A program made the translations under genes and the position numbers. A stretch of DNA of 64,000 bases from a virus: the IMG/VR virus record IMGVR_UViG_3300036818_000127, positions 1 to 64,000 of that record; one strand, written 5' to 3'. This document shows, one piece after another, positions 1 to 64,000 of the stretch. The notes under the pieces are model-generated. The model was not told the DNA's origin. It did no database searches and saw nothing but the letters and a program-made list of their open reading frames with translations. How positions within the stretch are numbered: position 1 is the stretch's first letter; every line of letters begins with the position of its first letter.

Positions 1-10
1 AGCATGAATG

Positions 11-625
11 ATGCAACCATGACAGAGCAAGCAACACACATGTGGTACATTGCAGCATTGGAAAGCAACTAGAGGGGAAATAAGCAGCAGGTAAACGGAA
101 TAATAGATGCAACAATATCTGTAGGACAATGCAACTGAGCTTGTCGAACCTTGCAATAAACAGGATTTACTGTGCAACAGTGGACCATGCGACACAATAG
201 AAGGAGACTTCTAGAGCAACACAGACTGGCGATTCGATCAGTCAGTCACCAAGCAACACGAGAGGTTAGTTACCAAGCTTGCAGCTAGGATGGTCTAAAG
301 TATGCAATGCAACAAGATAGCGTGAGGGATAAGTGCTGCAATGATATACCAATAATGCAACAATGGGAAATGATTGGCTTGCAACTTTGATATGTTATCC
401 ACCAAATGCAACTTTGATCAGAGAGTACTTATCCTTAGCAACATATGAGCGGCAACCACAACACGTAATGAGACCACTTAGTCAGAAGGTAACACAGAGA
501 CAAGCACCATGCAACACAGAGGATGAAATGCAATGAGAGGCAAGTGAGGATACAACTGGCGATCCAAGGTAAGCAACAAAGATGCCTATAAGGAGTACTG
601 CAACGTCAGGAAGAAAAGGTGCAAC
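11..625 (+). repeat. Field of about 27 degenerate (A/T)GCAAC mini-repeats separated by unique 7-30 nt segments; runs off the window start
   Basis: atgcaac at 11, 107, 129, 307, 355, 406, 509, plus variants aagcaac, ttgcaac, gtgcaac, ttgcagc; no credible ORF. Confidence 0.85.
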
Positions 626-635
626 TACTGAAGTG

Positions 636-1325
636 CTACGACTTCCTTTTCTTCTTAGTCCTCTTGTAGCTCATTGTGCTTCTCTTGCGTGGAATATTAG
701 TGGTAAGGGGACCTTTTATATACGCCTCTCTCTCAAAGATCTGCTTCGACATTTCTCGGATATCTTCTCCAGTAGCATCAGGACCCATCTTTTTTGCTAT
801 AGCATCATTGCGCTGCTCTTCTGACATTTTACTACTTCCAAATCCCGCCATGAAGGCGATAAGTAGCGGGGAGTGAACTTCACCATCCTCAAAGTGCATA
901 TTGAGAAGGTCAACAAGCTTCCCTGATCCATCTCGTATTAGCTCATAGATGTGCATATGTTGTTCAATGCATTTTTTATCATCTTCTTTGATGACATCAA
1001 GTGTCACAATGGATAGGCATTCTTTTCTCTCTGGATCTAGTGACGGCCTATCTATATTTCGATTAAAACTCCCAAATACCTCTACAATAAAGGCAATATA
1101 TGTAATGTTTGCCTTTGGCTTGCTTCTCCCTAACAGTCTCCCAGCAGTAAAGAATCGATGCTGTTTCTCTAAACTGCTGTCAGAGTTCACAATGTCAGGA
1201 GATGCAAATATACACATTTCCTGTGTATCCAACTCTATAATGATCTCTGGGATGTGTCTCCCATGTTCTAGGATATGATCTTTAGCTTGCTGGATTATCT
1301 GTTCAATCTGCATACTTAACCTCAT
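636..1325 (-). CDS. Hypothetical protein, paralog of 2188..2832
   Basis: 229-aa ORF; blocks RPSLDPERKE and LIRDGSGKLVDL resemble RPKLSSKRQE and VIRDKKKRVVDI. Confidence 0.75.
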   Translation of the reverse strand: MRLSMQIEQIIQQAKDHILEHGRHIPEIIIELDTQEMCIFASPDIVNSDSSLEKQHRFFTAGRLLGRSKPKANITYIAFIVEVFGSFNRNIDRPSLDPERKECLSIVTLDVIKEDDKKCIEQHMHIYELIRDGSGKLVDLLNMHFEDGEVHSPLLIAFMAGFGSSKMSEEQRNDAIAKKMGPDATGEDIREMSKQIFEREAYIKGPLTTNIPRKRSTMSYKRTKKKRKS

Positions 1326-1461
1326 CTATATATCTTAGCTAAAAAGATCCTAACACATACCGAAAAATGTTGCAAATAGGTAGCTAGTTTGCTAGAATGT
1401 TGTTGCTGCTTGGTATACTATTTGTTGTCGGGATGCATAATGCATACTTGATTGAGATGGT

Positions 1462-1932
1462 ATGGACAGGAGAAACCAAGCAGTACTTCTAAATAGGAAG
1501 ATGAAGAGAATGAACAGTAACCTACCTATGTTTGGGCCCCCGATATGGTACCTGCTAGATGATGATGGTAATCCCTATCCGACGCATGATACCATTGCTG
1601 CTGCTGAACTCCTTGGTGATGTCGAGAGGCGGCGCATTGGTCAGGTAGAGAAAGAGATTGCGGGCCACAGGGTTTGGCTATCTACTGTCTTTCTTGTGCT
1701 GGAGCATATGGATTGGTCTTATCGACCACCTCGGCCAGCACTCTTTGAAACAATGCTTTTTATTGACGGCAATGAGATAGGCAATGTGACAAACCGCTAT
1801 GCCACAAGTGATGAGGCACTTCAAGGGCATGCAGTTATCTTAGAGGGTGTTGAGCGGTTACTTTTGTTATTAGGTAAGAATAATATAGAGTATGAAGCAG
1901 TGGCAGGATTGCTAGAGGGAAAACATGAGTGA
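1462..1932 (+). CDS. Hypothetical phage protein
   Basis: 156-aa ORF with LSTVFL..FETMLF..RY motif typical of small phage proteins; overlaps the next ORF. Confidence 0.7.
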   Translation: MDRRNQAVLLNRKMKRMNSNLPMFGPPIWYLLDDDGNPYPTHDTIAAAELLGDVERRRIGQVEKEIAGHRVWLSTVFLVLEHMDWSYRPPRPALFETMLFIDGNEIGNVTNRYATSDEALQGHAVILEGVERLLLLLGKNNIEYEAVAGLLEGKHE

Positions 1933-2188
1933 TAATAATCCAGAGGTATGGATACCTAGCAAAGATCGGATCGAAGAGATATTGGCAGAAGAGCTTTCAA
2001 TAGTCTTGAGAAACACATACTCAGGTAAAGGCATTAGGGAAAAGATATTCATGAGGTGGGTTAAGGACAATACCGCACTTCTTTCCTATCTTGGGGAGGC
2101 TCGTACAGGCTTCTTTATCACGAGGGTAGCCAATGACCTTGGATTAAAACAGAGTGAGCAGGGATACATAAAGCGAGAGGAGGACTAG
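1925..2188 (+). CDS. Hypothetical protein
   Basis: 87-aa ORF translationally coupled to its neighbours. Confidence 0.65.
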   Translation: MSDNNPEVWIPSKDRIEEILAEELSIVLRNTYSGKGIREKIFMRWVKDNTALLSYLGEARTGFFITRVANDLGLKQSEQGYIKREED

Positions 2189-2832
2189 TGGATATTGAGT
2201 CCCTAATAGGCATAGCCAGTGATACTATGCTTACTGCTGGGAATGTGATGCCTATGGCGCACATTGAGCTAAAGAGCAATGATCCAGAGAAGGAAGATAT
2301 CCACTTGGTGCTGGCTCTTGACCTTTTCAGCAATGCACAAAGTATCCCTACCCAAGGTGGGATCATTGCCCGCGTAGGATGGGAGCAATGTAAGGAGTAT
2401 CCAGGATATAGTCCCATCTATGCGGGCATCTACGCGGAAGTGTGGAGGATCACTGATCCTGAAAATGATGCTGAGAAGTTGCGGCCAAAGCTCAGCTCAA
2501 AGCGGCAGGAAGCACTTATAGTTGAGATGTGGCATGCAGAAGGGAATAAATGTGAATCCTACCGACTGCCAGTGATTAGGGACAAGAAGAAACGTGTAGT
2601 TGACATTGGCAAGGCAGAAGGCCCATCGCATAAGGTTTCTGTTCTCTTTGGCTCATTTCTTCGAGGCATTCACGACTCCCAAAAACCAGACGATGAAACC
2701 ATCTCAGATCTAGAGGACATGATCTCAAAACGTGTTGCTAATCTCTCTCCTGAGCAGAGACAAGAGCTAATTGCTTTCGCTAAGAGTGAAGGGATGCCAG
2801 AGGATTTACTAAATAATCTAATAGGAGAGTGA
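2188..2832 (+). CDS. Hypothetical protein, paralog of 636..1325
   Basis: 214-aa ORF, GGAGG RBS, GTG start. Confidence 0.75.
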   Translation: MDIESLIGIASDTMLTAGNVMPMAHIELKSNDPEKEDIHLVLALDLFSNAQSIPTQGGIIARVGWEQCKEYPGYSPIYAGIYAEVWRITDPENDAEKLRPKLSSKRQEALIVEMWHAEGNKCESYRLPVIRDKKKRVVDIGKAEGPSHKVSVLFGSFLRGIHDSQKPDDETISDLEDMISKRVANLSPEQRQELIAFAKSEGMPEDLLNNLIGE

Positions 2833-2833
2833 C

Positions 2834-3103
2834 ATGCCACAGGAACCAGAATCATTAAGAGAAACACTAACAAAAGATGACCTTGGCCGCATTTTTATTC
2901 GTGCTCAAAAAGATGACTCCGCAGAGTGGGTCAATATCAGCGTGGAGAAAGCATCTAATATCCAGTTCGATACCTGGGCACGGAGCCGCATACCGATCCA
3001 GGGCGGCAATGGCCCTTGGTTGCCAGAAGAACGAGCGGCTTTCTGTGACCAACTATACCAAGTTGGCGCATTAGTCGTAGCCGTGAAAGGCGCATTCGAT
3101 TGA
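2834..3103 (+). CDS. Hypothetical protein
   Basis: 89-aa ORF with AGGAG RBS. Confidence 0.65.
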   Translation: MPQEPESLRETLTKDDLGRIFIRAQKDDSAEWVNISVEKASNIQFDTWARSRIPIQGGNGPWLPEERAAFCDQLYQVGALVVAVKGAFD

Positions 3104-3282
3104 CACCTCGCCATCAGGTTCGAGCTTTCAAGCGACTTGCTGCCTGCATCATATGGTCATGTTCATTTTGTGCATGGAATGCTAAATGGTTTGATTATGG
3201 CCCTGCTCCACATATGGCAACAGGATATTACCTCTTTTCCACACTTATTTTGCTTGTTGCTGTTGGAATTACCCAACAATAA
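3100..3282 (+). CDS. Small membrane protein
   Basis: 60 aa, two hydrophobic segments, overlaps the upstream stop. Confidence 0.45.
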   Translation: MTPRHQVRAFKRLAACIIWSCSFCAWNAKWFDYGPAPHMATGYYLFSTLILLVAVGITQQ

Positions 3283-3446
3283 CGGGTATAACCAGCATAT
3301 AGGCTATATGCTACTACGATCCCATTCTGGTAGTTTTAGTGCCTAGTAGGGTAATCTATCCTTAGTTGGGTGTATGGCCCACTCCTGGACTCTACAACCA
3401 AAAAGTTGTAGAAAAATCTAGAAATAGTAGAGATGAATTCAAGTAG
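3281..3446 (+). repeat. Dispersed ~166-nt element, copy A
   Basis: Shares CCATTCTGG.AGTTTTA, GTAGGGTAATCTATCCT, TGTATGGCCC and AACCAAAAAGTTGTAGA with the copies at 19477-19642 and 38413-38578. Confidence 0.9.
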
Positions 3447-3509
3447 TATATTGAAAAGCTCAGCCATTGAATAGGTACGGGATAGAGGTGCGTATGTATC
3501 TGTAGACAC

Positions 3510-3538
3510 TTGACAATATTTATGTGTACAGATATTAT
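3510..3538 (+). promoter_or_regulatory. sigma70-type promoter
   Basis: TTGACA-17-TATTAT upstream of the HTH gene. Confidence 0.55.
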
Positions 3539-3608
3539 TATGGGAGTGGAACCATATTGTATGTTCCAAGCCAACCAGAGAACCTATTTCATAAGGAGAG
3601 AAAGAACA

Positions 3609-3863
3609 ATGGAAACTAGTACACAAGAACGCACAGCAGGACTTAACACATCAACACTTCAGGTCATGGAAGAGTTGTTGACAGTACATGAGGTTGCCCA
3701 GCAATTGCGGGTGGATGATACCACTGTCCGCCGCTGGATTAAGAATGGTGTGCTGGAGGCGATTGCCTTGCCACATCGTGGGCTCCGTCAGGCTTACCGC
3801 ATTCGTCGATCAACACTAGATACTCTTTTGACATCTGCTGCCAGCACTAGTTTATCAGCATAG
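3609..3863 (+). CDS. Excisionase-like / HTH_17 DNA-binding protein
   Basis: LLTVHEVAQQLRVDDTTVRRWIKNGVL winged HTH; AAGGAG RBS before ATG 3609. Confidence 0.85.
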   Translation: METSTQERTAGLNTSTLQVMEELLTVHEVAQQLRVDDTTVRRWIKNGVLEAIALPHRGLRQAYRIRRSTLDTLLTSAASTSLSA

Positions 3864-3919
3864 AAGGTGATGGAGGGGAGAAAGGCTAGAGATCCGCACT
3901 AGCCTTCTCTTTAAAAGAT

Positions 3920-4333
3920 ATGATGAATGATCTGCTATTATTTTCCCTTCTTCCTAAAATATTTTCAGGGTACCTTCTAGGATCAATCCTTATCATCTAC
4001 TATCAGATGCGACAAAGGAATCTAGTCCAGCCTTGGATCTACTTTGCGATAGGCATGGCTGGGTATTACATTGCTAATTCCTGGTCCTGTGGCTGGCTAT
4101 GGCTTCAGCAGGCTACTTTTATCTTGATGTTTGCCTGCACGGCAGGAATGTTTCTATCTCAATTCTTTTCCATGCACAAGCTACTGAAAAAGAAAAGCTA
4201 TATTGATGATCATATACGTCGATTAGACGACATAACTGATCGCGCCCTCAAAAATGATATATCAGAGGATGAGCTTAATAGACTCTTGCAAGAGTTAAGA
4301 GCTGACCGCGAGCGCATGATGGCAGTACAGTAA
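3920..4333 (+). CDS. Membrane protein
   Basis: Three hydrophobic helices plus a charged tail. Confidence 0.65.
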   Translation: MMNDLLLFSLLPKIFSGYLLGSILIIYYQMRQRNLVQPWIYFAIGMAGYYIANSWSCGWLWLQQATFILMFACTAGMFLSQFFSMHKLLKKKSYIDDHIRRLDDITDRALKNDISEDELNRLLQELRADRERMMAVQ

Positions 4334-4349
4334 CGCATCAAACCTTCAT

Positions 4350-4769
4350 TTATGTCCCCAGGGGTTTAATAGGCGGCGGTCCTCCCAAATAATCAGGAGT
4401 AGGCATAGGAGCAAGCCCTGGGGTCCCCCTCACGATGTCACCAGACTTTACAGTCAATGGCGTACCTGCATTGGCCTGCTTCAGCGCAAAGACTGCTGAC
4501 TCAATAAATGTGTCGATTGCCTCATCACTTGGAATAGGGACTTTGGCAACCCTGAATAGCATTTTTACTGTGTTTACTGCAAAGGTTTTCTTTTCATGAT
4601 TAGGGATACTGGCCGAGACTTGCTCGACCATCTGAACTGCCTGTGGAGCAGAACGTTCAAGCATCTGTTGCTGCTTTACTGGTAAGAGATGAAAGACAAG
4701 ATGGTAGATGTATACAAGGATAATAGCAAGGGTCGGCAGAATCGTCTGAATAAGAGAGAGAGTCGTCAT
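4350..4769 (-). CDS. Holin, LL-H-like
   Basis: N-terminal TM segment, AVQMVEQ and IESAVFAL motifs; lies in the lysis cluster. Confidence 0.7.
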   Translation of the reverse strand: MTTLSLIQTILPTLAIILVYIYHLVFHLLPVKQQQMLERSAPQAVQMVEQVSASIPNHEKKTFAVNTVKMLFRVAKVPIPSDEAIDTFIESAVFALKQANAGTPLTVKSGDIVRGTPGLAPMPTPDYLGGPPPIKPLGT

Positions 4770-5368
4770 GGTTGTTTTTCCTCCTTCGGGATACGCTTCA
4801 GTAGGGCTCTAAAGAGGCATATCCAGATGATCAATAGGCCAATACTGATGGCCGTTCCAATGCCAAAGTAGATTTGCGATATTCCATGGATATGATCCTC
4901 AAAAAGCCCACTTACCTGGAACATCGTGAGGGAATATCCATGCTCATGTTGCAAAATGATCGTGAGCTGTATCTGGTCAACTGGAGATGGGTGCGCAAGT
5001 ATCTTACGAGCTGCGGTATCAATACTTGCAAAATCTGATAGTGATTGCAGGATAAGGAGCTTGATATCTGCTGGCAAATTTGGGGAGATACCAAGAGAGT
5101 CATCTCCCTTTTGTAGTCCGATCTGTACTTGCTCCCAGGCAGGTAGTGAGTTTTGAAGTTCACTAATTGCCTGTATATAGTTACCTGCGGGCCGATCTAG
5201 GATAAGGACATCTTTAACAATCTGCTGCTCTATTGTCCTTTGTCTTGCAATAAGCCGTATCACTCCTAGTGTGTTATTTGGGATAAGCGGTAAGGAAGCA
5301 AAGGCAATAGAGAGCACGATAAGGATAATTCCAAATATCCCTAGAGTCTGCGCTTTTCCATGTGACAT
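4766..5368 (-). CDS. Two-TM protein with a NarX/PilJ-like extracytoplasmic helical domain
   Basis: TM-IARQRTIEQQIVK...TM resembles the GRQRMLSQRIAK motif. Confidence 0.5.
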   Translation of the reverse strand: MSHGKAQTLGIFGIILIVLSIAFASLPLIPNNTLGVIRLIARQRTIEQQIVKDVLILDRPAGNYIQAISELQNSLPAWEQVQIGLQKGDDSLGISPNLPADIKLLILQSLSDFASIDTAARKILAHPSPVDQIQLTIILQHEHGYSLTMFQVSGLFEDHIHGISQIYFGIGTAISIGLLIIWICLFRALLKRIPKEEKQP

Positions 5369-5383
5369 TTCTTTTATCCTTCC

Positions 5384-5722
5384 TTATCCTATACGATGTG
5401 TAAGATAGGCAATAAGCAATGCCATAAGAACAGTTATGACAAGCCCCCCAAACCACCTAAGAGCATTAATCTGGAGCTGATCCTGGTCCTTTTCCTGCTT
5501 AGATAGTTGCTTAGCTAAATCAGAAACTTGGCCTCTTGCATCTTTGACATCGCTCTCTATTCTCCCAACTGTAGATTGCAGCCCTAGCAACTGAACATCA
5601 TTTACGCTAGATTGGACGCATTGCCGTAGTTCGATGCGCATTTCCTGCATTTGCTTTTCCAGCATTTTTATCTGGTATTCTAAGACGGCAATATCATTTT
5701 GTGGTGGTTGTGGTGGCTGCAT
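5384..5722 (-). CDS. Coiled-coil protein with C-terminal TM (XhlA-like lysis accessory)
   Basis: Domain architecture and position in the lysis cassette. Confidence 0.55.
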   Translation of the reverse strand: MQPPQPPQNDIAVLEYQIKMLEKQMQEMRIELRQCVQSSVNDVQLLGLQSTVGRIESDVKDARGQVSDLAKQLSKQEKDQDQLQINALRWFGGLVITVLMALLIAYLTHRIG

Positions 5723-5725
5723 ATC

Positions 5726-5914
5726 CTAATGTCCGAGCAGTTTTGATACTAAGAAGAAGACATCACCTACTATGACAATAATAGTGACAAAAACCATAAA
5801 AAGGTTTAGTGCTCCTCGCCTATCTGTTGGGACTAAAGGTACAAATGACGGCCAAAGCATCAAAACAAACAGGTTGAGTATAACCAAGAAATTGAAGTCT
5901 ATCAGTGTAGACAT
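5726..5914 (-). CDS. Small two-TM protein (possible holin)
   Basis: 62 aa, hydrophobic, GGAGG RBS. Confidence 0.55.
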   Translation of the reverse strand: MSTLIDFNFLVILNLFVLMLWPSFVPLVPTDRRGALNLFMVFVTIIVIVGDVFFLVSKLLGH

Positions 5915-5923
5915 AGTAACCTC

Positions 5924-7078
5924 CTATGACAGGTCTTTTACGGCCTGTGAAATCTTAGTTTTCAAGGCTGCAAGTTCCTGTGCGAGGGCACCTTGTTGAA
6001 GTGCAGCAATTTGCTTCTGTAGATCTGCAATTTGGGCAATAAGGATTGCATGTTGCTTCTGGTACCATTGCAATTCCTTCCCGAGCCAACCAGGGAAGAT
6101 ACCTAATTTAGGGTTATACTCTAGCCGATCTAGATTGAAGAGCTGGGCTTCTCCAGCTCCAAGCCCTGGGTTGCTCTGCTCCAGGATAGGGAAGTGCTTC
6201 ACGGTCTCAAGTGGGACATTTGCAGGGTCCCAATTAGATCCTCGTACAAGGTCTCGAAATCCTAGAGTGACGGGTGTCCCATCGGGTGCTTTGAGGGTGG
6301 TTCCATCATCACTCCACCCCTGCGGAGTAGTAGGCATAGTTGGTTGTCCTCCTGATACTGTCTTTGGAAATGCACTAAAGATTTGATCTAAGAGACTAGG
6401 ATTAGCTACAGCCGTTCCATAGTGCCAAATACTAATTGCAGTATGTCCTTGGTTATGAGCTAGTTTTGCAATATTTACAGGATCATTTGGCCCGACATCC
6501 TGTGTCATGTTTAGCGTTGGCTGTAGGCATGATGCCCCTATGAAGTCCTTCCAGAATGATGCAAGGAAGTTATTGTATTGCTGAGGAAGGTATACTGCCA
6601 CGCATGGGTTGAGTTCCGCCAGGACAGACTGCCATTTCTGCCAGCTCGGATCTCCCCATGTGCTCACAAGAAAGAGCCCGGGGTAGCCTTTCAGTTGCGC
6701 AGTAACGCGACGTGCCCAACCTGCCTGTCCATTCCACTCCACTTCCATATCAGCCACGACAGCCCCATCCTCTTGCATGAAGCTCTTGAGAATATTGATC
6801 TCACCATCAAGGAAGTTATAGGTATCCCCATACATCCATGTATAGGCAATGCACCCAACCCCTTCGCCGCGAATAACATCTCGCCGCTGCTTATATCCTG
6901 CCATTCCTCCATACCACCAGTTACCTCCATCTGCAGACTTGAGAATCAATGTATCTACCCCATGCGCTTTTGCAAACTGTGCCGCCTGGGTAAACTGGTT
7001 CATTTTCCACCCTGCGGTCTCAGTCCCCAAAAACAATAAGTGCTGACCTGTAACATTTGCTACATCTTGACATGCCAT
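5924..7078 (-). CDS. Endolysin (glycoside hydrolase TIM-barrel-like domain plus C-terminal domain and coiled coil)
   Basis: LILKSADG, VADMEVEW (DxE) and ISIWHY motifs; located between tail genes and holins. Confidence 0.75.
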   Translation of the reverse strand: MACQDVANVTGQHLLFLGTETAGWKMNQFTQAAQFAKAHGVDTLILKSADGGNWWYGGMAGYKQRRDVIRGEGVGCIAYTWMYGDTYNFLDGEINILKSFMQEDGAVVADMEVEWNGQAGWARRVTAQLKGYPGLFLVSTWGDPSWQKWQSVLAELNPCVAVYLPQQYNNFLASFWKDFIGASCLQPTLNMTQDVGPNDPVNIAKLAHNQGHTAISIWHYGTAVANPSLLDQIFSAFPKTVSGGQPTMPTTPQGWSDDGTTLKAPDGTPVTLGFRDLVRGSNWDPANVPLETVKHFPILEQSNPGLGAGEAQLFNLDRLEYNPKLGIFPGWLGKELQWYQKQHAILIAQIADLQKQIAALQQGALAQELAALKTKISQAVKDLS

Positions 7079-7093
7079 AGTTTACCCCTTTTG

Positions 7094-7453
7094 CTATGTT
7101 GGCTCTATTGATAATACCCCGAAGTCAAATGTTTGCGTTTTCCCTCCTGATGTAGCCTTGATCTGTTGGCGGAATGTACCTAGGCTTGCTACATCATTTA
7201 CTGATTGCTGGTAGGTGATCTGGGCAGGATCGCCGCCAGATGCTCCAAGCAGATTGCTAAAGACACCATCGCCTGGACGCTCAATGCCATTGGATATATT
7301 GCGTTGGAAGTAAGTAAAGTTCGACTCTGTTAATCCTGATGTATCGAAGTCTCCTGAGTCTGGTATGAGTTGGAAAGTCCAAGGTTCCAGGGTATCTCCT
7401 TGCGGCCAGGGTGATTGTGCCATGCTAGTCATTCCTTTCTGTTGCGATTCCAT
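7094..7453 (-). CDS. BppU-like small tail/baseplate protein (start probably at MAQSPW)
   Basis: QGDTLEP start and ITYQQSVNDV..GTF motif. Confidence 0.5.
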   Translation of the reverse strand: MESQQKGMTSMAQSPWPQGDTLEPWTFQLIPDSGDFDTSGLTESNFTYFQRNISNGIERPGDGVFSNLLGASGGDPAQITYQQSVNDVASLGTFRQQIKATSGGKTQTFDFGVLSIEPT

Positions 7454-9680
7454 CTCGCGTGTTACCTATCCCTTGTCCGTCTCGTGTGTATCCTTTGATA
7501 GCGACATAATGAACTGATGTTCCACTTCCTATCTCTGCTACTAAGACAGTATCCGGCGGTGCTTGAGAGAAACCTAGTAGGGAGACAAGTTCAGATAGGG
7601 CCACGCTATCCGGCGGAGCTACAAAAACTGCTACTCCGCCTGATGTGAGCATGGCAAGCTCTGAAAGCTGCACATTCTCAGGTGTGGCTTGAACTTTTCC
7701 AAGCATGAATTTTTGTTCTAAAAGCTGTATAAGATCAGTAGATTGGGCATTCCCCACCACCTGTACCAATTCTGTAAGTTGAGCAAAGTCTGATGCCTGC
7801 ATGCTTCCCTGTAAGGCGGTAGTCTCTGCTGAAAACACGCTCTCGATGGACTGGATGATACCTTTTAATTGAGAGAGGTCAGAAAGTTGGGTAGTATCAG
7901 AGTTTTGGAGAGTACCTAGGGAATTGATAGCCTCACCTAACTGCACTGTTTCAGGCGAGATTACAGTGTTGCCTTGCAAGGAAGTTTGATCGCTTGGCCC
8001 AGTAGTATCTGTGATTTTAGGCAATCCAAGTAAGGATACAAGATCAGAAATGGCAACAGACTCCGGTGGTGCAATAAAGACGGTTGCTGTAAAGGAAGAA
8101 ACAGTCTCGCTAAGGAGGATACTCTCAAACCCTAGAGTAGTCGCCCCTAGTAGATTAAGCAGATCAGATAATGGTATAGCTTCTGATAGTTGAATAGAGC
8201 CTTTTAAGGAATAGCTTTCCCCTAATTGCAGGATCTCGATACTCTGAGATTGGTTCGTGAGCTGTGAAGTCTCTCCAGGTTGCACATTTTCAAGACTTTG
8301 AAGCTTCCCAGCCTGAGAACTATTCTCACTAAGTTGAACATTCTCACTAACTATAGAGGTCATGCCTAATAGATTGATAGTTTCTGTTAGCGGATCAGTA
8401 TCCGTATTTTGCATGGACCCTAAGAGCGTGGGTGTACTCTCTCCTGGCTGAGCAGTGTCTATAGAGGATGGCCGTCCTATCTGTGAGCCACTATCCCCTG
8501 GCTGTGCTAATTCTGCTGCTACCTGAGTACTTCCTAGTAGTGTCATTTGATCAGCAATTGGGTCGCTATCAATGATTGAAGGTCTTCCTACTAGTGCTGT
8601 TGTTCCCTCCCCTGGCTGTGCATTCTCTGCTGCTATTGATGTTATCCCTAAGAGCTGATTTAGGTCTGCTAGGGATGCAGTATCACTAGTGGATGGTTTC
8701 CCAGCTAAGGCTGGAGTATTCTCTCCAGGTTGTGCATTCTCAGAAGCTATTGAAGTAGATCCTGATAGATTTGACTGATCAGATAGTGGCGCACTATCAG
8801 GAACCTGGGTAGACCCTAAGAGAGAGGTAGTTAATTCTAGAGGTGACACACTCTCGCTGGGCTTTGGCATACCTGCTAGCAATGTCGTTTCCCCTATAGA
8901 TACATTCTCAGGAGTAGGTGATGCCTTCCCCGCAAGCGTGCTTAAATCAAGTACTGAAACAGTATCTATAGTGGACGGATTCCCTCCTATTGCAAGTATC
9001 TCTGAAAGCGATGGGGATTCAGATAATGATGGAAGTCCAATAATTGTATATATCTCTGAAACAGATACAGACTCATCAGGAGCGGTAAATGTATTGGTGG
9101 TAGATGCAGGTGTAAACGTACTAGTTGTTATTTGCATGTCATTGGCAACGCCAGCAGAAGATGAGTTGCCAATATAAATAGTGGGATTATCGCCACCTGC
9201 ATTAGAACTATTATCATGATACCATAAATCTGTATATAAACCATCAGTTGCATTAGCAAATGTTATTGTGCTCATAGAGGTATTTGTAAAGGTATAGGTT
9301 GTTTTAGCTGCCGTGTTTGTGGCCTTGTTAATAGTCCCAATTAGAGTATAAACACCACTTACCCATCTAAAAAAACGAATTGTGCAGTCTGACGTTGTTG
9401 ATGCGACGTGCGCAAATGTGAAGATGGCACCCCAATTTCCAGTTGCAAACGTGCCTGCGCCTGGGTAGACTATCCATCCATGGCCCGTTGGAGTCGCGGG
9501 AATGGCCGTAACAGTTGCAAGTCCCGCGCTTCCTTGTGACCACACTTCCGCAAAGACATTTGAGGCAGTCAGAATCGTCTGCTTCGATGTCTCAACACCG
9601 CCGCTAGCCGATGCCATTGCGCAAGCAGTTGCCAGCGTTCCATCTGCAATTGATGTACCGTAGTATGTCAATGTTGCCAT
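7425..9680 (-). CDS. Tail-associated protein with long 19-21 aa tandem repeats
   Basis: Repeats of the form ENAQPGExTxLxG; S/T rich; in the tail module. Confidence 0.7.
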   Translation of the reverse strand: MATLTYYGTSIADGTLATACAMASASGGVETSKQTILTASNVFAEVWSQGSAGLATVTAIPATPTGHGWIVYPGAGTFATGNWGAIFTFAHVASTTSDCTIRFFRWVSGVYTLIGTINKATNTAAKTTYTFTNTSMSTITFANATDGLYTDLWYHDNSSNAGGDNPTIYIGNSSSAGVANDMQITTSTFTPASTTNTFTAPDESVSVSEIYTIIGLPSLSESPSLSEILAIGGNPSTIDTVSVLDLSTLAGKASPTPENVSIGETTLLAGMPKPSESVSPLELTTSLLGSTQVPDSAPLSDQSNLSGSTSIASENAQPGENTPALAGKPSTSDTASLADLNQLLGITSIAAENAQPGEGTTALVGRPSIIDSDPIADQMTLLGSTQVAAELAQPGDSGSQIGRPSSIDTAQPGESTPTLLGSMQNTDTDPLTETINLLGMTSIVSENVQLSENSSQAGKLQSLENVQPGETSQLTNQSQSIEILQLGESYSLKGSIQLSEAIPLSDLLNLLGATTLGFESILLSETVSSFTATVFIAPPESVAISDLVSLLGLPKITDTTGPSDQTSLQGNTVISPETVQLGEAINSLGTLQNSDTTQLSDLSQLKGIIQSIESVFSAETTALQGSMQASDFAQLTELVQVVGNAQSTDLIQLLEQKFMLGKVQATPENVQLSELAMLTSGGVAVFVAPPDSVALSELVSLLGFSQAPPDTVLVAEIGSGTSVHYVAIKGYTRDGQGIGNTRDGIATERND

Positions 9681-9683
9681 TGA

Positions 9684-9968
9684 TCAAGTTACCCCTAACA
9701 CACCAGCACAGTTAAACAAAAACACGCTCCCTGTCGCGTGTGCCTGACCAGCGGCTAACAGATTGAAATTAGCAAGATCAGCTATAAAAGCTTGGATTAA
9801 GGCTTTATCTCCTGATGCAATACCAAGACCATCCATCACTGTTCCAGTCAAGTTCTGATTGTAAATGAACTGCCTGTCCTTAGCCCAATTGATGATCCTT
9901 CTCCACTCTTGCACGTCGTTTTGAAGTGCAACAGTTAAGTGTGTTGAGTCCATTGGAATGAATGACAT
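9684..9968 (-). CDS. Hypothetical tail-module protein
   Basis: 94 aa, AAGGAG RBS. Confidence 0.65.
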   Translation of the reverse strand: MSFIPMDSTHLTVALQNDVQEWRRIINWAKDRQFIYNQNLTGTVMDGLGIASGDKALIQAFIADLANFNLLAAGQAHATGSVFLFNCAGVLGVT

Positions 9969-10009
9969 ATCTTTCTCCTTTCTGTTGATATACAGGCATT
10001 AGATGTATA

Positions 10010-10885
10010 TCAACACTTTTCGACCAAAGTGAGAGTTTCGTTTGTGCTTGAGTTGAGTACAAATCCAGGAATAATAATGTGAGAAGCTGTAGTGCCTGTT
10101 CCTATTGTTGCATTATTTGATGTGTATGCCTCCGTGTAAGTACCAGCATTGCCTGATGTACCCGTAATTGTTGCGACGATAGTTACCTGCCGATTACCGA
10201 GTCCCGAGGTTGCAAGGAATGTAAATGCGCCACCTGCCAGTGCTCCAGAGTCAACGGTCCCACTGACTGAAGAGGGATTGTCGGTAACTGAGGGGATCGC
10301 GCAGATGTCTGTGCCAATTGGAAAGTTTGCACTTGGAGTAAAGGAGGTAACTGTAAGAGATGTGGCAAGGGCAGCAGCGAGAGCACTTAGTGTTACTGTC
10401 TGTGGCGTTGCCCCATTGTAGCCAAGCGTCAACGTTGCGCCGTTAGCAAGTGCTGCGGTCAGAGCTGAAATGGAGAGCGATGTAATAGGAGAGACACCTG
10501 TAGCGGCAGTTAGTTTTGCACATGCTCCATTCGGAGACACCACTACATGACTCATGATAGCAATGGCACTACCTGCATTATTCCATAGATTCTTTAGCAG
10601 GGAGATGCCGCCATTGTCCGTAATAACGTTATGATGACATGATCTTTCATGCAGCTCGCCAGTATTGGCATCCCAATTCTCTAATTCCCAGATACACTGG
10701 TGGCGAGCTGACCCCTTGACTACTTCCTCAAAGGATATTGGTTTTTGCTTCCCTCTCCAGTAGCCTGGAATAGCAATATAGCGATACTCAGGGAGGTGAA
10801 GGCCAGATTTAAGCCTTTTTGTCTTCCATTCGTGGAGCATTCTCCTATTCTCAGGTATCTCATTAGGCAGAATGATATTAGCCAT
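10010..10885 (-). CDS. Minor tail / fiber-like protein
   Basis: HNVITDNG motif; A/T/S/G-rich beta protein. Confidence 0.65.
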   Translation of the reverse strand: MANIILPNEIPENRRMLHEWKTKRLKSGLHLPEYRYIAIPGYWRGKQKPISFEEVVKGSARHQCIWELENWDANTGELHERSCHHNVITDNGGISLLKNLWNNAGSAIAIMSHVVVSPNGACAKLTAATGVSPITSLSISALTAALANGATLTLGYNGATPQTVTLSALAAALATSLTVTSFTPSANFPIGTDICAIPSVTDNPSSVSGTVDSGALAGGAFTFLATSGLGNRQVTIVATITGTSGNAGTYTEAYTSNNATIGTGTTASHIIIPGFVLNSSTNETLTLVEKC

Positions 10886-11214
10886 TATTCACCTTCCTCT
10901 TCTTCTGTTTCAGAGTCTTCCTCATCCTCATATTCATAAGCAGGGATCTCCCCATAGAAATCTGGTTCGTTATGCCATTTGGTTTCTTCTGGATTTCTCG
11001 GGTGATTCCAGGAATGCTTCTCAGGAGAAGTATTGTAGACTGCACCTTTTACGCCTAGAGATTTCCCGCCCTTGTCAATCTCTAGATCAGCATAGTGAAG
11101 GCCATCTCTCTCTTCTATGCTCTTAATGGTTGCTTCGTATATCTGACCATCATGATCAATATAGAAGGCCTTCTCATCTATGCTTGTTTCTTTATTGTTT
11201 ACGATAATTGCCAT
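10885..11214 (-). CDS. Hypothetical protein with acidic tail
   Basis: 109-aa coupled ORF. Confidence 0.65.
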   Translation of the reverse strand: MAIIVNNKETSIDEKAFYIDHDGQIYEATIKSIEERDGLHYADLEIDKGGKSLGVKGAVYNTSPEKHSWNHPRNPEETKWHNEPDFYGEIPAYEYEDEEDSETEEEEGE

Positions 11215-11277
11215 GTTGTCGCCTGCCCTCTCTTGAAAGGATCAAGCTGACGGCCAGTCATGCTGGTTTCTCATCAG

Positions 11278-11478
11278 TTACACTATGTTGATCATTCCCA
11301 TCATGATCAGGTTGACTGATGGGTTGATGCCTTGCGTCGCTTCGACATCTGTCTGGACTGGATCGGTCCAGAGCCATACAAGGAAGTATGTATCAGTATG
11401 GAGTAGGGTTGTCCCCCTGTATCCATTCATAGTATCAAGGTCGCTTTGTGTATTCTTCGTGACATACACAGAATTCAT
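11278..11478 (-). CDS. Hypothetical protein
   Basis: 66 aa, AAGGAG RBS. Confidence 0.55.
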   Translation of the reverse strand: MNSVYVTKNTQSDLDTMNGYRGTTLLHTDTYFLVWLWTDPVQTDVEATQGINPSVNLIMMGMINIV

Positions 11479-11494
11479 GTATTCTCTCTCCTTT

Positions 11495-14400
11495 CTAATT
11501 GACAGTAGAAGCTAGAAGCTTCATCCAGCTCCCAGCGTTAGGCCCCATCTCGCACGTCACTGCATACCAGTACATCTGCGTAGGGTTGCCGCTAGCAGGA
11601 TCTAGCGTTGTTGTTTGCGTCATGTCGATGGAGGTGATAAGTGCTGAGATATCATTCATGCTCGTTTCAGGATTGAAGATGGGAAGATACTGGCCGATTG
11701 CGAGACCTGATCGCAGTGTAGAGAACTGGATCTCATTGCCGATAACCCCATTCCTTTGAAGCAATTCATTAGCCAGGGCGGTGGCCGCTGCCATGTTGAG
11801 ATTTTGAGATGAGACATCAGTCGTTTCCTCTACAATTCCCGTACCTCCAGACAGTGCTGCAAATTGTGCTTGTGAGGTAGTTCCTGGAAACTGACCAATA
11901 TTGTCTACTGTGACTGTTGTCGTGAACTGATAGGTATAGCTTGGGAAGCTAAGCCGGTCTGTTGGTTGCAAGAGTTTGCCGGACGCATCCTGGTCGATTA
12001 CCGCACTATCAAGTGTCCAGTAGAAATCCTTACCTGTATCAATGCCTTTCACCCCGACCGCCTGGAGCTGGTCGTTGAGGTAGATGGTCGGTGTGTCAAT
12101 GAGGATGCCTCCGAGCGTCCAGGACCGCGTTGTGCTATCCCCTGTCTTGAATTCGCTCCCTACTCCAGTCGCAACAACGCCTGTGATGTTTTGCCTGTTC
12201 CTATAGAGGTCCCCATTATTAGTGACCTGGAGGGCTTGCGGGCCAGCAACAAGAATATCCTTATTCGTCAGAATCCAAGGTGCTGGAATAGCCTGATAGG
12301 ATGCAAAGATTATATTGAGACTCTTATCAATAACCCAATAGGTATTTGACTTCTTTGCAATATCATCATTATTTGCTGAGATATAGGTAAAGAGATAGCT
12401 TGCAGTAGGGATAAGGGCACCAAGGTTGATATTTGGATGAAGAGCAGCGAGCACTAGGTTCGTTAATTGTGGCGTAACTTCTGGATCTGCACTCATCATT
12501 GTTATTCGTGTATAGGCATTGATCCCACTAAGGGATTGCCCGAGCGGTTGTATCCTCAGATTATGGAAAGAGTCCCCATTTCCGCCTGTCCCGCTAACAT
12601 GGATGAGCCCTACTTTTCCAGGTCCTACGAGACTGCTATCTGTTGTTGAGATCACACTATTCCCATCGAAGAAGATCGTGATTGCCGTACCTACCATCAT
12701 GGCGCGGATGCGGTAGGGTGTTCCCCTATTGAAGGTGATCGCTGTACTTGTTCCCAGCTGCGTCTTGACATTGGCGACTACCTTGAATAGCTTCAGAGTA
12801 TTGATTGAACCTGCATTAGAGGCGCTATCAAAGAGGTCAAGCTCATAGAAGTTACTTGCATCTGTCTGCCGCCAGACCAGCCCGCCGCAATTAATCTGGT
12901 CAGCATCTACAATCACATCTATATCCTTGACGGAGACGGAAGATTGAGAAGTGAGAGCCCCGACAGCAAAGAAGGCAGAAGGATTAGCCTGACTGCTATA
13001 GGTAGTAGCAATCCAGCCAGGAGTACGTACCACATTTGAGACACGTACCTCATCTATAGATCCAAGATAATAGCCTAATGCATCAGTACGCCTGCCAATA
13101 TTGAATAAGCTAGAGGTCCCTAGGGCAAGGGAAAGGCTTCCATTATTCGCTGCTACTGCTCCATTGATGTAGAGCACAACTGTGTGTGAGCTGGCTACAT
13201 AGGTCCCGACGAGGTGATACCACGTGTTAATGTTCCATGCTTGACTTGCGATAATATGCTGTCCTGTAGCATCATTGACTGCAAAGGCGATGGTCCCGCC
13301 TCCAGCAGCATCTAAGGCAAATTGGTAGACATTTGTTCCATCGATATTGTTGATGAGGATGCGAGGGTCAGCTCCATTTGAGTCTATGGCAAAGGAGGCT
13401 GCATTGATCCATAGCTCAATAGTCTTATCTCCAGTGATATCTACAGCCGCACCTGCAACACTAAAATAATCTGCCAGCCCATCAAAGGTAAATCCCCCAT
13501 CGATCTTGCCGCTAGTTTGCACAGGAGCATTATTCTGTACTGCCGTTTGAGCATTGGAGGTAGAGTCTAGTTGGTTGGCACCTGATACTGCATCCATGTG
13601 CCAGACAGCTTTGTAGTTTGAGTCCCAGACGCTAGTAGCAGCCTCCTGAGTAGTAGAGATAGAGGCATTATTAAAGTAGATATAGAGTACGGTATCTACT
13701 GTATGAGAAAGTGTTGGTATTCGTATCCACATCTCTATCTCGCCTGTTACGGGATTATAGCTCTCTATCTCATGATCAAGCTTTATAGTCTCTGTACTAT
13801 CAACAAAGATAATATCAAACCCATTGATATTATGAACATACCCACCGTTATCAACTGTTGCAAGCTGTGGATCGACCATAGAGATGGGAAAGTTGAAGTT
13901 CGTGAGATCTGACCCACCAATCACTTTTGTATGACTGATAATAATTTGCTTCTTATTAAGGTAGGAAGTATTAAACCAGACAGGAGAATAGAGCAAGAGG
14001 GCACTTGTTCCGCTGTTGATAGTGACTCGTGAGTTTGCAGTATCAAAGTTCCAGGTCCCTACTACTCCGCTAGTCTTGAAGGTGCTGACATAGTTGAGAT
14101 GAGAGTCGATGGCAAAGGTATCAAGGACTGGAGGGGGTTGAGTAGTGATCCCAGCGATTGGACCGCCGTTGAGCACATTGGTATAAGTCACATTGTCAGG
14201 CGACGTGGCTACGACTACCGTCGTGTTTGGAGGCGTGATAGCACTCCAGTTCACGACGGTAGCCCCAGCCACTAACGCAGAGGCCAAGGAGAGAACAGGA
14301 GAAATACGTGTGCCACTACTGCTATACCCACCCAGAACACGGGCCACTAAACTTTGAAGCTGAGGGGCAGCACTAGCACTAGCTGTTGTTAAGGTAACTT

Positions 14401-16747
14401 TCAACTGGAAAGAAATACCTGATAGAGATTGACCTAATGTGAGGTTCGGGATAGGACCACCATTCGTGACCGTTTGGAAAGAGCTACCTCCATTGATGGT
14501 ACTCTCTACAAGAATGTTCGTGCTCTGGTTGCCAATTGACTCATCCTGCCAACTCACCACGCTATTGAGATAGGTTCCTGCTCCCGTCAAGGAAGTACTT
14601 GGATTTTTGAACGTCCCATTAAGTCCTACTACAGTTACCCCAAAGTTGTTGAACTGCCCTTGGTACCCCGATGATACATTGGCATTAGAAGCGCGAAATG
14701 AAATCTTACCAGAAGCAGTATAAGTACCATCAGTTGAATTAATGAGTACAGTATCATCTACCCATACCTGATGATTAGTCCCATTAAAAATGATTGTGAC
14801 GTGATGCCAGCTAGCCGTTGTAAGACCTGTAGATGCTGAGGCAACCTGTGTTCTTGTACCTGTAGAGGAAGCAGAACTATTTGATCCTTTTTGCAATGAT
14901 ACTGTATTTAGGGCACACTGAACAGAGTAGGCATAATTAGCATCCCAATTGCTATCATTTGTTCCTCTATAGCTAATGGCGGCGAACCCATCTGTTCTGT
15001 CAAAGTAGATATCACAGTCTATTCTTCCAGCCTGCCAACTCCCAGCAAAGTCTGCCCTTGCATGCCCTTCCATTGAGACGCCTGTTGCAACCCACAGCAC
15101 TCCGCGATTGCAGAACATCTTGATAGTTGTAGGGCCTGGGCCAGACCCAGAGGCACCAAAGAGAACTAATCCTGAAAGGTCTGCTGTACTCCATTCCCTG
15201 ACAACCTGCAATAGTATGAGAAGCGTCCCTGGAACCTGAGTATTCGTAAAAGTCATCCCTGGTGCATTCCACTCGGCATTTGTTGTTCCTGACCATGTTA
15301 CGTCTGATTTCGTGGCCGTATAGCTCGGGTCAAGGGTAACCTGCAAGCTATTAAGAGCAGGTGCCGACTCAGGAGAGGCACCAACGACCTGCTGAAAGGT
15401 TTGTTTAAACGTGAGGGTTTTCCCTGTAAGAGAAAGACCTGCGGGAAGATTAGGGAGGGCTACATTATTCTGGCAAATAGTAAAGGAGTTCCCACCATCA
15501 AGGCTATATTCTACTTGTACACTTGTCTTTTCTGGCTCTGTTACCTGCCATGATATGAATGAACTTCTTAGTATACTAACAGCGCCAATGGAATAATCAG
15601 AGCTGACACGGCTGGCTGTCGTAAAGTCATAGGTATCAACAATAGTACAGCTTACATTAGAATAGCCGCTATTGAATAATTGGCGAGGTGGGTTGACATC
15701 AAATGTGCTACTAAAGAAGGTATTGACAGTAGAACCGCCGCTATCAACTTCTAGGATATTTTTGAAGTATGCAGTATATGTGCCTGATGAATTTCCCTCT
15801 AACACAACAGTAAGATAGGCAATCGTTTTACCGCTGAAATTATCTAGTAAGAAACTACGATGGTACCACTTCCCTTTTGCATTGCCGCCTATCTCCTGAG
15901 ATGGATGAGGTGGAATATTTTGTGAGTCATAATAGCGATAATCCTGCACTGCATCTCGAAGTGTCGTCCCATCCGTAAACACGATGTCAACCCCGACTTG
16001 CCCTGATGGTGATGCTGGATCGATCCATACATCATAGACGAGATAGCGGCTGCCGACTACAGTAATGCCACCTCCTGAGAAGAATTGAATATAGGTATAG
16101 GCATTGCCATCCCCTGTTAAGCTTTGTGTCCCGACTAACTTAATTGCAGGTGTAGCTGTAGGTATCAGGCTATTGTTGGCTGCGGTGGTATTGGTGAGAG
16201 ATCCTGTAGAGAAGTTAGAAGTTGTATCCTCAACGATATTGACCTGAGATCCTGCAAGATTAAGTTCTAAATCCCCGCCGAGGTTAGGAGTTGCCATCGT
16301 TCCCGCGAGCGTGCCCTGACCAAAATCAGCTTGGTTATTATCCTCTCTGATTGCATAATTTGCGCTTACACCCTCTGCTGCAAGGACATCATTGACCATG
16401 CCTGCAACAATCACGCCTCCATATTGATTAGTATAGACTCTATTGCTTGTTCTCTTGTCTGCAATGAAGTGATTATCAATACATGCAATAGTATGGTAGC
16501 GCATTGTATTATTGCCAGGGACCTTATTAATTTGAGAGGTATTGATAAAACCTGTGAAGATTGTCCCTTGCAAGGTATCGGATATAGTAACTTGCTGCCC
16601 CTTCTGGAAGAGGAAGGCACTATTATCATCTCGTATAACAAAGTCACAGGTTGAACGCTCATCAATCTTAGTAGAGAGCTTGAAAGATCCCTGGAAAATG
16701 TTATAGGTGCTACCTGCCACTGTGACGGTGAGAGTCGTAACTGTCAT
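11495..16747 (-). CDS. Large tail tip / receptor-binding protein with DUF2341-like and LamG/ConA-like domains
   Basis: 1750 aa directly after the tape measure; GFDIIFVD..LDHEIESY..WIRIP, WYHLVGTY and GSIDEVRVSN motifs. Confidence 0.8.
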   Translation of the reverse strand: MTVTTLTVTVAGSTYNIFQGSFKLSTKIDERSTCDFVIRDDNSAFLFQKGQQVTISDTLQGTIFTGFINTSQINKVPGNNTMRYHTIACIDNHFIADKRTSNRVYTNQYGGVIVAGMVNDVLAAEGVSANYAIREDNNQADFGQGTLAGTMATPNLGGDLELNLAGSQVNIVEDTTSNFSTGSLTNTTAANNSLIPTATPAIKLVGTQSLTGDGNAYTYIQFFSGGGITVVGSRYLVYDVWIDPASPSGQVGVDIVFTDGTTLRDAVQDYRYYDSQNIPPHPSQEIGGNAKGKWYHRSFLLDNFSGKTIAYLTVVLEGNSSGTYTAYFKNILEVDSGGSTVNTFFSSTFDVNPPRQLFNSGYSNVSCTIVDTYDFTTASRVSSDYSIGAVSILRSSFISWQVTEPEKTSVQVEYSLDGGNSFTICQNNVALPNLPAGLSLTGKTLTFKQTFQQVVGASPESAPALNSLQVTLDPSYTATKSDVTWSGTTNAEWNAPGMTFTNTQVPGTLLILLQVVREWSTADLSGLVLFGASGSGPGPTTIKMFCNRGVLWVATGVSMEGHARADFAGSWQAGRIDCDIYFDRTDGFAAISYRGTNDSNWDANYAYSVQCALNTVSLQKGSNSSASSTGTRTQVASASTGLTTASWHHVTIIFNGTNHQVWVDDTVLINSTDGTYTASGKISFRASNANVSSGYQGQFNNFGVTVVGLNGTFKNPSTSLTGAGTYLNSVVSWQDESIGNQSTNILVESTINGGSSFQTVTNGGPIPNLTLGQSLSGISFQLKVTLTTASASAAPQLQSLVARVLGGYSSSGTRISPVLSLASALVAGATVVNWSAITPPNTTVVVATSPDNVTYTNVLNGGPIAGITTQPPPVLDTFAIDSHLNYVSTFKTSGVVGTWNFDTANSRVTINSGTSALLLYSPVWFNTSYLNKKQIIISHTKVIGGSDLTNFNFPISMVDPQLATVDNGGYVHNINGFDIIFVDSTETIKLDHEIESYNPVTGEIEMWIRIPTLSHTVDTVLYIYFNNASISTTQEAATSVWDSNYKAVWHMDAVSGANQLDSTSNAQTAVQNNAPVQTSGKIDGGFTFDGLADYFSVAGAAVDITGDKTIELWINAASFAIDSNGADPRILINNIDGTNVYQFALDAAGGGTIAFAVNDATGQHIIASQAWNINTWYHLVGTYVASSHTVVLYINGAVAANNGSLSLALGTSSLFNIGRRTDALGYYLGSIDEVRVSNVVRTPGWIATTYSSQANPSAFFAVGALTSQSSVSVKDIDVIVDADQINCGGLVWRQTDASNFYELDLFDSASNAGSINTLKLFKVVANVKTQLGTSTAITFNRGTPYRIRAMMVGTAITIFFDGNSVISTTDSSLVGPGKVGLIHVSGTGGNGDSFHNLRIQPLGQSLSGINAYTRITMMSADPEVTPQLTNLVLAALHPNINLGALIPTASYLFTYISANNDDIAKKSNTYWVIDKSLNIIFASYQAIPAPWILTNKDILVAGPQALQVTNNGDLYRNRQNITGVVATGVGSEFKTGDSTTRSWTLGGILIDTPTIYLNDQLQAVGVKGIDTGKDFYWTLDSAVIDQDASGKLLQPTDRLSFPSYTYQFTTTVTVDNIGQFPGTTSQAQFAALSGGTGIVEETTDVSSQNLNMAAATALANELLQRNGVIGNEIQFSTLRSGLAIGQYLPIFNPETSMNDISALITSIDMTQTTTLDPASGNPTQMYWYAVTCEMGPNAGSWMKLLASTVN

Positions 16748-16748
16748 C

Positions 16749-19460
16749 TTACCTATTCCTCACATTCGCAGCTCTAATAGCATTGGCAATATGAGGGCCA
16801 AGTTTCGATGTGACCTCTTTCCCGTCAATATAGATGTGGTTTTCGATAACCTGATTGCTACTGCTTCCAGATCCACCGGAGGCAATGGCAGCAAGGATCG
16901 CAGCAGAAGAGTTACTTTGACCTGAATAGGCTGGCGATCCTATCTTGAGGCTAGCTGATAGAGGAGCAGCAAGCTTGTTCATGGAAGCTTGGATTTTAGG
17001 AATACCTGCCTCTAGGCCAGCAGTATACATGTTCACAAAGTTTGGTGCCCACTTGTCCGCATCGCGCCCTGGCCCCTTTTCAGTTGGGGAATGAAAACCC
17101 AGGAATGCTGCTACCTGTGCAGCGCCTTTTGCTAAACTGGTACCGATGCCTGCGATCTTGCTCTCTATTCCTGAGATGAAACCAGCAATAACATTTGCTC
17201 CCCATGCTAGAGCTTGACTAGCAAGATTGCCGAACCATCCTGAGAAACTACTCCATAAGCCTGAAAGGGCTCCACTAAGACGGCCCCAGACACCCTGGAA
17301 TACCCCAACAACTCCATCCCATGCCCTTTGGGCCAGCCCTGAGATTGTCCCCCACAAAGCGCCGAGATTACTAACAGCCCCTTGCCATACCCCTCGTAGC
17401 CAGCCAATAAGTGGATTGATCACAGACATGACAACGCCACTTACAGCACCCCATGCAGTACTTGCAAGTCCTACCGCTCCGTTCCATAAACCTACGATAA
17501 AACTGATAGATGATTGCCATGCTATCCTCAAGGCATTTCCTGTAGCATTTGTTGCAATTGTTACAGCATTGCTTACAGCATTCCAGGCAGTACTTGCTAG
17601 CCCTACTGCTCCCTGCCATAACCCAACAAGCCATGAGATAAACCCTTGCCATGCTCCAGTCGCCCAGGTGAAGCATCCTTTGAAGAAATTGACTATTGAG
17701 TCTACTAAATCTTTAAAGTAGTAGTTATGGTTATATAGCCACAGGAAAAGTGCAACTATTGCTATGAATGGCGCAAATATCACAGCAAGAGCAAGAAGGG
17801 CACCTATCTTGATAATATTAACTATCACAACCCATGCAGCTTGCAGGAATGATATGATCCCATTCCATAATCCTGTGAAAAACCCCGTAACACCACCCCA
17901 AGCAGCTTTTAACCCTCCAATTATCCCATTCCACAATCCACTGAAAAATCCAGCAACTCCACTCCAAGCTACCTTTAGCCCTCCAATTATCCCATTCCAT
18001 AGACCTGCAAACCATGCTCCGACCCCGCCGAGCAAGCCCATAAACCATCCAGCGAAAGCATTCCAGACCCCTCGTAGCCAGTCAACGATTTGCCCCCAAT
18101 GCATTACTGCTAATATGATGCCTGCCACAACAAGAGCCACAATAGCCCCTATAGCAATGAAAGGAGCAGCAAATACAAGGAAGGGTAAAATGAAAGCCCA
18201 GGCAGCAATTGCCCCAGCAACGAGGGCGGCTACAAGTAGCCCTCCAACGGCCCCAGCTACAGCGATAATGACAGGTAGTAGGATATTCATCGCCATTTGA
18301 TTATGATTAAAGAAATTAACGATATTCGTTCCTACTCCGACTAAAAAGAGGAAAGCATTGGTAAGCTGTAGAACCACAGGCATCAGTGCTGTGCCTATTT
18401 TAATTCCCGTCACCTCTACAACTTCTTTTGCCTGAGACATCTTGAGATTGAAACTTTGCTGGGTCGTGCTCCACCCTTGCACTGCATTGCTGCCTGTATT
18501 CATAGATTTAGAGATAGAGTCTGAAGTTGATTTGAAAGAATCCATATTTTTCCCGCCGAGCATCAAGGCAGTCGTATATCCTGTTGCACCGCCCATGATG
18601 TTTTTGAATGCCTGGACAGACTCTACTGATCCTGCGGGAAACTTCTTACCAACATGATCCTCAATTAGCTGAAGCACACCAGTGAGGCCACCTGTGGACA
18701 TCGTGTCCTTGAGCTGCTGGGCGGAGAGCCCGACAGAAAGCATTGATTTTTCGGCAACTGCATTCGGAGCAGCAAGCGAACGGATAGTATTTGCCAGCCC
18801 TTGTGTCGCATCCTGTGCGCTCATACCTGCATTAGTCATCACAGAAACGGCTGCGCCAACTTGCGGGAAGGAAATACCTAGTGCGGAGGCAATAGGGAGG
18901 ACAGTACCCATTGAGCTTGCTAAATCCTGTAAGGTCATCTTGCCTGATGCTGCCGCCGCCATCATTCCATTCGTTGCTGATGCCGCCTGATCACTCTTCA
19001 TGTGGTAGTCAGTCATGATCGTAGTGAGCGTATTTGTCGTTAGTGCTAAATCTGCATTTCCTGTCTTTGCCGCCTTCGCTGCAACTCCAAGCACATTCAA
19101 TCCTTCAGCACCCCGAAACCCAGCAGACTCCACATCGAACATCCCATCAGTAAGTGCCTTGGTAGAGGTCCCTGTTTCTATGGCAAGACCGAGAATGCCA
19201 TCAGAAACAGTTTTCAGATTGCTATGGAGTTCGCCTGCTCCTGTTTCCAGTCCACTAATGCCTGCCTGAAAATCACCGCCCATCTTGACGGCCTGGGCTC
19301 CAGCAGAAACGGCTGCTGCACCTACAAGGAGCAACCCACCAGCAACGAGAGCACCACCAGATGAAACCTTTGCAAGGTTCGCCTGTGCAGCAGCAGTGCC
19401 AGCAGTAAGCCCTGTGATATTCGCGCCGAAGTTGACAACCATCGTGCCAAGGATGCCCAA
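16749..19460 (-). CDS. Tail tape measure protein
   Basis: TP901-like core plus W-spaced 11/22-aa repeats; follows the chaperones. Confidence 0.92.
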   Translation of the reverse strand: MGILGTMVVNFGANITGLTAGTAAAQANLAKVSSGGALVAGGLLLVGAAAVSAGAQAVKMGGDFQAGISGLETGAGELHSNLKTVSDGILGLAIETGTSTKALTDGMFDVESAGFRGAEGLNVLGVAAKAAKTGNADLALTTNTLTTIMTDYHMKSDQAASATNGMMAAAASGKMTLQDLASSMGTVLPIASALGISFPQVGAAVSVMTNAGMSAQDATQGLANTIRSLAAPNAVAEKSMLSVGLSAQQLKDTMSTGGLTGVLQLIEDHVGKKFPAGSVESVQAFKNIMGGATGYTTALMLGGKNMDSFKSTSDSISKSMNTGSNAVQGWSTTQQSFNLKMSQAKEVVEVTGIKIGTALMPVVLQLTNAFLFLVGVGTNIVNFFNHNQMAMNILLPVIIAVAGAVGGLLVAALVAGAIAAWAFILPFLVFAAPFIAIGAIVALVVAGIILAVMHWGQIVDWLRGVWNAFAGWFMGLLGGVGAWFAGLWNGIIGGLKVAWSGVAGFFSGLWNGIIGGLKAAWGGVTGFFTGLWNGIISFLQAAWVVIVNIIKIGALLALAVIFAPFIAIVALFLWLYNHNYYFKDLVDSIVNFFKGCFTWATGAWQGFISWLVGLWQGAVGLASTAWNAVSNAVTIATNATGNALRIAWQSSISFIVGLWNGAVGLASTAWGAVSGVVMSVINPLIGWLRGVWQGAVSNLGALWGTISGLAQRAWDGVVGVFQGVWGRLSGALSGLWSSFSGWFGNLASQALAWGANVIAGFISGIESKIAGIGTSLAKGAAQVAAFLGFHSPTEKGPGRDADKWAPNFVNMYTAGLEAGIPKIQASMNKLAAPLSASLKIGSPAYSGQSNSSAAILAAIASGGSGSSSNQVIENHIYIDGKEVTSKLGPHIANAIRAANVRNR

Positions 19461-19476
19461 ATGCTTTCTCTACTCC

Positions 19477-19642
19477 TTACTTGAATTTCCTTCTACTATT
19501 TCTAGATTTTTCTACAACTTTTTGGTTGTAGAGTCCCGCAAGGGGCCATACACCCAAGAGAGGATAGATTACCCTACTTGACCATAAAACTACCAGAATG
19601 GCACTACAGGCCCATCTGAAGCATATGCTGGAATTGCCCGTT
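19477..19642 (-). repeat. Dispersed ~166-nt element, copy B
   Basis: Homologous to 3281-3446; ends at the tape measure RBS. Confidence 0.9.
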
Positions 19643-19682
19643 TCTATACCCTTTCTTTGCTTAAAACAAGGTCAATTGTTCT

Positions 19683-19726
19683 AAAAAAAGAGGCGTTTCC
19701 TCCAGAACTACCTAGAGGAAACGCCT
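19683..19726 (-). terminator. Intrinsic terminator preceded by a conserved 16-nt box (19743-19758)
   Basis: AGGCGTTTCCTC/GAGGAAACGCCT stem plus T7. Confidence 0.75.
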
Positions 19727-19758
19727 GATACTTTTCAGTATGGTCTAAGCGTTATGTA

Positions 19759-20306
19759 CTATCCCTTAGCTTTTTCAATGGCATTTTTCTCATCCTCATC
19801 CACGATTGAGTAGAATGCCATCCACTCATTGAATGTACTATTGCTGATCTCTTTCAGCATTTTGTCAGGGTCTACTCTTTTGAGGTCTCGGGCGAGTCGG
19901 AAAGTGAACCGTCGACGATCATCGGATCGAAGTCTTTTTTTTCCGCGTCAAGCTGTACATTCAAGCCTGAGAGCTTGATAGACTGCTGCGCTATTGCTAC
20001 GAACGGGGCCACGTTTGTCTTGAGTAGCGGCTTCATAAAGGACGTATTCCAGACCAGTGACTTGTGTGGATCGTCTGCATTCCTGACTGTAGCGGCCAGC
20101 ATCATGAACATGAGCTTCTTCTGATCTGTCGTTCCATCTTTGCGCGTGCAAGTATCCAGAATGTCACCAGCATTGTCAGCAGAGAGAGATCGGATGATCA
20201 GGTTGACCTTCTTGCCTTTTAATTTCTTGGGCAAGCTCTCTTCTGGGATTGGGACCTCTTCCAGTTCGTCATCAAGCCATAGCATTCTGATTTGATCATT
20301 GTCCAT
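19759..20306 (-). CDS. Tail assembly chaperone G (19872..20306) with -1 frameshifted GT extension to 19759
   Basis: Slippery GAA AAA AAA GAC at 19932-19943; the -1 frame reads RRFTFRLARDLKRVDPDKMLKEISNSTFNEWMAFY...TAG. Confidence 0.85.
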
Positions 20307-20329
20307 ATATGTTCTCTCTTTTCTCTCTT

Positions 20330-20974
20330 CTAAGAAGGAATGTAGTAGAGTGGCCCATCTGATGTAAAATCTAAATCCTCACTAGTAAGATCTTTTACAG
20401 CAATCTTAATACTCTCGCTCTTCATAAAGGCAAAGCATTCAAGTCGCTGGTTAGCATTCTGCCCATCATAGACAGCAATCACAGCCCTATTGCTAAGATA
20501 GGGGAATAGCGTGATGTCGAGATACCACTTTGCTAGGGTGATATCAGCATCTGCAAGTGTTGCAACCTTTGTTTTCCAGGCAGTTGGTGGGTTGGTAAAG
20601 ACTGTTGCATCCATGACATCAACTGCTGCCTTCACGTCTACAGACTTAGCATCCCCTAGAAAGGAGAGGGCAAAGTATTTACCTGATGAGATCCGACAGC
20701 TTGGCGTGGCTCCAGTGACGATAGAGGGGAATGTGATCTTTCCATTGACATACTGCACGGTATAGGTCCCTACTGTTGCTGTAGTCCAGGTGGAACCATC
20801 CGGCGCAGTCTGCACGACTAATGCGGAGGCAGGGTCCCAATATCGCTTTGGATCATTGACAGGCACAGTAAAGACTTTGTGCGTCCCATCATCTACAAGG
20901 TTCAGATTTGTAAAACTTGTAGATGTCGTTGGAGTGAGCCATATGCCTGCAAGGTAGCCAGGAAGTGGAGCCAT
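20330..20974 (-). CDS. Tail tube paralog with an inserted domain
   Basis: MAPLPGYLAG start and KSVDVK..D.T..WK block align with 20992..21405. Confidence 0.65.
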   Translation of the reverse strand: MAPLPGYLAGIWLTPTTSTSFTNLNLVDDGTHKVFTVPVNDPKRYWDPASALVVQTAPDGSTWTTATVGTYTVQYVNGKITFPSIVTGATPSCRISSGKYFALSFLGDAKSVDVKAAVDVMDATVFTNPPTAWKTKVATLADADITLAKWYLDITLFPYLSNRAVIAVYDGQNANQRLECFAFMKSESIKIAVKDLTSEDLDFTSDGPLYYIPS

Positions 20975-20991
20975 CTCGTGCTTTCCTCTCC

Positions 20992-21405
20992 TTATAGAAC
21001 CCCAGCGACAATTGCGCCAGTTCCCTCACCATCAAAGGCAATGGTCTGCTCGCTCTTCACGTCAAATTTCATGGTATCGGATTTTAGGATGATGCTCCCT
21101 GTGTACTTTGGCTTCCCTGTACCCAGACCAAGCGGCGCAACTAACCATGCAACAGTTGTACCTGGAGTTGTGATAATGGCATTCTGAAGCACTGTTTGTT
21201 CCGCATCGGTCATGTCCATATTGCCTGAGAAGCTAATTGTGTAATCTGATAGGGCTCCCATCTTCTTCTTCCATTGCCCATCCGCAAGAGCCGTGATATC
21301 AATGATGTCCGTCCCGATCTTGAGATCTACACTCTTAATCCCTGTGATCGTTGTCGGCGTTGGCCCGATTTGCAGGATTGCTATATATCCAGGCTGTGCA
21401 GTCAC
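20992..21405 (-). CDS. Major tail tube protein
   Basis: DIIDITAL..WKKKMGALSDYTISFSG and FDGEGTG motifs. Confidence 0.8.
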   Translation of the reverse strand: MTAQPGYIAILQIGPTPTTITGIKSVDLKIGTDIIDITALADGQWKKKMGALSDYTISFSGNMDMTDAEQTVLQNAIITTPGTTVAWLVAPLGLGTGKPKYTGSIILKSDTMKFDVKSEQTIAFDGEGTGAIVAGVL

Positions 21406-21410
21406 GTGCG

Positions 21411-21833
21411 TTACTCCTCGCTATAGAACATATATCGAATAGGCGCATGAAGTGTCAGCCCGTCCGGTTGTGGTAAGTACATGCTCTGATCGTATCGTGT
21501 CGATACGTGAGCCTGTGTCGATAGATTTAAATGTACTTGATCTAGCAATTGATTAATACGGGATACAATAGCTTGCACTTTTTTCGTACTAAATGCCCTA
21601 CTCCATACGTGTACTGTAAAAGAATTATCATAGCCTCTTCTGCCTAGCGTATTATTTGGTCTTTCTAATGTATCCCCAATTGTGATGTAGTCAAACGGCT
21701 GGTTATCTTCGACTCCGCGAACATCGAAAACACCTACAATCCCTAGGCTGGAAAGAACTGTATCAGTTACCCCAGCGGGAGCAAGGATATCTCCAACTGC
21801 CTTTTCAATTTCACCTGCCGCTGTCTGTGTCAT
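21411..21833 (-). CDS. Tail terminator (DUF3168-like)
   Basis: PFDYITIGD..VHVWSR motif; synteny. Confidence 0.8.
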   Translation of the reverse strand: MTQTAAGEIEKAVGDILAPAGVTDTVLSSLGIVGVFDVRGVEDNQPFDYITIGDTLERPNNTLGRRGYDNSFTVHVWSRAFSTKKVQAIVSRINQLLDQVHLNLSTQAHVSTRYDQSMYLPQPDGLTLHAPIRYMFYSEE

Positions 21834-22219
21834 GGAAGGATGTCCTCTAGTTTCCCCTCTAACTCACTTGCTCCTAGTAAAAAGCTAGGATACAAATAAG
21901 GCTGAGCAGCTACATGGTTTCCCGCCCTACTCATATGGCCCAGCTCAGTAAACATCGAATACCCGATTTCTTCACTATCATCACCGAATGTCACACTATA
22001 CCCATTTTCTATCTTCTCAACTCTTCCTGTATCCTTGAGGTGAGGCTCACTACCTTTGTGGTTAGGATCATATGGAGCTGCTGCTGTAGCATCGGAAAGG
22101 GTACTGTTCGCCACCTCTTCAAAAACAGGCATTGCGGCAGCCATTGCTTTAACAGGAACCTGAGCCACTGCGAACATGACCTCGGGTCCACCTGTAATTG
22201 TGATGGTTTCATCTGCCAT
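21830..22219 (-). CDS. HK97 gp10-like neck protein
   Basis: YSMFTELG...AQPYLYPS motif. Confidence 0.8.
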   Translation of the reverse strand: MADETITITGGPEVMFAVAQVPVKAMAAAMPVFEEVANSTLSDATAAAPYDPNHKGSEPHLKDTGRVEKIENGYSVTFGDDSEEIGYSMFTELGHMSRAGNHVAAQPYLYPSFLLGASELEGKLEDILP

Positions 22220-22234
22220 AGCTTGTTTCCCCCT

Positions 22235-22621
22235 TTAATGTAGTGAACCTTGAGATTGGATCTCCTCACATTGCAACATGATGACTGTTTGCCGTTCTTT
22301 AGGGACAAAAACTGAACGAATATTAAATGTCTTTTTCCCATAGACAACGATCATCTTGTCATGAATATTCAATGAAGGACGATACCGTATCTTAAAGAGC
22401 ACAAAGGTTGTTACATACACCTGCTGTGCTACCCATGACTCATCCCCTCTTCGCGGCACTGCTGAATAGGTCATTGCTGCTGGTACTGACCTGCATCCTG
22501 GAACAGTAGCATAGGTACGTGTAAATCCCCGTTGACCATCCGGTGTATCTACTGGCTTGCGCAATTCAATGCGTCTATTCAGCTCTCCAGATTTGATAAT
22601 AGAAGGATCATTTACGGGCAC
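22235..22621 (-). CDS. Head closure / head-tail adaptor
   Basis: GELNRRIEL, FKIRYR and FNIRSV motifs. Confidence 0.85.
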   Translation of the reverse strand: MPVNDPSIIKSGELNRRIELRKPVDTPDGQRGFTRTYATVPGCRSVPAAMTYSAVPRRGDESWVAQQVYVTTFVLFKIRYRPSLNIHDKMIVVYGKKTFNIRSVFVPKERQTVIMLQCEEIQSQGSLH

Positions 22622-22624
22622 AGT

Positions 22625-23293
22625 TCACAGCTCCCATATCCTATACCTAGCAATACCGTCAATAAGGGTTTGTGGCACTTCAGCCTCTTCGCGGTTATTA
22701 AACCAGTAGCCTACGAGCCGCTTGATCAAGGTATTCAAGTTTCCAGGAAGCATTCCTGAGTAGCCTGTTGTATAGGTGAAGCGGAACCTCGTGGCCGCAA
22801 GCGGTGCCCGAACATAGATCGTGCTCGGATCAGTCTCGACATCGAGCCGATAGTTCGCGGCCCCATTGTCATTAGCTGGATCTAACATTGTCCAGATTGT
22901 TGATGTCTCCCCTCCGTCATCATCAAAGGGTGTGAGCTGGTATTCCACAACTGACATTGCTATAGCTGGCGACATCGGCAACTTGAACGACGGGCCATAG
23001 AAACCGTAGGGGATTGCCGTTACCCTTTCCGCCAAGACCCATGGATCTGTCGGGTGATCAACTGGCCCGCTGAGCGATCCTTCTGCTATAGCATCTGGTC
23101 TGATAATGGCCCGAACTGTTTGAAGTGCTAATGATCGGTTCGTGATCTTCTCTGCTTCTTTTCGGGCATCAACGATCAATTCAGCAATGACATCATCCTC
23201 ATCATCATAGTCAACGCGCAGGTACTTCTTTGCATCTGATAATGCTAAAGGTTCAATACTTGGCAGTGCGAGCACGGTGTATGAGGTAGTCAT
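22625..23293 (-). CDS. Head-tail connector (gp6-like)
   Basis: EPLALSDAKKYLRVD..DED and YWFNNRE motifs. Confidence 0.85.
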   Translation of the reverse strand: MTTSYTVLALPSIEPLALSDAKKYLRVDYDDEDDVIAELIVDARKEAEKITNRSLALQTVRAIIRPDAIAEGSLSGPVDHPTDPWVLAERVTAIPYGFYGPSFKLPMSPAIAMSVVEYQLTPFDDDGGETSTIWTMLDPANDNGAANYRLDVETDPSTIYVRAPLAATRFRFTYTTGYSGMLPGNLNTLIKRLVGYWFNNREEAEVPQTLIDGIARYRIWEL

Positions 23294-23304
23294 TGAAACC
23301 TTTC

Positions 23305-23610
23305 CTAAGCTATCCGGTGATAGCTTCCTGGAGACTTCTCATGCTCATCATGCTCAACTGATGTTCGCCACATGATGCCAGACCCGCCTGGATGAGCTGT
23401 AATATAGTCGTTCATGCTGTCTGTAAAGACCTGGAGGTTCACGTATGAATCTGGCTGGTCTCCCCAAACCTTGACAATGACTGCTGGCCGGATTTCTCCT
23501 GGATAGGAACCATCAGGCAGGACATAGAGCACCATATCCCCAACCTTCGGGACAGCACCAGTAGCAGATTTAGCAGCAGCATCCTTTTTAGCTGTTTGTT
23601 CTGTAGCCAT
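23305..23610 (-). CDS. Conserved hypothetical phage protein
   Basis: PKVGDMVLY..RPAVIVKVW..VNLQVF (SH3-like). Confidence 0.7.
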   Translation of the reverse strand: MATEQTAKKDAAAKSATGAVPKVGDMVLYVLPDGSYPGEIRPAVIVKVWGDQPDSYVNLQVFTDSMNDYITAHPGGSGIMWRTSVEHDEHEKSPGSYHRIA

Positions 23611-23625
23611 AACTCTCTATCTTTC

Positions 23626-23656
23626 AGCGGTGCCTCTTAGTTAGGGAGGCACCGCT
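23626..23656. terminator. Hairpin after the capsid genes
   Basis: AGCGGTGCCTC/GAGGCACCGCT stem; weak U tract. Confidence 0.45.
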
Positions 23657-23678
23657 ATAGTTTCTCTACTACACTAGC

Positions 23679-24095
23679 CTAGTTCGGGCTACCTGTCGGC
23701 AGGTTATGACCACTACCAACGATCCACAAGAAGCCATAGATAGCACCAGTTGTTGCACCGGATACAGTATCTACCGCCCTCACGTATCTTTGATAGCCTA
23801 GGTATCCAACCTTCTGTACTGCATTCTGCTGGCCTGCACTAGTGATAGCCGTGAAGCTACCTTGCAGGTATGGCGCTGCGACATCTGTCCATACAGAGTT
23901 ATCGGGGCTGTCCTGGAGCTTAAAGGTATGACTCCCATCAGTCCATGCGCCAACGACAAGCACACCAACAAGTGCATCGCTACCGCCTTCATAAAGCGTT
24001 CGGTCGATACCAGTTGAGTTCGTTGTGGCCGTTTTTGCAGCAGGATTGAGATCAGGCACCACGCCGATCCTGTTGTAGAGATCAGTTACTCCCAT
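23679..24095 (-). CDS. Capsid decoration-like protein
   Basis: Directly after the capsid gene; LQDSPDNSVWTDV and RYVRAV beta fold. Confidence 0.65.
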   Translation of the reverse strand: MGVTDLYNRIGVVPDLNPAAKTATTNSTGIDRTLYEGGSDALVGVLVVGAWTDGSHTFKLQDSPDNSVWTDVAAPYLQGSFTAITSAGQQNAVQKVGYLGYQRYVRAVDTVSGATTGAIYGFLWIVGSGHNLPTGSPN

Positions 24096-24116
24096 TGATT
24101 TTTCCTCCTTTCCTGC

Positions 24117-25400
24117 TTATGCATGAACCTTTAGCAATTTTATACACTCTGCAAGTTTCACTGTTCCACCAAACCTGTAATACCCGATGTACCCGACCGC
24201 ATTCTGGTCTGCATATCGTTCCTGTAGAACCTGAATGCTTATCTGCTTCCTAATAACAATCTGGTACCCTCTCTTGAAGTTCCCGAAAGCAATAGCGAAG
24301 GCATTGGCCGCGATCTGGGGCATGTCTGGTGCGATAGCAATCGGATAACCGAAGATCATGTCACTTGGAAGTGCTGTACCGAATGGGACCCACAGAGGTC
24401 GGCCCTGACTATCGGTTAACTGCTGGACAGCCCCGAGGGTCTCGTTTGCCATGACAAAGATGGACCCTGGAAGGTATCCAGGCTTCATTGTGCGAATAAG
24501 CTTGACGAGAGATGCATAGTCAAGCAAGAGGGAAGCAGCGGTCGTGGTAATCTGGACCAAACCGGAACCAGTCGCTGAGGCATTGGTTACAGCAGAATCA
24601 TTCAGAAAGCCAAGAGCCTGACCCGCAGGATTGCCGAGCCCATTGATGTATTCAGCACCTTGAAGCTTTGCAAATTGCTCAGCAAATTCATCCATGATGA
24701 ACTGGCCGAGATCAAGACTTGCATCGTCAAGATCTGTTCTGGAGATGAGGGCAAGGGCAGCAGCTTCATAGGGAAAGACCTGCACGAGACCGAACTTTGG
24801 ATTCTGGCCCTCAGTACGGGTTGCCTGCTCTGAGATCCTATAGGCACTTGCTGTCTGTGTCCTCTTCGGTATCATGATATAGGGAGCAGTTGTCTCACGA
24901 ACATCACAATATTGTTGAAGATTTGAGATCAAAACGATAGCCTTGATCAAAGAATCCACGTATTCTGGCACAGTTAGGAAGCCACCTGTTGTACCGTCCG
25001 CTGCATATAATGTCTTCTGCTCTAGTCCCCCGCTAGAAATGCCCATCTCGCCATCCCACTTCACATACTTCCGCTCTTCTTCATTGAGCCTTGCAGGACT
25101 CCCTAGACGGAGGGCTTTATTGAAGGCGTCCTTGCGCTTCTGGGAGATGTCTTGTTCCTGATCAGAAACCTTCGGCTGATTAAGCTTGGTAAGTAGACCA
25201 TCAATATGTTCCTTCTGTTCCCTTAATGCCTCTTGCATCTTTTCGATAGTCTGCTTTGTTTCACCTGGAAGGTCAGGATTTTCCTTGATAGCCTTGACTT
25301 CAGTACGTATCTCTCCAAGATTGTCGTCGAGATACTTCGTAAATTGATGGAATGTGCTGTTCTGCTCATTGGCAGCATCCCTTAATGCTGTAGTACTCAC
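24117..25400 (-). CDS. Major capsid protein, HK97 fold
   Basis: Coiled-coil delta domain, GGFLTVPE, D.QGRPLW and FGNFKRGY motifs. Confidence 0.95.
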   Translation of the reverse strand: MSTTALRDAANEQNSTFHQFTKYLDDNLGEIRTEVKAIKENPDLPGETKQTIEKMQEALREQKEHIDGLLTKLNQPKVSDQEQDISQKRKDAFNKALRLGSPARLNEEERKYVKWDGEMGISSGGLEQKTLYAADGTTGGFLTVPEYVDSLIKAIVLISNLQQYCDVRETTAPYIMIPKRTQTASAYRISEQATRTEGQNPKFGLVQVFPYEAAALALISRTDLDDASLDLGQFIMDEFAEQFAKLQGAEYINGLGNPAGQALGFLNDSAVTNASATGSGLVQITTTAASLLLDYASLVKLIRTMKPGYLPGSIFVMANETLGAVQQLTDSQGRPLWVPFGTALPSDMIFGYPIAIAPDMPQIAANAFAIAFGNFKRGYQIVIRKQISIQVLQERYADQNAVGYIGYYRFGGTVKLAECIKLLKVHA

Positions 25401-26671
25401 GATCCTTTATTTTCCTTTGAACTAACTTTTGCTTCTAACCACGCTTGTAACTGTGCAAGATCGTAGTTCGCAGTGGAGTGTTGTTCATCCGGCTGCTGGT
25501 TCGTGAGTGCTACTTTGTCCGCTGGCGGCTCACTATTGCTCTTGCCTGATCGTGCTGCATCATCCTCTTCTGACTCATCGGCATTCGTCCCGTAGGCGGG
25601 TCGGCCAATGACCACGGAAAGATCATCTGCAACATTGTTGATAGCTTTAATGGCGAGCCTGTGGTCCTTGATCATGGACTTGTGCTGATCTGCCAATTTG
25701 TCTAAAGCGTCGATGTGTCCGCTAAGCTGGTCAGCGGTACCCTTTGCAATCTTTGCGCCTTTTTTGCGCTCTTGCTGGAGTTGGTCAATGTAGTATTTAA
25801 AATCTGGCATGTCTGACCTGCTCATGTAGGAATAGCCATAGCTCGATGTCCCAGAGGACTGCATTTGAGCGGCGAGATATTCAGAGAGGTCAGCGTCAAC
25901 GCCGCGCTGTACCCATGCGATTAGTGCTGGCCCGAACTGATCAAGAGCTATCTGTGCATCCTTGAGCGGCTCATCCCCTTGTGTGAAGGCATCGATGAGT
26001 GCATATTTGAGGCTGCAAGCTAGGTCATACCAATCCTCCAGAACGTCGCGTGCCATTGCTTCCGCATAACGAGAGTCAAAATCCTTCTCTTCATTATCAT
26101 TGGATTTTACTTGTGTAATTTGGGCGAGATCATTTGAAGCGAATAATTCAGTTATAACCGAACCTTCAAACAACTGTATTTCTGTTAAATCCCGTATACC
26201 CTCACTGTCATATGATTTCTGTATTGCCTTATACCCGATGCTGAGTTCCGTGTTATATCCCATCTTCAATCCTGAGAAGACAGACATAGCCAATGGGTTG
26301 AGAGGGATACCTTGTGCATTCGTCGTGATGTCTACCTGCGCCGTGACAAGTAGCCCAACCTTGTCCTCTGTAGCATCAATGAAACCGCCAATAGGTTTGT
26401 CAGGTTCGTGGTACCAAAGGAGCGGCCATAGAAACTTTTTACCTTTGTTGGACTTTCTTTGTAGTCCTTCTGAAATAGTCTTCTTAAATGCACCAGGACG
26501 TACCCTGTCCTTCTGCCCGTCAACGTTATTGAAGACTGACAAATATCCTTTGATAATGCCTTGATCTTCATCAATAACTTTCCACTGCAAATCAATGTCT
26601 GGGTACGCATCATATCCTATATTCTTTTGTTCTAGCTTCAATGGAGCTAACACCGTAGTTTTAGGTGGCAT
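25397..26671 (-). CDS. HK97-family prohead protease with long C-terminal extension
   Basis: GYLSVFNNVD..DRVRPGAF, LWYH, LSIGY and LFEGS motifs. Confidence 0.9.
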   Translation of the reverse strand: MPPKTTVLAPLKLEQKNIGYDAYPDIDLQWKVIDEDQGIIKGYLSVFNNVDGQKDRVRPGAFKKTISEGLQRKSNKGKKFLWPLLWYHEPDKPIGGFIDATEDKVGLLVTAQVDITTNAQGIPLNPLAMSVFSGLKMGYNTELSIGYKAIQKSYDSEGIRDLTEIQLFEGSVITELFASNDLAQITQVKSNDNEEKDFDSRYAEAMARDVLEDWYDLACSLKYALIDAFTQGDEPLKDAQIALDQFGPALIAWVQRGVDADLSEYLAAQMQSSGTSSYGYSYMSRSDMPDFKYYIDQLQQERKKGAKIAKGTADQLSGHIDALDKLADQHKSMIKDHRLAIKAINNVADDLSVVIGRPAYGTNADESEEDDAARSGKSNSEPPADKVALTNQQPDEQHSTANYDLAQLQAWLEAKVSSKENKGS

Positions 26672-28708
26672 TTACATGTACCTTTCGATGAAGGATTGAT
26701 AATCGCTTCGTCTTCGTCGGCGATCCTTCTGTGAGTGAAAGGGGGATGTATCGGCCACTATAGCCGTTCCAGGTGTCTTCTTCTCTTGCATTGCTGCTTC
26801 GGATGGTAGACCATCGTACCTTTCCTGAGTGCGCGAAGTCTCCTTTGCTGACATGGCACGCAGTTGCAGGTATCTTTCGTCAACCGTAAAGACCGTAAGA
26901 GCTTTCTGATATGACCGATCATAAGATCTTCTCCTAAGCTTATCCTCTTGTGCTTGGCGTGCTGCTACATCTCTATCATGTCGGCTTTCTATGAAGTCCA
27001 CCGCGAATGCACTGACCATTGCAGCAATACTAAGGCCAGAGAGGTCAGTCTCATCAGGGATAGAGAGCGTCGTCATAGAGCACTGACAGTATTTATGGCA
27101 GTTATCTGGCTCTGCACAGCCATTCGGGAAATCATCATCTATCCCGACCATTGCGCTGTTATTCTCTAGGCAGAACTCACAGGCTCCAGACATGCAGTGC
27201 CAAACCTTGTAGTTGGCATCCTGTGTTGCTTTGCGTTGCATGCCCTTTCCGCTAGCAGGCTTCTCATTTCCGCTAGGGACAGGAGGTTGTTTCCCGTTAG
27301 GTGCGTGCGGGTTTTTCTGATTAGCACTTGCTGTTGTTCCCCCAGCTGGTGGCAACTCCTGAACAGTCGTGTTACCTTGCGGTAGCAGGCTAGGATCAGT
27401 TGGCGGTGGGATCTCAGGAGGAGCTGTAGTCTTATCTGCAAGCACATCAAGCTCATCAGCAGACACAACAGTTACCGTGCCCATAATCTTGAAGATATTG
27501 CCCTTGCCATTTGGAAGCTTCTCTAGTCCTTGGCCTTCTCTTGCCTCATCAAGGGTACACTGCATGCTATTCCAGAGGTTCGTAAACCGCTCGCTCTTAG
27601 CTGTGAGCTGGGATTGATACATTTCGGCAAGGGCTTCGATATCCTCTTTGTCATAGGTGAAGAATGCCTTTTTGTTCCTCAAGTCCTCATACATCGGGAC
27701 CAACCAGCTATTGACATGATCGCGCACTCGATCTATTTTCGGGAGGACATTCTCCGTGTAGAGTGCTGCCCTCGCCTCAGAGACATTTGCAAAAGTCTTA
27801 CCAGCAGAGTCACCGATCAACTCCGGTGCTACATCAAGGATTGCAGCAATTTCGCGGGTGTTCAATTCCCTACTCTGCATCCAGTCAAGCTCATAGGGGG
27901 AAAGGGACATATTTTGCCATGTCATGTCACCTTCCAAGACTAACGGCGTCCCAGCATTCCTCTTGCCTGAATACTTGCGCCGCAGCTCATCACGGATCTG
28001 GTTACGCGCCTCTACAGTTAAGAAACCTTTAGCAAAGAAGCCACTAGAAGGTTTCCCCATGTTTTGCATAAGAGCAGTATTCCAGGCATTGCCTTCATTC
28101 TGTTGGTCAATTAACTGGCTTGCTGTTTCTATAGGGGATAGCCCATAGTAGTCATCATCATAAGCGGGAAACTTGATATGCATAATATCTTCTGGCTCAT
28201 ACAGCTTCACGCCAGGAGTGCCATACCCATAGACATAGTTCTCAATACCTACTGAAGAGGGCACGATCTTGACGCGATCAGGACGAAGGTGCCAGAGTGC
28301 AAGAGGTGGCCCATTCTTGCTCGGGCGGAAGGCCCAGATATAGCTGTTGCCTGCAAGGTGCCAGAAACCAAAGAGCTTTTCAACAAATGCGCCGCTACTC
28401 TCATTTAGGTTGGGCTTGCGCCACAGATCCAGCAGGGGATGCTCTTCAATCTCTGTCTTCATCGTGCGATCTTCATAGAGCTTCCACGAGATACCTGCTG
28501 CTGCGCTAGAGATTTTATTGATAGAGGAATAGACCGCGGACGTCCGGCGGTAACCTTCCTTCACAAAGTTAGCATAGTTTTTCGGTGTCCAGACAGGCTG
28601 TCCAGGTGTGATAATCTGGAGGGAAGTCCCATAGTTCGGATCGACTGCTCTGGGGTCCGTGATTGCTTTTAAGGCTAGGGATAGCCTATTCCATATTCCC
28701 ATTACCAA
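26672..28708 (-). CDS. HK97-family portal protein with C-terminal gpF/gp7-like extension
   Basis: LAGNSY, LRPDRV and YGLSPI motifs; tail W..CEFC..HKYCQC. Confidence 0.92.
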   Translation of the reverse strand: MVMGIWNRLSLALKAITDPRAVDPNYGTSLQIITPGQPVWTPKNYANFVKEGYRRTSAVYSSINKISSAAAGISWKLYEDRTMKTEIEEHPLLDLWRKPNLNESSGAFVEKLFGFWHLAGNSYIWAFRPSKNGPPLALWHLRPDRVKIVPSSVGIENYVYGYGTPGVKLYEPEDIMHIKFPAYDDDYYGLSPIETASQLIDQQNEGNAWNTALMQNMGKPSSGFFAKGFLTVEARNQIRDELRRKYSGKRNAGTPLVLEGDMTWQNMSLSPYELDWMQSRELNTREIAAILDVAPELIGDSAGKTFANVSEARAALYTENVLPKIDRVRDHVNSWLVPMYEDLRNKKAFFTYDKEDIEALAEMYQSQLTAKSERFTNLWNSMQCTLDEAREGQGLEKLPNGKGNIFKIMGTVTVVSADELDVLADKTTAPPEIPPPTDPSLLPQGNTTVQELPPAGGTTASANQKNPHAPNGKQPPVPSGNEKPASGKGMQRKATQDANYKVWHCMSGACEFCLENNSAMVGIDDDFPNGCAEPDNCHKYCQCSMTTLSIPDETDLSGLSIAAMVSAFAVDFIESRHDRDVAARQAQEDKLRRRSYDRSYQKALTVFTVDERYLQLRAMSAKETSRTQERYDGLPSEAAMQEKKTPGTAIVADTSPFHSQKDRRRRRSDYQSFIERYM

Positions 28709-30242
28709 CTCACCTCCTCTATATATCCCTCATCCTCTGTAATCTCTTGATTCCAGGAACCACTCTCTAGTTGGAGCATGGCATATTCGCGGTTCTCATC
28801 CCTCGCTATTTCCATTGACTGTGGGGTGATCTCTATAGTTTCGGCTGACCATGCCATCGGGCCATCAGGAACAAGGTATAGTTCATTCATGGCACCAGAG
28901 CTAGCATCTACAGGATCATCATGGACAGTAGGGTTAGGGAATGCTACGAGGAAGTTAATCAGTCCCTTATTCCAATGAGCGCGGAGCATGCCAATGTTAC
29001 CGAATTTGGCCTGCGCAGACATCGTATTAGCACGGATTTCCTTGCTCCCTGTACTAGGCTTCCCATCCACGTCATAGCCCGCGAGCACTTTGGTCACGAG
29101 GCTAAAGATATAGCTCTTGCCGCTAGCACCAGGCTCTTGCTCAATCCTAATAACAGTATCGCGGCCATCCTTGATAGCCGTTTCCTGCAAGAGGTCTTCA
29201 ACTCCGCCAGGATCGCGCCGTTCCCAGATAGCATTGAGGATAAGGTAGCGTGGGTAGCAGCCTTCTTTTCTTCTAGCTAGAAGGACTCCAGCAGTATAGT
29301 CTGGTCCTGTCTTCTTGCTATTAGGCTTGACTTCTTCTGTGGCCGCGAGATCCCAGAACCTGCACTTGCGTTCAATGTCATCAGGGATATCATCAAGGAT
29401 ATGCTTTTCAAACCATTCCCGCCGGAACTTCTTACCAGATGGCCGAGCTGTCCAATCCCCATGCTTCAGTCGGCGCTTCTCAACTTCAGGCAGAGCATCC
29501 AGGCCAGCTTCATAGCCAGGATCTACATCCATCAGGATCTTATTGTCATAGAGGTTGGCGAAAACGAAGGTGATAGAAATGGCGCTTTTTACATCAGGAT
29601 CGCACCAGCGAACATTCTCATCCTCCACCACAAAGTATCTGACTTCTCCGCTCTCTGCTCGGGCACGGAATCGCTCAGGAGTATTAGAGTTACGCTCAGA
29701 GTCCTCCCAATCCTCATCAACCCAAGGAGCCAGTACGATCTTTACCCAGCTCTCAGGATCAGGATTAGTGAAGGCCCTCATGTAAGGGCGCACGCCGCAT
29801 AAGGACCGGTTCCTAGAGAAGAGATAGAAGAATTGAGTGAAGCTCATTTCAGTAACTTCATCAACCTCGATGAGCGGCATCTCACTACCCTTCCAAGATT
29901 GCACGTCGCTCTCGTACTGCATATAGGCAAACTTGACAGTTGCTCCGGAGGGGAATGTCCATTGCAGTTCAGACTTGTTCGCCCGTCCGCCTAGCTGGGG
30001 ATAGATATCATAGGAGCGTTTCCACAGACCACCAGGAGCCATGAGCTGCCGATAATATTTGCGGAAAATGACAGCCTGGAATTCAGGGTTATCAATATGG
30101 TAGGTAGGCTCTAAGAGGCAAGCATAAGATTTGCTCAGCCGCCGCCAGCAGCCCCGCCATAAAATCCGAGTCTCGTATTGGCACTTAGGAATATTTCTTG
30201 AGGGCCGGATTGCGGTCGTATGGCTTCAATTGCTAGCGACAT
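28702..30242 (-). CDS. terL: Terminase large subunit, interrupted by a 5-nt TGAGC insertion (30133-30137) in Walker A
   Basis: GGAAGGG-[TGAGC]-KSYACLLE; VDEVTE Walker B; RFWDLAAT, EQEPGASG and HDDPVDA nuclease motifs; AAGGAGG RBS at 30242. Confidence 0.9.
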
Positions 30243-30371
30243 AAAAATAACCTCCTTCCAAGCATACTGTTCGTTTAATCCGAACATACGGCCTGAAAAG
30301 AGGTATCTCGTATGCGTATTCACATTGAGAATTTGTTGTTAAGAACAAGTATACAACATTAAATCACAATG

Positions 30372-30584
30372 TCAAATCAAGGGTTGTTTAGACGGGGGCC
30401 ACAACCTCTCTGCTGGGTAGGCTGTGTAGAGTGCCCTGCTCTCCATGCCCTCTGGAGAGAAGATTGCATGGAAAGTACCATCCTGTTCGATGACCACATA
30501 TGCGGGCTTACCCTCTTTGTCTGCATACCTCTGTGCTTGGCATTGTACTGGTACAAATGCTTGCATCATCTCTTTATCCGTCAT
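30372..30584 (-). CDS. Hypothetical protein
   Basis: 70 aa, AAAGGA RBS. Confidence 0.55.
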   Translation of the reverse strand: MTDKEMMQAFVPVQCQAQRYADKEGKPAYVVIEQDGTFHAIFSPEGMESRALYTAYPAERLWPPSKQPLI

Positions 30585-30596
30585 AAGTTATCCTTT

Positions 30597-30800
30597 CTAG
30601 GCTTTTTCTTGTGACTCTGGATTCTTGGGGTACTTTGACCCCTTCGGCCAGATAATACATAGATCTCCGTTGACTTCAAGGGTCATCTCTGGATACTCTC
30701 CAGTCGATTTGAAAATGGAGTTACGTATCCTTTGAGTATCGATATAGAGTTTGGTAGCATCCTTATAGCCCTTTATCTTGGACAGAATACCTTGGAACAT
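30597..30800 (-). CDS. Hypothetical protein
   Basis: 67 aa, AAGGAG RBS. Confidence 0.55.
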   Translation of the reverse strand: MFQGILSKIKGYKDATKLYIDTQRIRNSIFKSTGEYPEMTLEVNGDLCIIWPKGSKYPKNPESQEKA

Positions 30801-30814
30801 TTGTACTTCTCCTT

Positions 30815-31297
30815 TTACCTAACAACTAACTGGCAAGGCGTACCCCAGAACTTGCGTACAATCTTTTCAGCCAAGATCTCTTGTTTTGTGCCGCTAAATA
30901 CTTGGCCTGATTGTTGAAGTGCCATCTGGTCAATCTGGGAATGCGAGATACTACCTTGCTCTTTGTTGATTTTCACTGCTTCTTTTACAAGAGTAGTTAC
31001 TGCATTCTGAATGAACTCCTGTATACAATGCTTGGACTCTGCTTTCTGTGTATCCTTTTGTTGCTTCATGAATACCTGTACTTCTTCATTGGCGGGCTCC
31101 CAATTGAGTAATTTCTTGCAGCAAGTAGACCCAACATAATAGTCTCTGTTTTCTTGTGGGGCATTAACTACATACACCTTTGCATGCTCGCGTCCGCAAC
31201 GATCACAGATATTGCCGCTACCCTTTTCTAGAGGAATATACTCTTGACGGAGATAATCAAACTCTCTCATATCTTTGACGGCAATTAACTTAAACAT
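30815..31297 (-). CDS. Zn-finger hypothetical protein
   Basis: CDRCGR..VGSTC motif; start reassigned to MFKLIA (AAGGAG RBS) downstream of the promoter. Confidence 0.7.
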   Translation of the reverse strand: MFKLIAVKDMREFDYLRQEYIPLEKGSGNICDRCGREHAKVYVVNAPQENRDYYVGSTCCKKLLNWEPANEEVQVFMKQQKDTQKAESKHCIQEFIQNAVTTLVKEAVKINKEQGSISHSQIDQMALQQSGQVFSGTKQEILAEKIVRKFWGTPCQLVVR

Positions 31298-31332
31298 TGT
31301 ATTCTCCTTGCTTACTTTCTCATCTATTACTA

Positions 31333-31361
31333 AGTATATCATATCTTCCATAAACTATCAA
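31333..31361 (-). promoter_or_regulatory. Conserved early promoter cassette (TTGATA variant)
   Basis: TTGATA-GTTTATGGAAGATATGA-TATACT. Confidence 0.8.
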
Positions 31362-31427
31362 GGATTTTGAGCACAAAAATACCCACTTTCATTATATATT
31401 CTTTGAAAGTGGGTACTCATAATAATA

Positions 31428-32460
31428 GTTGCAAATTTAATCACAATGTCAAACTATTGAGTGACATTGGTGTGTGCTGCATCAATCCCCATAGATCAGG
31501 CTATTGCATCAATCCCTAGATGGCTGGCCCAACGTTGCATGTATCGCAGTTCATTCTTGGTTGCAATTCTCCCATATGGTTGTCTTGACAATATCTTCAA
31601 AGTTGCACTGGCCTTTTCGTGAGTATAGTTGCATCTTGATCACTAGTTTCATCGCATTCCTAACAGTTGCACTATGCTCCTGATATGCATTCATTGTTGC
31701 ATTGAAAGCATCAGGATGCTGCGGTGCTTTTCAAGGATAGCCGGTTGCCTAGTAGCATCCCATTGTTGCATGATGATAGCTATTAGTTACAGTTGCACTA
31801 TAGTTGAAACTTTCCCTGGATAGTTGCATTATCTATGCCTCCCTATAATGCTACAACTTCCCCTTATTTAGTTACATTGACGCTATGCTGTTGCATTGCA
31901 ATTCAGCCTATGGGTTGCATTGGTAGTCACTGGAAGATTACTAGGTTACATCAATAACTTAGATAGCTAGTTGCATTTCATGCTTCATTAGTTACACTTG
32001 CTTCCATTTCTACCCTTGTTGCATAAAAGGTATATGGTCGTATCTCTGTCGCATTTATTGTTGCATCCAAAACCATTATCAGTGTTGCATCCTGTGGTGA
32101 CTGTTGCATCCCACTAAGTCCTCTGCATGTTGCAGTCAATATTACCTTGTTGTTATTGTCACATTTGCAAGCTGCATTATCCCTAACAGGAGAGATTTTA
32201 TAGTGCTGCATGTCATTTCTGGTTGCATTATAGTTGCATGTACTACTTGCCTCCAGTTGCAGTTTCCCCTGGGTTATACTAGTTGCATTGTGTCACCTGA
32301 TGGGATTGTGTTGCATTAATCCCCTCAAGGGACTATCACGTCAAGAAACCCGTTGCAGTCTTGTGTTGCATAGAAAGGAGTAGCAGTCTGTATAGTTGCA
32401 GTATCCTCTAATTTCTGACAGTTGCATCAATCCCTAGTTGAGATTAGGATAGCATTGTTA
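31428..32460 (-). repeat. Field of about 40 degenerate (A)TGCAAC mini-repeats
   Basis: About 27 exact GTTGCA on the + strand in about 1 kb, plus variants; some extend to GTTGCATCAATCCC. Confidence 0.9.
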
Positions 32461-32461
32461 G

Positions 32462-32890
32462 GTTACAATTATGCCCTTTGCTAGTGCTGTTGCAATCATT
32501 GGGCTAGATAACTTTCACTAGAGGGATAGAGCAAAGTTACAATCATTCCCCTAGCAGCTAGATCTCGCAACCTGTTTACACCTTCACCGATTGCTGTCAG
32601 TCGCTCGCAGTTGCAATTATTCTTCCAGCAGCCAGCCATTGCAATGGAAGTACATTATATTGCAATTATTCCTCCAGCGGCCAGCCATTGCAATTAGAGA
32701 AGAATAAAGGAGATGAGATGGGAAACAGGTTGCAATCATCCCCCAGCGACTAGACCCTTGCAACATGAGTTAGATGAGGGTGAGCAGCTGGCCTGGGCTC
32801 GTTGCAATCATCCCCCCTGGCAACTATGCCATTGCAATCAGCATATTCTATATGATTTACAATATCATACCCATTGCAATCATTCCCCTA
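32462..32890 (-). CRISPR. Degenerate CRISPR-like array with 6 full 35-38 nt repeats and one half repeat; no cas genes in the window
   Basis: Repeats at 32462-32496, 32536-32571, 32610-32645, 32659-32694, 32729-32764, 32801-32838 and half 32873-32890; spacers 39, 38, 13, 34, 36, 34 nt; example GTTGCAATCATCCCCCAGCGACTAGACCCTTGCAAC (+). Confidence 0.75.
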
Positions 32891-33097
32891 TATATTTTAA
32901 AAGAGCCAGCCTCAAGGGAGCCACCGCGAAGCGAGTACCCGCTAGGGTTTTGTGGCGATGTTCCTGCCAGAAAGAGTCAAGTCCCCTATACCCCTAAGAG
33001 TAATCTTCGGATCATACGGCCATTCCCCAGCAGCTCGGCCTGTAACTACTGAAGCGAACTTCGACGAGCCGAGACAATCCGAAGATTGCAAAGCAGA
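32891..33097 (-). ncRNA. Structured leader / putative scaffold RNA next to the array
   Basis: Nested inverted repeats ATCTTCGGAT/ATCCGAAGAT, CTCGGC/GCCGAG, CCAC/GTGG; strand assumed from the operon. Confidence 0.45.
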
Positions 33098-33290
33098 TTA
33101 TAACACAGGTTTTCTGAGAAGTGTATCCCTTTTCTCCAATGCTTCCTTGAACATTTTCCATGCCCAACTCCGGCCAGATCCACGACTCCAGATGTCACAG
33201 GTATATGGCCTCCGGTCTCGAAGTATGGCCGTTACTCTATCGAAGTCTGCCTTCGTAAATTCGACGCATTCCTCAACATACTCATACTGC

Positions 33291-33719
33291 TCATTGCTGG
33301 TATTCTGCGTGTCCATAGCCCTCATCTTTCTGCGGGATAACCTTGGGTAGTGTTTGCCCACCGAGGTAGATCCTTGCCTCTTCTTTGGCCTTATCAAATC
33401 CATTGATGAAATGCACATCACATGCCCCGCATACAGGGATTACATTTCGGTAAATTAGCCCTTGGGCACGATCAAACATGCATATCTTGCTACAAGTGTA
33501 TTTCTGGCATAAGCAGCATAGGCCGTGCCAATCACTCAAAATGCTGAGCCACTCTGGAAGGACAAGAGAGATAGGAGATACACCTTGCCGTCGCGCTTGC
33601 TGAGCCGCTGACTCCACGCGATCAAATTCCCTAAGTCGATCTTTTGAGTAGCACTTCTCGCAAAGTCCATATGCGGTACGGGATGAGAATGTAAGGCCAC
33701 AGATACAGCAAGTGCTCAT
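33291..33719 (-). CDS. Zn-binding degenerate HNH-like protein
   Basis: Four CxxC pairs; EW..L..W..LC.LC and G...NVIPVC.AC pattern; no catalytic His evident. Confidence 0.6.
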   Translation of the reverse strand: MSTCCICGLTFSSRTAYGLCEKCYSKDRLREFDRVESAAQQARRQGVSPISLVLPEWLSILSDWHGLCCLCQKYTCSKICMFDRAQGLIYRNVIPVCGACDVHFINGFDKAKEEARIYLGGQTLPKVIPQKDEGYGHAEYQQ

Positions 33720-33725
33720 AATGCA

Positions 33726-34160
33726 TTATCCAGGAGGTATGGCTTGTAGGAATTGCATAACAGGAAAGTCTACTTGGATAACTAGGTATTCATGCTCATT
33801 AAATATCTGTAGCTGACCTTCTACCTTTTGTCTCTCTATTCTTTCTCTTATCCTTTGTTTCTTGTTAGCCTCAAGTACTTCAGCATTATGTTGTCTTTGT
33901 GCTTTCCCGTGGCAACGCAGGCAAAGTATGATCAGCTCTGCTTCTGGATTAAGAGTATCATAGTTTGGATGATGAGCAGTTAAAACCACCCCTTTCTTTT
34001 TTCGTTTCTTCTTGCGGCTTTTCAGGAGGGGAAGCTGAATAATACTTGGTACCTCCCCTCGTATGCGGAGGCACTGAGAACAGAATGGTTGTAGGTTTCT
34101 CAGGTCGCGTGATCGTTCAGGAAAATTATCTGCATACCATTGCTTGCCGATTTTTATCAT
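33726..34160 (-). CDS. HNH endonuclease (possibly packaging-associated)
   Basis: CSQC..VVLTAHHPNYD..LIILCLRCH. Confidence 0.75.
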   Translation of the reverse strand: MIKIGKQWYADNFPERSRDLRNLQPFCSQCLRIRGEVPSIIQLPLLKSRKKKRKKKGVVLTAHHPNYDTLNPEAELIILCLRCHGKAQRQHNAEVLEANKKQRIRERIERQKVEGQLQIFNEHEYLVIQVDFPVMQFLQAIPPG

Positions 34161-35260
34161 CAGTATGCTCCTGACTCCACAATGGTGTTTGTATCAATGA
34201 TCACGGAATGAGAATCAGATCTACTAACTACCTCTCTCAATACTGAGATAGCCCTTTCCATAACCTCAATACACTGTGCAGCCCTAATTCGATCATCATT
34301 CTCGAAGTTCTCTCGGTCAAGAGGGCTGGGTACTTTTCCCATAAAACCAGTCACATAGGTATATAATCCATTTGCGTCTTCGCGCCACTGTTGTCTAGTA
34401 CGTTCCTGTTGTATAAGGGCATGTCTCTCTTTGAAGCTAACACGGACCTCTTCACTAAGCTGGTCATTCTCGGCGGCTAATCTCGCAACGTGCTCCATTT
34501 TCTCTTTGAGCTTAGTCTCTTTCTCTTTGATTTGAGCTTGGGTTGCTTGCTTCTCAGTTTCGAGATCTACACCCATTTTGTCTATTTGCTTCTGTAGATC
34601 TTCTATAGTGTTCGTGACTGATTGGGGGATGACTTCCTTCTCAACTTCTACAATCTCAACTTCTGGTGTTGTTAGGGTTTCCATCTCTTGCTTCAGAGCA
34701 ATCATCTGTTTAGTAAGTTCATCTATCTCTTTTTGAGCCGCATCTTTGGAGTTGAAGAGTTGGAGCTGGGCAGCTTGTGCTTCTGCCTTTGATCTAGCAG
34801 CCTCTATTTTTGCTAGACGGACTTCTAGTTTTGCCTCTTTGATTGCCTCTTTTGTTGGGGGTAATTCACCTACGATAACCTGATCGACAACTTCTTCTGG
34901 AGCTGATGCCAACTCTCTCAGGACACTTACACCCAAAAGGGGATTTAATCCCTTTTTGTCTCCCAAATTCTTAGCAATGCTCATAAAGACTTTGGCATTA
35001 TCGTAAGATATCCCAAACTCACACTCTATCCAATCCCGAAACATCCCATGTGGTATATCCTCTTTTACCGTGATTAAGTTTTTCCCGATACTAATAATGT
35101 CCTCTGTTGTCCTCTTCAATAACCATTGCGTCTCAGCAGTCTTCTGGAGGACAAACCCGCGTCTATCTACTGGCACCTGCTCATAGTCAAACAAGGTCTG
35201 CCCAGGCTGTGTAGTCCCTGATTCATCATCAAAAAGACCTGGAAGCATATCATTACTCAT
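34160..35260 (-). CDS. DUF3102-like coiled-coil protein
   Basis: IISIGKNLITVKE.IPHGMFRDWIE.EF motif; GGAGG RBS before MSND. Confidence 0.75.
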   Translation of the reverse strand: MSNDMLPGLFDDESGTTQPGQTLFDYEQVPVDRRGFVLQKTAETQWLLKRTTEDIISIGKNLITVKEDIPHGMFRDWIECEFGISYDNAKVFMSIAKNLGDKKGLNPLLGVSVLRELASAPEEVVDQVIVGELPPTKEAIKEAKLEVRLAKIEAARSKAEAQAAQLQLFNSKDAAQKEIDELTKQMIALKQEMETLTTPEVEIVEVEKEVIPQSVTNTIEDLQKQIDKMGVDLETEKQATQAQIKEKETKLKEKMEHVARLAAENDQLSEEVRVSFKERHALIQQERTRQQWREDANGLYTYVTGFMGKVPSPLDRENFENDDRIRAAQCIEVMERAISVLREVVSRSDSHSVIIDTNTIVESGAY

Positions 35261-36083
35261 TACCACCTCCAAGCAGAGACACAATAGGCAACTCTTCTGT
35301 CTGAGGGATATTCTTGCGGATTTCACCTACATCATCACGTATCTCTTTTGCAATGCTTTCTACGACTTCGCCCTTTGCGCTAATAATCTGCTCTTTTTCC
35401 CCTGCTGACAAATCTCTGATATCATCTTTCCCTAATCCCTGGAGTTTAAAGGCGCGATTAACGCCAGCGGCCTGCTTACCTAATGCCTCTCTATTCGTTA
35501 TAAGATTGACCATGAGTATCCTAATCGTATCATCCACAAATGTCTTTTTGCCGCTCCTGGCTTGCTCGTGCTTCTCTATTAAAATAGCATTCGTAACCGT
35601 TATATTGGCATTGTCATATACCCAGGCTCTCTGCTTTTCGCTCTTGATTAGCTTGAACTTCTCCCAACTCTCTGTGAGTATCCACTCAGCAAAAAGATCC
35701 CTTATGCGTTCTCGGACTCCTGTCAAGCGGCGCAACTGGATAGCAGCAAGCACGCTAGGATTTGTGTTAATGAACTCTTTCCATCTTCCATGTATCTCGC
35801 TTCCTTTAATATTATACGTCTTCTCTACCGTTGATGTGATGTTGCCCTTTCTGTCCCTTTTAATAATTGTCTCCATAACCTTCTGCTCTAGGGGAATATT
35901 ATTATAGAGCTGCATCTCATAGAAGGCCATCTTACAAATCCTGTCAAAGCCTTCTATTTCCTCTTTCTTCTCGCTTGCTTCAAAATCGTTGTGGGTTTCA
36001 GTAGACACTAGTGATGATATGGATAACAGATCAAGTGCTTGCATGCTGTTCATCTCCTGTGCGCTAATCAACGTTGCAATCAT
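35253..36083 (-). CDS. Hypothetical protein
   Basis: 276-aa ORF overlapping the next gene. Confidence 0.65.
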   Translation of the reverse strand: MIATLISAQEMNSMQALDLLSISSLVSTETHNDFEASEKKEEIEGFDRICKMAFYEMQLYNNIPLEQKVMETIIKRDRKGNITSTVEKTYNIKGSEIHGRWKEFINTNPSVLAAIQLRRLTGVRERIRDLFAEWILTESWEKFKLIKSEKQRAWVYDNANITVTNAILIEKHEQARSGKKTFVDDTIRILMVNLITNREALGKQAAGVNRAFKLQGLGKDDIRDLSAGEKEQIISAKGEVVESIAKEIRDDVGEIRKNIPQTEELPIVSLLGGGNE

Positions 36084-36213
36084 TCTCTGAATCGCGTCCT
36101 CCCGACATCAGGTACATCCATCCACATATATTTAGTATAGCACATGAATGCCATTGGCTCTTACCAGCATCATTGATCTCCCATTCTTTTTGTACTATTA
36201 CAAAGAGGTATTG

Positions 36214-36741
36214 TTACCGTTCCTCACCCTTCTTAGGCAGGTATATAGCAATTCCGCTTGTCTGGATTGGTCCTCCGTCTTTGCCAGCTAATTCAATCTT
36301 CTGCACGATGCTAGCACCTCTTGCTTCTCTTTCAGCCTCAAGCGCCAATTTCAAGAGACTTACGCTTGCAAGTGCTCCGAACTTCTCAGCCTTGATAAGT
36401 TCCTCAATCTGCTTTATTGCACGTGCTTGCTGAGTTGTACCAATCAATGCTTGACGCTCATTCATTAGGTCAACTTCCTTCTCAAGCTTCTTCATCTTTT
36501 CTTCAGCTACTTTTGCAATCTGCTCTTGATCAAATTTCTTGGCACGTGCAACCCACTGATACTTGCTACTCCATTCCTCAAGTGTTCGTAAACGCACCGT
36601 CGCTTTGCCGTCGCTTTGCCGTCGCTTTGCTTTAATGACCTCTGCAAGCTTTGTAAGCGAGCGGTCTGGTCCTAGGTAGCAATATTCTAGGAAGGCTGCA
36701 GCGGCAGGCGGTGTCTCAATTTCTTCTTTTCTGTGGGCCAT
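36214..36741 (-). CDS. terS: Terminase small subunit
   Basis: N-terminal HTH (RSLTKLA..LEEWSSKYQW) and C-terminal KIELAGKDGGPI. Confidence 0.75.
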   Translation of the reverse strand: MAHRKEEIETPPAAAAFLEYCYLGPDRSLTKLAEVIKAKRRQSDGKATVRLRTLEEWSSKYQWVARAKKFDQEQIAKVAEEKMKKLEKEVDLMNERQALIGTTQQARAIKQIEELIKAEKFGALASVSLLKLALEAEREARGASIVQKIELAGKDGGPIQTSGIAIYLPKKGEER

Positions 36742-36745
36742 AGTC

Positions 36746-36952
36746 TTACTCTTCTTGCTCCAGTTGTTCGAGCAACTCTTCTAGCACGTCTACCTTGGAT
36801 TGCTTCCTTGCGGCATCTAATGCATCTTCACTCATTGTTTGAGAGTCCCCTGTCAGGACAGCGAGGCCGATCTTCTTCAGCAGCTCTGATGCCTCTGAAC
36901 TGTACTGCGCCTGGAGGATATAGATCATATCAGTAAACTGTTCTTTTCTCAT
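36746..36952 (-). CDS. Hypothetical protein
   Basis: 68-aa ORF within the operon. Confidence 0.55.
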   Translation of the reverse strand: MRKEQFTDMIYILQAQYSSEASELLKKIGLAVLTGDSQTMSEDALDAARKQSKVDVLEELLEQLEQEE

Positions 36953-37662
36953 ATTCTTTTGCTACCTCCAGAACCAGTGCATAAAAGCATACACGATAAA
37001 GTAGATAACCGTAGCTCCAACTGCAAGCCAGAATATAACCTGGAAGCATATGAGGATAGCAGTAAGGATGCCAACTCTCTTGATGGTCTTCTCTGTCCGC
37101 GCAAAGCTTCGATTGAACTGTTGTTCAAACTCTCTACCAAATGGATACATGTACTCTTTCCCTTCCTTTTAATCGGGATAGTTCTCAGTAAGTCTCTTAA
37201 CCACCGAGGTATAATGCTCTGTGTCAAGATCCCAGCCTTGTGCTTTACAGAAGAGATCAACAAGCTTGTCCATCCCATCTTCATCAAGGTAAGATAGGAA
37301 CGGGCCAGAGTCCTTTTCTGGAGCCGTTCCAACTTGTGGATAGAGAGGTCCAAGTCTGTATCATCCACAGTAAGCTTCAATCTGAACTTATCATTTTCGA
37401 GCTTTTCTGGATCGGGCTTTTGTGCATGGCAGTAAGGGCATACATTGATGATATGAGCATTGACAGTTACATCTACAGCAGGTGCATGCATCCAGAGGAT
37501 TGCTTGGGGCATACCATGGACATCAAGGTCAACAAGCCTTACATGAAAGATCTTATCAATGAATTGGCCTGTATCTGCATCGGTAATCTTGGTCTGGTAT
37601 CCTGGCCCACCGTCATTCTGGATGTGAACACGGCGCGGTGGCTGCGGCTTCTCTTCAGACAT
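36949..37662 (-). CDS. Hypothetical protein; the 3' half overlaps a small membrane ORF (36962..37150) and may be frameshifted
   Basis: GGAGG RBS and plausible N-terminal half with CPYC. Confidence 0.5.
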   Translation of the reverse strand: MSEEKPQPPRRVHIQNDGGPGYQTKITDADTGQFIDKIFHVRLVDLDVHGMPQAILWMHAPAVDVTVNAHIINVCPYCHAQKPDPEKLENDKFRLKLTVDDTDLDLSIHKLERLQKRTLARSYLTLMKMGWTSLLISSVKHKAGILTQSIIPRWLRDLLRTIPIKRKGKSTCIHLVESLNNSSIEALRGQRRPSRELASLLLSSYASRLYSGLQLELRLSTLSCMLLCTGSGGSKRI

Positions 37663-37677
37663 GATTAATCCCTCCTT

Positions 37678-38403
37678 TTAATTCTCACGGATAGCAATCC
37701 AGCCAGCGAAATTAAGATAGCGCCAGAAACAGTCAATCTGCTGGAAACCAGCCATATGCAATAGTTCCTCATTCCACCTTGCTGTCACAGGCACAAGCAC
37801 ACCCTCTAATGAAAGCCTCTTTCGCTCAATAGCCTCTTGGGAGTAGCCATTTGTTGCCTTGAGAGCATAGTAATTCTTGACGAGCAGGGTATCAATCTCG
37901 GCGCTTGATCCCAGAAGCTTCTCAACAAGGATAAACACGCCGCCAGGGACAGTGTGCTTGAAGACCTCGCGGATGATCCGCTGGCGATACTCTATAGGAA
38001 CAAATTGAAGAGTCAGAATAGAAAGCGTGACACTTGCCTTCTCTGGCGGGTAGTCCTTCCGAAGATCAAGGGAACGGATAGAGGCATGTGGTTCTATCCA
38101 CCCATTTGAAAACCGATCACTTGCACACTGCAACATCGGCTGACTTACCTCAATCCCGACACATGTCGTCTGGTGCCAGAACTTCTCAACAAATGGAGCT
38201 AGGGCATCGCCGCGAGCACACCCAAGGTCAACAATAGCCGTATGGGGTTTCACGAAGGGAGAAGCAATATCGAACACAGATTGCCGCATCACCTCATATT
38301 GAGGGATAGAGCGAACAAGCATGTCCTCAAAGACATCTGTGACACTCTGGTCAAAATCCCATTTGGCATCTGTAGGCATGTGCCCTATACTATCTTTTGT
38401 CAT
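37678..38403 (-). CDS. cmoA: Carboxy-S-adenosylmethionine synthase-like protein
   Basis: WDFDQSVTDVFEDMLVRSIPQY, DLGCARG, LTLQFVP, EK, KRLSLEGVL and NFAG, all matching the CmoA family pattern. Confidence 0.85.
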   Translation of the reverse strand: MTKDSIGHMPTDAKWDFDQSVTDVFEDMLVRSIPQYEVMRQSVFDIASPFVKPHTAIVDLGCARGDALAPFVEKFWHQTTCVGIEVSQPMLQCASDRFSNGWIEPHASIRSLDLRKDYPPEKASVTLSILTLQFVPIEYRQRIIREVFKHTVPGGVFILVEKLLGSSAEIDTLLVKNYYALKATNGYSQEAIERKRLSLEGVLVPVTARWNEELLHMAGFQQIDCFWRYLNFAGWIAIREN

Positions 38404-38412
38404 CGCTCTTTC

Positions 38413-38578
38413 CTACTTCAATTACTCTCTACTATTTGTAGAAAACTCTACAACTTTTTGGTTATGTACCCCAGGAAAGGGCCATACAACTAAGAGAGGA
38501 TAGATTACCCTACCTGACCATAAAACTTCCAGAATGGCACTACAGTGGCACCTGGTCCAATTGCTGGTTATACCCGTT
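38413..38578 (-). repeat. Dispersed ~166-nt element, copy C
   Basis: Homologous to copies A and B; overlaps the AdoMetDC 3' end and ends at the cmoA RBS. Confidence 0.85.
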
Positions 38579-38938
38579 TCTTGGTGATCTATTTGCTCTC
38601 ATAATGAGATGAGCCTCAATATCATCTGTTTGGAAGATCTCTTTTGCAAAGGCAATTGCATCCTCCTGGCTAAATTCCTTGCAAGAGCAAATATCAATAT
38701 CAACCTCGCCGTGCTCCGGCCACGTATGCAGACTAACATGACTCTCTGCAATGATGACGAATCCTGATAGACCGGAATCTGCATAGCTCGGTGTTTGGAT
38801 ATTGTAGAGGGATGCTGGGCTTACCTTCTCCATCCCGATGCGAGAGGGATACTCATCAAGGATGCGGCGCATAAGTAATTCGTTACTCAGGATAGCTCGA
38901 TCAATATCGTACATTTCTAACATTAAGTGGATGAGCAT
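38540..38938 (-). CDS. speD: Pyruvoyl-dependent S-adenosylmethionine decarboxylase family protein
   Basis: GLSGFVIIAESHVSLHTWPE..DICSC (ESH self-cleavage site). Confidence 0.88.
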   Translation of the reverse strand: MLIHLMLEMYDIDRAILSNELLMRRILDEYPSRIGMEKVSPASLYNIQTPSYADSGLSGFVIIAESHVSLHTWPEHGEVDIDICSCKEFSQEDAIAFAKEIFQTDDIEAHLIMRANRSPRNGYNQQLDQVPL

Positions 38939-38953
38939 GCTAGTTCTTTCCTC

Positions 38954-39466
38954 CTATAAAGATCCTGTCTTGAGTGCGTCGATTTTCCTCTGAAGATACC
39001 AGGAGAAAAACCCTTCATTTCTTTTTTGGAATTCAGGATCTTTCCAGGCATTGCCATCAATAGTGCCCCGACATTCAGGACTCCCACATTGACACTGCAT
39101 GCTCCAGACCCCATCATATCTCTCTGTTGTTTCATAATCGAAACATAGCTCTTCGCCTGCCAGGATATCACGGCGGGCAATGAATACCGTTTGGCCTTGC
39201 ACGCCGATATTCGGAGAGCAGCTATGATTCACCCCATAGGATTTCAGGTGGGGCACCCCGAGATAGACGTTATCACAAACATGATAGAAATTATCTGAGA
39301 TGGAGCGAGGAAAAGCATCAGTTTCCTCTTCAGTGATAATGTCCCCACCATATACAAAAGCGATTTCACCTTCTGGAATGAACTCTGTAGCAAAGAGGCC
39401 GATACCCTGGACAGGGCTGTTCTTGAATTCGCTCTTTGGCGAAAAGTAGGAATAATATTTATGCAT
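38954..39466 (-). CDS. SET-domain methyltransferase with post-SET
   Basis: GIGLFA, NHSCSPN, ARRDILAGEELCFDY and CQCGSPECRG. Confidence 0.9.
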   Translation of the reverse strand: MHKYYSYFSPKSEFKNSPVQGIGLFATEFIPEGEIAFVYGGDIITEEETDAFPRSISDNFYHVCDNVYLGVPHLKSYGVNHSCSPNIGVQGQTVFIARRDILAGEELCFDYETTERYDGVWSMQCQCGSPECRGTIDGNAWKDPEFQKRNEGFFSWYLQRKIDALKTGSL

Positions 39467-40319
39467 TAGGAACTCCTTGGTGGATCTCACTAAAAAGACG
39501 GCGGTAAATGACAATAATTGCCTTCGCATGGCTTACATTGTACTTTGACTGAAGAAGCGTGTCATGCCACTCACGAAGTCCGCTGTTGATTTGCAATGGA
39601 CTATTTGTTCGGTACCATTTCCCACATTTCCAGAACTCAGGGAAGGCGCGGATAGCTAATCCCTTCTGGACAGGGATGTGGATATCATAGGATTTGCAAG
39701 AAAGAAGAAAGTCTATGAGGTCAGGATTGCGAAAGGAATCATAGATCTGTACCCCACATGAAAGTGCTGTTTTTATACAACTTATATCTGAACCACCTTC
39801 CCAAGCAAGCCATTCACGCCGCTTCTGCGTAAACCATTCCTCCCCATGTTCCTTGATACCTACAGAAAAAAAGCGAGATACGCCCCATAAGTCATCAGCA
39901 TTCATTGCGAATGATGCATCACGGTACCCATCATTAAAAGCTGCTTCTGCAAGATAGAGGAATGGATGCGCACATTGTATATGTATTTTTCTGAGTCTAC
40001 AGACAATTGGCAGCACACGGCGAATATCGGCAATGAGTGTTTCCTCATTCTGAGGGATTGAGACAATCGTATGGGGGATATCAAAGTACTTGCAGACAGA
40101 TCGAGAGACCTTTGCATCACTACTCTCACGGTTCCCTACCTGGAAGGTATAGCAGTGTGGTGGCTTATATCCGAGCGAGAGAATACCAGCAAGGTTTGTC
40201 ATACTATCAGTTCCGCCGCTTAGCATCAGCGGCATAGACACATAGGGCTTGATTGCCTCTTGGAACAGAGATCGGAATGTCTGCGCCTGCTGCTCTTGCT
40301 GTCTGCTCACTGCTCGCAT
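39459..40319 (-). CDS. Asparagine-synthetase-like ATP-dependent amide ligase (synthetase domain only)
   Basis: LMLSGGTDS PP-loop and NADDLWG; no glutaminase domain. Confidence 0.75.
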   Translation of the reverse strand: MRAVSRQQEQQAQTFRSLFQEAIKPYVSMPLMLSGGTDSMTNLAGILSLGYKPPHCYTFQVGNRESSDAKVSRSVCKYFDIPHTIVSIPQNEETLIADIRRVLPIVCRLRKIHIQCAHPFLYLAEAAFNDGYRDASFAMNADDLWGVSRFFSVGIKEHGEEWFTQKRREWLAWEGGSDISCIKTALSCGVQIYDSFRNPDLIDFLLSCKSYDIHIPVQKGLAIRAFPEFWKCGKWYRTNSPLQINSGLREWHDTLLQSKYNVSHAKAIIVIYRRLFSEIHQGVPNA

Positions 40320-41749
40320 TGATCTAGTATCCTCTCCTGTATCGTCTTGGCTACCTTTTCCATCATCACAGGAGGCACTGCACGGCCAAGTCGCTCCCAT
40401 TGCTGTGAATAGGTCCCTGTCAGAATAAAATCATCTGGAAATGCACAGATCCTCTTCAGTTCAGCAATAGAAAATTTCCGCTTCTCAGTTGGATGGGTAA
40501 CGCCAGCAGCAGCAGCAGGTGACCATGCAGTGCCAGCAGTCTGGGTGACAGTAGGGCATGGGCCATCAAGGGGTGCTCGCTGTAGAGAGAAGTATTTTTG
40601 ACTCTGTTCTCCAGGCTTTAATTTATCCCATTCCCTGCCGATTGCAAACTTGCTAATATCAGATTCAGGCTCAACAATCTGTTCCTCTATCCAGTGTGTT
40701 CCTACTGATCCAGATAAAACTGTTGGGCTCGGCTGGTCAGTAATATCGCTGCCATTACCAAAGGCCCCGCGATCATCACGGATAGCACGGATAGGGACAT
40801 GCTGTTCCTCGATATACCATTGCTGCATTGTCGTCAAGGTCGGAGAGGGAGTATCTGTAATGTCCCCCTTGCTATATTGAGGTTGGCCTTTTGCATCATG
40901 GATCGCACGTACAGGAATAGCTTCAATAAGGCTAGAAGGGGAAAGCCCATTTCCAAATGCTGGACTTGCGCCAATAGTGCCGCTAGGTGAGGTGGATGTA
41001 TCTCTCCATCCCTCTGTCCCGAATACTGGTCCAGCGCCTTGTCTGATGATCCAGGGCAATGCCTCACGTACTGTATAGGTATAAGGAAGTGGAGCCGGAT
41101 GGGCTGGCCTTATCTTGTACTGCTCAACAAGATCATTTCTCACACCGACAAAGATAAGGCGTTGGCGCATCTGGGGGACACCGAGCCACTGCGCATCAAG
41201 GATCTTGGCCTCAACAGTATAGCCACATGATTTTAGTTCCTTCAGTATCTCTAGGAAGTAGCCTTTAGCTGTCCCCTTCACAAGCCCGCTCACATTCTCA
41301 GCAACAAATACCTTTGGCTGTAATCCCTTGAGAAGTCGTACATATTCAAAGAAGAGATCATCAACCCGCTGGCGCGTATCACTGTAATCCTTGACTTTGC
41401 CCCAGCTTGCCTCACGCTTTCCAGCAGTTGAGAATGATGCACAGGGAGGACTTCCTTCAAAGACATCAAGCTCACCCTGATTTAGATGTATAGCTTTTAA
41501 AATCTCATCTGGTTTTATTTTACGGATATCACGCGCATCAAGAATAGAATGAGGATGATTAGCTTTATAGGTATCTCGTGCTGCTGGTATAAATTCATTT
41601 GCCCAAAGAATACGGTACCCTGCAAGACGGAATCCAAGGCAACTTCCGCCACACCCTGAGAATGTACTTACAACATTACGGCCATTCCATGGTATTTGTT
41701 CTATTTCCCTCATTGAAGGGACTCTGTAAGGAGGCTTGTCTTTTATCAT
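40307..41749 (-). CDS. DNA cytosine-C5 transferase, probably a carboxymethyltransferase
   Basis: FSGCGG, GSPPC, ENV and QMRQR motifs; motif X reads GRAV instead of GNAV; ATGA overlap with the upstream gene. Confidence 0.9.
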   Translation of the reverse strand: MIKDKPPYRVPSMREIEQIPWNGRNVVSTFSGCGGSCLGFRLAGYRILWANEFIPAARDTYKANHPHSILDARDIRKIKPDEILKAIHLNQGELDVFEGSPPCASFSTAGKREASWGKVKDYSDTRQRVDDLFFEYVRLLKGLQPKVFVAENVSGLVKGTAKGYFLEILKELKSCGYTVEAKILDAQWLGVPQMRQRLIFVGVRNDLVEQYKIRPAHPAPLPYTYTVREALPWIIRQGAGPVFGTEGWRDTSTSPSGTIGASPAFGNGLSPSSLIEAIPVRAIHDAKGQPQYSKGDITDTPSPTLTTMQQWYIEEQHVPIRAIRDDRGAFGNGSDITDQPSPTVLSGSVGTHWIEEQIVEPESDISKFAIGREWDKLKPGEQSQKYFSLQRAPLDGPCPTVTQTAGTAWSPAAAAGVTHPTEKRKFSIAELKRICAFPDDFILTGTYSQQWERLGRAVPPVMMEKVAKTIQERILDQCEQ

Positions 41750-42342
41750 TTCGGCTTTCCAGACCATTGATAGCTGCATTTTGGGCAACAGTATTCTGTA
41801 TCGATACCTTCATCATAGCTCTTGAAATCATCTGGTGATTCCCTGCCATCATCCTCCTCATCTAGATAGGCATCCCCGAGCTTTTCTAACATCTGGCGGA
41901 GTGCTTCCCCGTCCGTCCCGAGACTTGCAAGATCAAACCCCGCCTGCTCCTGTTCCTCTAAGAGCTGGGCCAGGGACAATTCATCTGGTTCAGCTTTATT
42001 CCCTAAGTGATTGTCGCTAACCATATAGCCTTTGGCGTCTAATATGCTCCACTCTGGAGGTGCGATAACAACAGCCCAGCTATTGAGGTGAGCATACTTT
42101 GCAGGGTTTTCTGCATACAGTTCTTTTGCTGCCTCAGTGATTCCATGACCAGCAAGGATAATGTACTGTTCCTCGCCGACAGCCTGCTGGACGACAATGG
42201 GGCGCACCTGCTTGTACCTCATAAGTGAGGCTTTTAGGTCTGCAATTTGAGCAGGTGGATGTTGATTGTAGTTGGCCGGATGACCTTCAAGGCTATCAAG
42301 GGTTACTCTTTTGAATTGGACCTCATTGCTTGTTGCAGGCAT
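41746..42342 (-). CDS. ParB/Srx-like N-terminal domain protein with C-terminal Zn ribbon
   Basis: HPANYNQH..LKASL..PIVV..ILAGHG, SDN and CPKCSYQW. Confidence 0.8.
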   Translation of the reverse strand: MPATSNEVQFKRVTLDSLEGHPANYNQHPPAQIADLKASLMRYKQVRPIVVQQAVGEEQYIILAGHGITEAAKELYAENPAKYAHLNSWAVVIAPPEWSILDAKGYMVSDNHLGNKAEPDELSLAQLLEEQEQAGFDLASLGTDGEALRQMLEKLGDAYLDEEDDGRESPDDFKSYDEGIDTEYCCPKCSYQWSGKPK

Positions 42343-42360
42343 GAATGTCTCCATTAAAAC

Positions 42361-42435
42361 AAAAAGGACACTTTTCAACCTCATAGTATGAGGGAAAAGC
42401 GCCTGATGCATATTGCATTGTCTAAGCGTTATGTA
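42361..42435 (-). terminator. Intrinsic terminator with the same upstream 16-nt box as 19743-19758
   Basis: TACATAACGCTTAGAC-N12-ATCAGGCG hairpin plus T tract. Confidence 0.65.
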
Positions 42436-42446
42436 TTCTGTTTTTG

Positions 42447-42710
42447 TTAGTCTTGAGGCTGAGAAACTGCTACTCCGTTATACAAACCATACCTTTTACT
42501 TGGTCTTTTGTGTTTGTATGCTCTATTCGTTATGGAGTACGTCTTCGTACCCAGCCTCATCCCTTGGCCGTCATTCTGGAACTTAAATTCAACACGGCCA
42601 TGACCGCCCTCTCGCTCAATGAGGCGTTTACTGCTCTGGAGGTAGGCATACATCTCCAGGTCCTCATCGTTTGGTCCAGTCGGCAAGATTGAACTATTCT
42701 CTGAATCCAT
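42447..42710 (-). CDS. Hypothetical protein
   Basis: 87-aa ORF with AGGA RBS. Confidence 0.55.
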   Translation of the reverse strand: MDSENSSILPTGPNDEDLEMYAYLQSSKRLIEREGGHGRVEFKFQNDGQGMRLGTKTYSITNRAYKHKRPSKRYGLYNGVAVSQPQD

Positions 42711-42929
42711 TGTATCCTATTCTTCTATGCTATAGGGACAATTATTCTAATAACAATGTAACATACGTTCGATATATAAATCAAGTGGACAAGCGGACAT
42801 GACACAAAAGAAGGAAGGGGTTTACCTCTAGATACTGAAATGTGTTGAAGAAATCAGAACTACGAGGTAGTTAGGAAGTACTCGGCCACGTTTATAGTAG
42901 AATCCCCTCCTGTCATCATCATAACATAT

Positions 42930-44159
42930 CTATAGTCTTTTGTTCATCAGCAAATGGACCCTACTCTTTTCTGCTACAATTTTGGGTATATGTTTTTCTA
43001 GAGAGAGTACAGTGCCGTGCTTCTGGAAAATATATTCTGAAACATCCATGTGCTCAAATACATAGGGCTTAAATACTGTATCCGATAAGTCCTCAACAAA
43101 ATAAGCCTTACTAGGCAAGTTCTCAATAAGAAGAGTAAATAATGCAGCATAGACACCAACAATCACCTGCATGCATGTTCCATTTGTGCCATTGGCAGCA
43201 AAGTTGAGTGCTGAATTAAAGTAGTATACTTTTTTATCATCATAGTCCAAGATGACACCAATATTATCTGAACCATTGATAGGGATGAGTATATTATCAC
43301 CATGAACAAGATCTGCATGACTGACATGATGTTTCCTGCTATAGATGTCATCCATATAATCCATTGTCTTCATGTGGATGGCATAGATGAATTGAGAGGG
43401 GATATCATACTTTTGTGCAATAGATACATTTTCATCATGCAGGATAATAAGTCCTTGGGGATAGGCATCCAGTTTCATAATAGGAGAGAGAAGAGGCTCC
43501 ATATCCATTCTATGTTTCAGTCCATTAGGGAAAAGTTCTCTAAGCTGATCTCTTCCGAGCATTATCCCGCTAGGGCTGCTGACTGCCTCGACTAGGAACT
43601 CATGAATAGACCATGTGATCGTAGGCATCCATTTTTCCCGAGCAGTTGACGTATCATATTCAAAATGGATAACCTCTCGCGGGACCCCATATTTTTCAAT
43701 GCCATACTGCACCCACATATTCACAACCCCTGGATTCATTCCAGTACAGAGAATATGAGGGGCACCTGTAAGTACCTCTTTCCTATCATAGATATCACGA
43801 ATAAGCTCTAAGCAGGATTGGTCATCATTATTCATGCATGCATTGACATAAGAGACATGAGCCTTATTTGTTGCTTCTAGGATAGGAAGTGAATCAGCAT
43901 CAGTCAGGTCCAGAACGATATCAATATGATACCTTTCGAGAATAGCAACGTAGTCAGCATAATCTGAGGTAAGTTCTTTTTGTATAAATGTGTAATCTAG
44001 CTTCTTGTGGTCAAGGCGTGGATTAACAAGAACACCATTAGACATATCAAGAAGAACGACTGTACCAAACATCTCTCTATAGAAAGGCAGATAGAGAAGG
44101 ACTGCATTAGAGATACTTCCAGAAGCACCAAGCAGCAGTAGGTTTTTTATTCTACTCAA
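42930..44159 (-). CDS. Homospermidine synthase / saccharopine dehydrogenase-like protein
   Basis: Rossmann GASGSIS, GMNPGVVN and TWSIHEFLVE motifs. Confidence 0.75.
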   Translation of the reverse strand: MSRIKNLLLLGASGSISNAVLLYLPFYREMFGTVVLLDMSNGVLVNPRLDHKKLDYTFIQKELTSDYADYVAILERYHIDIVLDLTDADSLPILEATNKAHVSYVNACMNNDDQSCLELIRDIYDRKEVLTGAPHILCTGMNPGVVNMWVQYGIEKYGVPREVIHFEYDTSTAREKWMPTITWSIHEFLVEAVSSPSGIMLGRDQLRELFPNGLKHRMDMEPLLSPIMKLDAYPQGLIILHDENVSIAQKYDIPSQFIYAIHMKTMDYMDDIYSRKHHVSHADLVHGDNILIPINGSDNIGVILDYDDKKVYYFNSALNFAANGTNGTCMQVIVGVYAALFTLLIENLPSKAYFVEDLSDTVFKPYVFEHMDVSEYIFQKHGTVLSLEKHIPKIVAEKSRVHLLMNKRL

Positions 44160-44374
44160 GAGCGTACCTTCTCCTTAATGATGCATGCTTCGATATCTTC
44201 TCTATTATAGAGTATTCGGTTACCGACAGGCTCAGTACGAACAGGATTTCTCTTCCTCTGTGATAGTCTCCTTATGTATTTTGGAGAGATCGGACGCTTA
44301 TATTTCAAGCTCAACAGTTCAGAGGCATCATGAGCAGAAATGTAGTCAGCAAGAGCGATGATTTTTCTTGGCAT
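44156..44374 (-). CDS. Small HTH protein (possible excisionase or regulator)
   Basis: YISAHDASELL..LYNREDI; divergent from the integrase. Confidence 0.65.
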   Translation of the reverse strand: MPRKIIALADYISAHDASELLSLKYKRPISPKYIRRLSQRKRNPVRTEPVGNRILYNREDIEACIIKEKVRS

Positions 44375-44431
44375 GCAATGTATCTCCTGGCATATATCTA
44401 GCTCTTTCTAGTATATCACAAAAAAGAGGGG

Positions 44432-44479
44432 CCTAGGACACATAAAAGGCTTGACACAAGGAGTCCTAGGATGTAAAAT
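44432..44479 (+). promoter_or_regulatory. Integrase promoter with overlapping inverted repeat
   Basis: TTGACA(44451)-17-TAAAAT; CCTAGGAC...GTCCTAGG. Confidence 0.6.
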
Positions 44480-44526
44480 GAGAGGGTCTAGGTACCGATT
44501 ATTTAAGATAATCAGTATCCAGACAA

Positions 44527-45549
44527 ATGGAGGTACTCATGGAATATGAAGTTATCCCTGTTCATTCCACTCTTGACCAAGTTGGGCAAAGTGAGAATGT
44601 CATCTCAGCAAACAATGCTTTTAAGGACTATCATGACAGGATAGACCCAAATACTTTTGCACGTCAAAGTTATGACATGGCACTCTTTTGCGCATTTATT
44701 GCAAGCAAGAAAGTGCTAGTAGACAAAGATGAGCTATTATCCAGTCCCAGAGCATGGTTAGATATCACTCACGGAATGATTGACAGCTTTGCAAAATGGA
44801 TGATAGAAGAAGGCTTTGCTATAGGCTCAATAAATATACGTTTATCTACTGTAAAGACGTACTTCAAGCTTGCTTCTAGAGCAGGCTATATTCAACCTGA
44901 TGAAGCAGTAAAAGCCCATTTTGTAAAAGGGTACAGCTACAAGCAAGGGCTAAACGTTGATGAACGAAGGGAGATAAAGCGCAAGGATAAGAGCAAGAAA
45001 GCTGAGCCCATACCATTAACAAAAGAGCAAACGGATCTACTTAAAAAGCATCCAAATACACCACAAGGGCGACGTGATGCCTTGCTTATGTGCTTGCTCT
45101 TAGATCATGGTTTACGATGTGGGGAGGTTGCAGACCTTACACGTGCCAATATTCAACTTACCTCTGGAATACTTACCTTTCATAGGGAGAAAACCAAAGA
45201 AGAGGATAAGCATAAACTCACGAATGATACATTGGTTGCCCTCATGAGGTACTTTGAAGTCTACCATCCAACTGGCAAGCTCATAGCTGGCAGCCATAGG
45301 AGCGGCCAACTTATGGGGGAAATGAGCAGAAGAGCCATAACTAAGCGTGTACAAGTCTTAGGGGAGCAGATACTTGGGATAAAGAATCTCTCAGCGCATG
45401 ATTGCAGACACGCTTGGGTGGAAGCTGCCATACGAGGGGGAACCAATATCAAGACGCTCCAACAAGCGGGTGGCTGGTCAAGTCCCGCTATGCCACTGAG
45501 ATACGCCGCAAAGGCTGAAATTTCAAATGAAGGAGTAAAACTAGGATGA
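44527..45549 (+). CDS. int: Tyrosine recombinase / integrase
   Basis: GLRCGE, K, HDCRH and GW..M..RY catalytic residues. Confidence 0.92.
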   Translation: MEVLMEYEVIPVHSTLDQVGQSENVISANNAFKDYHDRIDPNTFARQSYDMALFCAFIASKKVLVDKDELLSSPRAWLDITHGMIDSFAKWMIEEGFAIGSINIRLSTVKTYFKLASRAGYIQPDEAVKAHFVKGYSYKQGLNVDERREIKRKDKSKKAEPIPLTKEQTDLLKKHPNTPQGRRDALLMCLLLDHGLRCGEVADLTRANIQLTSGILTFHREKTKEEDKHKLTNDTLVALMRYFEVYHPTGKLIAGSHRSGQLMGEMSRRAITKRVQVLGEQILGIKNLSAHDCRHAWVEAAIRGGTNIKTLQQAGGWSSPAMPLRYAAKAEISNEGVKLG

Positions 45550-45887
45550 ACCAACCAAATGATGACCGCTTCAAGAAGATAGAGGAACGCATTGACAAAC
45601 TGGAACAAGAGAATACAAAGAGCATAGAAGCTGAGCGGCTCCTGCTCCGGCTATCAAGGATGCATGACGTGAACGTAAAGGAACTGCTCGCCCTTTGCGG
45701 AAGGATCGATCTTGATACAGGAGATGCACGCGAGCGATTTGACGTGATTGAGAGGACTCTTTTCGATCATGGGAATAAGCTTGACAGAATAGAGGAACAC
45801 CAGTTCAAGCAAGATGACAGGCTTGGCAGGATAGAGGAATTGCTTGTACAGTTGGTTACTAGACTACCACAGCCAGAGGGGGAATAG
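45546..45887 (+). CDS. Coiled-coil hypothetical protein
   Basis: Heptad repeats; ATGA overlap with int. Confidence 0.7.
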   Translation: MNQPNDDRFKKIEERIDKLEQENTKSIEAERLLLRLSRMHDVNVKELLALCGRIDLDTGDARERFDVIERTLFDHGNKLDRIEEHQFKQDDRLGRIEELLVQLVTRLPQPEGE

Positions 45888-45892
45888 GGAGA

Positions 45893-45921
45893 TTGACAGA
45901 CTATCTAGTCTAAAATATACT
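45893..45921 (+). promoter_or_regulatory. sigma70-type promoter with palindromic spacer
   Basis: TTGACA-17-TATACT containing AGACTATCTAGTCT. Confidence 0.6.
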
Positions 45922-46005
45922 TTTATTATCAAACAAAAGTACAGGTCCACCTAGCTCTTGTTTTGCCGCCAGAGAGAAGGCGGCAAATTTCTTGAAAGGA
46001 CAGCA

Positions 46006-46512
46006 ATGATTGATGAATTCCTAGAAAATGCTAAAAATGGAGAGCATGAGGCGCTGAGTGAGATCTATCGGCATTTCTTTCCTAAGATATTTCATTTTAT
46101 CCTAAAAAGGGTGGGTTTTCATGAAACAGCAGAAGATCTCACCTCAGAGGTTTTTATTCAAATGCTCAAACATATCCGTCTATTTAAATCAGAAAATGCT
46201 ATGGCGTTTCACAAGTGGCTTTATCAGATTGCGAGGGCAGTGATAGCAGAGCATTACAGAAAAAGAAAAGATATACTCTCACTTGAACAGAATGATGAGA
46301 GCATCTTCGATGAAATCGCCCAGCATGAGGCATGGCTGGATCTTGTCCAAGGAATCAACAAGCTCCAAGACTCGCACCGTCAACTCATTATCGACCGCTT
46401 TATTTTAGGGTATAATCAGGCAACCATCGCAAGGCTTACAGGAAAGAAAGAGGGTACAATTAGAGTAACTGAATATCGTGCAACACAAAATCTACGAAAA
46501 TTGATACGTTGA
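46006..46512 (+). CDS. ECF-type RNA polymerase sigma factor
   Basis: Region 2 (AEDLTSEVF, WLYQIAR) and region 4 HTH. Confidence 0.88.
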   Translation: MIDEFLENAKNGEHEALSEIYRHFFPKIFHFILKRVGFHETAEDLTSEVFIQMLKHIRLFKSENAMAFHKWLYQIARAVIAEHYRKRKDILSLEQNDESIFDEIAQHEAWLDLVQGINKLQDSHRQLIIDRFILGYNQATIARLTGKKEGTIRVTEYRATQNLRKLIR

Positions 46513-46633
46513 GAAGGCGGGTTTTATTTTTTTGTTTCAAGAGAAAGCCGCTCGCAGGCAAAGTTGCCAGTACCACGAGCGGCCATATTGTGATCTCCCC
46601 AGACACAATAATATCAGGATACATTATAGCATA

Positions 46634-46826
46634 CTACCTTTTTAGGATGTCCTCTGGGATAGAGAACAGGCCGAGCTGGCCCCGACAGTAGATCTCAGGG
46701 TCTATCGGTCGGGCATTTTCCAGGACAAGCCCATAAGGGCCACAGAACCAAGGATCATCACTCTCTGTCACAGCAGTCGCACCACACAAGCTCTCGTACA
46801 ATTTTTTCACAGATATCGCACTTCAT
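46634..46826 (-). pseudogene. ASCH-domain C-terminal remnant fused out of frame to a CxxC micro-ORF
   Basis: VTESDDPWFCGPYGLVLENARPI..CRGQLGLF preceded by MKCDICEK..CDCC*. Confidence 0.6.
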
Positions 46827-47047
46827 AGTCCCTCACTTAGTACATTCTCTAGTACTAACTGTACTGCATTTTTCTTATCCCAGAGCTTCGCCAGCATACG
46901 GGCATGATCAGCTTTCTCTATAGCATCTGTCTCTTTTTGATAGAGACTCTCAACCCTCCTGATTTCATATTCATATACCCATAGCTGAGATCGAATAAGA
47001 TCCTCTAATGAAAATGGCATTACTGTTTCCTCCATGCCAAGTCCCAT
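46823..47047 (-). CDS. Hypothetical protein
   Basis: ORF in the early operon; start uncertain. Confidence 0.5.
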   Translation of the reverse strand: MGLGMEETVMPFSLEDLIRSQLWVYEYEIRRVESLYQKETDAIEKADHARMLAKLWDKKNAVQLVLENVLSEGL

Positions 47048-47361
47048 TGTGTACTAAGAGTCTGCTTTACAAGATTATATGCATAGGGACTAGATCCGCC
47101 ATAGACCCAGAACCTTGAAAAGTGTACTGGTACCCATCGGCCTTCTTCATGGTCCCGACCAGCTAAGAAGTTTACCTCTGTCCCATACTCATCTATATAG
47201 TGGTACTGAGCGGGGAGTAGATAGGTGGAACTAAATTTCCTAGCTGCTGCCTGGAAACTCAGATGGAATCCGAGAGTTTCCAGTAGTGCGGTCACCTCCC
47301 TGACTGGAGGACATGTTCCACAAAATGCATCCAGATTAGCAAGGGTTGCTGTTTTGATCAT
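47020..47361 (-). CDS. Hypothetical protein
   Basis: 113 aa, GGAGG RBS. Confidence 0.65.
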   Translation of the reverse strand: MIKTATLANLDAFCGTCPPVREVTALLETLGFHLSFQAAARKFSSTYLLPAQYHYIDEYGTEVNFLAGRDHEEGRWVPVHFSRFWVYGGSSPYAYNLVKQTLSTQWDLAWRKQ

Positions 47362-47369
47362 GGTACCTC

Positions 47370-47762
47370 CTATTCATCTCCGTGATAATCAGTTTCGTTG
47401 TAACATTCATAAGCACTAGACAAGTCACGTTCCCATGCTGCCTCATTAGCATCTTTCATATCCGCCAATGATACAGGACTTTCTGCTAGTTGCTCTTCTA
47501 TTCTATGAGTCAGATAGCCCATGAGAGCGGAGTCTATATGAAAATCATGTTGACTTCCATGCAACTCATCGTCCTCGAAGTCCTCTGGGGAACCATTATA
47601 GTCATTATAACTCTTCATGAGGGCACGACGGTCTTCTAGGGCGGGCACCGATTTCGTCAGATCAAAATCATTGCAACCGTGATTACTAAAGCTATCTGAA
47701 GCAAGCTTTAGGAGTTCTATGAGAAGCTTCGCCTCAGCATCGGTAAGTGTAATGTTATGCAT
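47370..47762 (-). CDS. Hypothetical protein
   Basis: 130 aa, AGGAG RBS. Confidence 0.65.
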   Translation of the reverse strand: MHNITLTDAEAKLLIELLKLASDSFSNHGCNDFDLTKSVPALEDRRALMKSYNDYNGSPEDFEDDELHGSQHDFHIDSALMGYLTHRIEEQLAESPVSLADMKDANEAAWERDLSSAYECYNETDYHGDE

Positions 47763-47765
47763 TGC

Positions 47766-48002
47766 TTACTCCTGCCTCTCAAAAGACCCTGTTTCAACAA
47801 AGCTTTGGAGGTATGGCAAAAGTGCTGCAACCTGCTCTCGCGAAAAGTGGGTAAAGGGCGCATGGAGGCTAATGTTGTCCTCTTCTCTTATCGCACACCG
47901 TAAAGAGTCTTTTTGTGCAACTATAGTGAATTTCTCATTATAGTTGGCTATAAAGGAAATGTACTGATCCCCAGTGGGGGAAACGCCTGTTTCAATGTTC
48001 AC
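47766..48002 (-). CDS. Hypothetical protein
   Basis: 78-aa ORF. Confidence 0.55.
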   Translation of the reverse strand: MNIETGVSPTGDQYISFIANYNEKFTIVAQKDSLRCAIREEDNISLHAPFTHFSREQVAALLPYLQSFVETGSFERQE

Positions 48003-48078
48003 TTTGTTTCTCTTTTCTTGAGCCGTGATCTTTTTCTCCTGTGGGGCTTGTTAGGCCCCACTACTAACTAACTATCCT

Positions 48079-48510
48079 CTAGCTAAAATCAGAAGCACTG
48101 TAACGATGTATGGAAGTTGAACTTTCACATTCAAAACAGTAGTAAGTGTCATCTCCTGGAACCATATACATCCCGTGAGAATTGGATTGATTGTTCATAT
48201 CATCATTCCACTCGTCCCAATTCATAGCATGCCCACATTCAAACAGAACAGTACGATTGCCGAGTGGATTGCTCTCCCAAAACCTCCTGACTATGAGTCT
48301 CCCCTCTTCTATGCGGTCTAGCTCATTAGCAGTAAGTCTCATGCTGCTTGAGGATATCTCGCCCCGACTATCAGCACATACAATATGGATACCCTCTCGG
48401 GTAATCTCTGCAATGGTGGAGCTGACCTCCATAGTGCTCGTATTAAGGCTTTCACGAAGCCTCAAATACAAGATGCCTCTTTCAAAACTGATGATATGTC
48501 TCTCGTTCAT
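48079..48510 (-). CDS. Hypothetical Zn-binding protein
   Basis: ECGH..CFEC. Confidence 0.6.
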   Translation of the reverse strand: MNERHIISFERGILYLRLRESLNTSTMEVSSTIAEITREGIHIVCADSRGEISSSSMRLTANELDRIEEGRLIVRRFWESNPLGNRTVLFECGHAMNWDEWNDDMNNQSNSHGMYMVPGDDTYYCFECESSTSIHRYSASDFS

Positions 48511-48516
48511 TTGTTC

Positions 48517-48714
48517 CTACTTTCCTGTAAATTTCACATTATACACATGAGGGCTCAAGATATTGACCTTTTGCTCAAGCCCATCTCTATCTATGAAAAC
48601 TACGATTTGAGTATCATATGCGCCAATCTTCACTTTTCCACCTAGAGAGAGGACTTTTCCACTCTCTTTGACATACCTTCCGGTCTGCGTGTATGATCCG
48701 TGTGTAATCCTCAT
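48517..48714 (-). CDS. Hypothetical protein
   Basis: 65 aa, GGGAG RBS. Confidence 0.55.
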   Translation of the reverse strand: MRITHGSYTQTGRYVKESGKVLSLGGKVKIGAYDTQIVVFIDRDGLEQKVNILSPHVYNVKFTGK

Positions 48715-48728
48715 TTTAGTTGCTCCCC

Positions 48729-48941
48729 TTATGACTCTCGAAGTGCTACTTCAATAGTCATCAAAGACTGAACCTGATGGTAGAGGTCCATACTTTTTGT
48801 ATGTGCTGCTACCCATCCATTTTTGTTGATTAAAGAGTCTGTTAGATCTCGCTGAAGATCTAATGCTTTGTTCAATGCTGAGATTGTATTGAGCAAGGAC
48901 AATCTCCCTACTCCTATTGATGAATCTATCCTATAAAACAT
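48729..48941 (-). CDS. Hypothetical protein, paralog of 59074..59349
   Basis: SLLNTISALNKAL versus SLLNSISILGKAL. Confidence 0.6.
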   Translation of the reverse strand: MFYRIDSSIGVGRLSLLNTISALNKALDLQRDLTDSLINKNGWVAAHTKSMDLYHQVQSLMTIEVALRES

Positions 48942-48967
48942 TGATTTTTCCTTTACTGTTTCCTAAC

Positions 48968-49267
48968 TTACTGAATACGGGCAGAAAATCCGCGTTTCGC
49001 TGGGACATAGGTCAATGTCCATCCGCTTGAAGTAAAGAGATTTCTGATTGTCATATACTGACTTGCTGCTTCGCTAACTGTGAGATTGTATCTCTGAATG
49101 TAACTCTGATTTCCTCTCATAACCTCATGACAGATTGCTACCCAAGTGAGCCACTGCTGAAGATGTTTTTGACTCCAACTTCGTGTAAACTCTTTATGAT
49201 CTTTTGCTACCTCATACTCAAGCATTGATGTAACTGCTTCTTTGGTCCATGCTAATGGTGCTTTCAT
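48968..49267 (-). CDS. Hypothetical protein
   Basis: First gene after the promoter at 49321-49349. Confidence 0.6.
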   Translation of the reverse strand: MKAPLAWTKEAVTSMLEYEVAKDHKEFTRSWSQKHLQQWLTWVAICHEVMRGNQSYIQRYNLTVSEAASQYMTIRNLFTSSGWTLTYVPAKRGFSARIQ

Positions 49268-49320
49268 TTTGTTTTTCCTTTGCTATTTAACTAACTTGAT
49301 TAACTTCTTGATCTACTAGA

Positions 49321-49349
49321 AGTATATCATATCTTCCATAAACTGTCAA
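49321..49349 (-). promoter_or_regulatory. Conserved early promoter cassette with an extra inverted operator copy at 49365-49380
   Basis: TTGACA-GTTTATGGAAGATATGA-TATACT. Confidence 0.85.
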
Positions 49350-49384
49350 GGGTTTGAAGGGCAATTTATGGAAGATATGCTCTT

Positions 49385-52300
49385 TTACCATAAATTGGTT
49401 TGAACGGCTGCTGCTACCTTTTTAGCTTTCCGTGTCCTCTTCAAGGCATCTCGCTTAGCCCTCAGAGCTGCCCAGGGGTCCTGAGTAAGTGCTACTGGTA
49501 TGATTATCATGGGCTCAACTGATCCCTTCAATGGCTCTGTGGTAATGTCTCCTGCAAGTGGTATCTCCATATCCTCCTGCTCAGGATCGGCATCGGCTGT
49601 GATGTATTCATTCCGTGCAAGGGCTGCTTCCTCAGATGCTTTGAATTGCCTCTGGAGTTCTTCGGCCTCGGCCATCAGGTCGGCTGTGTTATTTTTCCCG
49701 CTATCAAGGGCTTCCTTGACCTGTCGGGCAAGGGCAATTGAGAAGCTACTATCGCTGTCCCCTTCATCTACTCCAAAGGAGACAAGTCCCTCTCCTGGTA
49801 GCTGGCCCTCAACCATAAAGGCAGTTTCCATCTTCCGTGACATTAATAACAAGAGACGCTGCTCCATTGTCGGGTAGACTAATATGATGACCTTGGTGTG
49901 CTTTGTCTGCTTTGGTCTATGTATCCTTCTAAAGGATTGCCGCATCTGGGATGTCGATGTCGGGACCTCAGAACAGATAATCGTGTGGAAGTCTATTAGG
50001 TCGAGACCTACTTGGACCAGGGCGCTATTGCAGATAAGAACATTGCATCCGTTCTCGACATGCTTCTTGAGTACTGCTTCCCTTCCTAATGTATTACCTG
50101 ATCTCAGGATAGCAACCTGGGGGATGTTCCCATTGCGAGGGCGGACGTGAGTCTCTATCAGGGACTTATAGCGGGGCTGGATATCATGCTCCCCTGTATT
50201 TTCGCAGTAGATGATAACCTTTCTGTCCTGCTCCAGCTCCCCTTGGATAATGTCAATTATCCTTTGCTCTTTGGGATAGATCTCTGACTCATCGAGCTTC
50301 CTAGCCGTTCCAAGAATGTAGCCTGTCTTTTTGACTGAGCAGACAGTCTCTTCAAAGGGCATATTAGGGTAGCGCCTCAAACATTGGAACCAAGAACCTA
50401 ATGCCCTCTTATCCCCTAGTACTAGCATTGCAGCTAACTCAGCAGTGATTGTACTCTCAAACGATTTATATGCTTCTTCCAGGGGTCCCGACATTGGAAT
50501 GATGTCTACCTCTTCAGAGTAGGGAGGTAAGTACGGGGCCACATCTTTAAGCTCCAGGAAGGCAGATCGTTCAAACAAAGGCGGAAGGCCATTCGGTGAG
50601 AATGCGGCCATCTCATGTTCTTCTCCACGACCGCTGGACTTTTTCTTGCTTATAGCTCCATCTCCGCCGCTATCTAAGTCATCCTTCTTTTCCTTAATCA
50701 CAGTTTTTCTGGCTCCGTACCGATCAACCCATTCCCTCATGCCATCATAAGAGAATTGCTGGCGGACATCTGGATTAATACTCCAGGCGAAGGGGAATAA
50801 TGATGAGGCATACCCATTACATAAGGTCCCCGTTAGACCTAAGTAGGATTCGCATGCTCCCATCAGGGAACGTCGGGCAAAGTCGAGGGCTGTCCCCTCC
50901 TTCCCTTGGTGGATCTCATCGCTGATCAGGAGTTTGAAGAAACCTGAATGAAACTTTCTAATATAGTCGGCCACGCTGAACCGTCGAAAGCTGGTATCCT
51001 TGACAGTCTTAGGGAGACTTCCAAGGCTGTCTGGAAGAGGGAGGGCAACTACTGCATCGCCACTTCTCAATACTGACTTAGGCTCAAAGTCCTTCCCTGT
51101 CGTGTACTGCCATAAGGGACCACCGCAGGAACCGCACCATCTCTTTTTGTGCTTTTTAGCACTGATCCACAATTCTTGTTCAGTGACGTAAGCTCCTTCA
51201 TCCTCATCCATCTCTTCTTCTATTGAAGAGAGGGCTTTTCCATTTCGCTTCTTGCGTGCTATCTGATCCTTTTTTCTTTTGTAGTCAGGATTGCTTTTCA
51301 TTAAGCGATCAATGCGTGCCTGATCCTTTACAGGAGCAAAACAGCTCGGGCAGCATGGTGTCAATCTAGGAAGTTTCGTTTCCTCGTCATGCTGTACTGC
51401 CACCTTTCCATTCGCATCTAGTGTTCGCATTGGGGAAAGCCGATATGCCAACGTCCAGGCCATACTCAACTTGGCCGTCCCATTAGGGATAATGACTAGG
51501 TGACATGGCTTCTGAGGAAGTGGGCGACCATGCAATTTTGCTTCATCATATTGCTGCCGCCAGTCCTGGAGTTCATAGTCAATCCTTTTGATAACCCTCT
51601 CAATACATCCGACTGCCGACAGTTTCTCGCCTCTCCAGAATGGATCAAATTGCCTTAGCTCTCTTGACTTCTCAGGAGTATCAATTCTCTGAACAACAAT
51701 CGCATGGACATTTGGGATAGTATCCTCTGCCTCGCGTTTCCATTTGTACGCGATGATCTCTGGGACCATCACGACAGCTGGGGAAAGCTCAATCTTCTTA
51801 GCTGTTGAGGGAAGCATGTCAGCACAGCCATTCAGGTCCATATCCCCTAAGAAGAGGGTGGATAGGGATAAGTAGGTCTTGCCAGTCGCCATCTCGGCGA
51901 TCTCACCGACCCTATTCATAGGAGCATGATCTTTCCCTCCGACCATTGCATTCACAATAGCAAGGATAAAGCCTTTCTGTCTACCGAGCGGTTGACGTAG
52001 CATCCGAGAGAAGGCGGCGTTGGCCCAGGGGACTTGAGACGGGCTGTGATAGAGCGGGGGATTGCTCTCTAACAGCTTCTCTGTTAGGGCTCCACCAAAG
52101 TTATCCAGGAAGGAACGAAGAGACATTGTTTCATGGGGAATGCTGAGCATCCCGACCATTGGCCCTGTTTCAATCCTGATAAGCTGACCGAGGGTATCAC
52201 CTTCTGTCATATCGATACACCAGAGGGATGACTCGAAGCTATCACGTTTCTCTGTGATGATATTCTCTTCATCTTCAGAGACCTTGGTCACTTTGCGCTT

Positions 52301-53383
52301 TCTTGAGAAGCCCTTTACAACTACTGTACGGCCATCTTTACCTACAAGATAGGCCCCATTGACTATTCCAGCAGCAGCCATGATGGCCCGATGCCCATCT
52401 TTAAGTGGCTGGACGGGCCGACCAGAGGCATTGCCTCTATCTTGATCAGACGGCCAGTGAAGAGCCTTATATTGCAGTTTGCTATAGACCCCATTCGCTG
52501 GAAGGCTAGCACCCTGCGGAACTGCAAGGAGTGCAGCAGCCTCTTCTGGATCGAACCTGCTCGGAGACCAATACTTGATAGCAGATCTTGCTATGGGGAT
52601 AGAATACTGTCCATATCCATCACTCCGTGAAGTCACAGCCTCGATGGGTGAAATGTCATCATGGGGGTTATCTGTTGTGCCAAGCTCAATGAGGACTTTC
52701 TCTGTAGACCGATCTGATCGCTGGCCGAATCCCTTCTGGGCAATCACGACGACCTGATCAAACATCTCAAACATGGGGACAGGCTTCTCTTTGTTCTCTA
52801 CCATCTCAGGCGTGGCAAAGGGAGTATCAGGGAACCGCAGCACCTTGATGTCGGTGTACCACTGAGAAAGATATGATGCCCCTTTCTCAACGATCCATTG
52901 TGGGACAATCCAAATCAGGACCCCGCCAGGACATAATTTCTTCGTAGTTCGTCTGAGGAAAGTCAATTCTAGCCGCTCGCCGCCGGACTCTTTGTCCCAA
53001 TCATATGGCGGGTTTACGAATGCCAACTGGAACCCGCCATCAAGAGAGTCCCCGCTAGAGATAAGAGACTGGAAGAATGATGCATGCAGGACATCATCTA
53101 GAACTTTCCTCGCAGCCTTTACCCGCGAGATATTGGGCTCGATGCCATGGGTGAGGACTTGAGGGAATGTGTGACAGTAGTGCCACATCTGCTGAATGTG
53201 CTCTCTGTATTCCTTGGCGAGAAGTTCTAAGGCTCTCCCCTTGCCTGCACATGGATCAAGAAACCTCATCTCTTGAGCATCCCCTGATGGGTAGCGGCAA
53301 CTGAGGTATTGAGCTATCATCGATATAACTGGCTCAGGGGTTGGGTAGTACAACCCTTTGACCTGTGATTCTGTCCTAGGCAT
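49385..53383 (-). CDS. Amino-methyltransferase plus SF2 (SNF2-like) helicase fusion
   Basis: YYPTP, LDPCAGKG and NPPY; AEMATGKT, DEIH, LTGT, VGLDL and RRIHRP. Confidence 0.85.
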   Translation of the reverse strand: MPRTESQVKGLYYPTPEPVISMIAQYLSCRYPSGDAQEMRFLDPCAGKGRALELLAKEYREHIQQMWHYCHTFPQVLTHGIEPNISRVKAARKVLDDVLHASFFQSLISSGDSLDGGFQLAFVNPPYDWDKESGGERLELTFLRRTTKKLCPGGVLIWIVPQWIVEKGASYLSQWYTDIKVLRFPDTPFATPEMVENKEKPVPMFEMFDQVVVIAQKGFGQRSDRSTEKVLIELGTTDNPHDDISPIEAVTSRSDGYGQYSIPIARSAIKYWSPSRFDPEEAAALLAVPQGASLPANGVYSKLQYKALHWPSDQDRGNASGRPVQPLKDGHRAIMAAAGIVNGAYLVGKDGRTVVVKGFSRKRKVTKVSEDEENIITEKRDSFESSLWCIDMTEGDTLGQLIRIETGPMVGMLSIPHETMSLRSFLDNFGGALTEKLLESNPPLYHSPSQVPWANAAFSRMLRQPLGRQKGFILAIVNAMVGGKDHAPMNRVGEIAEMATGKTYLSLSTLFLGDMDLNGCADMLPSTAKKIELSPAVVMVPEIIAYKWKREAEDTIPNVHAIVVQRIDTPEKSRELRQFDPFWRGEKLSAVGCIERVIKRIDYELQDWRQQYDEAKLHGRPLPQKPCHLVIIPNGTAKLSMAWTLAYRLSPMRTLDANGKVAVQHDEETKLPRLTPCCPSCFAPVKDQARIDRLMKSNPDYKRKKDQIARKKRNGKALSSIEEEMDEDEGAYVTEQELWISAKKHKKRWCGSCGGPLWQYTTGKDFEPKSVLRSGDAVVALPLPDSLGSLPKTVKDTSFRRFSVADYIRKFHSGFFKLLISDEIHQGKEGTALDFARRSLMGACESYLGLTGTLCNGYASSLFPFAWSINPDVRQQFSYDGMREWVDRYGARKTVIKEKKDDLDSGGDGAISKKKSSGRGEEHEMAAFSPNGLPPLFERSAFLELKDVAPYLPPYSEEVDIIPMSGPLEEAYKSFESTITAELAAMLVLGDKRALGSWFQCLRRYPNMPFEETVCSVKKTGYILGTARKLDESEIYPKEQRIIDIIQGELEQDRKVIIYCENTGEHDIQPRYKSLIETHVRPRNGNIPQVAILRSGNTLGREAVLKKHVENGCNVLICNSALVQVGLDLIDFHTIICSEVPTSTSQMRQSFRRIHRPKQTKHTKVIILVYPTMEQRLLLLMSRKMETAFMVEGQLPGEGLVSFGVDEGDSDSSFSIALARQVKEALDSGKNNTADLMAEAEELQRQFKASEEAALARNEYITADADPEQEDMEIPLAGDITTEPLKGSVEPMIIIPVALTQDPWAALRAKRDALKRTRKAKKVAAAVQTNLW

Positions 53384-53395
53384 GACTTATACTCC

Positions 53396-53755
53396 TTATT
53401 TCACGCTGTATGTGTTTGAAACTGCATCAAAGGAAAATACTACAAATGACTGACGTGAGAACCTGACTATTTTGCTTATATGTTCCTGATAATCACTACC
53501 TGTATCGCCATCCCGTTGGACCCTATCAAGTGTCTGGCAAAGCTCATTAAGAGCATTCTTGAGATCTTTTATGGACCTTGCATACCATTGACGAAACCCC
53601 TTTGTAGTCTCTGGGAATGTACAATAGCCGCTCTCTACAAGGCTCTTGCGGATACTCTCAATTGCACTTGATATTTCTCTGTTTGATCCTTTTCCGTACT
53701 GCTTTTCTAAGGCATTGATCTCTTTTACCAGTTTTGCAACTTCTGTTTTATTCAT
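53396..53755 (-). CDS. Hypothetical protein
   Basis: 119 aa, AAGGAG RBS after the promoter. Confidence 0.65.
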   Translation of the reverse strand: MNKTEVAKLVKEINALEKQYGKGSNREISSAIESIRKSLVESGYCTFPETTKGFRQWYARSIKDLKNALNELCQTLDRVQRDGDTGSDYQEHISKIVRFSRQSFVVFSFDAVSNTYSVK

Positions 53756-53805
53756 TTTTGCTTGCTCCTTTGATACTAACTTGACTAACTTCTTGATCTA
53801 CTAGT

Positions 53806-53834
53806 AGTATAGCATATCTTCCATAAACTGTCAA
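53806..53834 (-). promoter_or_regulatory. Conserved early promoter cassette
   Basis: TTGACA-GTTTATGGAAGATATGC-TATACT. Confidence 0.88.
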
Positions 53835-53912
53835 GCATAAAAGAGGTATTTAGGGCAATGTTTGGAAATAAGAAAAACTGGAGCAAGTATCGAACCTGCT
53901 CCAGGATGGGGG

Positions 53913-54689
53913 TTATGCGGCGACTTCTTCCCTGCTTCCCTCTCTGATGTATAATGAGAGGTCTTTCATTATCTTCTCAAGATCTGGGAAGCAGAGATAG
54001 GCGGAAGCTACTAGTGAGCTGGTTCCATCTGGAGTAAAGGCCCAGACTTCCAGTTCCTCTATCTCTGGGGTTTTAAGGGCACGATCCCAAAGGAATGGTG
54101 CCCACTCATCAATCAGGGGAAATGGACATCTCTTGTCCAAATAGGAGAGGTGAAGCTTGCTGGCCTCTTCTCCTGGAGGGACCATCATAAAAAAGATCGG
54201 TCGGCGATCAATCACGCGGGCCACCTTCTCCGACATCTCGCCTTCCTTTGAAGCCACCTGCCGTAGCTTCTTACTGCCCCCATCTTGGGGAGTAACCTTC
54301 TTGACCTTGATAGCCTGCTGGGGGTCCCAAAGAGAAATGGCGTTGCTTTCAACTAGGGCATGGATTGCCTTGTTGGTCCCAAATTCCGCAAAAGAGCAGG
54401 ACCAACTTGGAGACATCCCAGGCATGCGCCCACTTCGATGCATGAGAGCAACTGGCCCGAGATCTTCGATATAGATCTCTCTAATGGATGGCTGGCTCAC
54501 CAATCCTGCAAAGATAGCATTCAGGCTTGATCCACTACCCTTCGGGCCAAACATTGAGAGGTAGTATAGCTCGTGCCTTCGTGTATCATCCTGCATGGTT
54601 TGCCTCTCCTTAGAGAAGATAGCCATATTAATGTATGCTTGAAATTGTGCTGACCCTTTATCGAATAGGGTGATCTGACGTACTGACAT
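53913..54689 (-). CDS. Hypothetical protein, probable partner of the MTase-helicase
   Basis: 258 aa, GGAGG RBS, PFPLIDEWAPFLW motif. Confidence 0.7.
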   Translation of the reverse strand: MSVRQITLFDKGSAQFQAYINMAIFSKERQTMQDDTRRHELYYLSMFGPKGSGSSLNAIFAGLVSQPSIREIYIEDLGPVALMHRSGRMPGMSPSWSCSFAEFGTNKAIHALVESNAISLWDPQQAIKVKKVTPQDGGSKKLRQVASKEGEMSEKVARVIDRRPIFFMMVPPGEEASKLHLSYLDKRCPFPLIDEWAPFLWDRALKTPEIEELEVWAFTPDGTSSLVASAYLCFPDLEKIMKDLSLYIREGSREEVAA

Positions 54690-54736
54690 GTGGTACCTCC
54701 TAGGGGTATCCTGAGATACCCCATCACATAAAGCAT

Positions 54737-55378
54737 TTAAGCCCCTTTACGGTTCGCTTGCACTCTCTTATTTAGTTCCGCTATAAGCTTTACCATATCC
54801 CCAAAAGACAATCCTTCTAAATCAACATCAGGTAAATTAAGCATCTGATGCAGCTTTTTTACGCTCGCAATCTGTTGAACCGTAGCTGGTGCTTCTGGAT
54901 CATAGGAGGGCTTGCGTTCTTGACGTTGAACAGGAGCATCGGCCAGCCGCTCGCCTTCCTCTAACTCATCGCCGCAAAACTGAGTTCCATAGCCTAGCCC
55001 GACTAGAGCCCTGCCGATGGCACCTGTCTCTGCCTTCTCTAGGTAGTCAGGGAAGCAGGCCGCATTCTCGGTTTTAGTGCCTGTTGAGCTACCTCCCTTG
55101 CCGTCGGTAACTATTGCCCTAAAGACTGCAACTCCACGGGCTTTCTTGATAACCTTGTCATAGCGGCGCTTCTCATCATTCCAGACACTAACCTCAGTCT
55201 CACACTCTTCCGAGCGATTGAGATCGAGTAACTCAGTCGTGATTGTGCCCTCTGGACATTGCTCTCTAAACCATACCAATCGCCACGCAACGGGGAGGTA
55301 GTCCTTGGGTCCCTGCTGAGACTTGAGCTGAATGATATGAGAATTAGGGTTGAACACTTTATCAATGGTAGTATTCAT
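54737..55378 (-). CDS. Rad52/Sak-like single-strand annealing protein
   Basis: YLPVAWRLVWFR and EKAETGAIGRAL motifs. Confidence 0.75.
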   Translation of the reverse strand: MNTTIDKVFNPNSHIIQLKSQQGPKDYLPVAWRLVWFREQCPEGTITTELLDLNRSEECETEVSVWNDEKRRYDKVIKKARGVAVFRAIVTDGKGGSSTGTKTENAACFPDYLEKAETGAIGRALVGLGYGTQFCGDELEEGERLADAPVQRQERKPSYDPEAPATVQQIASVKKLHQMLNLPDVDLEGLSFGDMVKLIAELNKRVQANRKGA

Positions 55379-55807
55379 ATCGTCCTTTCTGGAGACCCAT
55401 TCCCTTCAGGGATTGGGAGGAAAGAAACAGCCCGCAGGCTGGATCTATACTGTTCTGTTGCTAGTCCCTTGCGGGAGGGCCTTTTTAGGAGAAAGACCCA
55501 GAAAACTCTTGCTCGATTGCGAGCCGCCGTGTCTAAGCACGGGTGATATGACCCTTCGAGATGGCAATACAGGCATAGGTCCGAGACCGTCTGCTTCGGC
55601 GTGGCAGGTAGTGGTTTAGACTAGGGTGGCATCCAAACATACTTTCGCTACTTCCACTAGCACATAAGCCTGTGGGTTCGCTATTTCTTAGCCCGTATCG
55701 CTGCTGCTTGTGCGGTGAGTTGCCTCTCCGACCAAGCCCTCTAGACAGGAACTTACGTTGCGCTAGCCGTTTCGCAAGCCCCTAGGATTTATCCAGGGGT
55801 TCTTGAC
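55379..55807 (-). mobile_element. Non-autonomous IS200/IS605-type element consisting of an IscB-type omegaRNA (HEARO-like) without iscB
   Basis: Starts GTCAAGAACCCC...GGGGCTTG; internal GGATGCCACCCTAGTC and CTCGAAGGGTCATATCACC; ends TTCCTCCCAATCCCTGAAGGGAATGGGTCTCC; followed by ATGAA. Confidence 0.8.
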
Positions 55808-55867
55808 TATTTTCTGATCCTTCTCTTTGGGAGGGCTCTTTGACGAATCCTCCCGACAATATACTGC

Positions 55868-56284
55868 TTACTCTATTACTATTCCTTTTCCAGAGACCTC
55901 TTTCCCGATCCACTCAAAAGGTGTCTTGATCGAGAAGCCTTGAGTATCCGCGATGCCCCTGGAAAAGTAGAGAACCTTGTCATCAACTAGCCGCGTCACC
56001 TGCAGCCTCTGATTGACAGGCAAACCATTTTTCCCATTTCGATAGCTAATCCACCGGATGTCCTCTACTTTATAGAGGATGCAGCCGACTTCTAGAATAT
56101 CGCCGACTACTGCCTTGTAGATACTGCTGCAGGTCGGCTTTATTTTCTTCTGTCCTTTTGGGGCAATGATCATTAGTCCTGTGCCGCCGCATCCATAGCA
56201 GACAGTTCCATGCCTTAAGTTAAAACTGTATGATCCAGAGCCATGGCACCGTGTGCATTCTTTTGTGTTAATGGTAGCAATCAT
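55868..56284 (-). CDS. Hypothetical protein with DnaJ-type Zn finger
   Basis: CTRCHGSG..CYGCGGTG. Confidence 0.7.
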   Translation of the reverse strand: MIATINTKECTRCHGSGSYSFNLRHGTVCYGCGGTGLMIIAPKGQKKIKPTCSSIYKAVVGDILEVGCILYKVEDIRWISYRNGKNGLPVNQRLQVTRLVDDKVLYFSRGIADTQGFSIKTPFEWIGKEVSGKGIVIE

Positions 56285-56359
56285 TTTGTTTACTCCTTAT
56301 GATATACTTCCTTCACTATGGGAAGGTATGCTACTTATTTCTCTTGTTTACTAGTAGTA

Positions 56360-56388
56360 AGTATAGCATATCTTCCATAAACTGTCAA
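56360..56388 (-). promoter_or_regulatory. Conserved early promoter cassette
   Basis: Same 29-mer as the other cassettes. Confidence 0.88.
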
Positions 56389-56454
56389 GTGTTTTAGGAT
56401 GGATATCAGGCAATATTTTATTCTTTCACAAAACTGATGCAGGAACATCACGCC

Positions 56455-56510
56455 TTGACAAGGATACTATAACCAGCTAAACTTATACTATATCTTCCAT
56501 AAACAGTCAG
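56455..56510 (+). promoter_or_regulatory. Promoter with an operator-like copy at the transcription start
   Basis: TTGACA-17-TAAACT followed by ATATCTTCCATAAAC at 56490-56504. Confidence 0.65.
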
Positions 56511-56529
56511 GAGAGAGAGAAAAAAACAT

Positions 56530-57303
56530 ATGCAAGAAGAAATAGTTACACCCATCCCCAAGGACCATCTAGCACTACTGTCAGGTATGTCCTTGTCATG
56601 GATACGCATACTCATTGACAGAGGAAGCCTTCCAGCACTGAAGCTTGTCCAGGATGAAGAGACATTAGAGAGTATCCTCGTGCCTTATACTCCGCGTGTC
56701 AAAAAGGCAAAGCCCCAAAGTTTATTCATCGCACCGGATGTGGCTGCGGAATATGTCCAGATACATCGGACAACAGCACATCATATAAAGCAAGGGGAAA
56801 TGGTTACTCCAGTGCCGCTTTCCCATCTTTCAAAGCGTGTAGGGATTGGAGTAGAATCGCTCTATAATGCTATCGATCACGGGAACCTCCAGGCAGTAGA
56901 GTTTGTTTTCGATGCAGATCTACTCTCTTCAAGTCTAGTGCTGTATGTACCCAATTCAGAATCTAGACAGGGGAAAGCACTGTATGTTCTACCTGCTGAA
57001 GCAAAGCGATTTGTTGAAGCAAAACAGCAGCAGCATGCCAAGTTTCTAGCATCCAGGCACACTGAGCCCATGGATATAAATCCTGGATTTGAGCAAGAAG
57101 TCCTGAAAGCAGCGCAGGCTGTGAAGCAAGAACATCCGCAGGGGATAGTTGAGAGGAAGAAAGTCCAGGAGAGGATGACGGTGCCCTCTTATGGAAAGGA
57201 ACAGATAAAAGCTATTAAATATATCATGGATCAGCACCTTAATGAGTTTCCGCCACCGAGACGTGGGCCTTATACATTCCTGGCAAAGAAGGAGGGAGAA
57301 TAG
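56530..57303 (+). CDS. Tandem-duplicated HTH-like DNA-binding protein (candidate repressor)
   Basis: Two homologous ~85-aa modules, EIVTPIP..IDRGSL and EMVTPVP..IDHGNL. Confidence 0.6.
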   Translation: MQEEIVTPIPKDHLALLSGMSLSWIRILIDRGSLPALKLVQDEETLESILVPYTPRVKKAKPQSLFIAPDVAAEYVQIHRTTAHHIKQGEMVTPVPLSHLSKRVGIGVESLYNAIDHGNLQAVEFVFDADLLSSSLVLYVPNSESRQGKALYVLPAEAKRFVEAKQQQHAKFLASRHTEPMDINPGFEQEVLKAAQAVKQEHPQGIVERKKVQERMTVPSYGKEQIKAIKYIMDQHLNEFPPPRRGPYTFLAKKEGE

Positions 57304-57304
57304 G

Positions 57305-57652
57305 ATGCCATTCTACGCCCCAGGTGGACTCAAAATTTACATCCAGGCTATTCTTCAAGAGGGCCTGGATTTTGAGACCGAGCTACCTATAAACTTCCCG
57401 CGAAACCTTGAGAGCCTAGAGGAGCTTCGCGTGATTCATTCTGCGATGATCAAGAAACAGAAAGAGGTCAGTAACCTCTATAACTACCTTATTCTCATTA
57501 TCGACTCTCATAACCGAGGGGAGTATATCGGTTCTGTTATTGAGTATATACTTTCCACCAAGCATATCCAGGCAGTCAAGGAATATCTTGGAAAGCTTCA
57601 GCTCTGGACAAAAGAGCTAGAGGACAGAATTAGAATACTAAAGAGCATGTAA
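57305..57652 (+). CDS. Hypothetical protein
   Basis: Start at MPFYAPG with GGGAG RBS. Confidence 0.55.
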   Translation: MPFYAPGGLKIYIQAILQEGLDFETELPINFPRNLESLEELRVIHSAMIKKQKEVSNLYNYLILIIDSHNRGEYIGSVIEYILSTKHIQAVKEYLGKLQLWTKELEDRIRILKSM

Positions 57653-58393
57653 ATCCTGCTGGAGTGCTGCCCAATTGATAGCATTAGGGGCCACTCCATT
57701 TGCAAAGAAGTCTAGAGAGAGTACCCCATAGGACTCATCGCAATACTGGCCCCAGAAGCTCCAGGTCATCTTTTTAAGAGCACCCCAGGTAACTACCGTC
57801 AGATAATGAGAGTCCCAGGCCACCACGTTGCAACAATGTCCGCCCCAACTTCCAGGGGCTCCTCTTCCATGTGGTCCACCGCTAGGCACAGCCCAAATAG
57901 CCTGACTCTCTGCTGAGATGGGGAGGGCAAGCCCGATGTATACGCCGCCAAACAAGTAGACTGCTGCCTTGATATGAGTATGATTGGTCGGCTCTAAGGC
58001 TACATATGAATCAATCTTGCGGCCAGCGATTCCTGTATGCCTCCAATAATTGAGCACATCTAAGCAGTATGCGCCATTGTCATTGGCACCTGTCTGGGGG
58101 TTGTAGCCGCTAACATCGGAGTAGGCTTTAATGATGTCGCTATCTGAGGGGATGATCTCAGTACTGGCGTTAGCAGTCCATGCCTCTTCCATGTGAGCAC
58201 TAGAAGAAATTGTGCAGCAGCCCAGACGGTCATTGGCGAGCATGTTCCAGGTCGAAACCTTTGGGCTCCAGTCCTTTTGAGCAGGGATTGGAGGTAATGC
58301 CTCGGGGCGAAGGTAGTTAGCAAGCTGAAGAGTTCGGTGGTCGTGTTTCGTTGGAAGTTTTCCAAGTTTCATCAAAATTCTCCTTAGATACAA
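57638..58393 (-). CDS. Papain-like (C1-like) cysteine peptidase
   Basis: NDRLGCCT, WGGHCC and VTWG motifs; probable start at MKLGK. Confidence 0.7.
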   Translation of the reverse strand: MYLRRILMKLGKLPTKHDHRTLQLANYLRPEALPPIPAQKDWSPKVSTWNMLANDRLGCCTISSSAHMEEAWTANASTEIIPSDSDIIKAYSDVSGYNPQTGANDNGAYCLDVLNYWRHTGIAGRKIDSYVALEPTNHTHIKAAVYLFGGVYIGLALPISAESQAIWAVPSGGPHGRGAPGSWGGHCCNVVAWDSHYLTVVTWGALKKMTWSFWGQYCDESYGVLSLDFFANGVAPNAINWAALQQDLHAL

Positions 58394-58460
58394 TGTTAGA
58401 ACAAGTCATCCTAATTGTATCATGACTTGTTCTAACATGTCAGGGAGAAGGGATAAGCGC

Positions 58461-58730
58461 CTATGACATTTCTTCGTAGGCTTGCCACGCCTGATCAACT
58501 TGGATGCGGAGCAGACCAATGGAATATTCTACTTTTGCAATTTTTCGATTGAAGGGCTCCCAGGCAGCGCAGATAGCCTGAACCTTCTCATCAACAGAAC
58601 CCTTACAAGTAATTCTTGCTGTCCTTGCAGCATCCTCACCAGCGATTTGAAGCCTCTTCATTTCTTCTTTAGCCATGCTCAAGGACTTAAGTGCTGTCTG
58701 GTATGCATAATAAAGTGTTGTTACGTTCAT
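58461..58730 (-). CDS. Hypothetical protein
   Basis: 89 aa, AGGAG RBS. Confidence 0.55.
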   Translation of the reverse strand: MNVTTLYYAYQTALKSLSMAKEEMKRLQIAGEDAARTARITCKGSVDEKVQAICAAWEPFNRKIAKVEYSIGLLRIQVDQAWQAYEEMS

Positions 58731-58780
58731 TTTTGTTTTCTCCTAAGAAAGAGGGAAGGGAATACCCTTCCCAGATGATT

Positions 58781-59059
58781 TTACTGATGTCTACGCTCAT
58801 CGTTGTAGAGGATATCTTCAAGCTCGGACTCATCATAGTCAACACCCGTCCTTAAATCATACACAACATCCTCATCCTTCTCTTCTTCTCTTCTCAGAGA
58901 AATTACTGATCTCTCAAGTCCTGACTTTACAAAGATGTTCCAGTACTCATCGCTACCTTCAACAAGAACGGTATCAAAAACATTTTCGCCACCTACAGCG
59001 ATCTTTCGTAGTTGCCCTGCTACCAATTCAGCAGTTTCTTGTGTGTGTCGTTTTACCAT
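58781..59059 (-). CDS. Hypothetical protein
   Basis: 92 aa, AAGGAG RBS. Confidence 0.6.
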   Translation of the reverse strand: MVKRHTQETAELVAGQLRKIAVGGENVFDTVLVEGSDEYWNIFVKSGLERSVISLRREEEKDEDVVYDLRTGVDYDESELEDILYNDERRHQ

Positions 59060-59073
59060 GATATTTTCTCCTT

Positions 59074-59349
59074 TTATGATTGCAGTCCTGCTGCAACTAT
59101 TTCCATAGCCTGGATTTGATCCCTAAGCTTACTAGCCTCTACATAGGCTTCGATATACGCATCGCCTGTTGGATTTTCGATGAGCGACTGCTTTATCTTA
59201 TTTTGATACTCTAAAGCCTTCCCTAAAATGCTGATCGAGTTCAGCAAAGATGCTAGGCTATGCTCGCGGAATGCAAGGACTCCGCGCTGTAGGTCGTCAT
59301 TTTTCATAGTATTTTCTCCTTTATTTACTGCTCTAAACAATTCAAACAA
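59074..59349 (-). CDS. Hypothetical protein, paralog of 48729..48941 (start probably at MKNDD)
   Basis: Shared helix motif; AAGGAG RBS. Confidence 0.55.
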   Translation of the reverse strand: MFELFRAVNKGENTMKNDDLQRGVLAFREHSLASLLNSISILGKALEYQNKIKQSLIENPTGDAYIEAYVEASKLRDQIQAMEIVAAGLQS

Positions 59350-59772
59350 AGCTCACGATTTTCATGGGATCTATAATGAAGGCTGCATTTTGAACACTGG
59401 CGGGCTGCACCATGTATTCTTATCTGCAATTCCTCTGCCTTGGCTGCTTCGCGCTCTTTCGCGGCTTTCCTCGATGCCCTCATGGCTTTCTGCACTGCGG
59501 GGGACATTGAGTTTTCTGCCGCTTTTGCCTGACGGGCTGTTACTTGTTTACTCCTTCATGTGTACTTGATATTTACTGATTGTTTGATCTAGACAAATAC
59601 ATGTCTAGATATGCATCCATTGCATCGGACAACTCCTGCTGCAACTCTTCCAGTGTGAGCAGCCCCCATTCCCAAAGGTCCCAAGTGGTATAGGTGGTAA
59701 CTGCATTATATGTAACTTCCATGATTGCTTACTCCTTGTTTACTAACTTGTTTAACTTCTTGATCTATAATA

Positions 59773-59801
59773 AGTATAGCATATCTTCCATAAACTGTCA
59801 A
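59773..59801 (-). promoter_or_regulatory. Conserved early promoter cassette (left member of a divergent pair)
   Basis: Same 29-mer as the other cassettes. Confidence 0.88.
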
Positions 59802-59918
59802 GCTTTTTATGGTGAATACTAGCCAGTTTCCTACTCCTATAGAATACTCACCTAAATGCATCAATTCTTCTTATTTTTAGCCTTCTATAGGAACAATTTT
59901 AAACTGGACCCAAAACCC

Positions 59919-59947
59919 TTGACAGTTTATGGAAGATATGCTATACT
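59919..59947 (+). promoter_or_regulatory. Conserved early promoter cassette (right member of a divergent pair)
   Basis: TTGACAGTTTATGGAAGATATGCTATACT. Confidence 0.88.
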
Positions 59948-59996
59948 TTCTATAGATCAAGAAGTTAAACAAGAAGTTCTAAAGGAGCAAACAATC

Positions 59997-60314
59997 ATGG
60001 CAACCAATAAAACCATCAAAGTCGGAGAGATGTCGGATACCGGAATACTTGTAACAGCAGCACGCGAATTTGCAAAAACATATGGGCAAGTGAAAGAGGA
60101 TTGGGAAAAAGTTGAAAACCTGTATACTTTCTATAAAAAGGAAATTGCAGACAAGCTTATAAAAGAGCAGCTGGGAGAGGACTATCTCCTAGATATTGAA
60201 GAGTGTAGAGAGTACCTTGCAGGTGAAGAAGAATGGGATGCAGAACAAAGGAATAGAGAAGCAGAAAAAATGTATCATTCAGTATATGAGTCTCTTGGAG
60301 TGATTGAAGGCTAG
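59997..60314 (+). CDS. Hypothetical protein
   Basis: Start reassigned to MATNK with AAGGAG RBS. Confidence 0.65.
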   Translation: MATNKTIKVGEMSDTGILVTAAREFAKTYGQVKEDWEKVENLYTFYKKEIADKLIKEQLGEDYLLDIEECREYLAGEEEWDAEQRNREAEKMYHSVYESLGVIEG

Positions 60315-60320
60315 GTTAGT

Positions 60321-60372
60321 AGACCAGAGGTACTAGGGAAACTTAGTACCTGGGGCTTGCTAAGTGAGCAAG
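60321..60372 (+). repeat. 52-bp direct repeat, copy 1 (double hairpin)
   Basis: Identical to 61587-61638. Confidence 0.9.
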
Positions 60373-60397
60373 GATATCAAGAAGGGATTATACTTTT

Positions 60398-60679
60398 ATG
60401 ACTGGTCATGATTTAGCACAGGTTATCATTTGTATTCAGGAATGTAAGTCCCAGGGCATACGATGTGAGGTTACTCCCTCACTCGTCTTTGGGATGGCGA
60501 GTGTTATTGATCCAACAGTTACGATGGAGCAGTGCAAGGAAGCTATTGAAGTATCAGTACACGGCCATGAAGCAGAGTGGGACAAAAAGGTAGACGACGC
60601 TGAAAAAGCTGAGTATCAATCTTGGCTTGATAGAGGCGAGGCTGAATACGACAATACAAGCTGGTGGCGATACAGCTAG
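60398..60679 (+). CDS. Hypothetical protein
   Basis: 93-aa ORF. Confidence 0.6.
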   Translation: MTGHDLAQVIICIQECKSQGIRCEVTPSLVFGMASVIDPTVTMEQCKEAIEVSVHGHEAEWDKKVDDAEKAEYQSWLDRGEAEYDNTSWWRYS

Positions 60680-60772
60680 CAGACAACTGCACCAGGAGCA
60701 ATTCTTAGTACAAAGGCTACCTCATACTAAGAATTGCTAGGTAGGTAAGAACAAAAGAAAGAGAAGTCTTCG

Positions 60773-61546
60773 ATGAGTAATATCCCATACAAGCAATGCA
60801 CAGGACCTTGCAGACAAGAATATCCTGCAACTACTGAATATTGGTATTCTGAAAAAAGGTCAAAGGATGGATTCAGAAACAGATGCAGAAAATGCATAAA
60901 ATGGCATCAAAAAGAATACCAACAACAAACAGAAGTCCAGGAGCAAAAAAAAGATTATAACAAAGAGTACTATGGTAGACCAGAAGTTAAAGAACAGCGT
61001 AAGGAGTCCTTCAAGCAATACAGCAAGGAGTATTATAGCCGTCCAAAAGTTAAAGAACAGCGTAAAAAATATTACAGCCGCCTAGAAGCAATAGAACAGC
61101 GCAAGGAGTATTATAGCCGTCCAAAAGTTAAACAACATAAAAAGGAGTACAACAATCGTCCAGAAGTACAAGAACGACATAAGGAGTTCTTTAAACAATA
61201 CGGCAAAGAGTACCGTAATCGTCCAGAAGTACAAGAACGTCTTCGTGTACATAGGATTAATCGTCGGGCACGCGAACATTCTGTTTTAGGAAAACATAGT
61301 CCTCAACAGATTAAAAATCAACTTAGGCATCAAAAACATAAATGCTACTATTGTCATAAACGTTTACGGAGGACTAAGGGAAAGTATGTTTATCACATAG
61401 AACATACTTTCCCTTTAAGCAGGGTAGCAGGTACTACTATACCTGCTAACAGCATTGAGTACATAGTGTTAGCTTGCCCTGCTTGCAATTTAAACAAAGG
61501 AGACAAATTTCCATGGGAGTATCCAGAAGGGGGAAGACTACTATAA
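60773..61546 (+). CDS. HNH endonuclease with basic Tyr-rich helical repeats
   Basis: KEYYSRPKVKEQR repeats; CYYC..HIEH..N..LACPACN. Confidence 0.85.
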   Translation: MSNIPYKQCTGPCRQEYPATTEYWYSEKRSKDGFRNRCRKCIKWHQKEYQQQTEVQEQKKDYNKEYYGRPEVKEQRKESFKQYSKEYYSRPKVKEQRKKYYSRLEAIEQRKEYYSRPKVKQHKKEYNNRPEVQERHKEFFKQYGKEYRNRPEVQERLRVHRINRRAREHSVLGKHSPQQIKNQLRHQKHKCYYCHKRLRRTKGKYVYHIEHTFPLSRVAGTTIPANSIEYIVLACPACNLNKGDKFPWEYPEGGRLL

Positions 61547-61586
61547 GGAAGATAACCAATAAATACAGAACAGGTAATCACTTATC

Positions 61587-61638
61587 AGACCAGAGGTACT
61601 AGGGAAACTTAGTACCTGGGGCTTGCTAAGTGAGCAAG
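61587..61638 (+). repeat. 52-bp direct repeat, copy 2
   Basis: Identical to 60321-60372. Confidence 0.9.
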
Positions 61639-61665
61639 ATTATCTTACTTAAAGGAGCACAACCC

Positions 61666-62328
61666 ATGGCAACCGATACCAAACTAGTTCTCTCAAAAAT
61701 CAAGAAGTTGCTGGCGCTATCAACCTCCAGCAACCCTAATGAAGCGGCAGCGGCAGCGGCGAAAGCCCAGGAGCTGCTCATGCTCCACAATCTTAGCATG
61801 AGTCAGATCCAGACACAAGAGCCATCTAGCTATGAACAGACATTCTTAAATCTAGGTAGGAGTATCTGGAAGCGAGTGCTGCTTTCAGTTATTGCACGAA
61901 ATAATTTCTGTGAAGTAGTCTATACTCCCTCCAAGGCGGAGTCTGCTCTCATTGGTGAGGCGCACAATCGTGAGGTGGTGACCTACCTCTATCACTATCT
62001 CATCGGGCAATTAGAGCCAATGGCAATAGACGCCTATCACCGATCTCTTTCATCTATGCATGCCAAGAGCTGGCTTGATGCCTTCTATATGGGAGCTGCC
62101 ACAAGTATCGACCATCGATTGGAGGAACAGCAACGAGAAATGGAAGCCGCATCAAATGCATGCAAGGCTCTTATTATCAGCAAGGATGCAGAGTTAAAAT
62201 CTGCAATGCGACATTTCTACCCACAAACTAAGAATGGAAGCTCGAAGCGGATAAGAAGCAAAGATGGCTACTATTCAGGCCAGGAGGCAGGCAGAAAAGT
62301 AGCACTCAACCGAGGGATTGAGGCATAG
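61666..62328 (+). CDS. DUF2786-domain protein
   Basis: KIKKLLALSTSSNPNEAAAAAAKAQELLMLHNL. Confidence 0.85.
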   Translation: MATDTKLVLSKIKKLLALSTSSNPNEAAAAAAKAQELLMLHNLSMSQIQTQEPSSYEQTFLNLGRSIWKRVLLSVIARNNFCEVVYTPSKAESALIGEAHNREVVTYLYHYLIGQLEPMAIDAYHRSLSSMHAKSWLDAFYMGAATSIDHRLEEQQREMEAASNACKALIISKDAELKSAMRHFYPQTKNGSSKRIRSKDGYYSGQEAGRKVALNRGIEA

Positions 62329-62420
62329 CAAGAAGGCGATAAGACTTCTAGGTCTTCAGAGCACTCATAATGCTCATCGCCATTTAAAATTATTCAACGG
62401 AATATTCACCCATAAGGGGC

Positions 62421-62449
62421 TTGACAGTTTATGGAAGATATGATATACT
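62421..62449 (+). promoter_or_regulatory. Conserved early promoter cassette
   Basis: TTGACA-GTTTATGGAAGATATGA-TATACT. Confidence 0.88.
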
Positions 62450-62492
62450 TACTAGTAGATAAGAGTACTACTAGTAAACAAGGAGATTTGAA

Positions 62493-62852
62493 ATGGCGAT
62501 CAACTACTTCTATCAGTCAAGGGTGCTAAAGGAATTAGTCATAGATGAGGATGAAAAGGGCGTATTTATAACAATGCCCTCTGAAAGTGAAAAGGGTGTA
62601 TTTCACATTGTTAGGTGTATAGAGGACGGCAGAGGAATGTATGTTGATAGATGCGACTGTACTGGCTACAAATACAAGAGATATTGCCAGCACTGCACGA
62701 TTGTCTCAGAGTATTGGGAGGGCATCTACAAAAAGTCTTCTCCGGCCAAAGAAGAGAAGGTTGTTGGGCTGGAGGTAGTGGACAACAAATCAGAAGATTG
62801 GACAAAGGAAGCTCCACTTGGAGGGACCAGAAAGTATAGCTTGCTTAGATAG
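62493..62852 (+). CDS. SWIM-like Zn-finger protein
   Basis: CDCTGYKYKRYCQH. Confidence 0.7.
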   Translation: MAINYFYQSRVLKELVIDEDEKGVFITMPSESEKGVFHIVRCIEDGRGMYVDRCDCTGYKYKRYCQHCTIVSEYWEGIYKKSSPAKEEKVVGLEVVDNKSEDWTKEAPLGGTRKYSLLR

Positions 62853-62881
62853 CAAGCTATAGAGGGAAAGGACACTTCAAA

Positions 62882-63250
62882 ATGAAACAGTTACTTGGAG
62901 TTGGGCTGCTTAGCTGGCCCCGATATGAGCGAATGTCAGGAAGGTACGGGCTAGTGGCCCTATTCCGGCCTGGAACTGAGGGTGAAGATGGTCTGCAAGG
63001 GTATCCCTTGAATACAGAGACCATCGCCCTCATAGTAGGAAATCGCGGTTCTCTTATTGCAGTCCTGGATGGTCAAGAGATTGACCTTGGTTCAGGCAAG
63101 CTATTTACTGAGTTTCAGTATGACATCATCTATGTCGGATTGAAGCCTGATGAGCCTAGAGAAGAGAACTGGCTCAACGTCGATAACCTCTACAAAGTAG
63201 ATGGGATCATGCATCACCGAACAATAGAGCTATACTTCCAACCAAGATAA
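62882..63250 (+). CDS. Hypothetical protein
   Basis: 122 aa, AAAGGA RBS. Confidence 0.65.
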   Translation: MKQLLGVGLLSWPRYERMSGRYGLVALFRPGTEGEDGLQGYPLNTETIALIVGNRGSLIAVLDGQEIDLGSGKLFTEFQYDIIYVGLKPDEPREENWLNVDNLYKVDGIMHHRTIELYFQPR

Positions 63251-63266
63251 GCCATCTACTGAAAAA

Positions 63267-63497
63267 TTGGAGCAGGGAAATTACATGTTCAAACACGTTA
63301 TATGGCTTCTCACCATTGCAAAACGAGATGTAGCAAGAGAGTGGATCAAACACAATTTTGATGTATTCACGGACGAGGCTTTCGTCCTCTCGAAGATCTA
63401 CACATTCTATACAGCCGCTTCTCTCAACGAGGAGCAAGTAGCCCAGATTTCAAACATCGTAGGGCTTGAAGAGCATTTCTTAAATGAAGAAATGTAA
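63267..63497 (+). CDS. Hypothetical protein
   Basis: ORF in the operon; start uncertain. Confidence 0.5.
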   Translation: MEQGNYMFKHVIWLLTIAKRDVAREWIKHNFDVFTDEAFVLSKIYTFYTAASLNEEQVAQISNIVGLEEHFLNEEM

Positions 63498-63508
63498 AGG
63501 AGCAACAC

Positions 63509-63826
63509 ATGTACATTGATTATAACGGCAGGGAAATCGAGGACTTGGAAATGGAAAACATGAGACGAGATGCAAGAGAGGAGCAAAAACAGGAGCAACA
63601 CTCCACTATGATGTGTAATGATGGGACACAGTTAACGTTTTACACCTCAAACGGCTTTTTAGTCATAGCACGCCACGATGGTGAATTGCTACTTAGTAGT
63701 TATACCATCACACTTGCAACTGACGAGATCAATGAGCTTCAAGTATTCCTGGCAAGTCTGGTAGAGACTGATCCAGAAGAGTCGGACCTGGAATACAAAG
63801 AACTAGTTGATCTTGAAGGCGGATGA
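63509..63826 (+). CDS. Hypothetical acidic protein
   Basis: 105 aa, AAGGAG RBS. Confidence 0.6.
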   Translation: MYIDYNGREIEDLEMENMRRDAREEQKQEQHSTMMCNDGTQLTFYTSNGFLVIARHDGELLLSSYTITLATDEINELQVFLASLVETDPEESDLEYKELVDLEGG

Positions 63827-63865
63827 GCCTAAGAACTACCTAGAGAATTAGTAATCTATACATCA

Positions 63866-63899
63866 ACTGGAGCAGGCTTGCTACTTGCTCCAGTTTTTT
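63866..63899 (+). terminator. Intrinsic terminator (homolog at about 53873-53903 on the minus strand)
   Basis: ACTGGAGCAG/TTGCTCCAGT stem plus T tract. Confidence 0.75.
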
Positions 63900-63939
63900 G
63901 TTGCCTTCAAATATTGCCCTAAATACCCCTTATAGCTGC

Positions 63940-63968
63940 TTGACAGTTTATGGAAGATATGCTATACT
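63940..63968 (+). promoter_or_regulatory. Conserved early promoter cassette
   Basis: Same 29-mer as the other cassettes. Confidence 0.88.
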
Positions 63969-64000
63969 TACAGTAGATCAAAAGTTAGTCAAGTTAGTAT

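Follow-up and report, generated by a model that had tools for sequence, protein, structure and literature searches.

Handle-like mini-repeats linked to a Cas12f-like gene and a tracrRNA-like scaffold in a phage genome: a candidate minimal-handle guide array

Mini-repeat arrays in a circular phage genome

The window analyzed here, the whole stretch of 64,000 nucleotides, covers positions 1 to 64,000 of IMGVR_UViG_3300036818_000127, a record of 109,417 bp. Its identical 127-bp ends indicate that the phage genome, of ~109,290 bp, is circular, and the IMG/VR entry lists direct terminal repeats and a completeness of 100%. Virion genes (terminase, portal, protease, and HK97-type capsid protein) lie on the minus strand at 24 to 30 kb. 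The window opens with a field of short repeats on the plus strand, which an earlier note on this DNA had placed at 11-625. The real field is four times longer and is cut by the window edge: it begins at genome position 107,444, continues to 109,290, and ends at window position 626, for a total of 2,476 nt. The ~626 nt at window 1-626, with 18 exact copies of GCAAC, are about the last quarter of this field, which we call array A. Going upstream from array A, one meets a leader, a scaffold RNA of ~270 nt, a promoter of near-consensus sequence (TTGACA-17-TATACT; genome 106,804-106,832), and a gene that diverges from the scaffold and array and encodes a 563-aa Cas12f/Cas12e-like effector (genome 105,024-106,715, minus strand). 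The effector gene is followed by a winged-helix gene (108 aa, Trans_reg_C) and an HTH_17 gene. The Cas12f-like gene, promoter, and scaffold RNA lie 2.4 to 4.3 kb upstream of the window start, across the circular junction, where the earlier note had advised looking for a leader or a Cas12f or TnpB gene.

Within 11-625, exact GCAAC occurs 18 times on the plus strand and GTTGC not once, in line with the earlier description of the motif as confined to one strand. ATGCAAC is present in 7 exact copies, and in 19 if one mismatch is allowed, compared with 0 on the opposite strand. Simulation under a first-order Markov model gives 1.7 ± 1.3 copies of GCAAC (maximum 8) and 2.7 ± 1.6 one-mismatch copies of ATGCAAC, so the per-strand enrichment that had been proposed as a check is clear. 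The earlier count of about 27 copies reflects a real excess but overstates the core motif, as that total is reached only by admitting looser variants as well (GCAAT, GCAGC, GCGAC, and GTAAC). In the window as a whole, TGCAAC is found 89 times against an expectation of 35 ± 5.6, and the excess consists of two clusters, at 1-625 on the plus strand and at 31,428-32,806 on the minus strand.

Taken at its full length, array A holds 73 exact copies of GCAAC, and 79 copies of ATGCAAC with at most one mismatch on one strand versus 2 on the other. The motif density is 31.9/kb, compared with 1.7/kb in the rest of the genome, and the consensus is (C)AATGCAAC followed by a base other than G. The sequences between the motifs, here called spacers, peak at 11 to 23 nt (median 19, range 8 to 96 nt) and have a sharp lower length bound, with only 3 of 78 falling below ~11 to 12 nt; the unit period is ~26 nt, and there are no full repeats anywhere in the array. 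Spacers are A-rich and C-poor (17 to 19% C versus 22.8% in the genome), and the window part of the array, taken as RNA, folds like its shuffles (z = -0.04). A repetitive protein or an alternative genetic code was also considered and ruled out: the spacing of copies modulo 3 (32/31/15) has no coding periodicity, and no frame exceeds 103 codons, or 228 with TAG read as sense, in a field of ~825 codons, so that none is long under any stop reassignment. The statement that the region has no open reading frame was thus correct.

A second field on the opposite strand, array B, has a more complex structure. Its mini-repeat part (31,428-32,470, minus strand) contains 37 copies of ATGCAAC at one mismatch or fewer, with a median spacer of 19 nt. 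Its leader-proximal part (32,471-32,893, minus strand) consists of a half repeat and six repeats of 35 to 38 nt, such as GTTGCAAGGGTCTAGTCGCTGGGGGATGATTGCAAC, then progressively shorter repeats; the full repeats end in …GATGATTGCAAC and are separated by spacers of 13 to 38 nt. The mini-repeat motif equals this 3' end, as had been noticed for the repeats at 32.5 to 32.9 kb, and the two fields are indeed inverted relative to each other. Next to the repeats lies a second, homologous copy of the scaffold found beside the effector gene (scaffold copy B; 32,900-33,096, minus strand), which is tracrRNA-like with the anti-repeat loop GUAGUUACA. It is preceded by a promoter-like element (33,097-33,130, minus strand) that has an extended -10 sequence, TGtTATAAT, and lines up with TTGACA-17-TATACT, the promoter at the other loci. 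Reading along the minus strand from 33,130 to 31,428, the order is promoter, scaffold, full repeats, shortened repeats, and mini-repeats. Array B is a second array of the same system, without an effector gene of its own. Scaffold B has the loop GUUACA where copy A (genome 106,833-107,100) has GUUGCA, and it lacks an insertion of ~115 nt present in copy A; it may be degenerate or specialized.

Other repeats in the genome are worth recording beside these arrays. The sequence TTGACATTGTGATTAAAT is present twice on the minus strand, at the end of array B (31,419-31,446) and ~1 kb downstream (30,348-30,375), where it sits in a promoter-like site, TTGACA-16-TATACT; possibly it is a late-promoter element that recurs ahead of the packaging genes. 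Besides the 36-nt repeats at 32.47-32.89 kb, the only full repeats in the genome form another array, at 81.8-82.1 kb. This array (genome 81,800-82,150; L009) is a canonical array of four 37-nt repeats, ATTGCAGTACCCTCAAGGCGGGTCGATGGATTGCAAC, with 37-nt spacers, and ~700 bp past it, at genome 82,750-83,150, are four shortened repeats (GTTGCAGTAYCCT…) with a 54- to 59-nt period. Neither the canonical array nor its shortened repeats are adjoined by a scaffold copy. We take its 37-nt repeat to be equal in length to the Un1Cas12f1 repeat and ~65% identical to it.

Effector, scaffold RNA, and related loci

The effector carries the Cas12f1-like TNB domain PF07282 at 35 bits, above the Pfam cut-off of 26.3. 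Its profile matches are to CasX (2e-20) and Cas12f (4e-19), its sequence matches include CasX/Cas12e, Cas12f, and TnpB, and its best match by sequence in the PDB is Cas12e. An AF2 model with a pLDDT of 84.5 gave AsCas12f and CasX as the top Foldseek hits, with E values of 1e-15 to 1e-16. A split RuvC fold and a TNB/zinc ribbon within a single protein are the features by which type V (Cas12) effectors are recognized, and both are present. The protein scores below the NCBIfam cut-offs for Cas12f2 (69.1 versus 450), Cas12e (59.2 versus 200), and guided_TnpB (70.8 versus 100). Its family is small: 29 proteins were found, the named members coming from Ktedonobacteria bins of soil metagenomes, and a search of IMG/VR and GTDB genomes with back-translated patterns returned no relatives.

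Two of the catalytic residues are kept, the RuvC-I Asp (in a GIDRS motif) and the RuvC-II E432, but the D-E-D triad is not intact, the RuvC-III Asp being lost. Alignment with 22 homologues showed that its clade (P0001-P0004) retains both of these residues and has DVG in P0001, and NVY or DVY in P0002-P0004, at the position of the RuvC-III HAD, whereas P0005-P0020 retain the Asp, nearly all of them as HAD. Because of this loss, the effector complex most likely binds DNA without cutting it, and could thereby act as a natural form of multiplexed CRISPR interference. Matches to Cas1 (PF01867) and Cas2 (PF09827) were absent from the complete 109-kb genome in searches that were positive for control genomes, and no Cas4 accompanies the system.

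Seven copies of the scaffold could be aligned, the two in this genome together with the homologues in five metagenome contigs. RNAalifold predicted 49 pairs, of which 26 have compensatory changes, and the sequence GGUAGUUGCA is invariant, lying unpaired within a covarying helix. On sequence comparison, then, the scaffold is a real RNA of predicted tracrRNA-like type. No Rfam family fits the scaffold or the arrays, and the scaffold signature GTAGTTRCA…CTGGG…CCGTATGA was not found in IMG/VR or GTDB genomes. Between the scaffold and array A, the 351-nt leader is significantly structured (z = -3.8) and has GUUGCA in several of its hairpin loops.

The predicted link between scaffold and array is a 6-nt scaffold loop, GUUGCA, that is complementary to the UGCAAC handle formed by the mini-repeat. 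Handle and loop change together: the combination UGCAAC/GUUGCA in G000, L011, and L013 becomes UGAGGG/CCCUCA in L014 and L015 and UGUGAC/GUCACA in L017, amounting to six compensatory pair changes in the homologous scaffold loop across three clades. Base pairing of an anti-repeat with the repeat's 3' end, as predicted here, is a feature of type V-F tracrRNAs. Scaffold B, with its loop GUUACA, is mismatched to the dominant UGCAAC handle.

Work on Cas12f guides offers a precedent for so short a handle. In Un1Cas12f1 guide RNAs, the sequence …GGAATGCAAC immediately precedes the guide, the engineered guide ge4.1 retains those 10 repeat nucleotides and no more, which shows that a repeat of ~10 nt suffices, and the tracr part of ge4.1 has a CTTGCAT hairpin loop (bioRxiv 10.1101/2022.10.20.513037). 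The mini-repeat motif matches this 3' end of the Cas12f1 repeat (…GGAATGCAAC). The repeat end of Un1Cas12f1 and the ten-base repeat of ge4.1 together suggest that the mini-repeat represents a Cas12f-type crRNA handle cut down to its minimum.

The same arrangement recurs in other phages. In all five retrievable contigs with effectors 66 to 70% identical to this one (L010-L013 and L016), we found the same divergent promoter, scaffold, and GCAAC field; these contigs amount to two distinct arrays from two soil-metagenome phage lineages, as L011, L012, and L016 share one and L010 and L013 the other. In L011, eight canonical 37-nt repeats with 35- to 38-nt spacers come first and are followed by ~45 mini-repeats. 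An ordinary IS605-type TnpB gene of 425 aa (L011:101-1378, minus strand) sits directly at the distal end of that mini-repeat array. INPHARED contains no close phage. Comparable fields do occur in relatives, as the earlier note had expected of a genuine feature: in a related phage represented by two fragments (L001 and L002; 83% identity in TerL), a field precedes an operon promoter. A complete related phage, G001 (85% identity in TerL), lacks effector and field alike, which ties the field to the effector and not to packaging or the virion module. The bracketing of the virion module by the two fields, to which the earlier note drew attention, therefore looks incidental.

More distant family members indicate that the form of the array follows the state of the RuvC site. 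Where the D-E-D triad is intact, in L017, the array is canonical, with a 38-nt repeat and ~36-nt spacers. In L015, whose effector is a 34% identical homologue with Asn at RuvC-I, the array is irregular, with shortened repeats (core GAUGAGG) and short spacers, and in the G000 clade loss of the RuvC-III Asp goes with mini-repeats. The L015 locus (L015:2150-3200) has its scaffold and array downstream of the gene, with ~25 degenerate repeats of ~17 nt (GGGCGYGTGGGATGAGG) at irregular spacing, and looks like an independent case of array compaction.

Among the matches listed from a triple-motif scan of IMG/VR, nearly all were coding tandem repeats. Two unrelated viral contigs, L044 (reverse complement, 6,970-7,800) and L109 (5,800-6,700), have iteron-like GCAACC arrays of AATGCAACC or GATGCAACC; the L044 units keep a 20-nt phase and have inverted partners, and the L109 array lies in a Mu-like context. 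A GCAAC array alone is therefore insufficient to identify this system.

Guides, decoys, relics, or DNA sites

For the role of the motif, the earlier note had named three options, a guide array, an RNA decoy, and a DNA-binding array, without singling out any of them; the Cas12f-like gene, promoter, and scaffold upstream favor the first. We consider it somewhat more probable than all else together that the fields act as a minimal-handle guide array, supplying an effector that binds DNA under RNA guidance. According to this model, the promoter at genome 106,804-106,832 would drive one long noncoding transcript containing, in order, the ~270-nt scaffold, the hairpin-rich leader of ~350 nt, and ~80 units of handle plus segment, with window 1-626 as its distal end. 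Each unit would comprise a 7- to 8-nt handle, (A)AUGCAAC, and a unique segment of ~12 to 22 nt. The handle, a type V-F repeat reduced to its minimal 3' end, would dock on the GUUGCA loop, and the segment after it would, upon processing and loading, be presented as the guide. The RuvC-impaired effector would then bind DNA without cutting, with its targets probably in the host or in rival elements, and the single effector gene would also serve in trans the ~40 more units of array B.

Several observations speak for this guide-array model. The anatomy of the effector (its TNB domain, its matches to CasX, Cas12f, and TnpB, and its Foldseek hits), the compensatory changes among the scaffold copies, and the covariation of handle and anti-repeat in three clades all point to an RNA-guided system, as does the Un1Cas12f1/ge4.1 precedent. 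Co-occurrence supports it as well, both in the linkage conserved through five contigs and in the joint lack of effector and field in G001, and so does the correspondence between array form and RuvC state. What distinguishes guides from other uses of a handle is the behavior of the spacers, where the evidence is divided.

In favor of guides, spacer sequences are shared between arrays that cannot be aligned. A 15-nt spacer lying between two handles, AATATCTGTAGGACA (114-128, plus strand), agrees at 13 of 15 positions with an L011 spacer of equal length whose neighboring units are unrelated. In array B, the first 15 nt after a handle, CAAGAATGAACTGCG (31,545-31,559, minus strand), are identical to the start of an L011 spacer in an otherwise unrelated context, and shorter shared starts link array A with L001 (10 nt) and with L011 (9 nt). 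Between unalignable arrays, three shared handle-anchored prefixes of at least 9 nt were observed against 0.38 expected, and for those of at least 11 nt the null expectation is 0.04. The sharp lower bound on spacer length is a further point in favor.

Comparison of L001 with L002 bears on both sides. Motif sites differ by 3.7% and spacers by 10.3%, and the motif is kept even in unalignable arrays, which upholds the earlier proposal that the motif itself is under selection and fits the guide-array model. Most spacers have no detectable purifying selection, and their rate is about the local third-codon rate, as third-codon divergence in the gene beside the array is 8.6%. Purifying selection on spacers had at first been suggested by the 27% divergence at TerL fourfold sites, and was dropped in view of the 8.6% in the adjacent gene.

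Searches for targets also count against guides. No protospacers were found for any array unit in the phage's own genome or in G001. Matches of 13- to 16-mers, and of 18-mers with at most one mismatch, to the own genome were at about the control level apart from one case, and G001 as a target gave matches no better than a reversed-sequence control. For three canonical spacers, 20-nt seeds found no protospacers in IMG/VR. The sole near match in the own genome joins positions 51,024-51,046 (plus strand) to the array A unit at genome 107,660-107,682, with 22 of 23 nucleotides identical and the mismatch at guide position 7; the unit follows a handle variant, ATTGCAAG, and the matched site lies within a minus-strand gene for a 1,332-aa DUF6094 methyltransferase-helicase. 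This could be a self-avoiding match to a gene held in common with rival phages, or chance. Irregular spacer lengths (8 to 96 nt, some too short for guides), the A-rich, C-poor composition expected of unstructured linkers, the absence of Cas1 and Cas2, and the mismatch of scaffold B to the handle likewise weigh against the guide-array model.

Much of this would be expected if the array were instead a handle-only decoy or sponge RNA, whose ~80 handles titrate a tracrRNA:Cas12f-type complex through 6-bp pairing and whose segments are linkers. If that complex belonged to the host, the array would act as an RNA anti-CRISPR; if it were the phage's own, the array might be a buffer or regulator. Clear constraint on the motif only, A-rich spacers that evolve at about the local neutral rate and fold no more than shuffles, short and irregular spacing, and the lack of targets in the own genome and G001 are all compatible with it, and phage guide-mimic RNAs are known to sequester class 2 effectors (vsgRNAs; bioRxiv 10.64898/2026.06.01.729453). 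Against it, the array is in every case accompanied by an effector and a scaffold that the phage itself encodes, unalignable arrays have spacer starts in common above chance, one of them 15 nt long, and few array A spacers (3 of 78) fall below the sharp bound. We regard a decoy as unlikely; if it were one, RNA anti-CRISPRs against type V systems would gain their first tandem, handle-only example.

It is more doubtful still that the fields are eroded relics, the decayed trailer ends of former CRISPR arrays with no present function. Full repeats do lie next to the leader and mini-repeats distally in array B and L011, intermediate shortened repeats exist, and there is no Cas1 or Cas2. Decay of a repeat-spacer unit of 72 to 75 nt does not lead to a period of ~26 nt, however, nor to a strand purity of 79 to 2 or a motif that is conserved relative to its spacers. 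Array A, moreover, is devoid of full repeats, and the phage gives 2.5 kb plus 1 kb of its genome to fields that are kept in all loci of the clade. Least probable, if by little, is a DNA-level array in which TGCAAC is a directional double-stranded site for the winged-helix protein, for packaging, or for Chi-like protection: the directional motif, the inverted fields, the Trans_reg_C gene adjoining the effector, and the GCAACC arrays in L044 and L109 would fit, but spacing is irregular and flanks are not repeated as they are in the L044 iterons, the syntenic L011 locus has no winged-helix gene, G001 has a homologous terminase and no fields, and the motif changes jointly with the scaffold loop, as RNA pairing predicts and a DNA-binding protein does not.

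Returning to the minimal-handle guide array, we offer a fuller version of it tentatively, as a possibility that could well prove wrong in some part. A phage equipped with a nuclease-impaired Cas12f-like protein, one trans scaffold, and more than 100 handle-only guides might bind many host or rival sites at once, as an ultracompact multiplex CRISPR interference array whose units arise without Cas1-Cas2 and turn over without classical adaptation. If the units are real guides, this would be the most compact natural guide array known, at ~26 nt per guide compared with ~73 nt in a CRISPR array. In nature, pairing of a 7-nt handle with a scaffold supplied in trans would then suffice, a result with which Cas12f guide engineering independently agrees, and miniature effectors could be multiplexed very densely after the same pattern. 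Such an array would also leave to be explained how guides can be acquired and lost when Cas1-Cas2 are lacking, and would add a phage-borne, probably noncutting RNA-guided binder with an unusually large repertoire to the exapted TnpB/Cas12 systems.

Relation to known systems

Among known systems, type V-F and the nuclease-dead derivatives of Cas12f come nearest to this one, at scores below the curated cut-offs. It resembles type V-F (Cas12f1/Cas14a) in its miniature effector with a Cas12f-like fold and TNB zinc ribbon, in phage repeats that start with (G/A)TTGCA and end with AT(T)GCAAC, where the Un1Cas12f1 repeat ends in …GGAATGCAAC, and in a long scaffold RNA with a loop complementary to the repeat end. 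It differs in that the effector has no RuvC-III Asp and a Cas12f2 score of 69 versus 450, in that 37-nt repeats and ~36-nt spacers are replaced by 7-nt handles and irregular spacers of ~12 to 22 nt, and in being phage borne, with no Cas1, Cas2, or Cas4. A canonical CRISPR array has near-identical repeats of ~23 to 55 nt and spacers of almost constant length, and region 1-626 is set apart from it by a recurring element of only 7 to 8 nt and spacers of anything from 8 to 96 nt; the genome, besides, has no Cas1/Cas2 adaptation module.

Among RuvC-inactivated TnpB/Cas12 members, dCas12f-sigmaE, TldR, Cas12k, and Cas12m carry out RNA-guided DNA binding without cutting, and HTH genes are often adjacent to nuclease-dead Cas12f/TnpB derivatives, as here. 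Minimized arrays or half repeats have been described for dCas12f lineages (PMC10691335; PMC13472631). In such derivatives the guide is a single chimeric RNA or one of a few omega-RNA-like copies, and every copy brings its own scaffold, whereas the phage system has one scaffold for ~120 handle-only units in two arrays and no associated sigma factor or transposase.

Two further groups are comparable. In type V-K CASTs, natural minimal-repeat guides function with a tracrRNA-dependent effector (bioRxiv 10.1101/2021.02.06.429022). The truncated V-K units are single, serve homing, and stand beside a normal array; those of the phage come by the dozen in tandem, with a shorter remnant, of 7 to 8 nt. 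Racr and viral sgRNAs are likewise phage-encoded RNAs that mimic parts of repeats or guides and engage Cas proteins, but they act as solitary or few units against the host's Cas, and this phage brings its own effector and scaffold. In the literature on Cas12f/TnpB derivatives and guide mimics, we found no description of this form of array.

Other repeat-based systems fit less well. In contrast to TnpB, whose omega RNA overlaps the 3' end of tnpB and extends to the transposon end, the scaffold is upstream of the gene and divergent from it, and no TnpA was seen nearby. Irregular spacing argues against TIGR-Tas, which has regular tandem units with dual spacers, and the Nop domain PF01798 of Tas proteins is absent from the genome. 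Irregular spacing and unique flanks also separate the fields from iteron- or centromere-like repeats, of which the 20-nt phase in L044 is an example.

Several other features of the genome deserve mention. A tyrosine integrase is encoded at window 44,527-45,549. The region from 37.6 to 44.2 kb (including 40,307-41,788), upstream of the packaging genes, contains a C5 cytosine methyltransferase, further methyltransferases, and a saccharopine-dehydrogenase-like gene. Outside the window, at genome ~92,399-92,682 (L007:400-683), the Rfam model of HEARO, the omega RNA of IscB, matches with 102.9 bits (gathering threshold 83); judged by this match, the phage would have another RNA-guided element, unrelated to the one described here.

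Follow-up and report, generated by a model that had tools for sequence, protein, structure and literature searches.

A CRISPR-like phage array whose repeats shrink to a short oriented motif, and its candidate role as a compact guide array

What does a CRISPR-like array do when, along one strand of a phage genome, its repeats give way to about a kilobase in which only a few repeat nucleotides recur? The locus, here called array 1, lies in a window of 64,000 nt (the whole stretch of DNA analysed), which is the first 64 kb of a soil phage record of 109,417 bp. The two ends of the record overlap by 127 bp, and the record is rated complete; the genome is circular and encodes a terminase and a portal protein. 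Direct reading bore out the layout that had been proposed for the minus strand, a CRISPR-like transcription unit with a structured leader: positions 31372-33102 form a single non-coding unit that runs from a -10 box through a 194-nt structured RNA, a half repeat, five repeats and about 43 mini-units to a terminator. Its features, in window coordinates, are:

33097..33102, minus strand: -10 box TATAAT, after TGT (extended -10); read directly
about 32897..33090, minus strand: structured leader of ~194 nt, tracrRNA/omegaRNA-like putative scaffold; from alignment and covariance model
33041..33046, minus strand: short anti-repeat GUUACA of the scaffold, in an unpaired internal loop
32873..32888, minus strand: half repeat of 16 nt (repeat 3' part), directly after the scaffold; read directly
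32839-32872, minus strand: 34-nt spacer after the half repeat
32489..32838, minus strand: CRISPR-like head, five 36-38-nt repeats and one 13-nt truncated repeat; read directly
32801-32838, 32729-32764 and 32659-32694, minus strand: full repeats R1, R2 and R3; read directly
32610-32645 and 32536-32571, minus strand: full repeats R4 and R5; read directly
32489-32501, minus strand: truncated 13-nt repeat; read directly
31428..32488, minus strand: mini-repeat field of ~43 units (~1.06 kb); from motif counts and position matrix
31372..31414, minus strand: probable intrinsic terminator, 11-bp stem, 12-nt loop and T-rich tail; read directly

The promoter is missing from the output of a consensus scan, as a good -35 box is absent, and the terminator from that of its own scan, its loop being larger than the size limit. 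A consensus promoter (TTGACA-17-TATACT) stands at the equivalent place in a sister array and in the metagenome loci described below. The repeats of the head are real, but the six of 35-38 nt that had been predicted turned out to be five full ones (36-38 nt) plus partial ones. Full repeats typically start (G/A)TTGCAA and finish ATTGCAAC, and the spacers measure 34 (after the half repeat), 36, 34, 13, 38 and 34 nt. Direct repeats of ~23-50 nt with regular spacers of similar size, the mark of a canonical CRISPR array, are thus found in the head only (32489-32838), and even there one spacer has 13 nt; in the field (31428-32488) the repeat is 6-7 nt and the inter-motif distance 0-42 nt, an irregularity far beyond that of any integrase-built array.

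The field contains 27 exact copies of TGCAAC and, if one mismatch is allowed, 44 sites, where composition-matched shuffles have 5.2 (sd 2.2). Only one orientation persists, as the original prediction had it: GCAAC is present 29 times and GTTGC not once (31421-32500). Across the whole window there are 31 copies of ATGCAAC versus 10.8 expected, a number reached by none of 100 shuffles. A position matrix confines the information to aATGCAAC, with none in the flanks, and this mini consensus is not the 3' end of the neighbouring full repeats (ATTGCAAC). Variants of the motif (TGTAAC, TGCAGC, TGCAAT) are frequent, and longer repeat remnants such as GGGATTGATGCAAC also occur. The sequence between motifs is unique, with a median length of 18.5 nt (interquartile range 11-24, range 0-42) and a clustering at 13-21 nt; roughly one segment in four has fewer than 12 nt, and many are too short to guide. 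Tandem Repeats Finder reported no repeat on array 1 because the units are irregular, and the foldability of the fields is neither above nor below that of shuffles. The feature is real, strongly non-random and conserved.

A second array of this kind is present in the same genome:

genome 106828, across the circular junction, to window 630 (its tail is window 1..630), plus strand: array 2; from motif counts

Array 2 has about 103 units (TGCAAC 52 times exactly and 105 times within one mismatch; shuffles 12.5) and a leader homologous to that of array 1. Divergently upstream of it, outside the window at genome positions 105024-106715, lies the gene for a 563-aa effector, the sole TnpB/Cas12-type gene of the genome; array 1 is ~36 kb from this gene in the circular genome. 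The original prediction had called array 1 Cas-less. This holds locally only, since the phage has its own Cas12f-like effector beside the sister array with its homologous leader. The two arrays point in opposite directions on either side of the virion module, the genes downstream of them are mutually unrelated and carry no defence-like domains, and together they hold ~150 candidate guides.

To what family does the effector belong? The Pfam Cas12f1-like TNB domain (PF07282) matches it above cut-off (E 1.6e-8), and the PADLOC Cas12f profile gives 1.6e-21 over residues 323-520 only. NCBIfam scores are well under threshold, with 69 bits for Cas12f2 (cut-off 450) and 71 for guided_TnpB (cut-off 100). 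All NCBIfam and PADLOC family matches fall within residues 318-531, and no profile matched the N-terminal 315 residues. An AlphaFold model (pLDDT 84.5) has as its best structural matches AsCas12f, CasX, Un1Cas12f1 and TnpB, the first three of which cover the whole length of the protein; LaTranC comes only at rank 44. PF07282 and the fold place the protein in type V (a single effector with split RuvC and TNB/zinc-ribbon, encoded with an array), while by the NCBIfam and PADLOC cut-offs it falls outside type V-F. Cas1 is absent from the phage genome. With a class 2 type V effector, we dropped the comparison drawn earlier with the 8-nt handle of class 1 crRNAs as not relevant: the motif matches instead the short repeat/anti-repeat pseudoknot element of tracrRNA-dependent type V systems.

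The catalytic site of the effector is incomplete. The RuvC-I Asp and the RuvC-II Glu (D346 and E432) are retained, as are both CxxC pairs. The Asp of the RuvC-III family consensus, HADxQAGxNIA, is G or Y in P0001-P0004 and L002-L004, so that these proteins lack an intact D-E-D triad through loss of its third member; they are the loci with TGCAAC fields. Homologues P0005-P0020, by contrast, have the HAD motif intact. In the phage effector an Asp lies two residues upstream of the lost position, but among these proteins a nearby Asp does not stay in register, and P0004 has none. A separate branch (L006/L007) has the RuvC-I Asp replaced by Asn, whereas L009 has an intact triad and, as far as its contig reaches, a regular array. 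With two impaired branches set against one intact locus, a link between mini-repeat fields and impaired RuvC is only suggestive. From these residues the effector probably binds DNA without cutting it, although loss of a single RuvC residue is not proof of inactivity; the authors of the work on TldR, nuclease-dead TnpB relatives, noted that some single-residue cases looked intact in structure predictions.

Detectable homologues of the effector number about 29, several of them named from Ktedonobacteria MAGs. A search of viral and genome contigs found no relatives, and 151 genomes of one Chloroflexota class gave generic TnpB matches only, with the exception of L128. A winged-helix gene adjoining the effector was considered as a member of the system and dropped for want of conservation in L003 and L004. 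Genes for HTH proteins lie close to that of the effector.

The same layout was found in two further soil-metagenome lineages, on five contigs (L002-L005 and L008), with effectors 66-70% identical. Each has a promoter, a scaffold, optional full repeats (seven canonical ones of 37 nt in L003, L004 and L008) and, last, mini-units numbering 47-70 by the count of GCAAC/GCAAT sites. Because this architecture recurs in independent metagenome assemblies, that of array 1 is not an assembly artefact. The orientation bias recurs as well: beyond array 1, GCAAC to GTTGC stands at 72:1, 38:1 and 54:1, the last two from metagenome contigs. Fields of different loci are unalignable and turn over faster than their flanking genes, much as spacer sets do. 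A few units are nevertheless held in common: array 1 and L003 contain an identical stretch of 21 nt (motif plus 15 nt), and array 2 and L003 have three units in the same order within arrays that are otherwise unalignable.

Could the field simply be the leader-distal remains of a normal CRISPR array, supplying no guides, in which the motif survives incidentally, for example by gene conversion? As in ordinary arrays, full repeats are leader-proximal and degenerate ones distal; the unit lengths are irregular and many very short, motif variants are common, and fields cannot be aligned between loci. Neutral decay is nevertheless an unlikely source of 27-52 exact 6-mers in 1-2.5 kb with the complement absent or nearly so, and the full repeat has both orientations, yet one persists. 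Gene conversion fails to explain the motif because aATGCAAC differs from the nearby full-repeat end, ATTGCAAC. Furthermore, three lineages have retained this state although identity between their effectors is no more than 66-70%, and the few units held in common are conserved far above the flanking sequence. The absence of external targets among phage records and viral contigs (see below) fits such an eroded tail; all told we regard it as unlikely, and the pairing partner of the motif, to which we now turn, adds a further argument against it.

Five distinct leaders (array 1, array 2, L003, L004 and L005) could be aligned with 49 consensus pairs, 26 of which show compensatory changes. The covariance model built from them finds exactly seven close copies (E 1e-40 to 1e-55), that of array 1 at 144.8 bits and E 2e-40, and did not reach the distant scaffolds; the homology of the latter rests on a MAFFT alignment and direct reading, and the array 1 leader has blocks in common with the L006 and L007 scaffolds. 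Rfam gave no match to the leader, either at the gathering threshold or at E 1. Judged by its sequence and predicted fold, the leader is a tracrRNA-like scaffold. An invariant segment, GUAGUUGCA (GUAGUUACA in array 1), is unpaired in an internal loop and contains an anti-repeat that reads GUUGCA in array 2 and all metagenome leaders and GUUACA in array 1. GUUGCA is the exact complement of UGCAAC, the mini-repeat having the form UG(C/U)AAC; the GUUACA of array 1 mismatches most of array 1's own units.

In more distant relatives both partners change. L009 (28% identity) has a canonical array with repeats ending CUGUGAC, and the hairpin loop between gene and array is CUAGUCACAG. L128, from a bacterial genome, has two tandem cassettes in which a scaffold with a GUCACA loop terminates in the short repeat (GACUGUGAC), with the guide immediately 3' of it. 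L006 and L007 (34% identity) have GUACCCUCAC at the homologous place of the scaffold and repeats ending AUGAGGG; the L007 array is irregular, with units of 16-95 nt in which only the 3' part of the repeat is kept (TGAGG 15:0). Anti-repeat and repeat end thus covary as GUUGCA-UGCAAC, GUCACA-UGUGAC (L009, L128) and CCCUCA-UGAGGG (L006, L007), four of the six paired positions changing in step across three lineages. This covariation is the strongest evidence that the motif may act by pairing with the scaffold. A short anti-repeat of the type V-F kind is accordingly seen, with complementarity in five of five close scaffolds, covariation in L009/L128 and L006/L007, and a predicted pseudoknot. A shortened-repeat array with a different, covarying motif at 34% identity is also hard to obtain by erosion. 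A scan of viral and genome contigs with a scaffold-core pattern returned 13 and 96 matches, which look like chance and in no case adjoin a GCAAC field.

These observations bear on another idea, that the oriented 6-mers are DNA sites for a partition, packaging or replication protein and no RNA feature at all. The inverted placement of the two fields around the virion module would suit such sites, as would the HTH proteins encoded near the effector. Each field, however, lies between a promoter with a conserved structured RNA and a terminator or convergent gene; the motif is the 3' end of a CRISPR repeat and complements an RNA loop, and both covary in relatives. Its spacing is, moreover, irregular. 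We consider DNA-level sites highly improbable.

The reading that we favour, and think probable, is that the mini-units are compact guides. A short-repeat pseudoknot would load them into the effector that the phage itself encodes, a protein that probably binds DNA but does not cut it. Array 1 would then be one of a pair of units transcribed into guide RNA, both part of a miniature type V (Cas12f/TnpB-like) system belonging to the phage. Its transcript would start with the tracrRNA-like scaffold and run through the few full repeats and ~43 mini-units. In type V the guide lies 3' of the repeat, and (A)UGCAAC would be the short repeat, the last repeat nucleotides just 5' of the guide, pairing with GUUGCA in the scaffold loop to form a pseudoknot as in Cas12f-type guide RNAs. 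Each unit would give a guide of ~13-21 nt to the 563-aa effector, with the scaffold acting in trans, or in cis for the first unit, and with guide ends set by host RNases. The third RuvC aspartate being lost in the effector clade, the complex would probably bind and block DNA instead of cutting it, its targets probably being related phages and perhaps the host. As no Cas1-Cas2 imposes a full repeat, we propose that selection keeps only the part needed for loading, and that the repeat has shrunk for this reason. In this scheme, transcription, processing and loading are steps that we infer; a 6-bp duplex alone is a weak tether. The original prediction had included a compressed guide array that borrows a host effector. 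The compressed guide array stays the best reading, but no borrowing is needed because a Cas12f-like effector is encoded in the phage genome itself.

What might such guides recognise? One spacer of the head resembles a gene of the phage itself:

32765..32800, minus strand: spacer 1, resembling an own phage gene
54737-55378, minus strand: own phage gene resembling spacer 1; the matched stretch, 54934..54969, is listed as (+)

Spacer 1 and the gene agree at 29 of 36 positions, whereas a Hamming scan with shuffles gave a mean of 22.5 and a maximum of 24; of the seven mismatches, four lie in the third position of a codon. What the matched stretch encodes is a motif that a large family of soil phage proteins has kept, with more than 3000 soil homologues, of which many come from Ktedonobacteria; a search of viral contigs for relatives of the 213-aa target-like protein came back empty. 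We presume that 54934-54969 is a mismatched self copy of the target, and the simplest reading is that spacer 1 was taken from a related phage, the own copy being protected by its mismatches. Given this likeness between a spacer and a conserved phage gene, the targets are likely to be rival phages. In addition, one array 2 unit, flanked on each side by a motif variant, has 22 of 23 positions in common with a methyltransferase-helicase gene of the phage itself. Comparison of the spacers with viral sequences by BLAST had been proposed earlier as a check: array 1 searched against 50,697 phage records gave nothing beyond chance-level matches, and none of four canonical spacers had an exact 22-nt match in the viral contigs scanned. 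Against the own genome the mini-spacers as a set show no excess of exact matches and, in a Hamming scan, a small average excess (~0.3 matches per spacer), with no more individual outliers than chance predicts.

Alternatively, the field may be an RNA sponge or regulator, whose UGCAAC sites titrate either the phage's own scaffold and effector (buffering, or prevention of self-targeting) or a host Cas12f-type tracrRNA or effector, as an RNA anti-CRISPR. Information in the motif and none in its flanks is what this would call for, and high copy number, irregular spacing and strict polarity are properties of multi-site sponge RNAs; repeat-mimicking RNA anti-CRISPRs are a recognised idea, and two 2026 preprints concern phage RNAs that mimic Cas9 guide RNAs. 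The phage, however, itself encodes the matching effector and scaffold, inter-motif lengths cluster in the guide range of the protein family (13-21 nt), identical or near-identical inter-motif sequences are common to different phages, and in one unit everything between the two motifs is an exact match to a phage gene. We think a sponge quite unlikely. The polymeric handle decoy for Cas proteins that had been put forward earlier is likewise made less probable by the covariation between scaffold anti-repeat and repeat end, and by the few units that are conserved or have a match in phage genes.

Returning to the compact guide reading, a fuller version is possible, and we hold it tentatively. The fields would be ultra-compact multiplex arrays, each unit consisting of (A)UGCAAC plus 13-21 nt and forming a 6-bp pseudoknot with a trans scaffold; with an RuvC-impaired effector, ~150 short guides would serve cleavage-free binding or silencing of rival phage or host DNA. 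Shrinkage to the pseudoknot nucleotides would be a selected end state in the absence of Cas1-Cas2, reached in parallel in two branches with different RuvC losses.

Among known systems, type V-F Cas12f (Cas14a/Un1Cas12f1, AsCas12f) offers close parallels for the parts: a small effector, a whole-length Cas12f fold, no adaptation genes, and a long structured tracr-type RNA with a short anti-repeat for the last repeat nucleotides. Like those of Un1Cas12f1, the phage repeats begin GTTGCA and end ATGCAAC. The earlier statement that Cas12f-type repeats end in ATGCAAC was correct: in Un1Cas12f1 the guide scaffold has GGAATGCAAC as its last nucleotides, before the guide, and in an engineered version these 10 are all that is left of the repeat (bioRxiv 10.1101/2022.10.20.513037). 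By analogy, the mini-repeat would correspond, as an element and nearly letter for letter, to the stretch of Cas12f repeat that suffices in engineered guides when linked to the scaffold; that it is also sufficient unlinked, in trans, is our inference. Unlike Cas12f, the phage effector is far below the family cut-offs and its clade lacks the third RuvC Asp, the scaffold would be the 5' leader of the array transcript, and most units keep 6-7 repeat nt.

Type V systems derived from TnpB that occur on phages, have scaffold RNAs and lack adaptation genes are already recognised. The TnpB-to-Cas12 intermediates and Cas12f-derived inactivated clades (TranC, V-U* and the Sigma-TnpB scenario of Altae-Tran et al. 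2023, PMC10691335) have TnpB-derived effectors, scaffold RNAs and small arrays, are often found in phage and lack Cas1; the tandem scaffold-plus-guide cassettes of L128 resemble them too. One Cas12f-derived clade has lost RuvC-III and has a half direct repeat fused to the tracrRNA (PMC10691335), and the head of array 1 matches this path, with RuvC-III loss and a half repeat joined to the scaffold. Arrays of these intermediates, however, have repeats of 32-38 bp or > 60 bp, in 3-20 copies, or a single guide, whereas the phage arrays have ~43 and ~103 units with a repeat of 6-7 nt. Cas12c/d scoutRNA systems, as described in work on dKbCas12d, similarly join guide and accessory RNA by a few base pairs and have short spacers (17-19 nt in Cas12d), and the Cas12d scoutRNA may to that extent be taken as a precedent for short complementarity in trans. 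They differ in their effector family and in arrays with full-length regular repeats and Cas1.

TldR proteins share with the phage effector membership of the TnpB family and a deteriorated RuvC site, and are sometimes prophage-encoded. They are repressors with guides of 9-16 nt whose ends are set by RNase protection. TldR has a single adjacent guide RNA, directed at a promoter, and has often lost the zinc finger, whereas the phage effector keeps both CxxC pairs, has lost one catalytic residue and is accompanied by arrays with ~150 candidate guides. RNA anti-CRISPRs and solitary repeat units are likewise phage RNAs of CRISPR repeat sequence, but they mimic the host repeat and poison host Cas proteins with no cognate effector of their own; this phage has both effector and scaffold. 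Arrays of 40-100 units with a 6-7-nt repeat were not found described in the searchable literature.

If the mini-units load as guides, they would be a natural minimal crRNA for a Cas12f-type enzyme: 6-7 repeat nt would suffice with a trans scaffold, and 2.5 kb would have room for more than 100 guides. Such arrays would bear on how CRISPR arrays evolve once integration stops constraining the repeat, on the moves of TnpB-derived systems between omegaRNA, CRISPR and regulator states, and on the uses that phages make of nuclease-impaired RNA-guided proteins; on the practical side, miniature editors or repressors could be supplied with very densely packed multiplex arrays of guides. Were the field a sponge instead, it would be a new kind of self-regulating or anti-CRISPR RNA. 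Finally, two further arrays are present elsewhere in the phage genome, at 81.8-83.0 kb, one a canonical four-repeat array and the other a truncated-repeat array.

Two further repeat arrays are found in the same genome, outside the window and ~700 bp from each other, both within L010:815-2000 (a stretch of the phage's own sequence):

Genome 81815-82080, minus strand: canonical array of four repeats.
Genome 82800-83000, minus strand: array of truncated repeats.

The repeats of the canonical array are 37 nt long and carry ACTGCAAT at their end, its spacers are also 37 nt, and it has its own terminator. In the truncated array only about the 3' 22 nt of the repeat are left, with ACTGCAAC at the end. 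Together with array 1 (the minus-strand guide-RNA array of the window) and array 2 (its plus-strand sister, adjoining the gene for the Cas12f-like effector), these two arrays show the repeat at graded lengths in a single genome.

Other features noted are:

Genome 107142-107450 (L001:7143-7450): (T)GTTGCAT(T) copies of array 2.
L001:4686-5012 and L001:4086-4376, both minus strand: two small genes directly downstream of the effector gene.
L003:900-1330, minus strand: classical TnpB (IS605 OrfB-type) reading frame.
L128:3135-3700, in bacterial genome G129: a tandem pair of scaffold-plus-guide cassettes, downstream of a full-length effector homologue.
Window 51024-51046, plus strand: 22/23 match to an array 2 unit, inside ORF 49385-53383 (minus strand).
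Window 40307-41788, minus strand: C5 cytosine methyltransferase gene.

In array 2 and in the related soil contigs L003 and L005, the stretch that separates the tracrRNA-like scaffold from the mini-repeat field holds several copies of (T)GTTGCAT(T), in the anti-repeat orientation. Array 1 has none. In L003, a phage contig, the TnpB frame begins directly past the end of the field. One of the small genes encodes a winged helix of the OmpR/PhoB type (Trans_reg_C; the E value of 1e-5 lies at the cut-off) and the other an HTH_17 protein; only the latter gene is kept in L003 and in L004, another such contig. At L128, purine-rich GGGGAAA-type repeats flank and interrupt the effector-homologue gene.

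The 1332-aa product of the ORF containing the array 2 match combines a methyltransferase domain (DUF6094) with a helicase C-terminal domain. Finally, four TGCAAC motifs occur on one strand within 360 nt at window 47560-47921 (plus strand), inside minus-strand reading frames, a cluster that may be due to chance.

Follow-up and report, generated by a model that had tools for sequence, protein, structure and literature searches.

The window analysed here comprises 64,000 nucleotides of virus record IMGVR_UViG_3300036818_000127 and derives from a complete, terminally redundant phage genome of 109 kb. An ORF list and family profile searches verified that all seven genes named in the first-pass annotation are present and lie in one orientation on the minus strand (37678-44159), where they are closely spaced or overlapping. 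Read along this strand, the first of them encodes a homospermidine synthase (HSS)-like NAD(P) dehydrogenase of the homospermidine synthase / carboxyspermidine dehydrogenase (CASDH) superfamily (42930..44159; 409 amino acids with a TTG start; weak Sacchrp_dh match). It is followed by genes for a ParB-like protein (41746..42411; phrog_620, 6.8e-22), a predicted CmoX-type DNA cytosine C5-carboxymethyltransferase (ORF limits 40307..41788; PF00145, 7.8e-59) whose true start probably lies some codons inside the ORF, a putative CmoY-like ATP-dependent amide ligase of 286 amino acids (39459..40319; PF00733), a SET-domain methyltransferase of 170 amino acids (38954..39466; PF00856, 9e-14), a class 1b pyruvoyl S-adenosylmethionine decarboxylase (AdoMetDC) of 132 amino acids (38540..38938; PF02675, 1e-24) and the carboxy-SAM (Cx-SAM) synthase CmoA (37678..38403; TIGR00740, 1.7e-41; phrog_4752, 4e-70). 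Two small minus-strand ORFs found no match in the family searches. One of 87 amino acids (42447..42710) sits between the HSS-like and ParB-like genes, and one of 72 amino acids (44156..44374), whose stop overlaps the start of the HSS-like gene, may be the operon's first gene. The proposed placement of the cluster before terS was not confirmed: the ORF that comes next (36949-37662) has no family match, and TerL is encoded at 28702-30042, about 7 kb beyond that ORF.

The core of such a system, consisting of CmoA, CmoX, a CmoY-type ligase and ParB, was already published in December 2025 for Synechococcus phage S-B43, in which CmoA, CmoX and CmoY produce 5-glycylcarboxymethylcytosine (Yang et al., Nat Commun 2025, PMC12783734; PDB 8YF3); the polyamine part described below is unpublished. 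Common to S-B43 and the window are CmoA, a C5-methyltransferase with an SPPC motif and an equivalent of Arg350, a glutaminase-less asparagine-synthetase-like ligase and a ParBc-type neighbour, and both would follow a post-replicative logic in which a carboxylate handle is introduced first and amidation comes second. Motif X of the window methyltransferase was confirmed to read GRAV, and its arginine corresponds to Arg350 of SpCmoX in a residue-for-residue alignment (QWERLGRAVPP versus QTERVGRMVPP). SpCmoX (8YF3) is also the best PDB match of the enzyme (3.4e-68, compared with 8.5e-30 for the HaeIII methylase), and the SPPC motif is kept. The target-recognition insert comprises about 200 amino acids versus about 90 in SpCmoX; as this region is about twice as long, the specificity of the window enzyme probably differs from GC. 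The TIGR00740 match of the window CmoA spans positions 13-238 of 239, with a score under the curated cut-off, and its best PDB match is E. coli CmoA (4GEK, 3.4e-30). Sequence identity amounts to 28% with SpCmoA, whose activity is biochemically proven (PMC12783734), and to 47-62% with CmoA of related loci.

Comparison of these loci revealed that cmoA, cmoX and the ligase gene are strictly co-located in dozens of phage loci, that the gene order ParB-CmoX-ligase-CmoA is repeated in about 30 of the related loci and that almost every one has a gene for a ParB homolog upstream of CmoX. Co-occurrence of ParBc was noted for S-B43-type systems, in which SpCmoX is active alone in vitro (PMC12783734). 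ParB is also known to activate phage thymine dioxygenases (PMC13229309); there, as in the window, a ParB homolog is encoded beside a post-replicative base-modifying enzyme, whereas the partner is an Fe/2OG dioxygenase and not CmoX. The ParB-like protein is a probable activator or targeting partner that would assist CmoX. The sub-threshold CmoA score would be compatible with an ordinary 5mC methylase accompanied by a CmoA homolog for tRNA modification or SAM depletion. This explanation is highly improbable, as it is opposed by the motif X arginine, the SPPC motif, a far closer resemblance to SpCmoX than to any methylase and the strict co-location of the three genes. Furthermore, wild-type SpCmoX uses Cx-SAM only, and its R350N variant is inactive with SAM as well as with Cx-SAM (PMC12783734). 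The window proteins display the features that served as sequence tests in that study, and the roles first proposed for CmoA as Cx-SAM source, for the Arg-bearing enzyme as carboxymethyltransferase and for the amide ligase agree with the proven system. The cluster very likely carries out the core carboxymethylation and amide-coupling chemistry on cytosine. On the basis of strong homology to enzymes of proven activity, CmoA would convert SAM and prephenate into carboxy-SAM, and CmoX (C5-methyltransferase fold, SPPC) would transfer the carboxymethyl group to C5 of cytosine in phage DNA after replication, with the motif X arginine binding the carboxylate of the cofactor. The glutaminase-less PP-loop ligase would then adenylate the carboxylate of 5-carboxymethylcytosine (5cxmC) and form an amide bond with an amine.

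Which amine is coupled can be approached through the ligase and its genomic neighbourhood. The window ligase contains the PP-loop SGGTDS (the SGGxDS motif is invariant among 24 ligase homologs), has no GATase (glutaminase) domain and is 27% identical to SpCmoY (E 7e-17), from which it differs in clade. In the ligase phylogeny it belongs to a 5-member clade apart from the DegT-linked clade. All DegT-linked ligases fall into this latter single clade (21 rows, SH-aLRT 100), which indicates that the ligase lineage follows the type of neighbouring cassette. In relatives, the slot between the ligase gene and cmoA carries amine-making genes, namely a DegT aminotransferase with or without a myo-inositol-1-phosphate synthase (loci L006/L063, L007/L067, L008-9/L070-72, L064, L065, L069, L073, L075 and L077). 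One other phage (L010) harbours an AdoMetDC-spermidine synthase fusion and an ornithine decarboxylase (ODC)-like SpeD in this slot, and the window contains SET and AdoMetDC genes, with the SET start overlapping the ligase stop. The closest ligase relatives with known context (L059 and L060) both have no cassette in this neighbourhood comparison, which leaves out the four nearest ligases (P0002-P0005). For other ligase clusters, it was stated that they may use amines "that remain to be identified" (PMC12783734).

Residue differences were also observed next to the conserved G-x-G-A-D motif of the ligases. The acidic residues D142 and D178 are common to the window, "no-cassette" and L010 ligases, and D143 is present in the window ligase and most no-cassette rows; SpCmoY and the DegT-clade ligases do not contain these acidic residues. 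A link to amine choice is a lead only.

The window operon differs from that of S-B43 by the addition of AdoMetDC, the HSS-like dehydrogenase and the SET methyltransferase, none of which is mentioned in PMC12783734 or its supplements. AdoMetDC aligns to the T. maritima enzyme (1TLU) with the ESH processing site, the His and Pro of the HTWPE motif and the catalytic Cys kept. Following the criteria of PMC10407285 for distinguishing ODC-type enzymes, the ODC-type signature present in the stand-alone SpeD of L010 is absent, and the window protein reads as a true AdoMetDC and not an ornithine decarboxylase. No aminopropyltransferase was found in the phage genome, so that AdoMetDC has no phage-encoded partner and a wholly phage-encoded homospermidine route is not established. 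The Pfam Sacchrp_dh matches of the HSS-like protein are below cut-off, and the TTG start at 44159 is required for the protein to contain the Rossmann motif LLLLGASGS. Its family profile matched HSS (6y87) at 1e-9 and CASDH-type structures (4ina, 8h4z and 8deb) at 2.5e-6 to 1.6e-5. A Foldseek search with the AF2 model (pLDDT 92) yielded TM values of about 0.7 to CASDH and HSS alike, with identity being higher to HSS, and the HSS motifs GxNPG, EYD, TWS..E, HxE and GSD are all kept. The modelled fold places the protein in these two polyamine-forming enzyme families. More than 300 homologs with 50-58% identity were found in DPANN archaea, Patescibacteria and Verrucomicrobiota; the window protein belongs to a divergent subfamily in which DPANN, CPR and Verrucomicrobiota are strongly represented, and not to the canonical bacterial HSS.

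The first-pass annotation had proposed that the amine attached by the ligase is a polyamine made by the phage. The variable amine cassette beside this ligase subfamily and the example of L010 speak for this proposal; against it, no third case emerged, as among about 100 related loci just two distinct genomes have polyamine genes beside CmoX and CmoA. This rarity would also be expected if the polyamine genes were bystanders in a system of known type. In such a system, 5cxmC would be amidated by a common host metabolite other than a polyamine; glycine, the amine used by S-B43, is one candidate, and a different amino acid or ammonia are others. AdoMetDC and the HSS-like enzyme would then be auxiliary metabolic enzymes that increase the polyamines available for replication, translation or DNA packaging, and the target of SET would be a protein of the host or the phage. 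Phages widely carry speD and HSS genes, often as metabolic genes with no relation to DNA modification, and a general role in polyamine metabolism was demonstrated for such genes (Li et al., PNAS 2023, PMC9992855); speD of S-B43 itself is located more than 35 kb away from its Cmo cluster. Cmo genes are absent from 41 other viral loci that carry SET genes, and the nearest ligases of known context, which have no cassette, must draw on a host metabolite. However, the polyamine genes of the window are not merely alongside the core genes but interleaved with and partly overlapping them, two other independent cassette types put amine-synthesis genes into the same slot with the ligase phylogeny following, and the ligase is distant from the glycine ligase SpCmoY and differs from it beside the acyl-adenylate motif. 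We consider the bystander explanation possible, if rather doubtful. Class 1b AdoMetDC and HSS-family phage genes like those of the window were described in two studies of polyamine metabolism (PMC9992855; JBC 2023, PMC10407285), and L010 carries their set of AdoMetDC, spermidine synthase and SpeD-derived ODC-like genes. These studies treat the enzymes as suppliers of polyamines in general, with no mention of DNA modification, whereas the genes of the window and L010 are found inside a DNA-modification operon.

The SET protein has intact NHSC, EELxFDY and post-SET CxCx4C motifs. The SET domain of MLL1 is its best PDB match (1.5e-10), and BurB, a bacterial SET-domain methionine S-methyltransferase, was also matched. 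Both BurB and the window protein are small stand-alone SET enzymes; BurB methylates the sulfur of free methionine, a small molecule (PMC12542666), while the window protein is nearer in sequence to lysine N-methyltransferases. None of the SET relatives in the 41 other viral loci adjoins CmoX, CmoA or the ligase. A SET gene together with a CASDH-like gene was found on one additional viral contig. In cellular genomes, a SET gene lies within about 3 kb of the HSS-like gene on the same strand in 5 of 80 loci (chance expectation roughly 0.3-0.5) and is the sole SET gene in four of these five genomes. EamA or MFS transporters often adjoin the pairs, and the genomes have no CmoX, CmoA or ligase; a tree of low resolution places the window SET apart from these HSS-linked SETs. 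As SET accompanies the HSS-like gene and an exporter in cells without CmoX, its substrate is suggested to be a polyamine-type small molecule before ligation rather than DNA.

SET enzymes methylate the side chain of lysine, and an amide of 5cxmC with putrescine would end in a four-carbon primary amine that chemically resembles such a side chain. The amine could be built up on DNA if putrescine were ligated, the HSS-like enzyme added an aminobutyl group and SET methylated the tethered terminal amine; the canonical lysine-methyltransferase-type domain with post-SET motifs and the translational coupling of SET to the ligase would fit. Nevertheless, the transporter-associated cellular pairs point to a free small molecule, we know of no SET or HSS-family enzyme that acts on DNA, and family and PDB searches detected a DNA-binding domain in neither protein, which makes this route unlikely. 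The earlier suggestion that SET methylates an amine on DNA found no specific support in either the viral or the cellular context, and a participation of SET in the modification pathway at all is tentative.

Taken together, we read the minus-strand operon (37678-44374) as a CmoA/CmoX/CmoY-type cytosine hypermodification system with a polyamine cassette, an interpretation held with about even confidence. Gene context likewise gives an evenly balanced case for a polyamine as the amine coupled by the ligase, which could be putrescine, spermidine, a homospermidine-type product of the HSS-like enzyme or a derivative. AdoMetDC would enlarge the pool of aminopropyl or aminobutyl donors via the host spermidine synthase, and SET may N-methylate the free amine end, most likely prior to ligation. 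This would yield a cationic cytosine adduct, joined through an amide, by which the DNA would be shielded against host nucleases. Diamine-modified thymines are represented by alpha-putrescinylthymine of phage PhiW-14 and alpha-1,3-diaminopropanylthymine of Acinetobacter phage SH-Ab 15599, and phages were reported to couple host diamines to thymine and to rewire the diamine supply (PMC13458397). The modification proposed here would similarly place a host-type di- or polyamine covalently on the C5 substituent of a pyrimidine, yielding a cationic base with a rewired polyamine supply. The diamine-thymine phages employ 5-hmU, a kinase or pyrophosphate intermediate, a diamine DNA transferase and an amine linkage, whereas the window would employ cytosine, a carboxymethyl handle, an amide formed by an ATP-dependent ligase and an amine supply that is partly phage-encoded. 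If the polyamine reading is true, the phage would carry a positively charged polyamine on DNA cytosine, a modification that was previously undescribed.

The virus record is complete (109,417 bp with direct terminal repeats), the window being its first 64 kb. The ORF list contains ten consecutive minus-strand ORFs at positions 37678-44374 with small gaps or overlaps between them. In transcription order, these are a 72-aa ORF, the gene for a homospermidine synthase (HSS)-like dehydrogenase (42930-44159), an 87-aa ORF, a ParB-like gene (41746-42411), the C5-methyltransferase gene cmoX (40307-41788), the gene for an Asn-synthetase-like ligase (39459-40319), a SET-domain gene (38954-39466), an AdoMetDC gene (38540-38938), cmoA (37678-38403) and a 237-aa ORF (orf237, 36949-37662) without a family match. 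Pfam, NCBIfam and PHROG scans verified each gene assignment of the first-pass annotation. Its placement of the cluster before terS was not confirmed: for orf237 as a candidate terS, family searches gave no match and the Atlas none that was usable, and TerL is encoded approximately 7 kb downstream of the operon. Because promoter and terminator scans of positions 36000-45000 yielded site counts not above those of shuffles, the operon limits were set by gene spacing only. No match to the cluster was obtained by megablast in 50,697 phage records. Upstream, on the other strand and divergent from the modification operon, lie genes for a tyrosine integrase and a sigma-70-family factor (44527-46512); a temperate lifestyle and use of a phage-encoded sigma factor are possible. 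Small ORFs at 36214-36741 and in a related locus (L006:13223-13741) gave weak, sub-threshold DNA-glycosylase-like matches (methyladenine glycosylase, 0.0047; UDG superfamily, 1.8e-4), which may be due to chance.

The same kind of system is found in the Synechococcus phage S-B43, in which a phage CmoA makes carboxy-SAM (Cx-SAM), the C5-methyltransferase homolog CmoX makes 5-carboxymethylcytosine (5cxmC) and the Asn-synthetase-like ligase CmoY amidates 5cxmC with glycine (Yang et al., Nat Commun, Dec 2025, PMC12783734). ParBc genes often lie alongside these three genes, and CmoX candidates were defined by an SPPC motif and Arg350, which occupies the Asn304 position of M.HhaI and binds the Cx-SAM carboxylate; the R350N mutant of the S-B43 enzyme (SpCmoX) was dead with both cofactors (PMC12783734). 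The window methyltransferase matched PF00145 (Pfam, 7.8e-59), and its top solved structure was SpCmoX (8YF3, 3.4e-68), followed by HaeIII methylase (8.5e-30). GSPPCASFS of the window aligns with GSPPCSAFS of 8YF3, and LGRAVPP aligns with VGRMVPP, so that the unusual motif X arginine (GRAV) highlighted at first reading falls on Arg350 (counted from chain residue 306). A cmoA homolog is located approximately 1.9 kb downstream of cmoX in the same gene string. The window CmoX is predicted to use Cx-SAM and to form 5cxmC. The CmoA homolog matched TIGR00740 over positions 13-238 of 239 (1.7e-41) with 142.5 bits, under the cut-off of 193.3; its top solved structure was E. coli CmoA (4GEK, 3.4e-30), well ahead of other methyltransferases, and it is 28% identical to SpCmoA. 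The ligase has a true length of 286 aa and comprises an Asn-synthetase-type PP-loop domain without a glutaminase domain (PF00733 only); its gene overlaps the cmoX stop and it shares 27% identity with SpCmoY (E 7e-17). The ParB-like protein matched phrog_620 (6.8e-22) and phrog_498, an MTase-fused ParB (3.9e-21), and no Pfam family. ParB homologs are positioned upstream of CmoX in related loci, and the window gene adjoins cmoX. In this protein, GHGI replaces the usual Arg-containing GxxR box of ParB/Srx proteins and a C-terminal CCPKC...W segment resembles a small zinc ribbon. CmoX, CmoA and the ligase all match proteins of the published S-B43 system, and because CmoX carries both defining features and the other two proteins fit, the proposed reading of the cluster as a carboxymethylation-plus-amidation pathway appears well founded. 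This core system is already published and is not new.

Collection of 24 ligase homologs, in which the SGGxDS PP-loop motif is invariant, allowed a profile to be built that retrieved 14 viral and 19 metagenome loci. ParB, CmoX, ligase and CmoA were kept in all informative loci, and the variable part was the stretch between the ligase gene and cmoA. This slot is empty in some loci (L005, L060) and holds SET and AdoMetDC in the window, where the SET start overlaps the ligase stop. In nine distinct loci, the slot contains an aminotransferase of the DegT family, joined in four cases by myo-inositol-1-phosphate synthase (MIPS); the gene order is ligase, DegT, often MIPS and cmoA (L006:10806-13245, L008:10740-12808, L069:3703-5903, L077:10819-13130; also L007, L064, L065, L073 and L075). 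The pairing of a DegT aminotransferase with MIPS is typical of aminocyclitol or amino-sugar synthesis. The DegT-clade loci are predicted to make an aminocyclitol or amino-sugar amide of 5cxmC, a product not described in PMC12783734. Another locus (L010:6855-13047, on a contig shared with L176) encodes ParB, CmoX, an OCD/SbnB-like dehydrogenase (weak match), the ligase, an AdoMetDC-spermidine synthase fusion (speE model, 1.4e-64), a second, stand-alone SpeD homolog and CmoA. This SpeD reads Q..ETS..GHF..IY and fits the ornithine decarboxylase (ODC) signature of Gln, Thr, Phe and Tyr (PMC10407285); the locus is a predicted full ornithine-to-spermidine route inside a Cmo operon. In a maximum-likelihood tree, every DegT-linked ligase was placed in one 21-row clade (SH-aLRT 100), the window ligase in a separate five-member clade (SH-aLRT 99) and the L010 ligase on a long separate branch. 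As the DegT-linked ligases form a single clade, ligase lineage follows the neighbouring amine-synthesis genes, which is expected if the neighbour makes the amine used by the ligase. The SpCmoY cluster has a pocket that binds the glycine carboxylate. The window clade differs from SpCmoY at ligase positions 143 (D vs G) and 178 (D vs F), and a role of these acidic residues in the pocket is regarded as a lead only. Two CmoX-like genes precede the ligase in tandem in L077 (6926-9231), perhaps giving two sequence specificities. Pseudomonas phage PaBG (L002:7189-11766) encodes ParB, CmoX, CmoA, a 150-aa ORF, a CmoY-like ligase and a 203-aa ORF; neither of the two ORFs, one on each side of the ligase, matched Pfam, and both could encode accessory enzymes. 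This cultured jumbo phage would be a tractable model.

Class 1b SpeD enzymes are characterized by a self-processing Ser, a His and a Cys (S63, H68 and C83 in T. maritima), and a Pro is kept in true AdoMetDC and not in SpeD-derived arginine decarboxylases (PMC10407285). Alignment of the window AdoMetDC with the T. maritima enzyme (1TLU) pairs AESHVSLHTWPE...CSC with SESHLTIHTWPE...FTC; the conserved features are the ESH of the self-processing site, the catalytic Cys and, within HTWPE, the His and the Pro. ODC-type residues are absent, the logo positions of the paper having been mapped by inference. The protein scored above the Pfam threshold (PF02675, 87.4 vs 25) and below the equivalog cut-off (TIGR03330, 69.2 bits vs 75.65). 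By the criteria of PMC10407285, it is a true AdoMetDC and not an arginine or ornithine decarboxylase. The phage's own genome encodes no spermidine synthase (PF01564), and decarboxylated SAM would therefore fall to a host enzyme. Cx-SAM and a DNA-tethered amino acid were considered as alternative AdoMetDC substrates and set aside, both lacking precedent and support.

As annotated publicly, the HSS-like protein has 380 aa and, owing to a start placed too far downstream, lacks the glycine-rich Rossmann loop; the motif LLLLGASGS is included only with a TTG start at 44159. More than 300 homologs with 50-58% identity were found in DPANN archaea, Patescibacteria, Verrucomicrobiota and others, several of them named homospermidine synthase by JGI. 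Pfam matches of the protein stayed below the gathering score, and the family profile detected P. aeruginosa HSS (6y87) at 1e-9, ahead of entries of the carboxyspermidine dehydrogenase (CASDH) type (2.5e-6 to 1.6e-5). CASDH is one of the sister enzymes of HSS, alongside LysDH and saccharopine dehydrogenase. The structure model (pLDDT 92) gave Foldseek TM values of 0.68-0.73 to both HSS and CASDH, with 17-19% identity to HSS and 12-15% to CASDH. Substrate-binding and catalytic residues of BvHSS are Asn162, Glu210, Trp229, Glu237, His296, Glu298 and Asp361 (PMC4725965). The motifs GMNPG, EYD, TWS(x5)E, HxE and GSD of the HSS-like protein align with 6y87 in an alignment of low significance, through which the numbering was transferred by inference. 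Judged by profile and model, the protein can safely be called a predicted polyamine-forming dehydrogenase. A profile scan of IMG/VR found no viral relatives of this family, and the ligase, SET and HSS-like proteins, each used as a single query sequence, retrieved nothing from that database.

The SET protein retains the motifs VNHSCSPN, GEELCFDYE and the post-SET CQCGSPEC (PF00856, 9e-14), which identify a canonical SET domain. Genes for CmoX, CmoA or the ligase were found within 10 kb of none of the SET relatives in 41 other viral loci, which means that Cmo systems do not regularly include SET. A SET gene does lie within approximately 3 kb of the HSS-like gene on the same strand in five of 80 cellular loci, against a chance expectation of about 0.3-0.5 loci (L104:4890-6645, L105:4394-7035, L101:3750-6681, L092:4857-8675, L120:4902-7745). 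The two genes are directly adjacent in one Patescibacteria, one Woesearchaeota and one Nanoarchaeia genome and 1-2 kb apart in a second Woesearchaeota and a deltaproteobacterial genome. In four of these five genomes the neighbouring SET gene is the sole one, and 27 of 50 other genomes with an HSS-like gene carry SET elsewhere. Downstream of the cellular HSS-like gene there is commonly a transporter (EamA or MFS) or a second CASDH-like paralog, and two loci have a SpeD homolog nearby. Together, the SET, HSS-like and transporter genes are candidates for a module producing a methylated metabolite of the polyamine type. On a 59-kb viral contig (L020:2786-4882), two tandem SET-like ORFs are followed directly by a CASDH-like gene, whose product was rejected as an HSS-like family member; hhalign gave no significant similarity and it belongs elsewhere in the superfamily. 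Cmo genes are absent from the cellular SET/HSS-like loci and from L020. Most simply, SET would act on a small molecule of the polyamine type produced by the enzyme encoded next to it, with the SET enzyme BurB as a precedent for small-molecule substrates (PMC12542666). Joint acquisition of SET and the HSS-like gene was dropped, the HSS-linked SET proteins forming long branches apart from the window SET in a poorly resolved tree. Use of decarboxylated SAM by SET was likewise set aside for want of precedent or support.

A CmoA-profile scan added 78 viral loci, many of which consist of ParB, CmoX and CmoA without a ligase; 13 carry a glutaminase-fused ligase, as in Streptomyces phage TurkishDelight, and two a PaBG-type ligase. 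Polyamine genes among these 78 loci were found only on the L010 contig, and no AdoMetDC, SET or HSS-like gene occurred elsewhere among them. The window arrangement is rare and possibly unique; this rarity is its novelty, yet it limits the weight of a guilt-by-association argument. As the main alternative, the polyamine genes and SET might be ordinary auxiliary genes that came to lie in the operon by happenstance, as genes of this type are common in phages (PMC9992855), and this explanation is considered rather doubtful. By homology to proven enzymes, CmoA would synthesize Cx-SAM, CmoX would carboxymethylate cytosine C5 in DNA and the CmoY-type ligase would carry out an ATP-dependent amidation, and this core chemistry is very probably correct. 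Genomic context suggests that the ligated amine could be a polyamine such as putrescine, spermidine or a homospermidine-type product, a point on which opinion is evenly balanced. AdoMetDC and the HSS-like enzyme would boost or reshape the polyamine supply. SET might methylate the distal amine, more likely before ligation, and its participation in the pathway is possible if somewhat doubtful. Taken jointly, an amide-linked and possibly N-methylated, fixed-cation polyamine on cytosine would be produced by CmoX, a polyamine-specific ligase and a precursor shaped by the HSS-like enzyme, AdoMetDC and a polyamine-acting SET protein; the slot would be a swappable amine cassette, with the DegT/MIPS relatives loading an aminocyclitol or amino sugar. 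This complete scheme is on the unlikely side.

Compared with S-B43, the window ligase belongs to a different clade, the CmoX recognition domain is about twice as long and the operon adds AdoMetDC, HSS-like and SET enzymes. The known polyamine-bearing DNA bases are putrescinylthymine and diaminopropanylthymine, formed by a diamine DNA transferase from 5-hmU (PMC13458397); both are thymine derivatives and neither is a cytosine or an amide, unlike the modification proposed for the window phage. In the literature searched, no paper linking 5cxmC, CmoX or Cx-SAM to polyamines or SET was found. If the complete scheme is false, the locus adds another example of the published system, located beside ordinary metabolic genes. 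If it is true, it would provide the first polyamine-bearing cytosine in any DNA, a counterpart of putrescinylthymine reached by entirely different chemistry, and would for the first time assign a substrate to a CmoY-type ligase that does not use glycine, a question left open by PMC12783734. It would also give the first hint of prokaryotic SET proteins as polyamine N-methyltransferases and account for the pairing of SET, HSS-like and exporter genes in genomes of DPANN, CPR and other groups. The ligases could be used to load varied amines onto DNA for biotechnology, and a rule by which the amine can be read from the gene lying between the ligase gene and cmoA would make the chemistry of many uncultured phages predictable.
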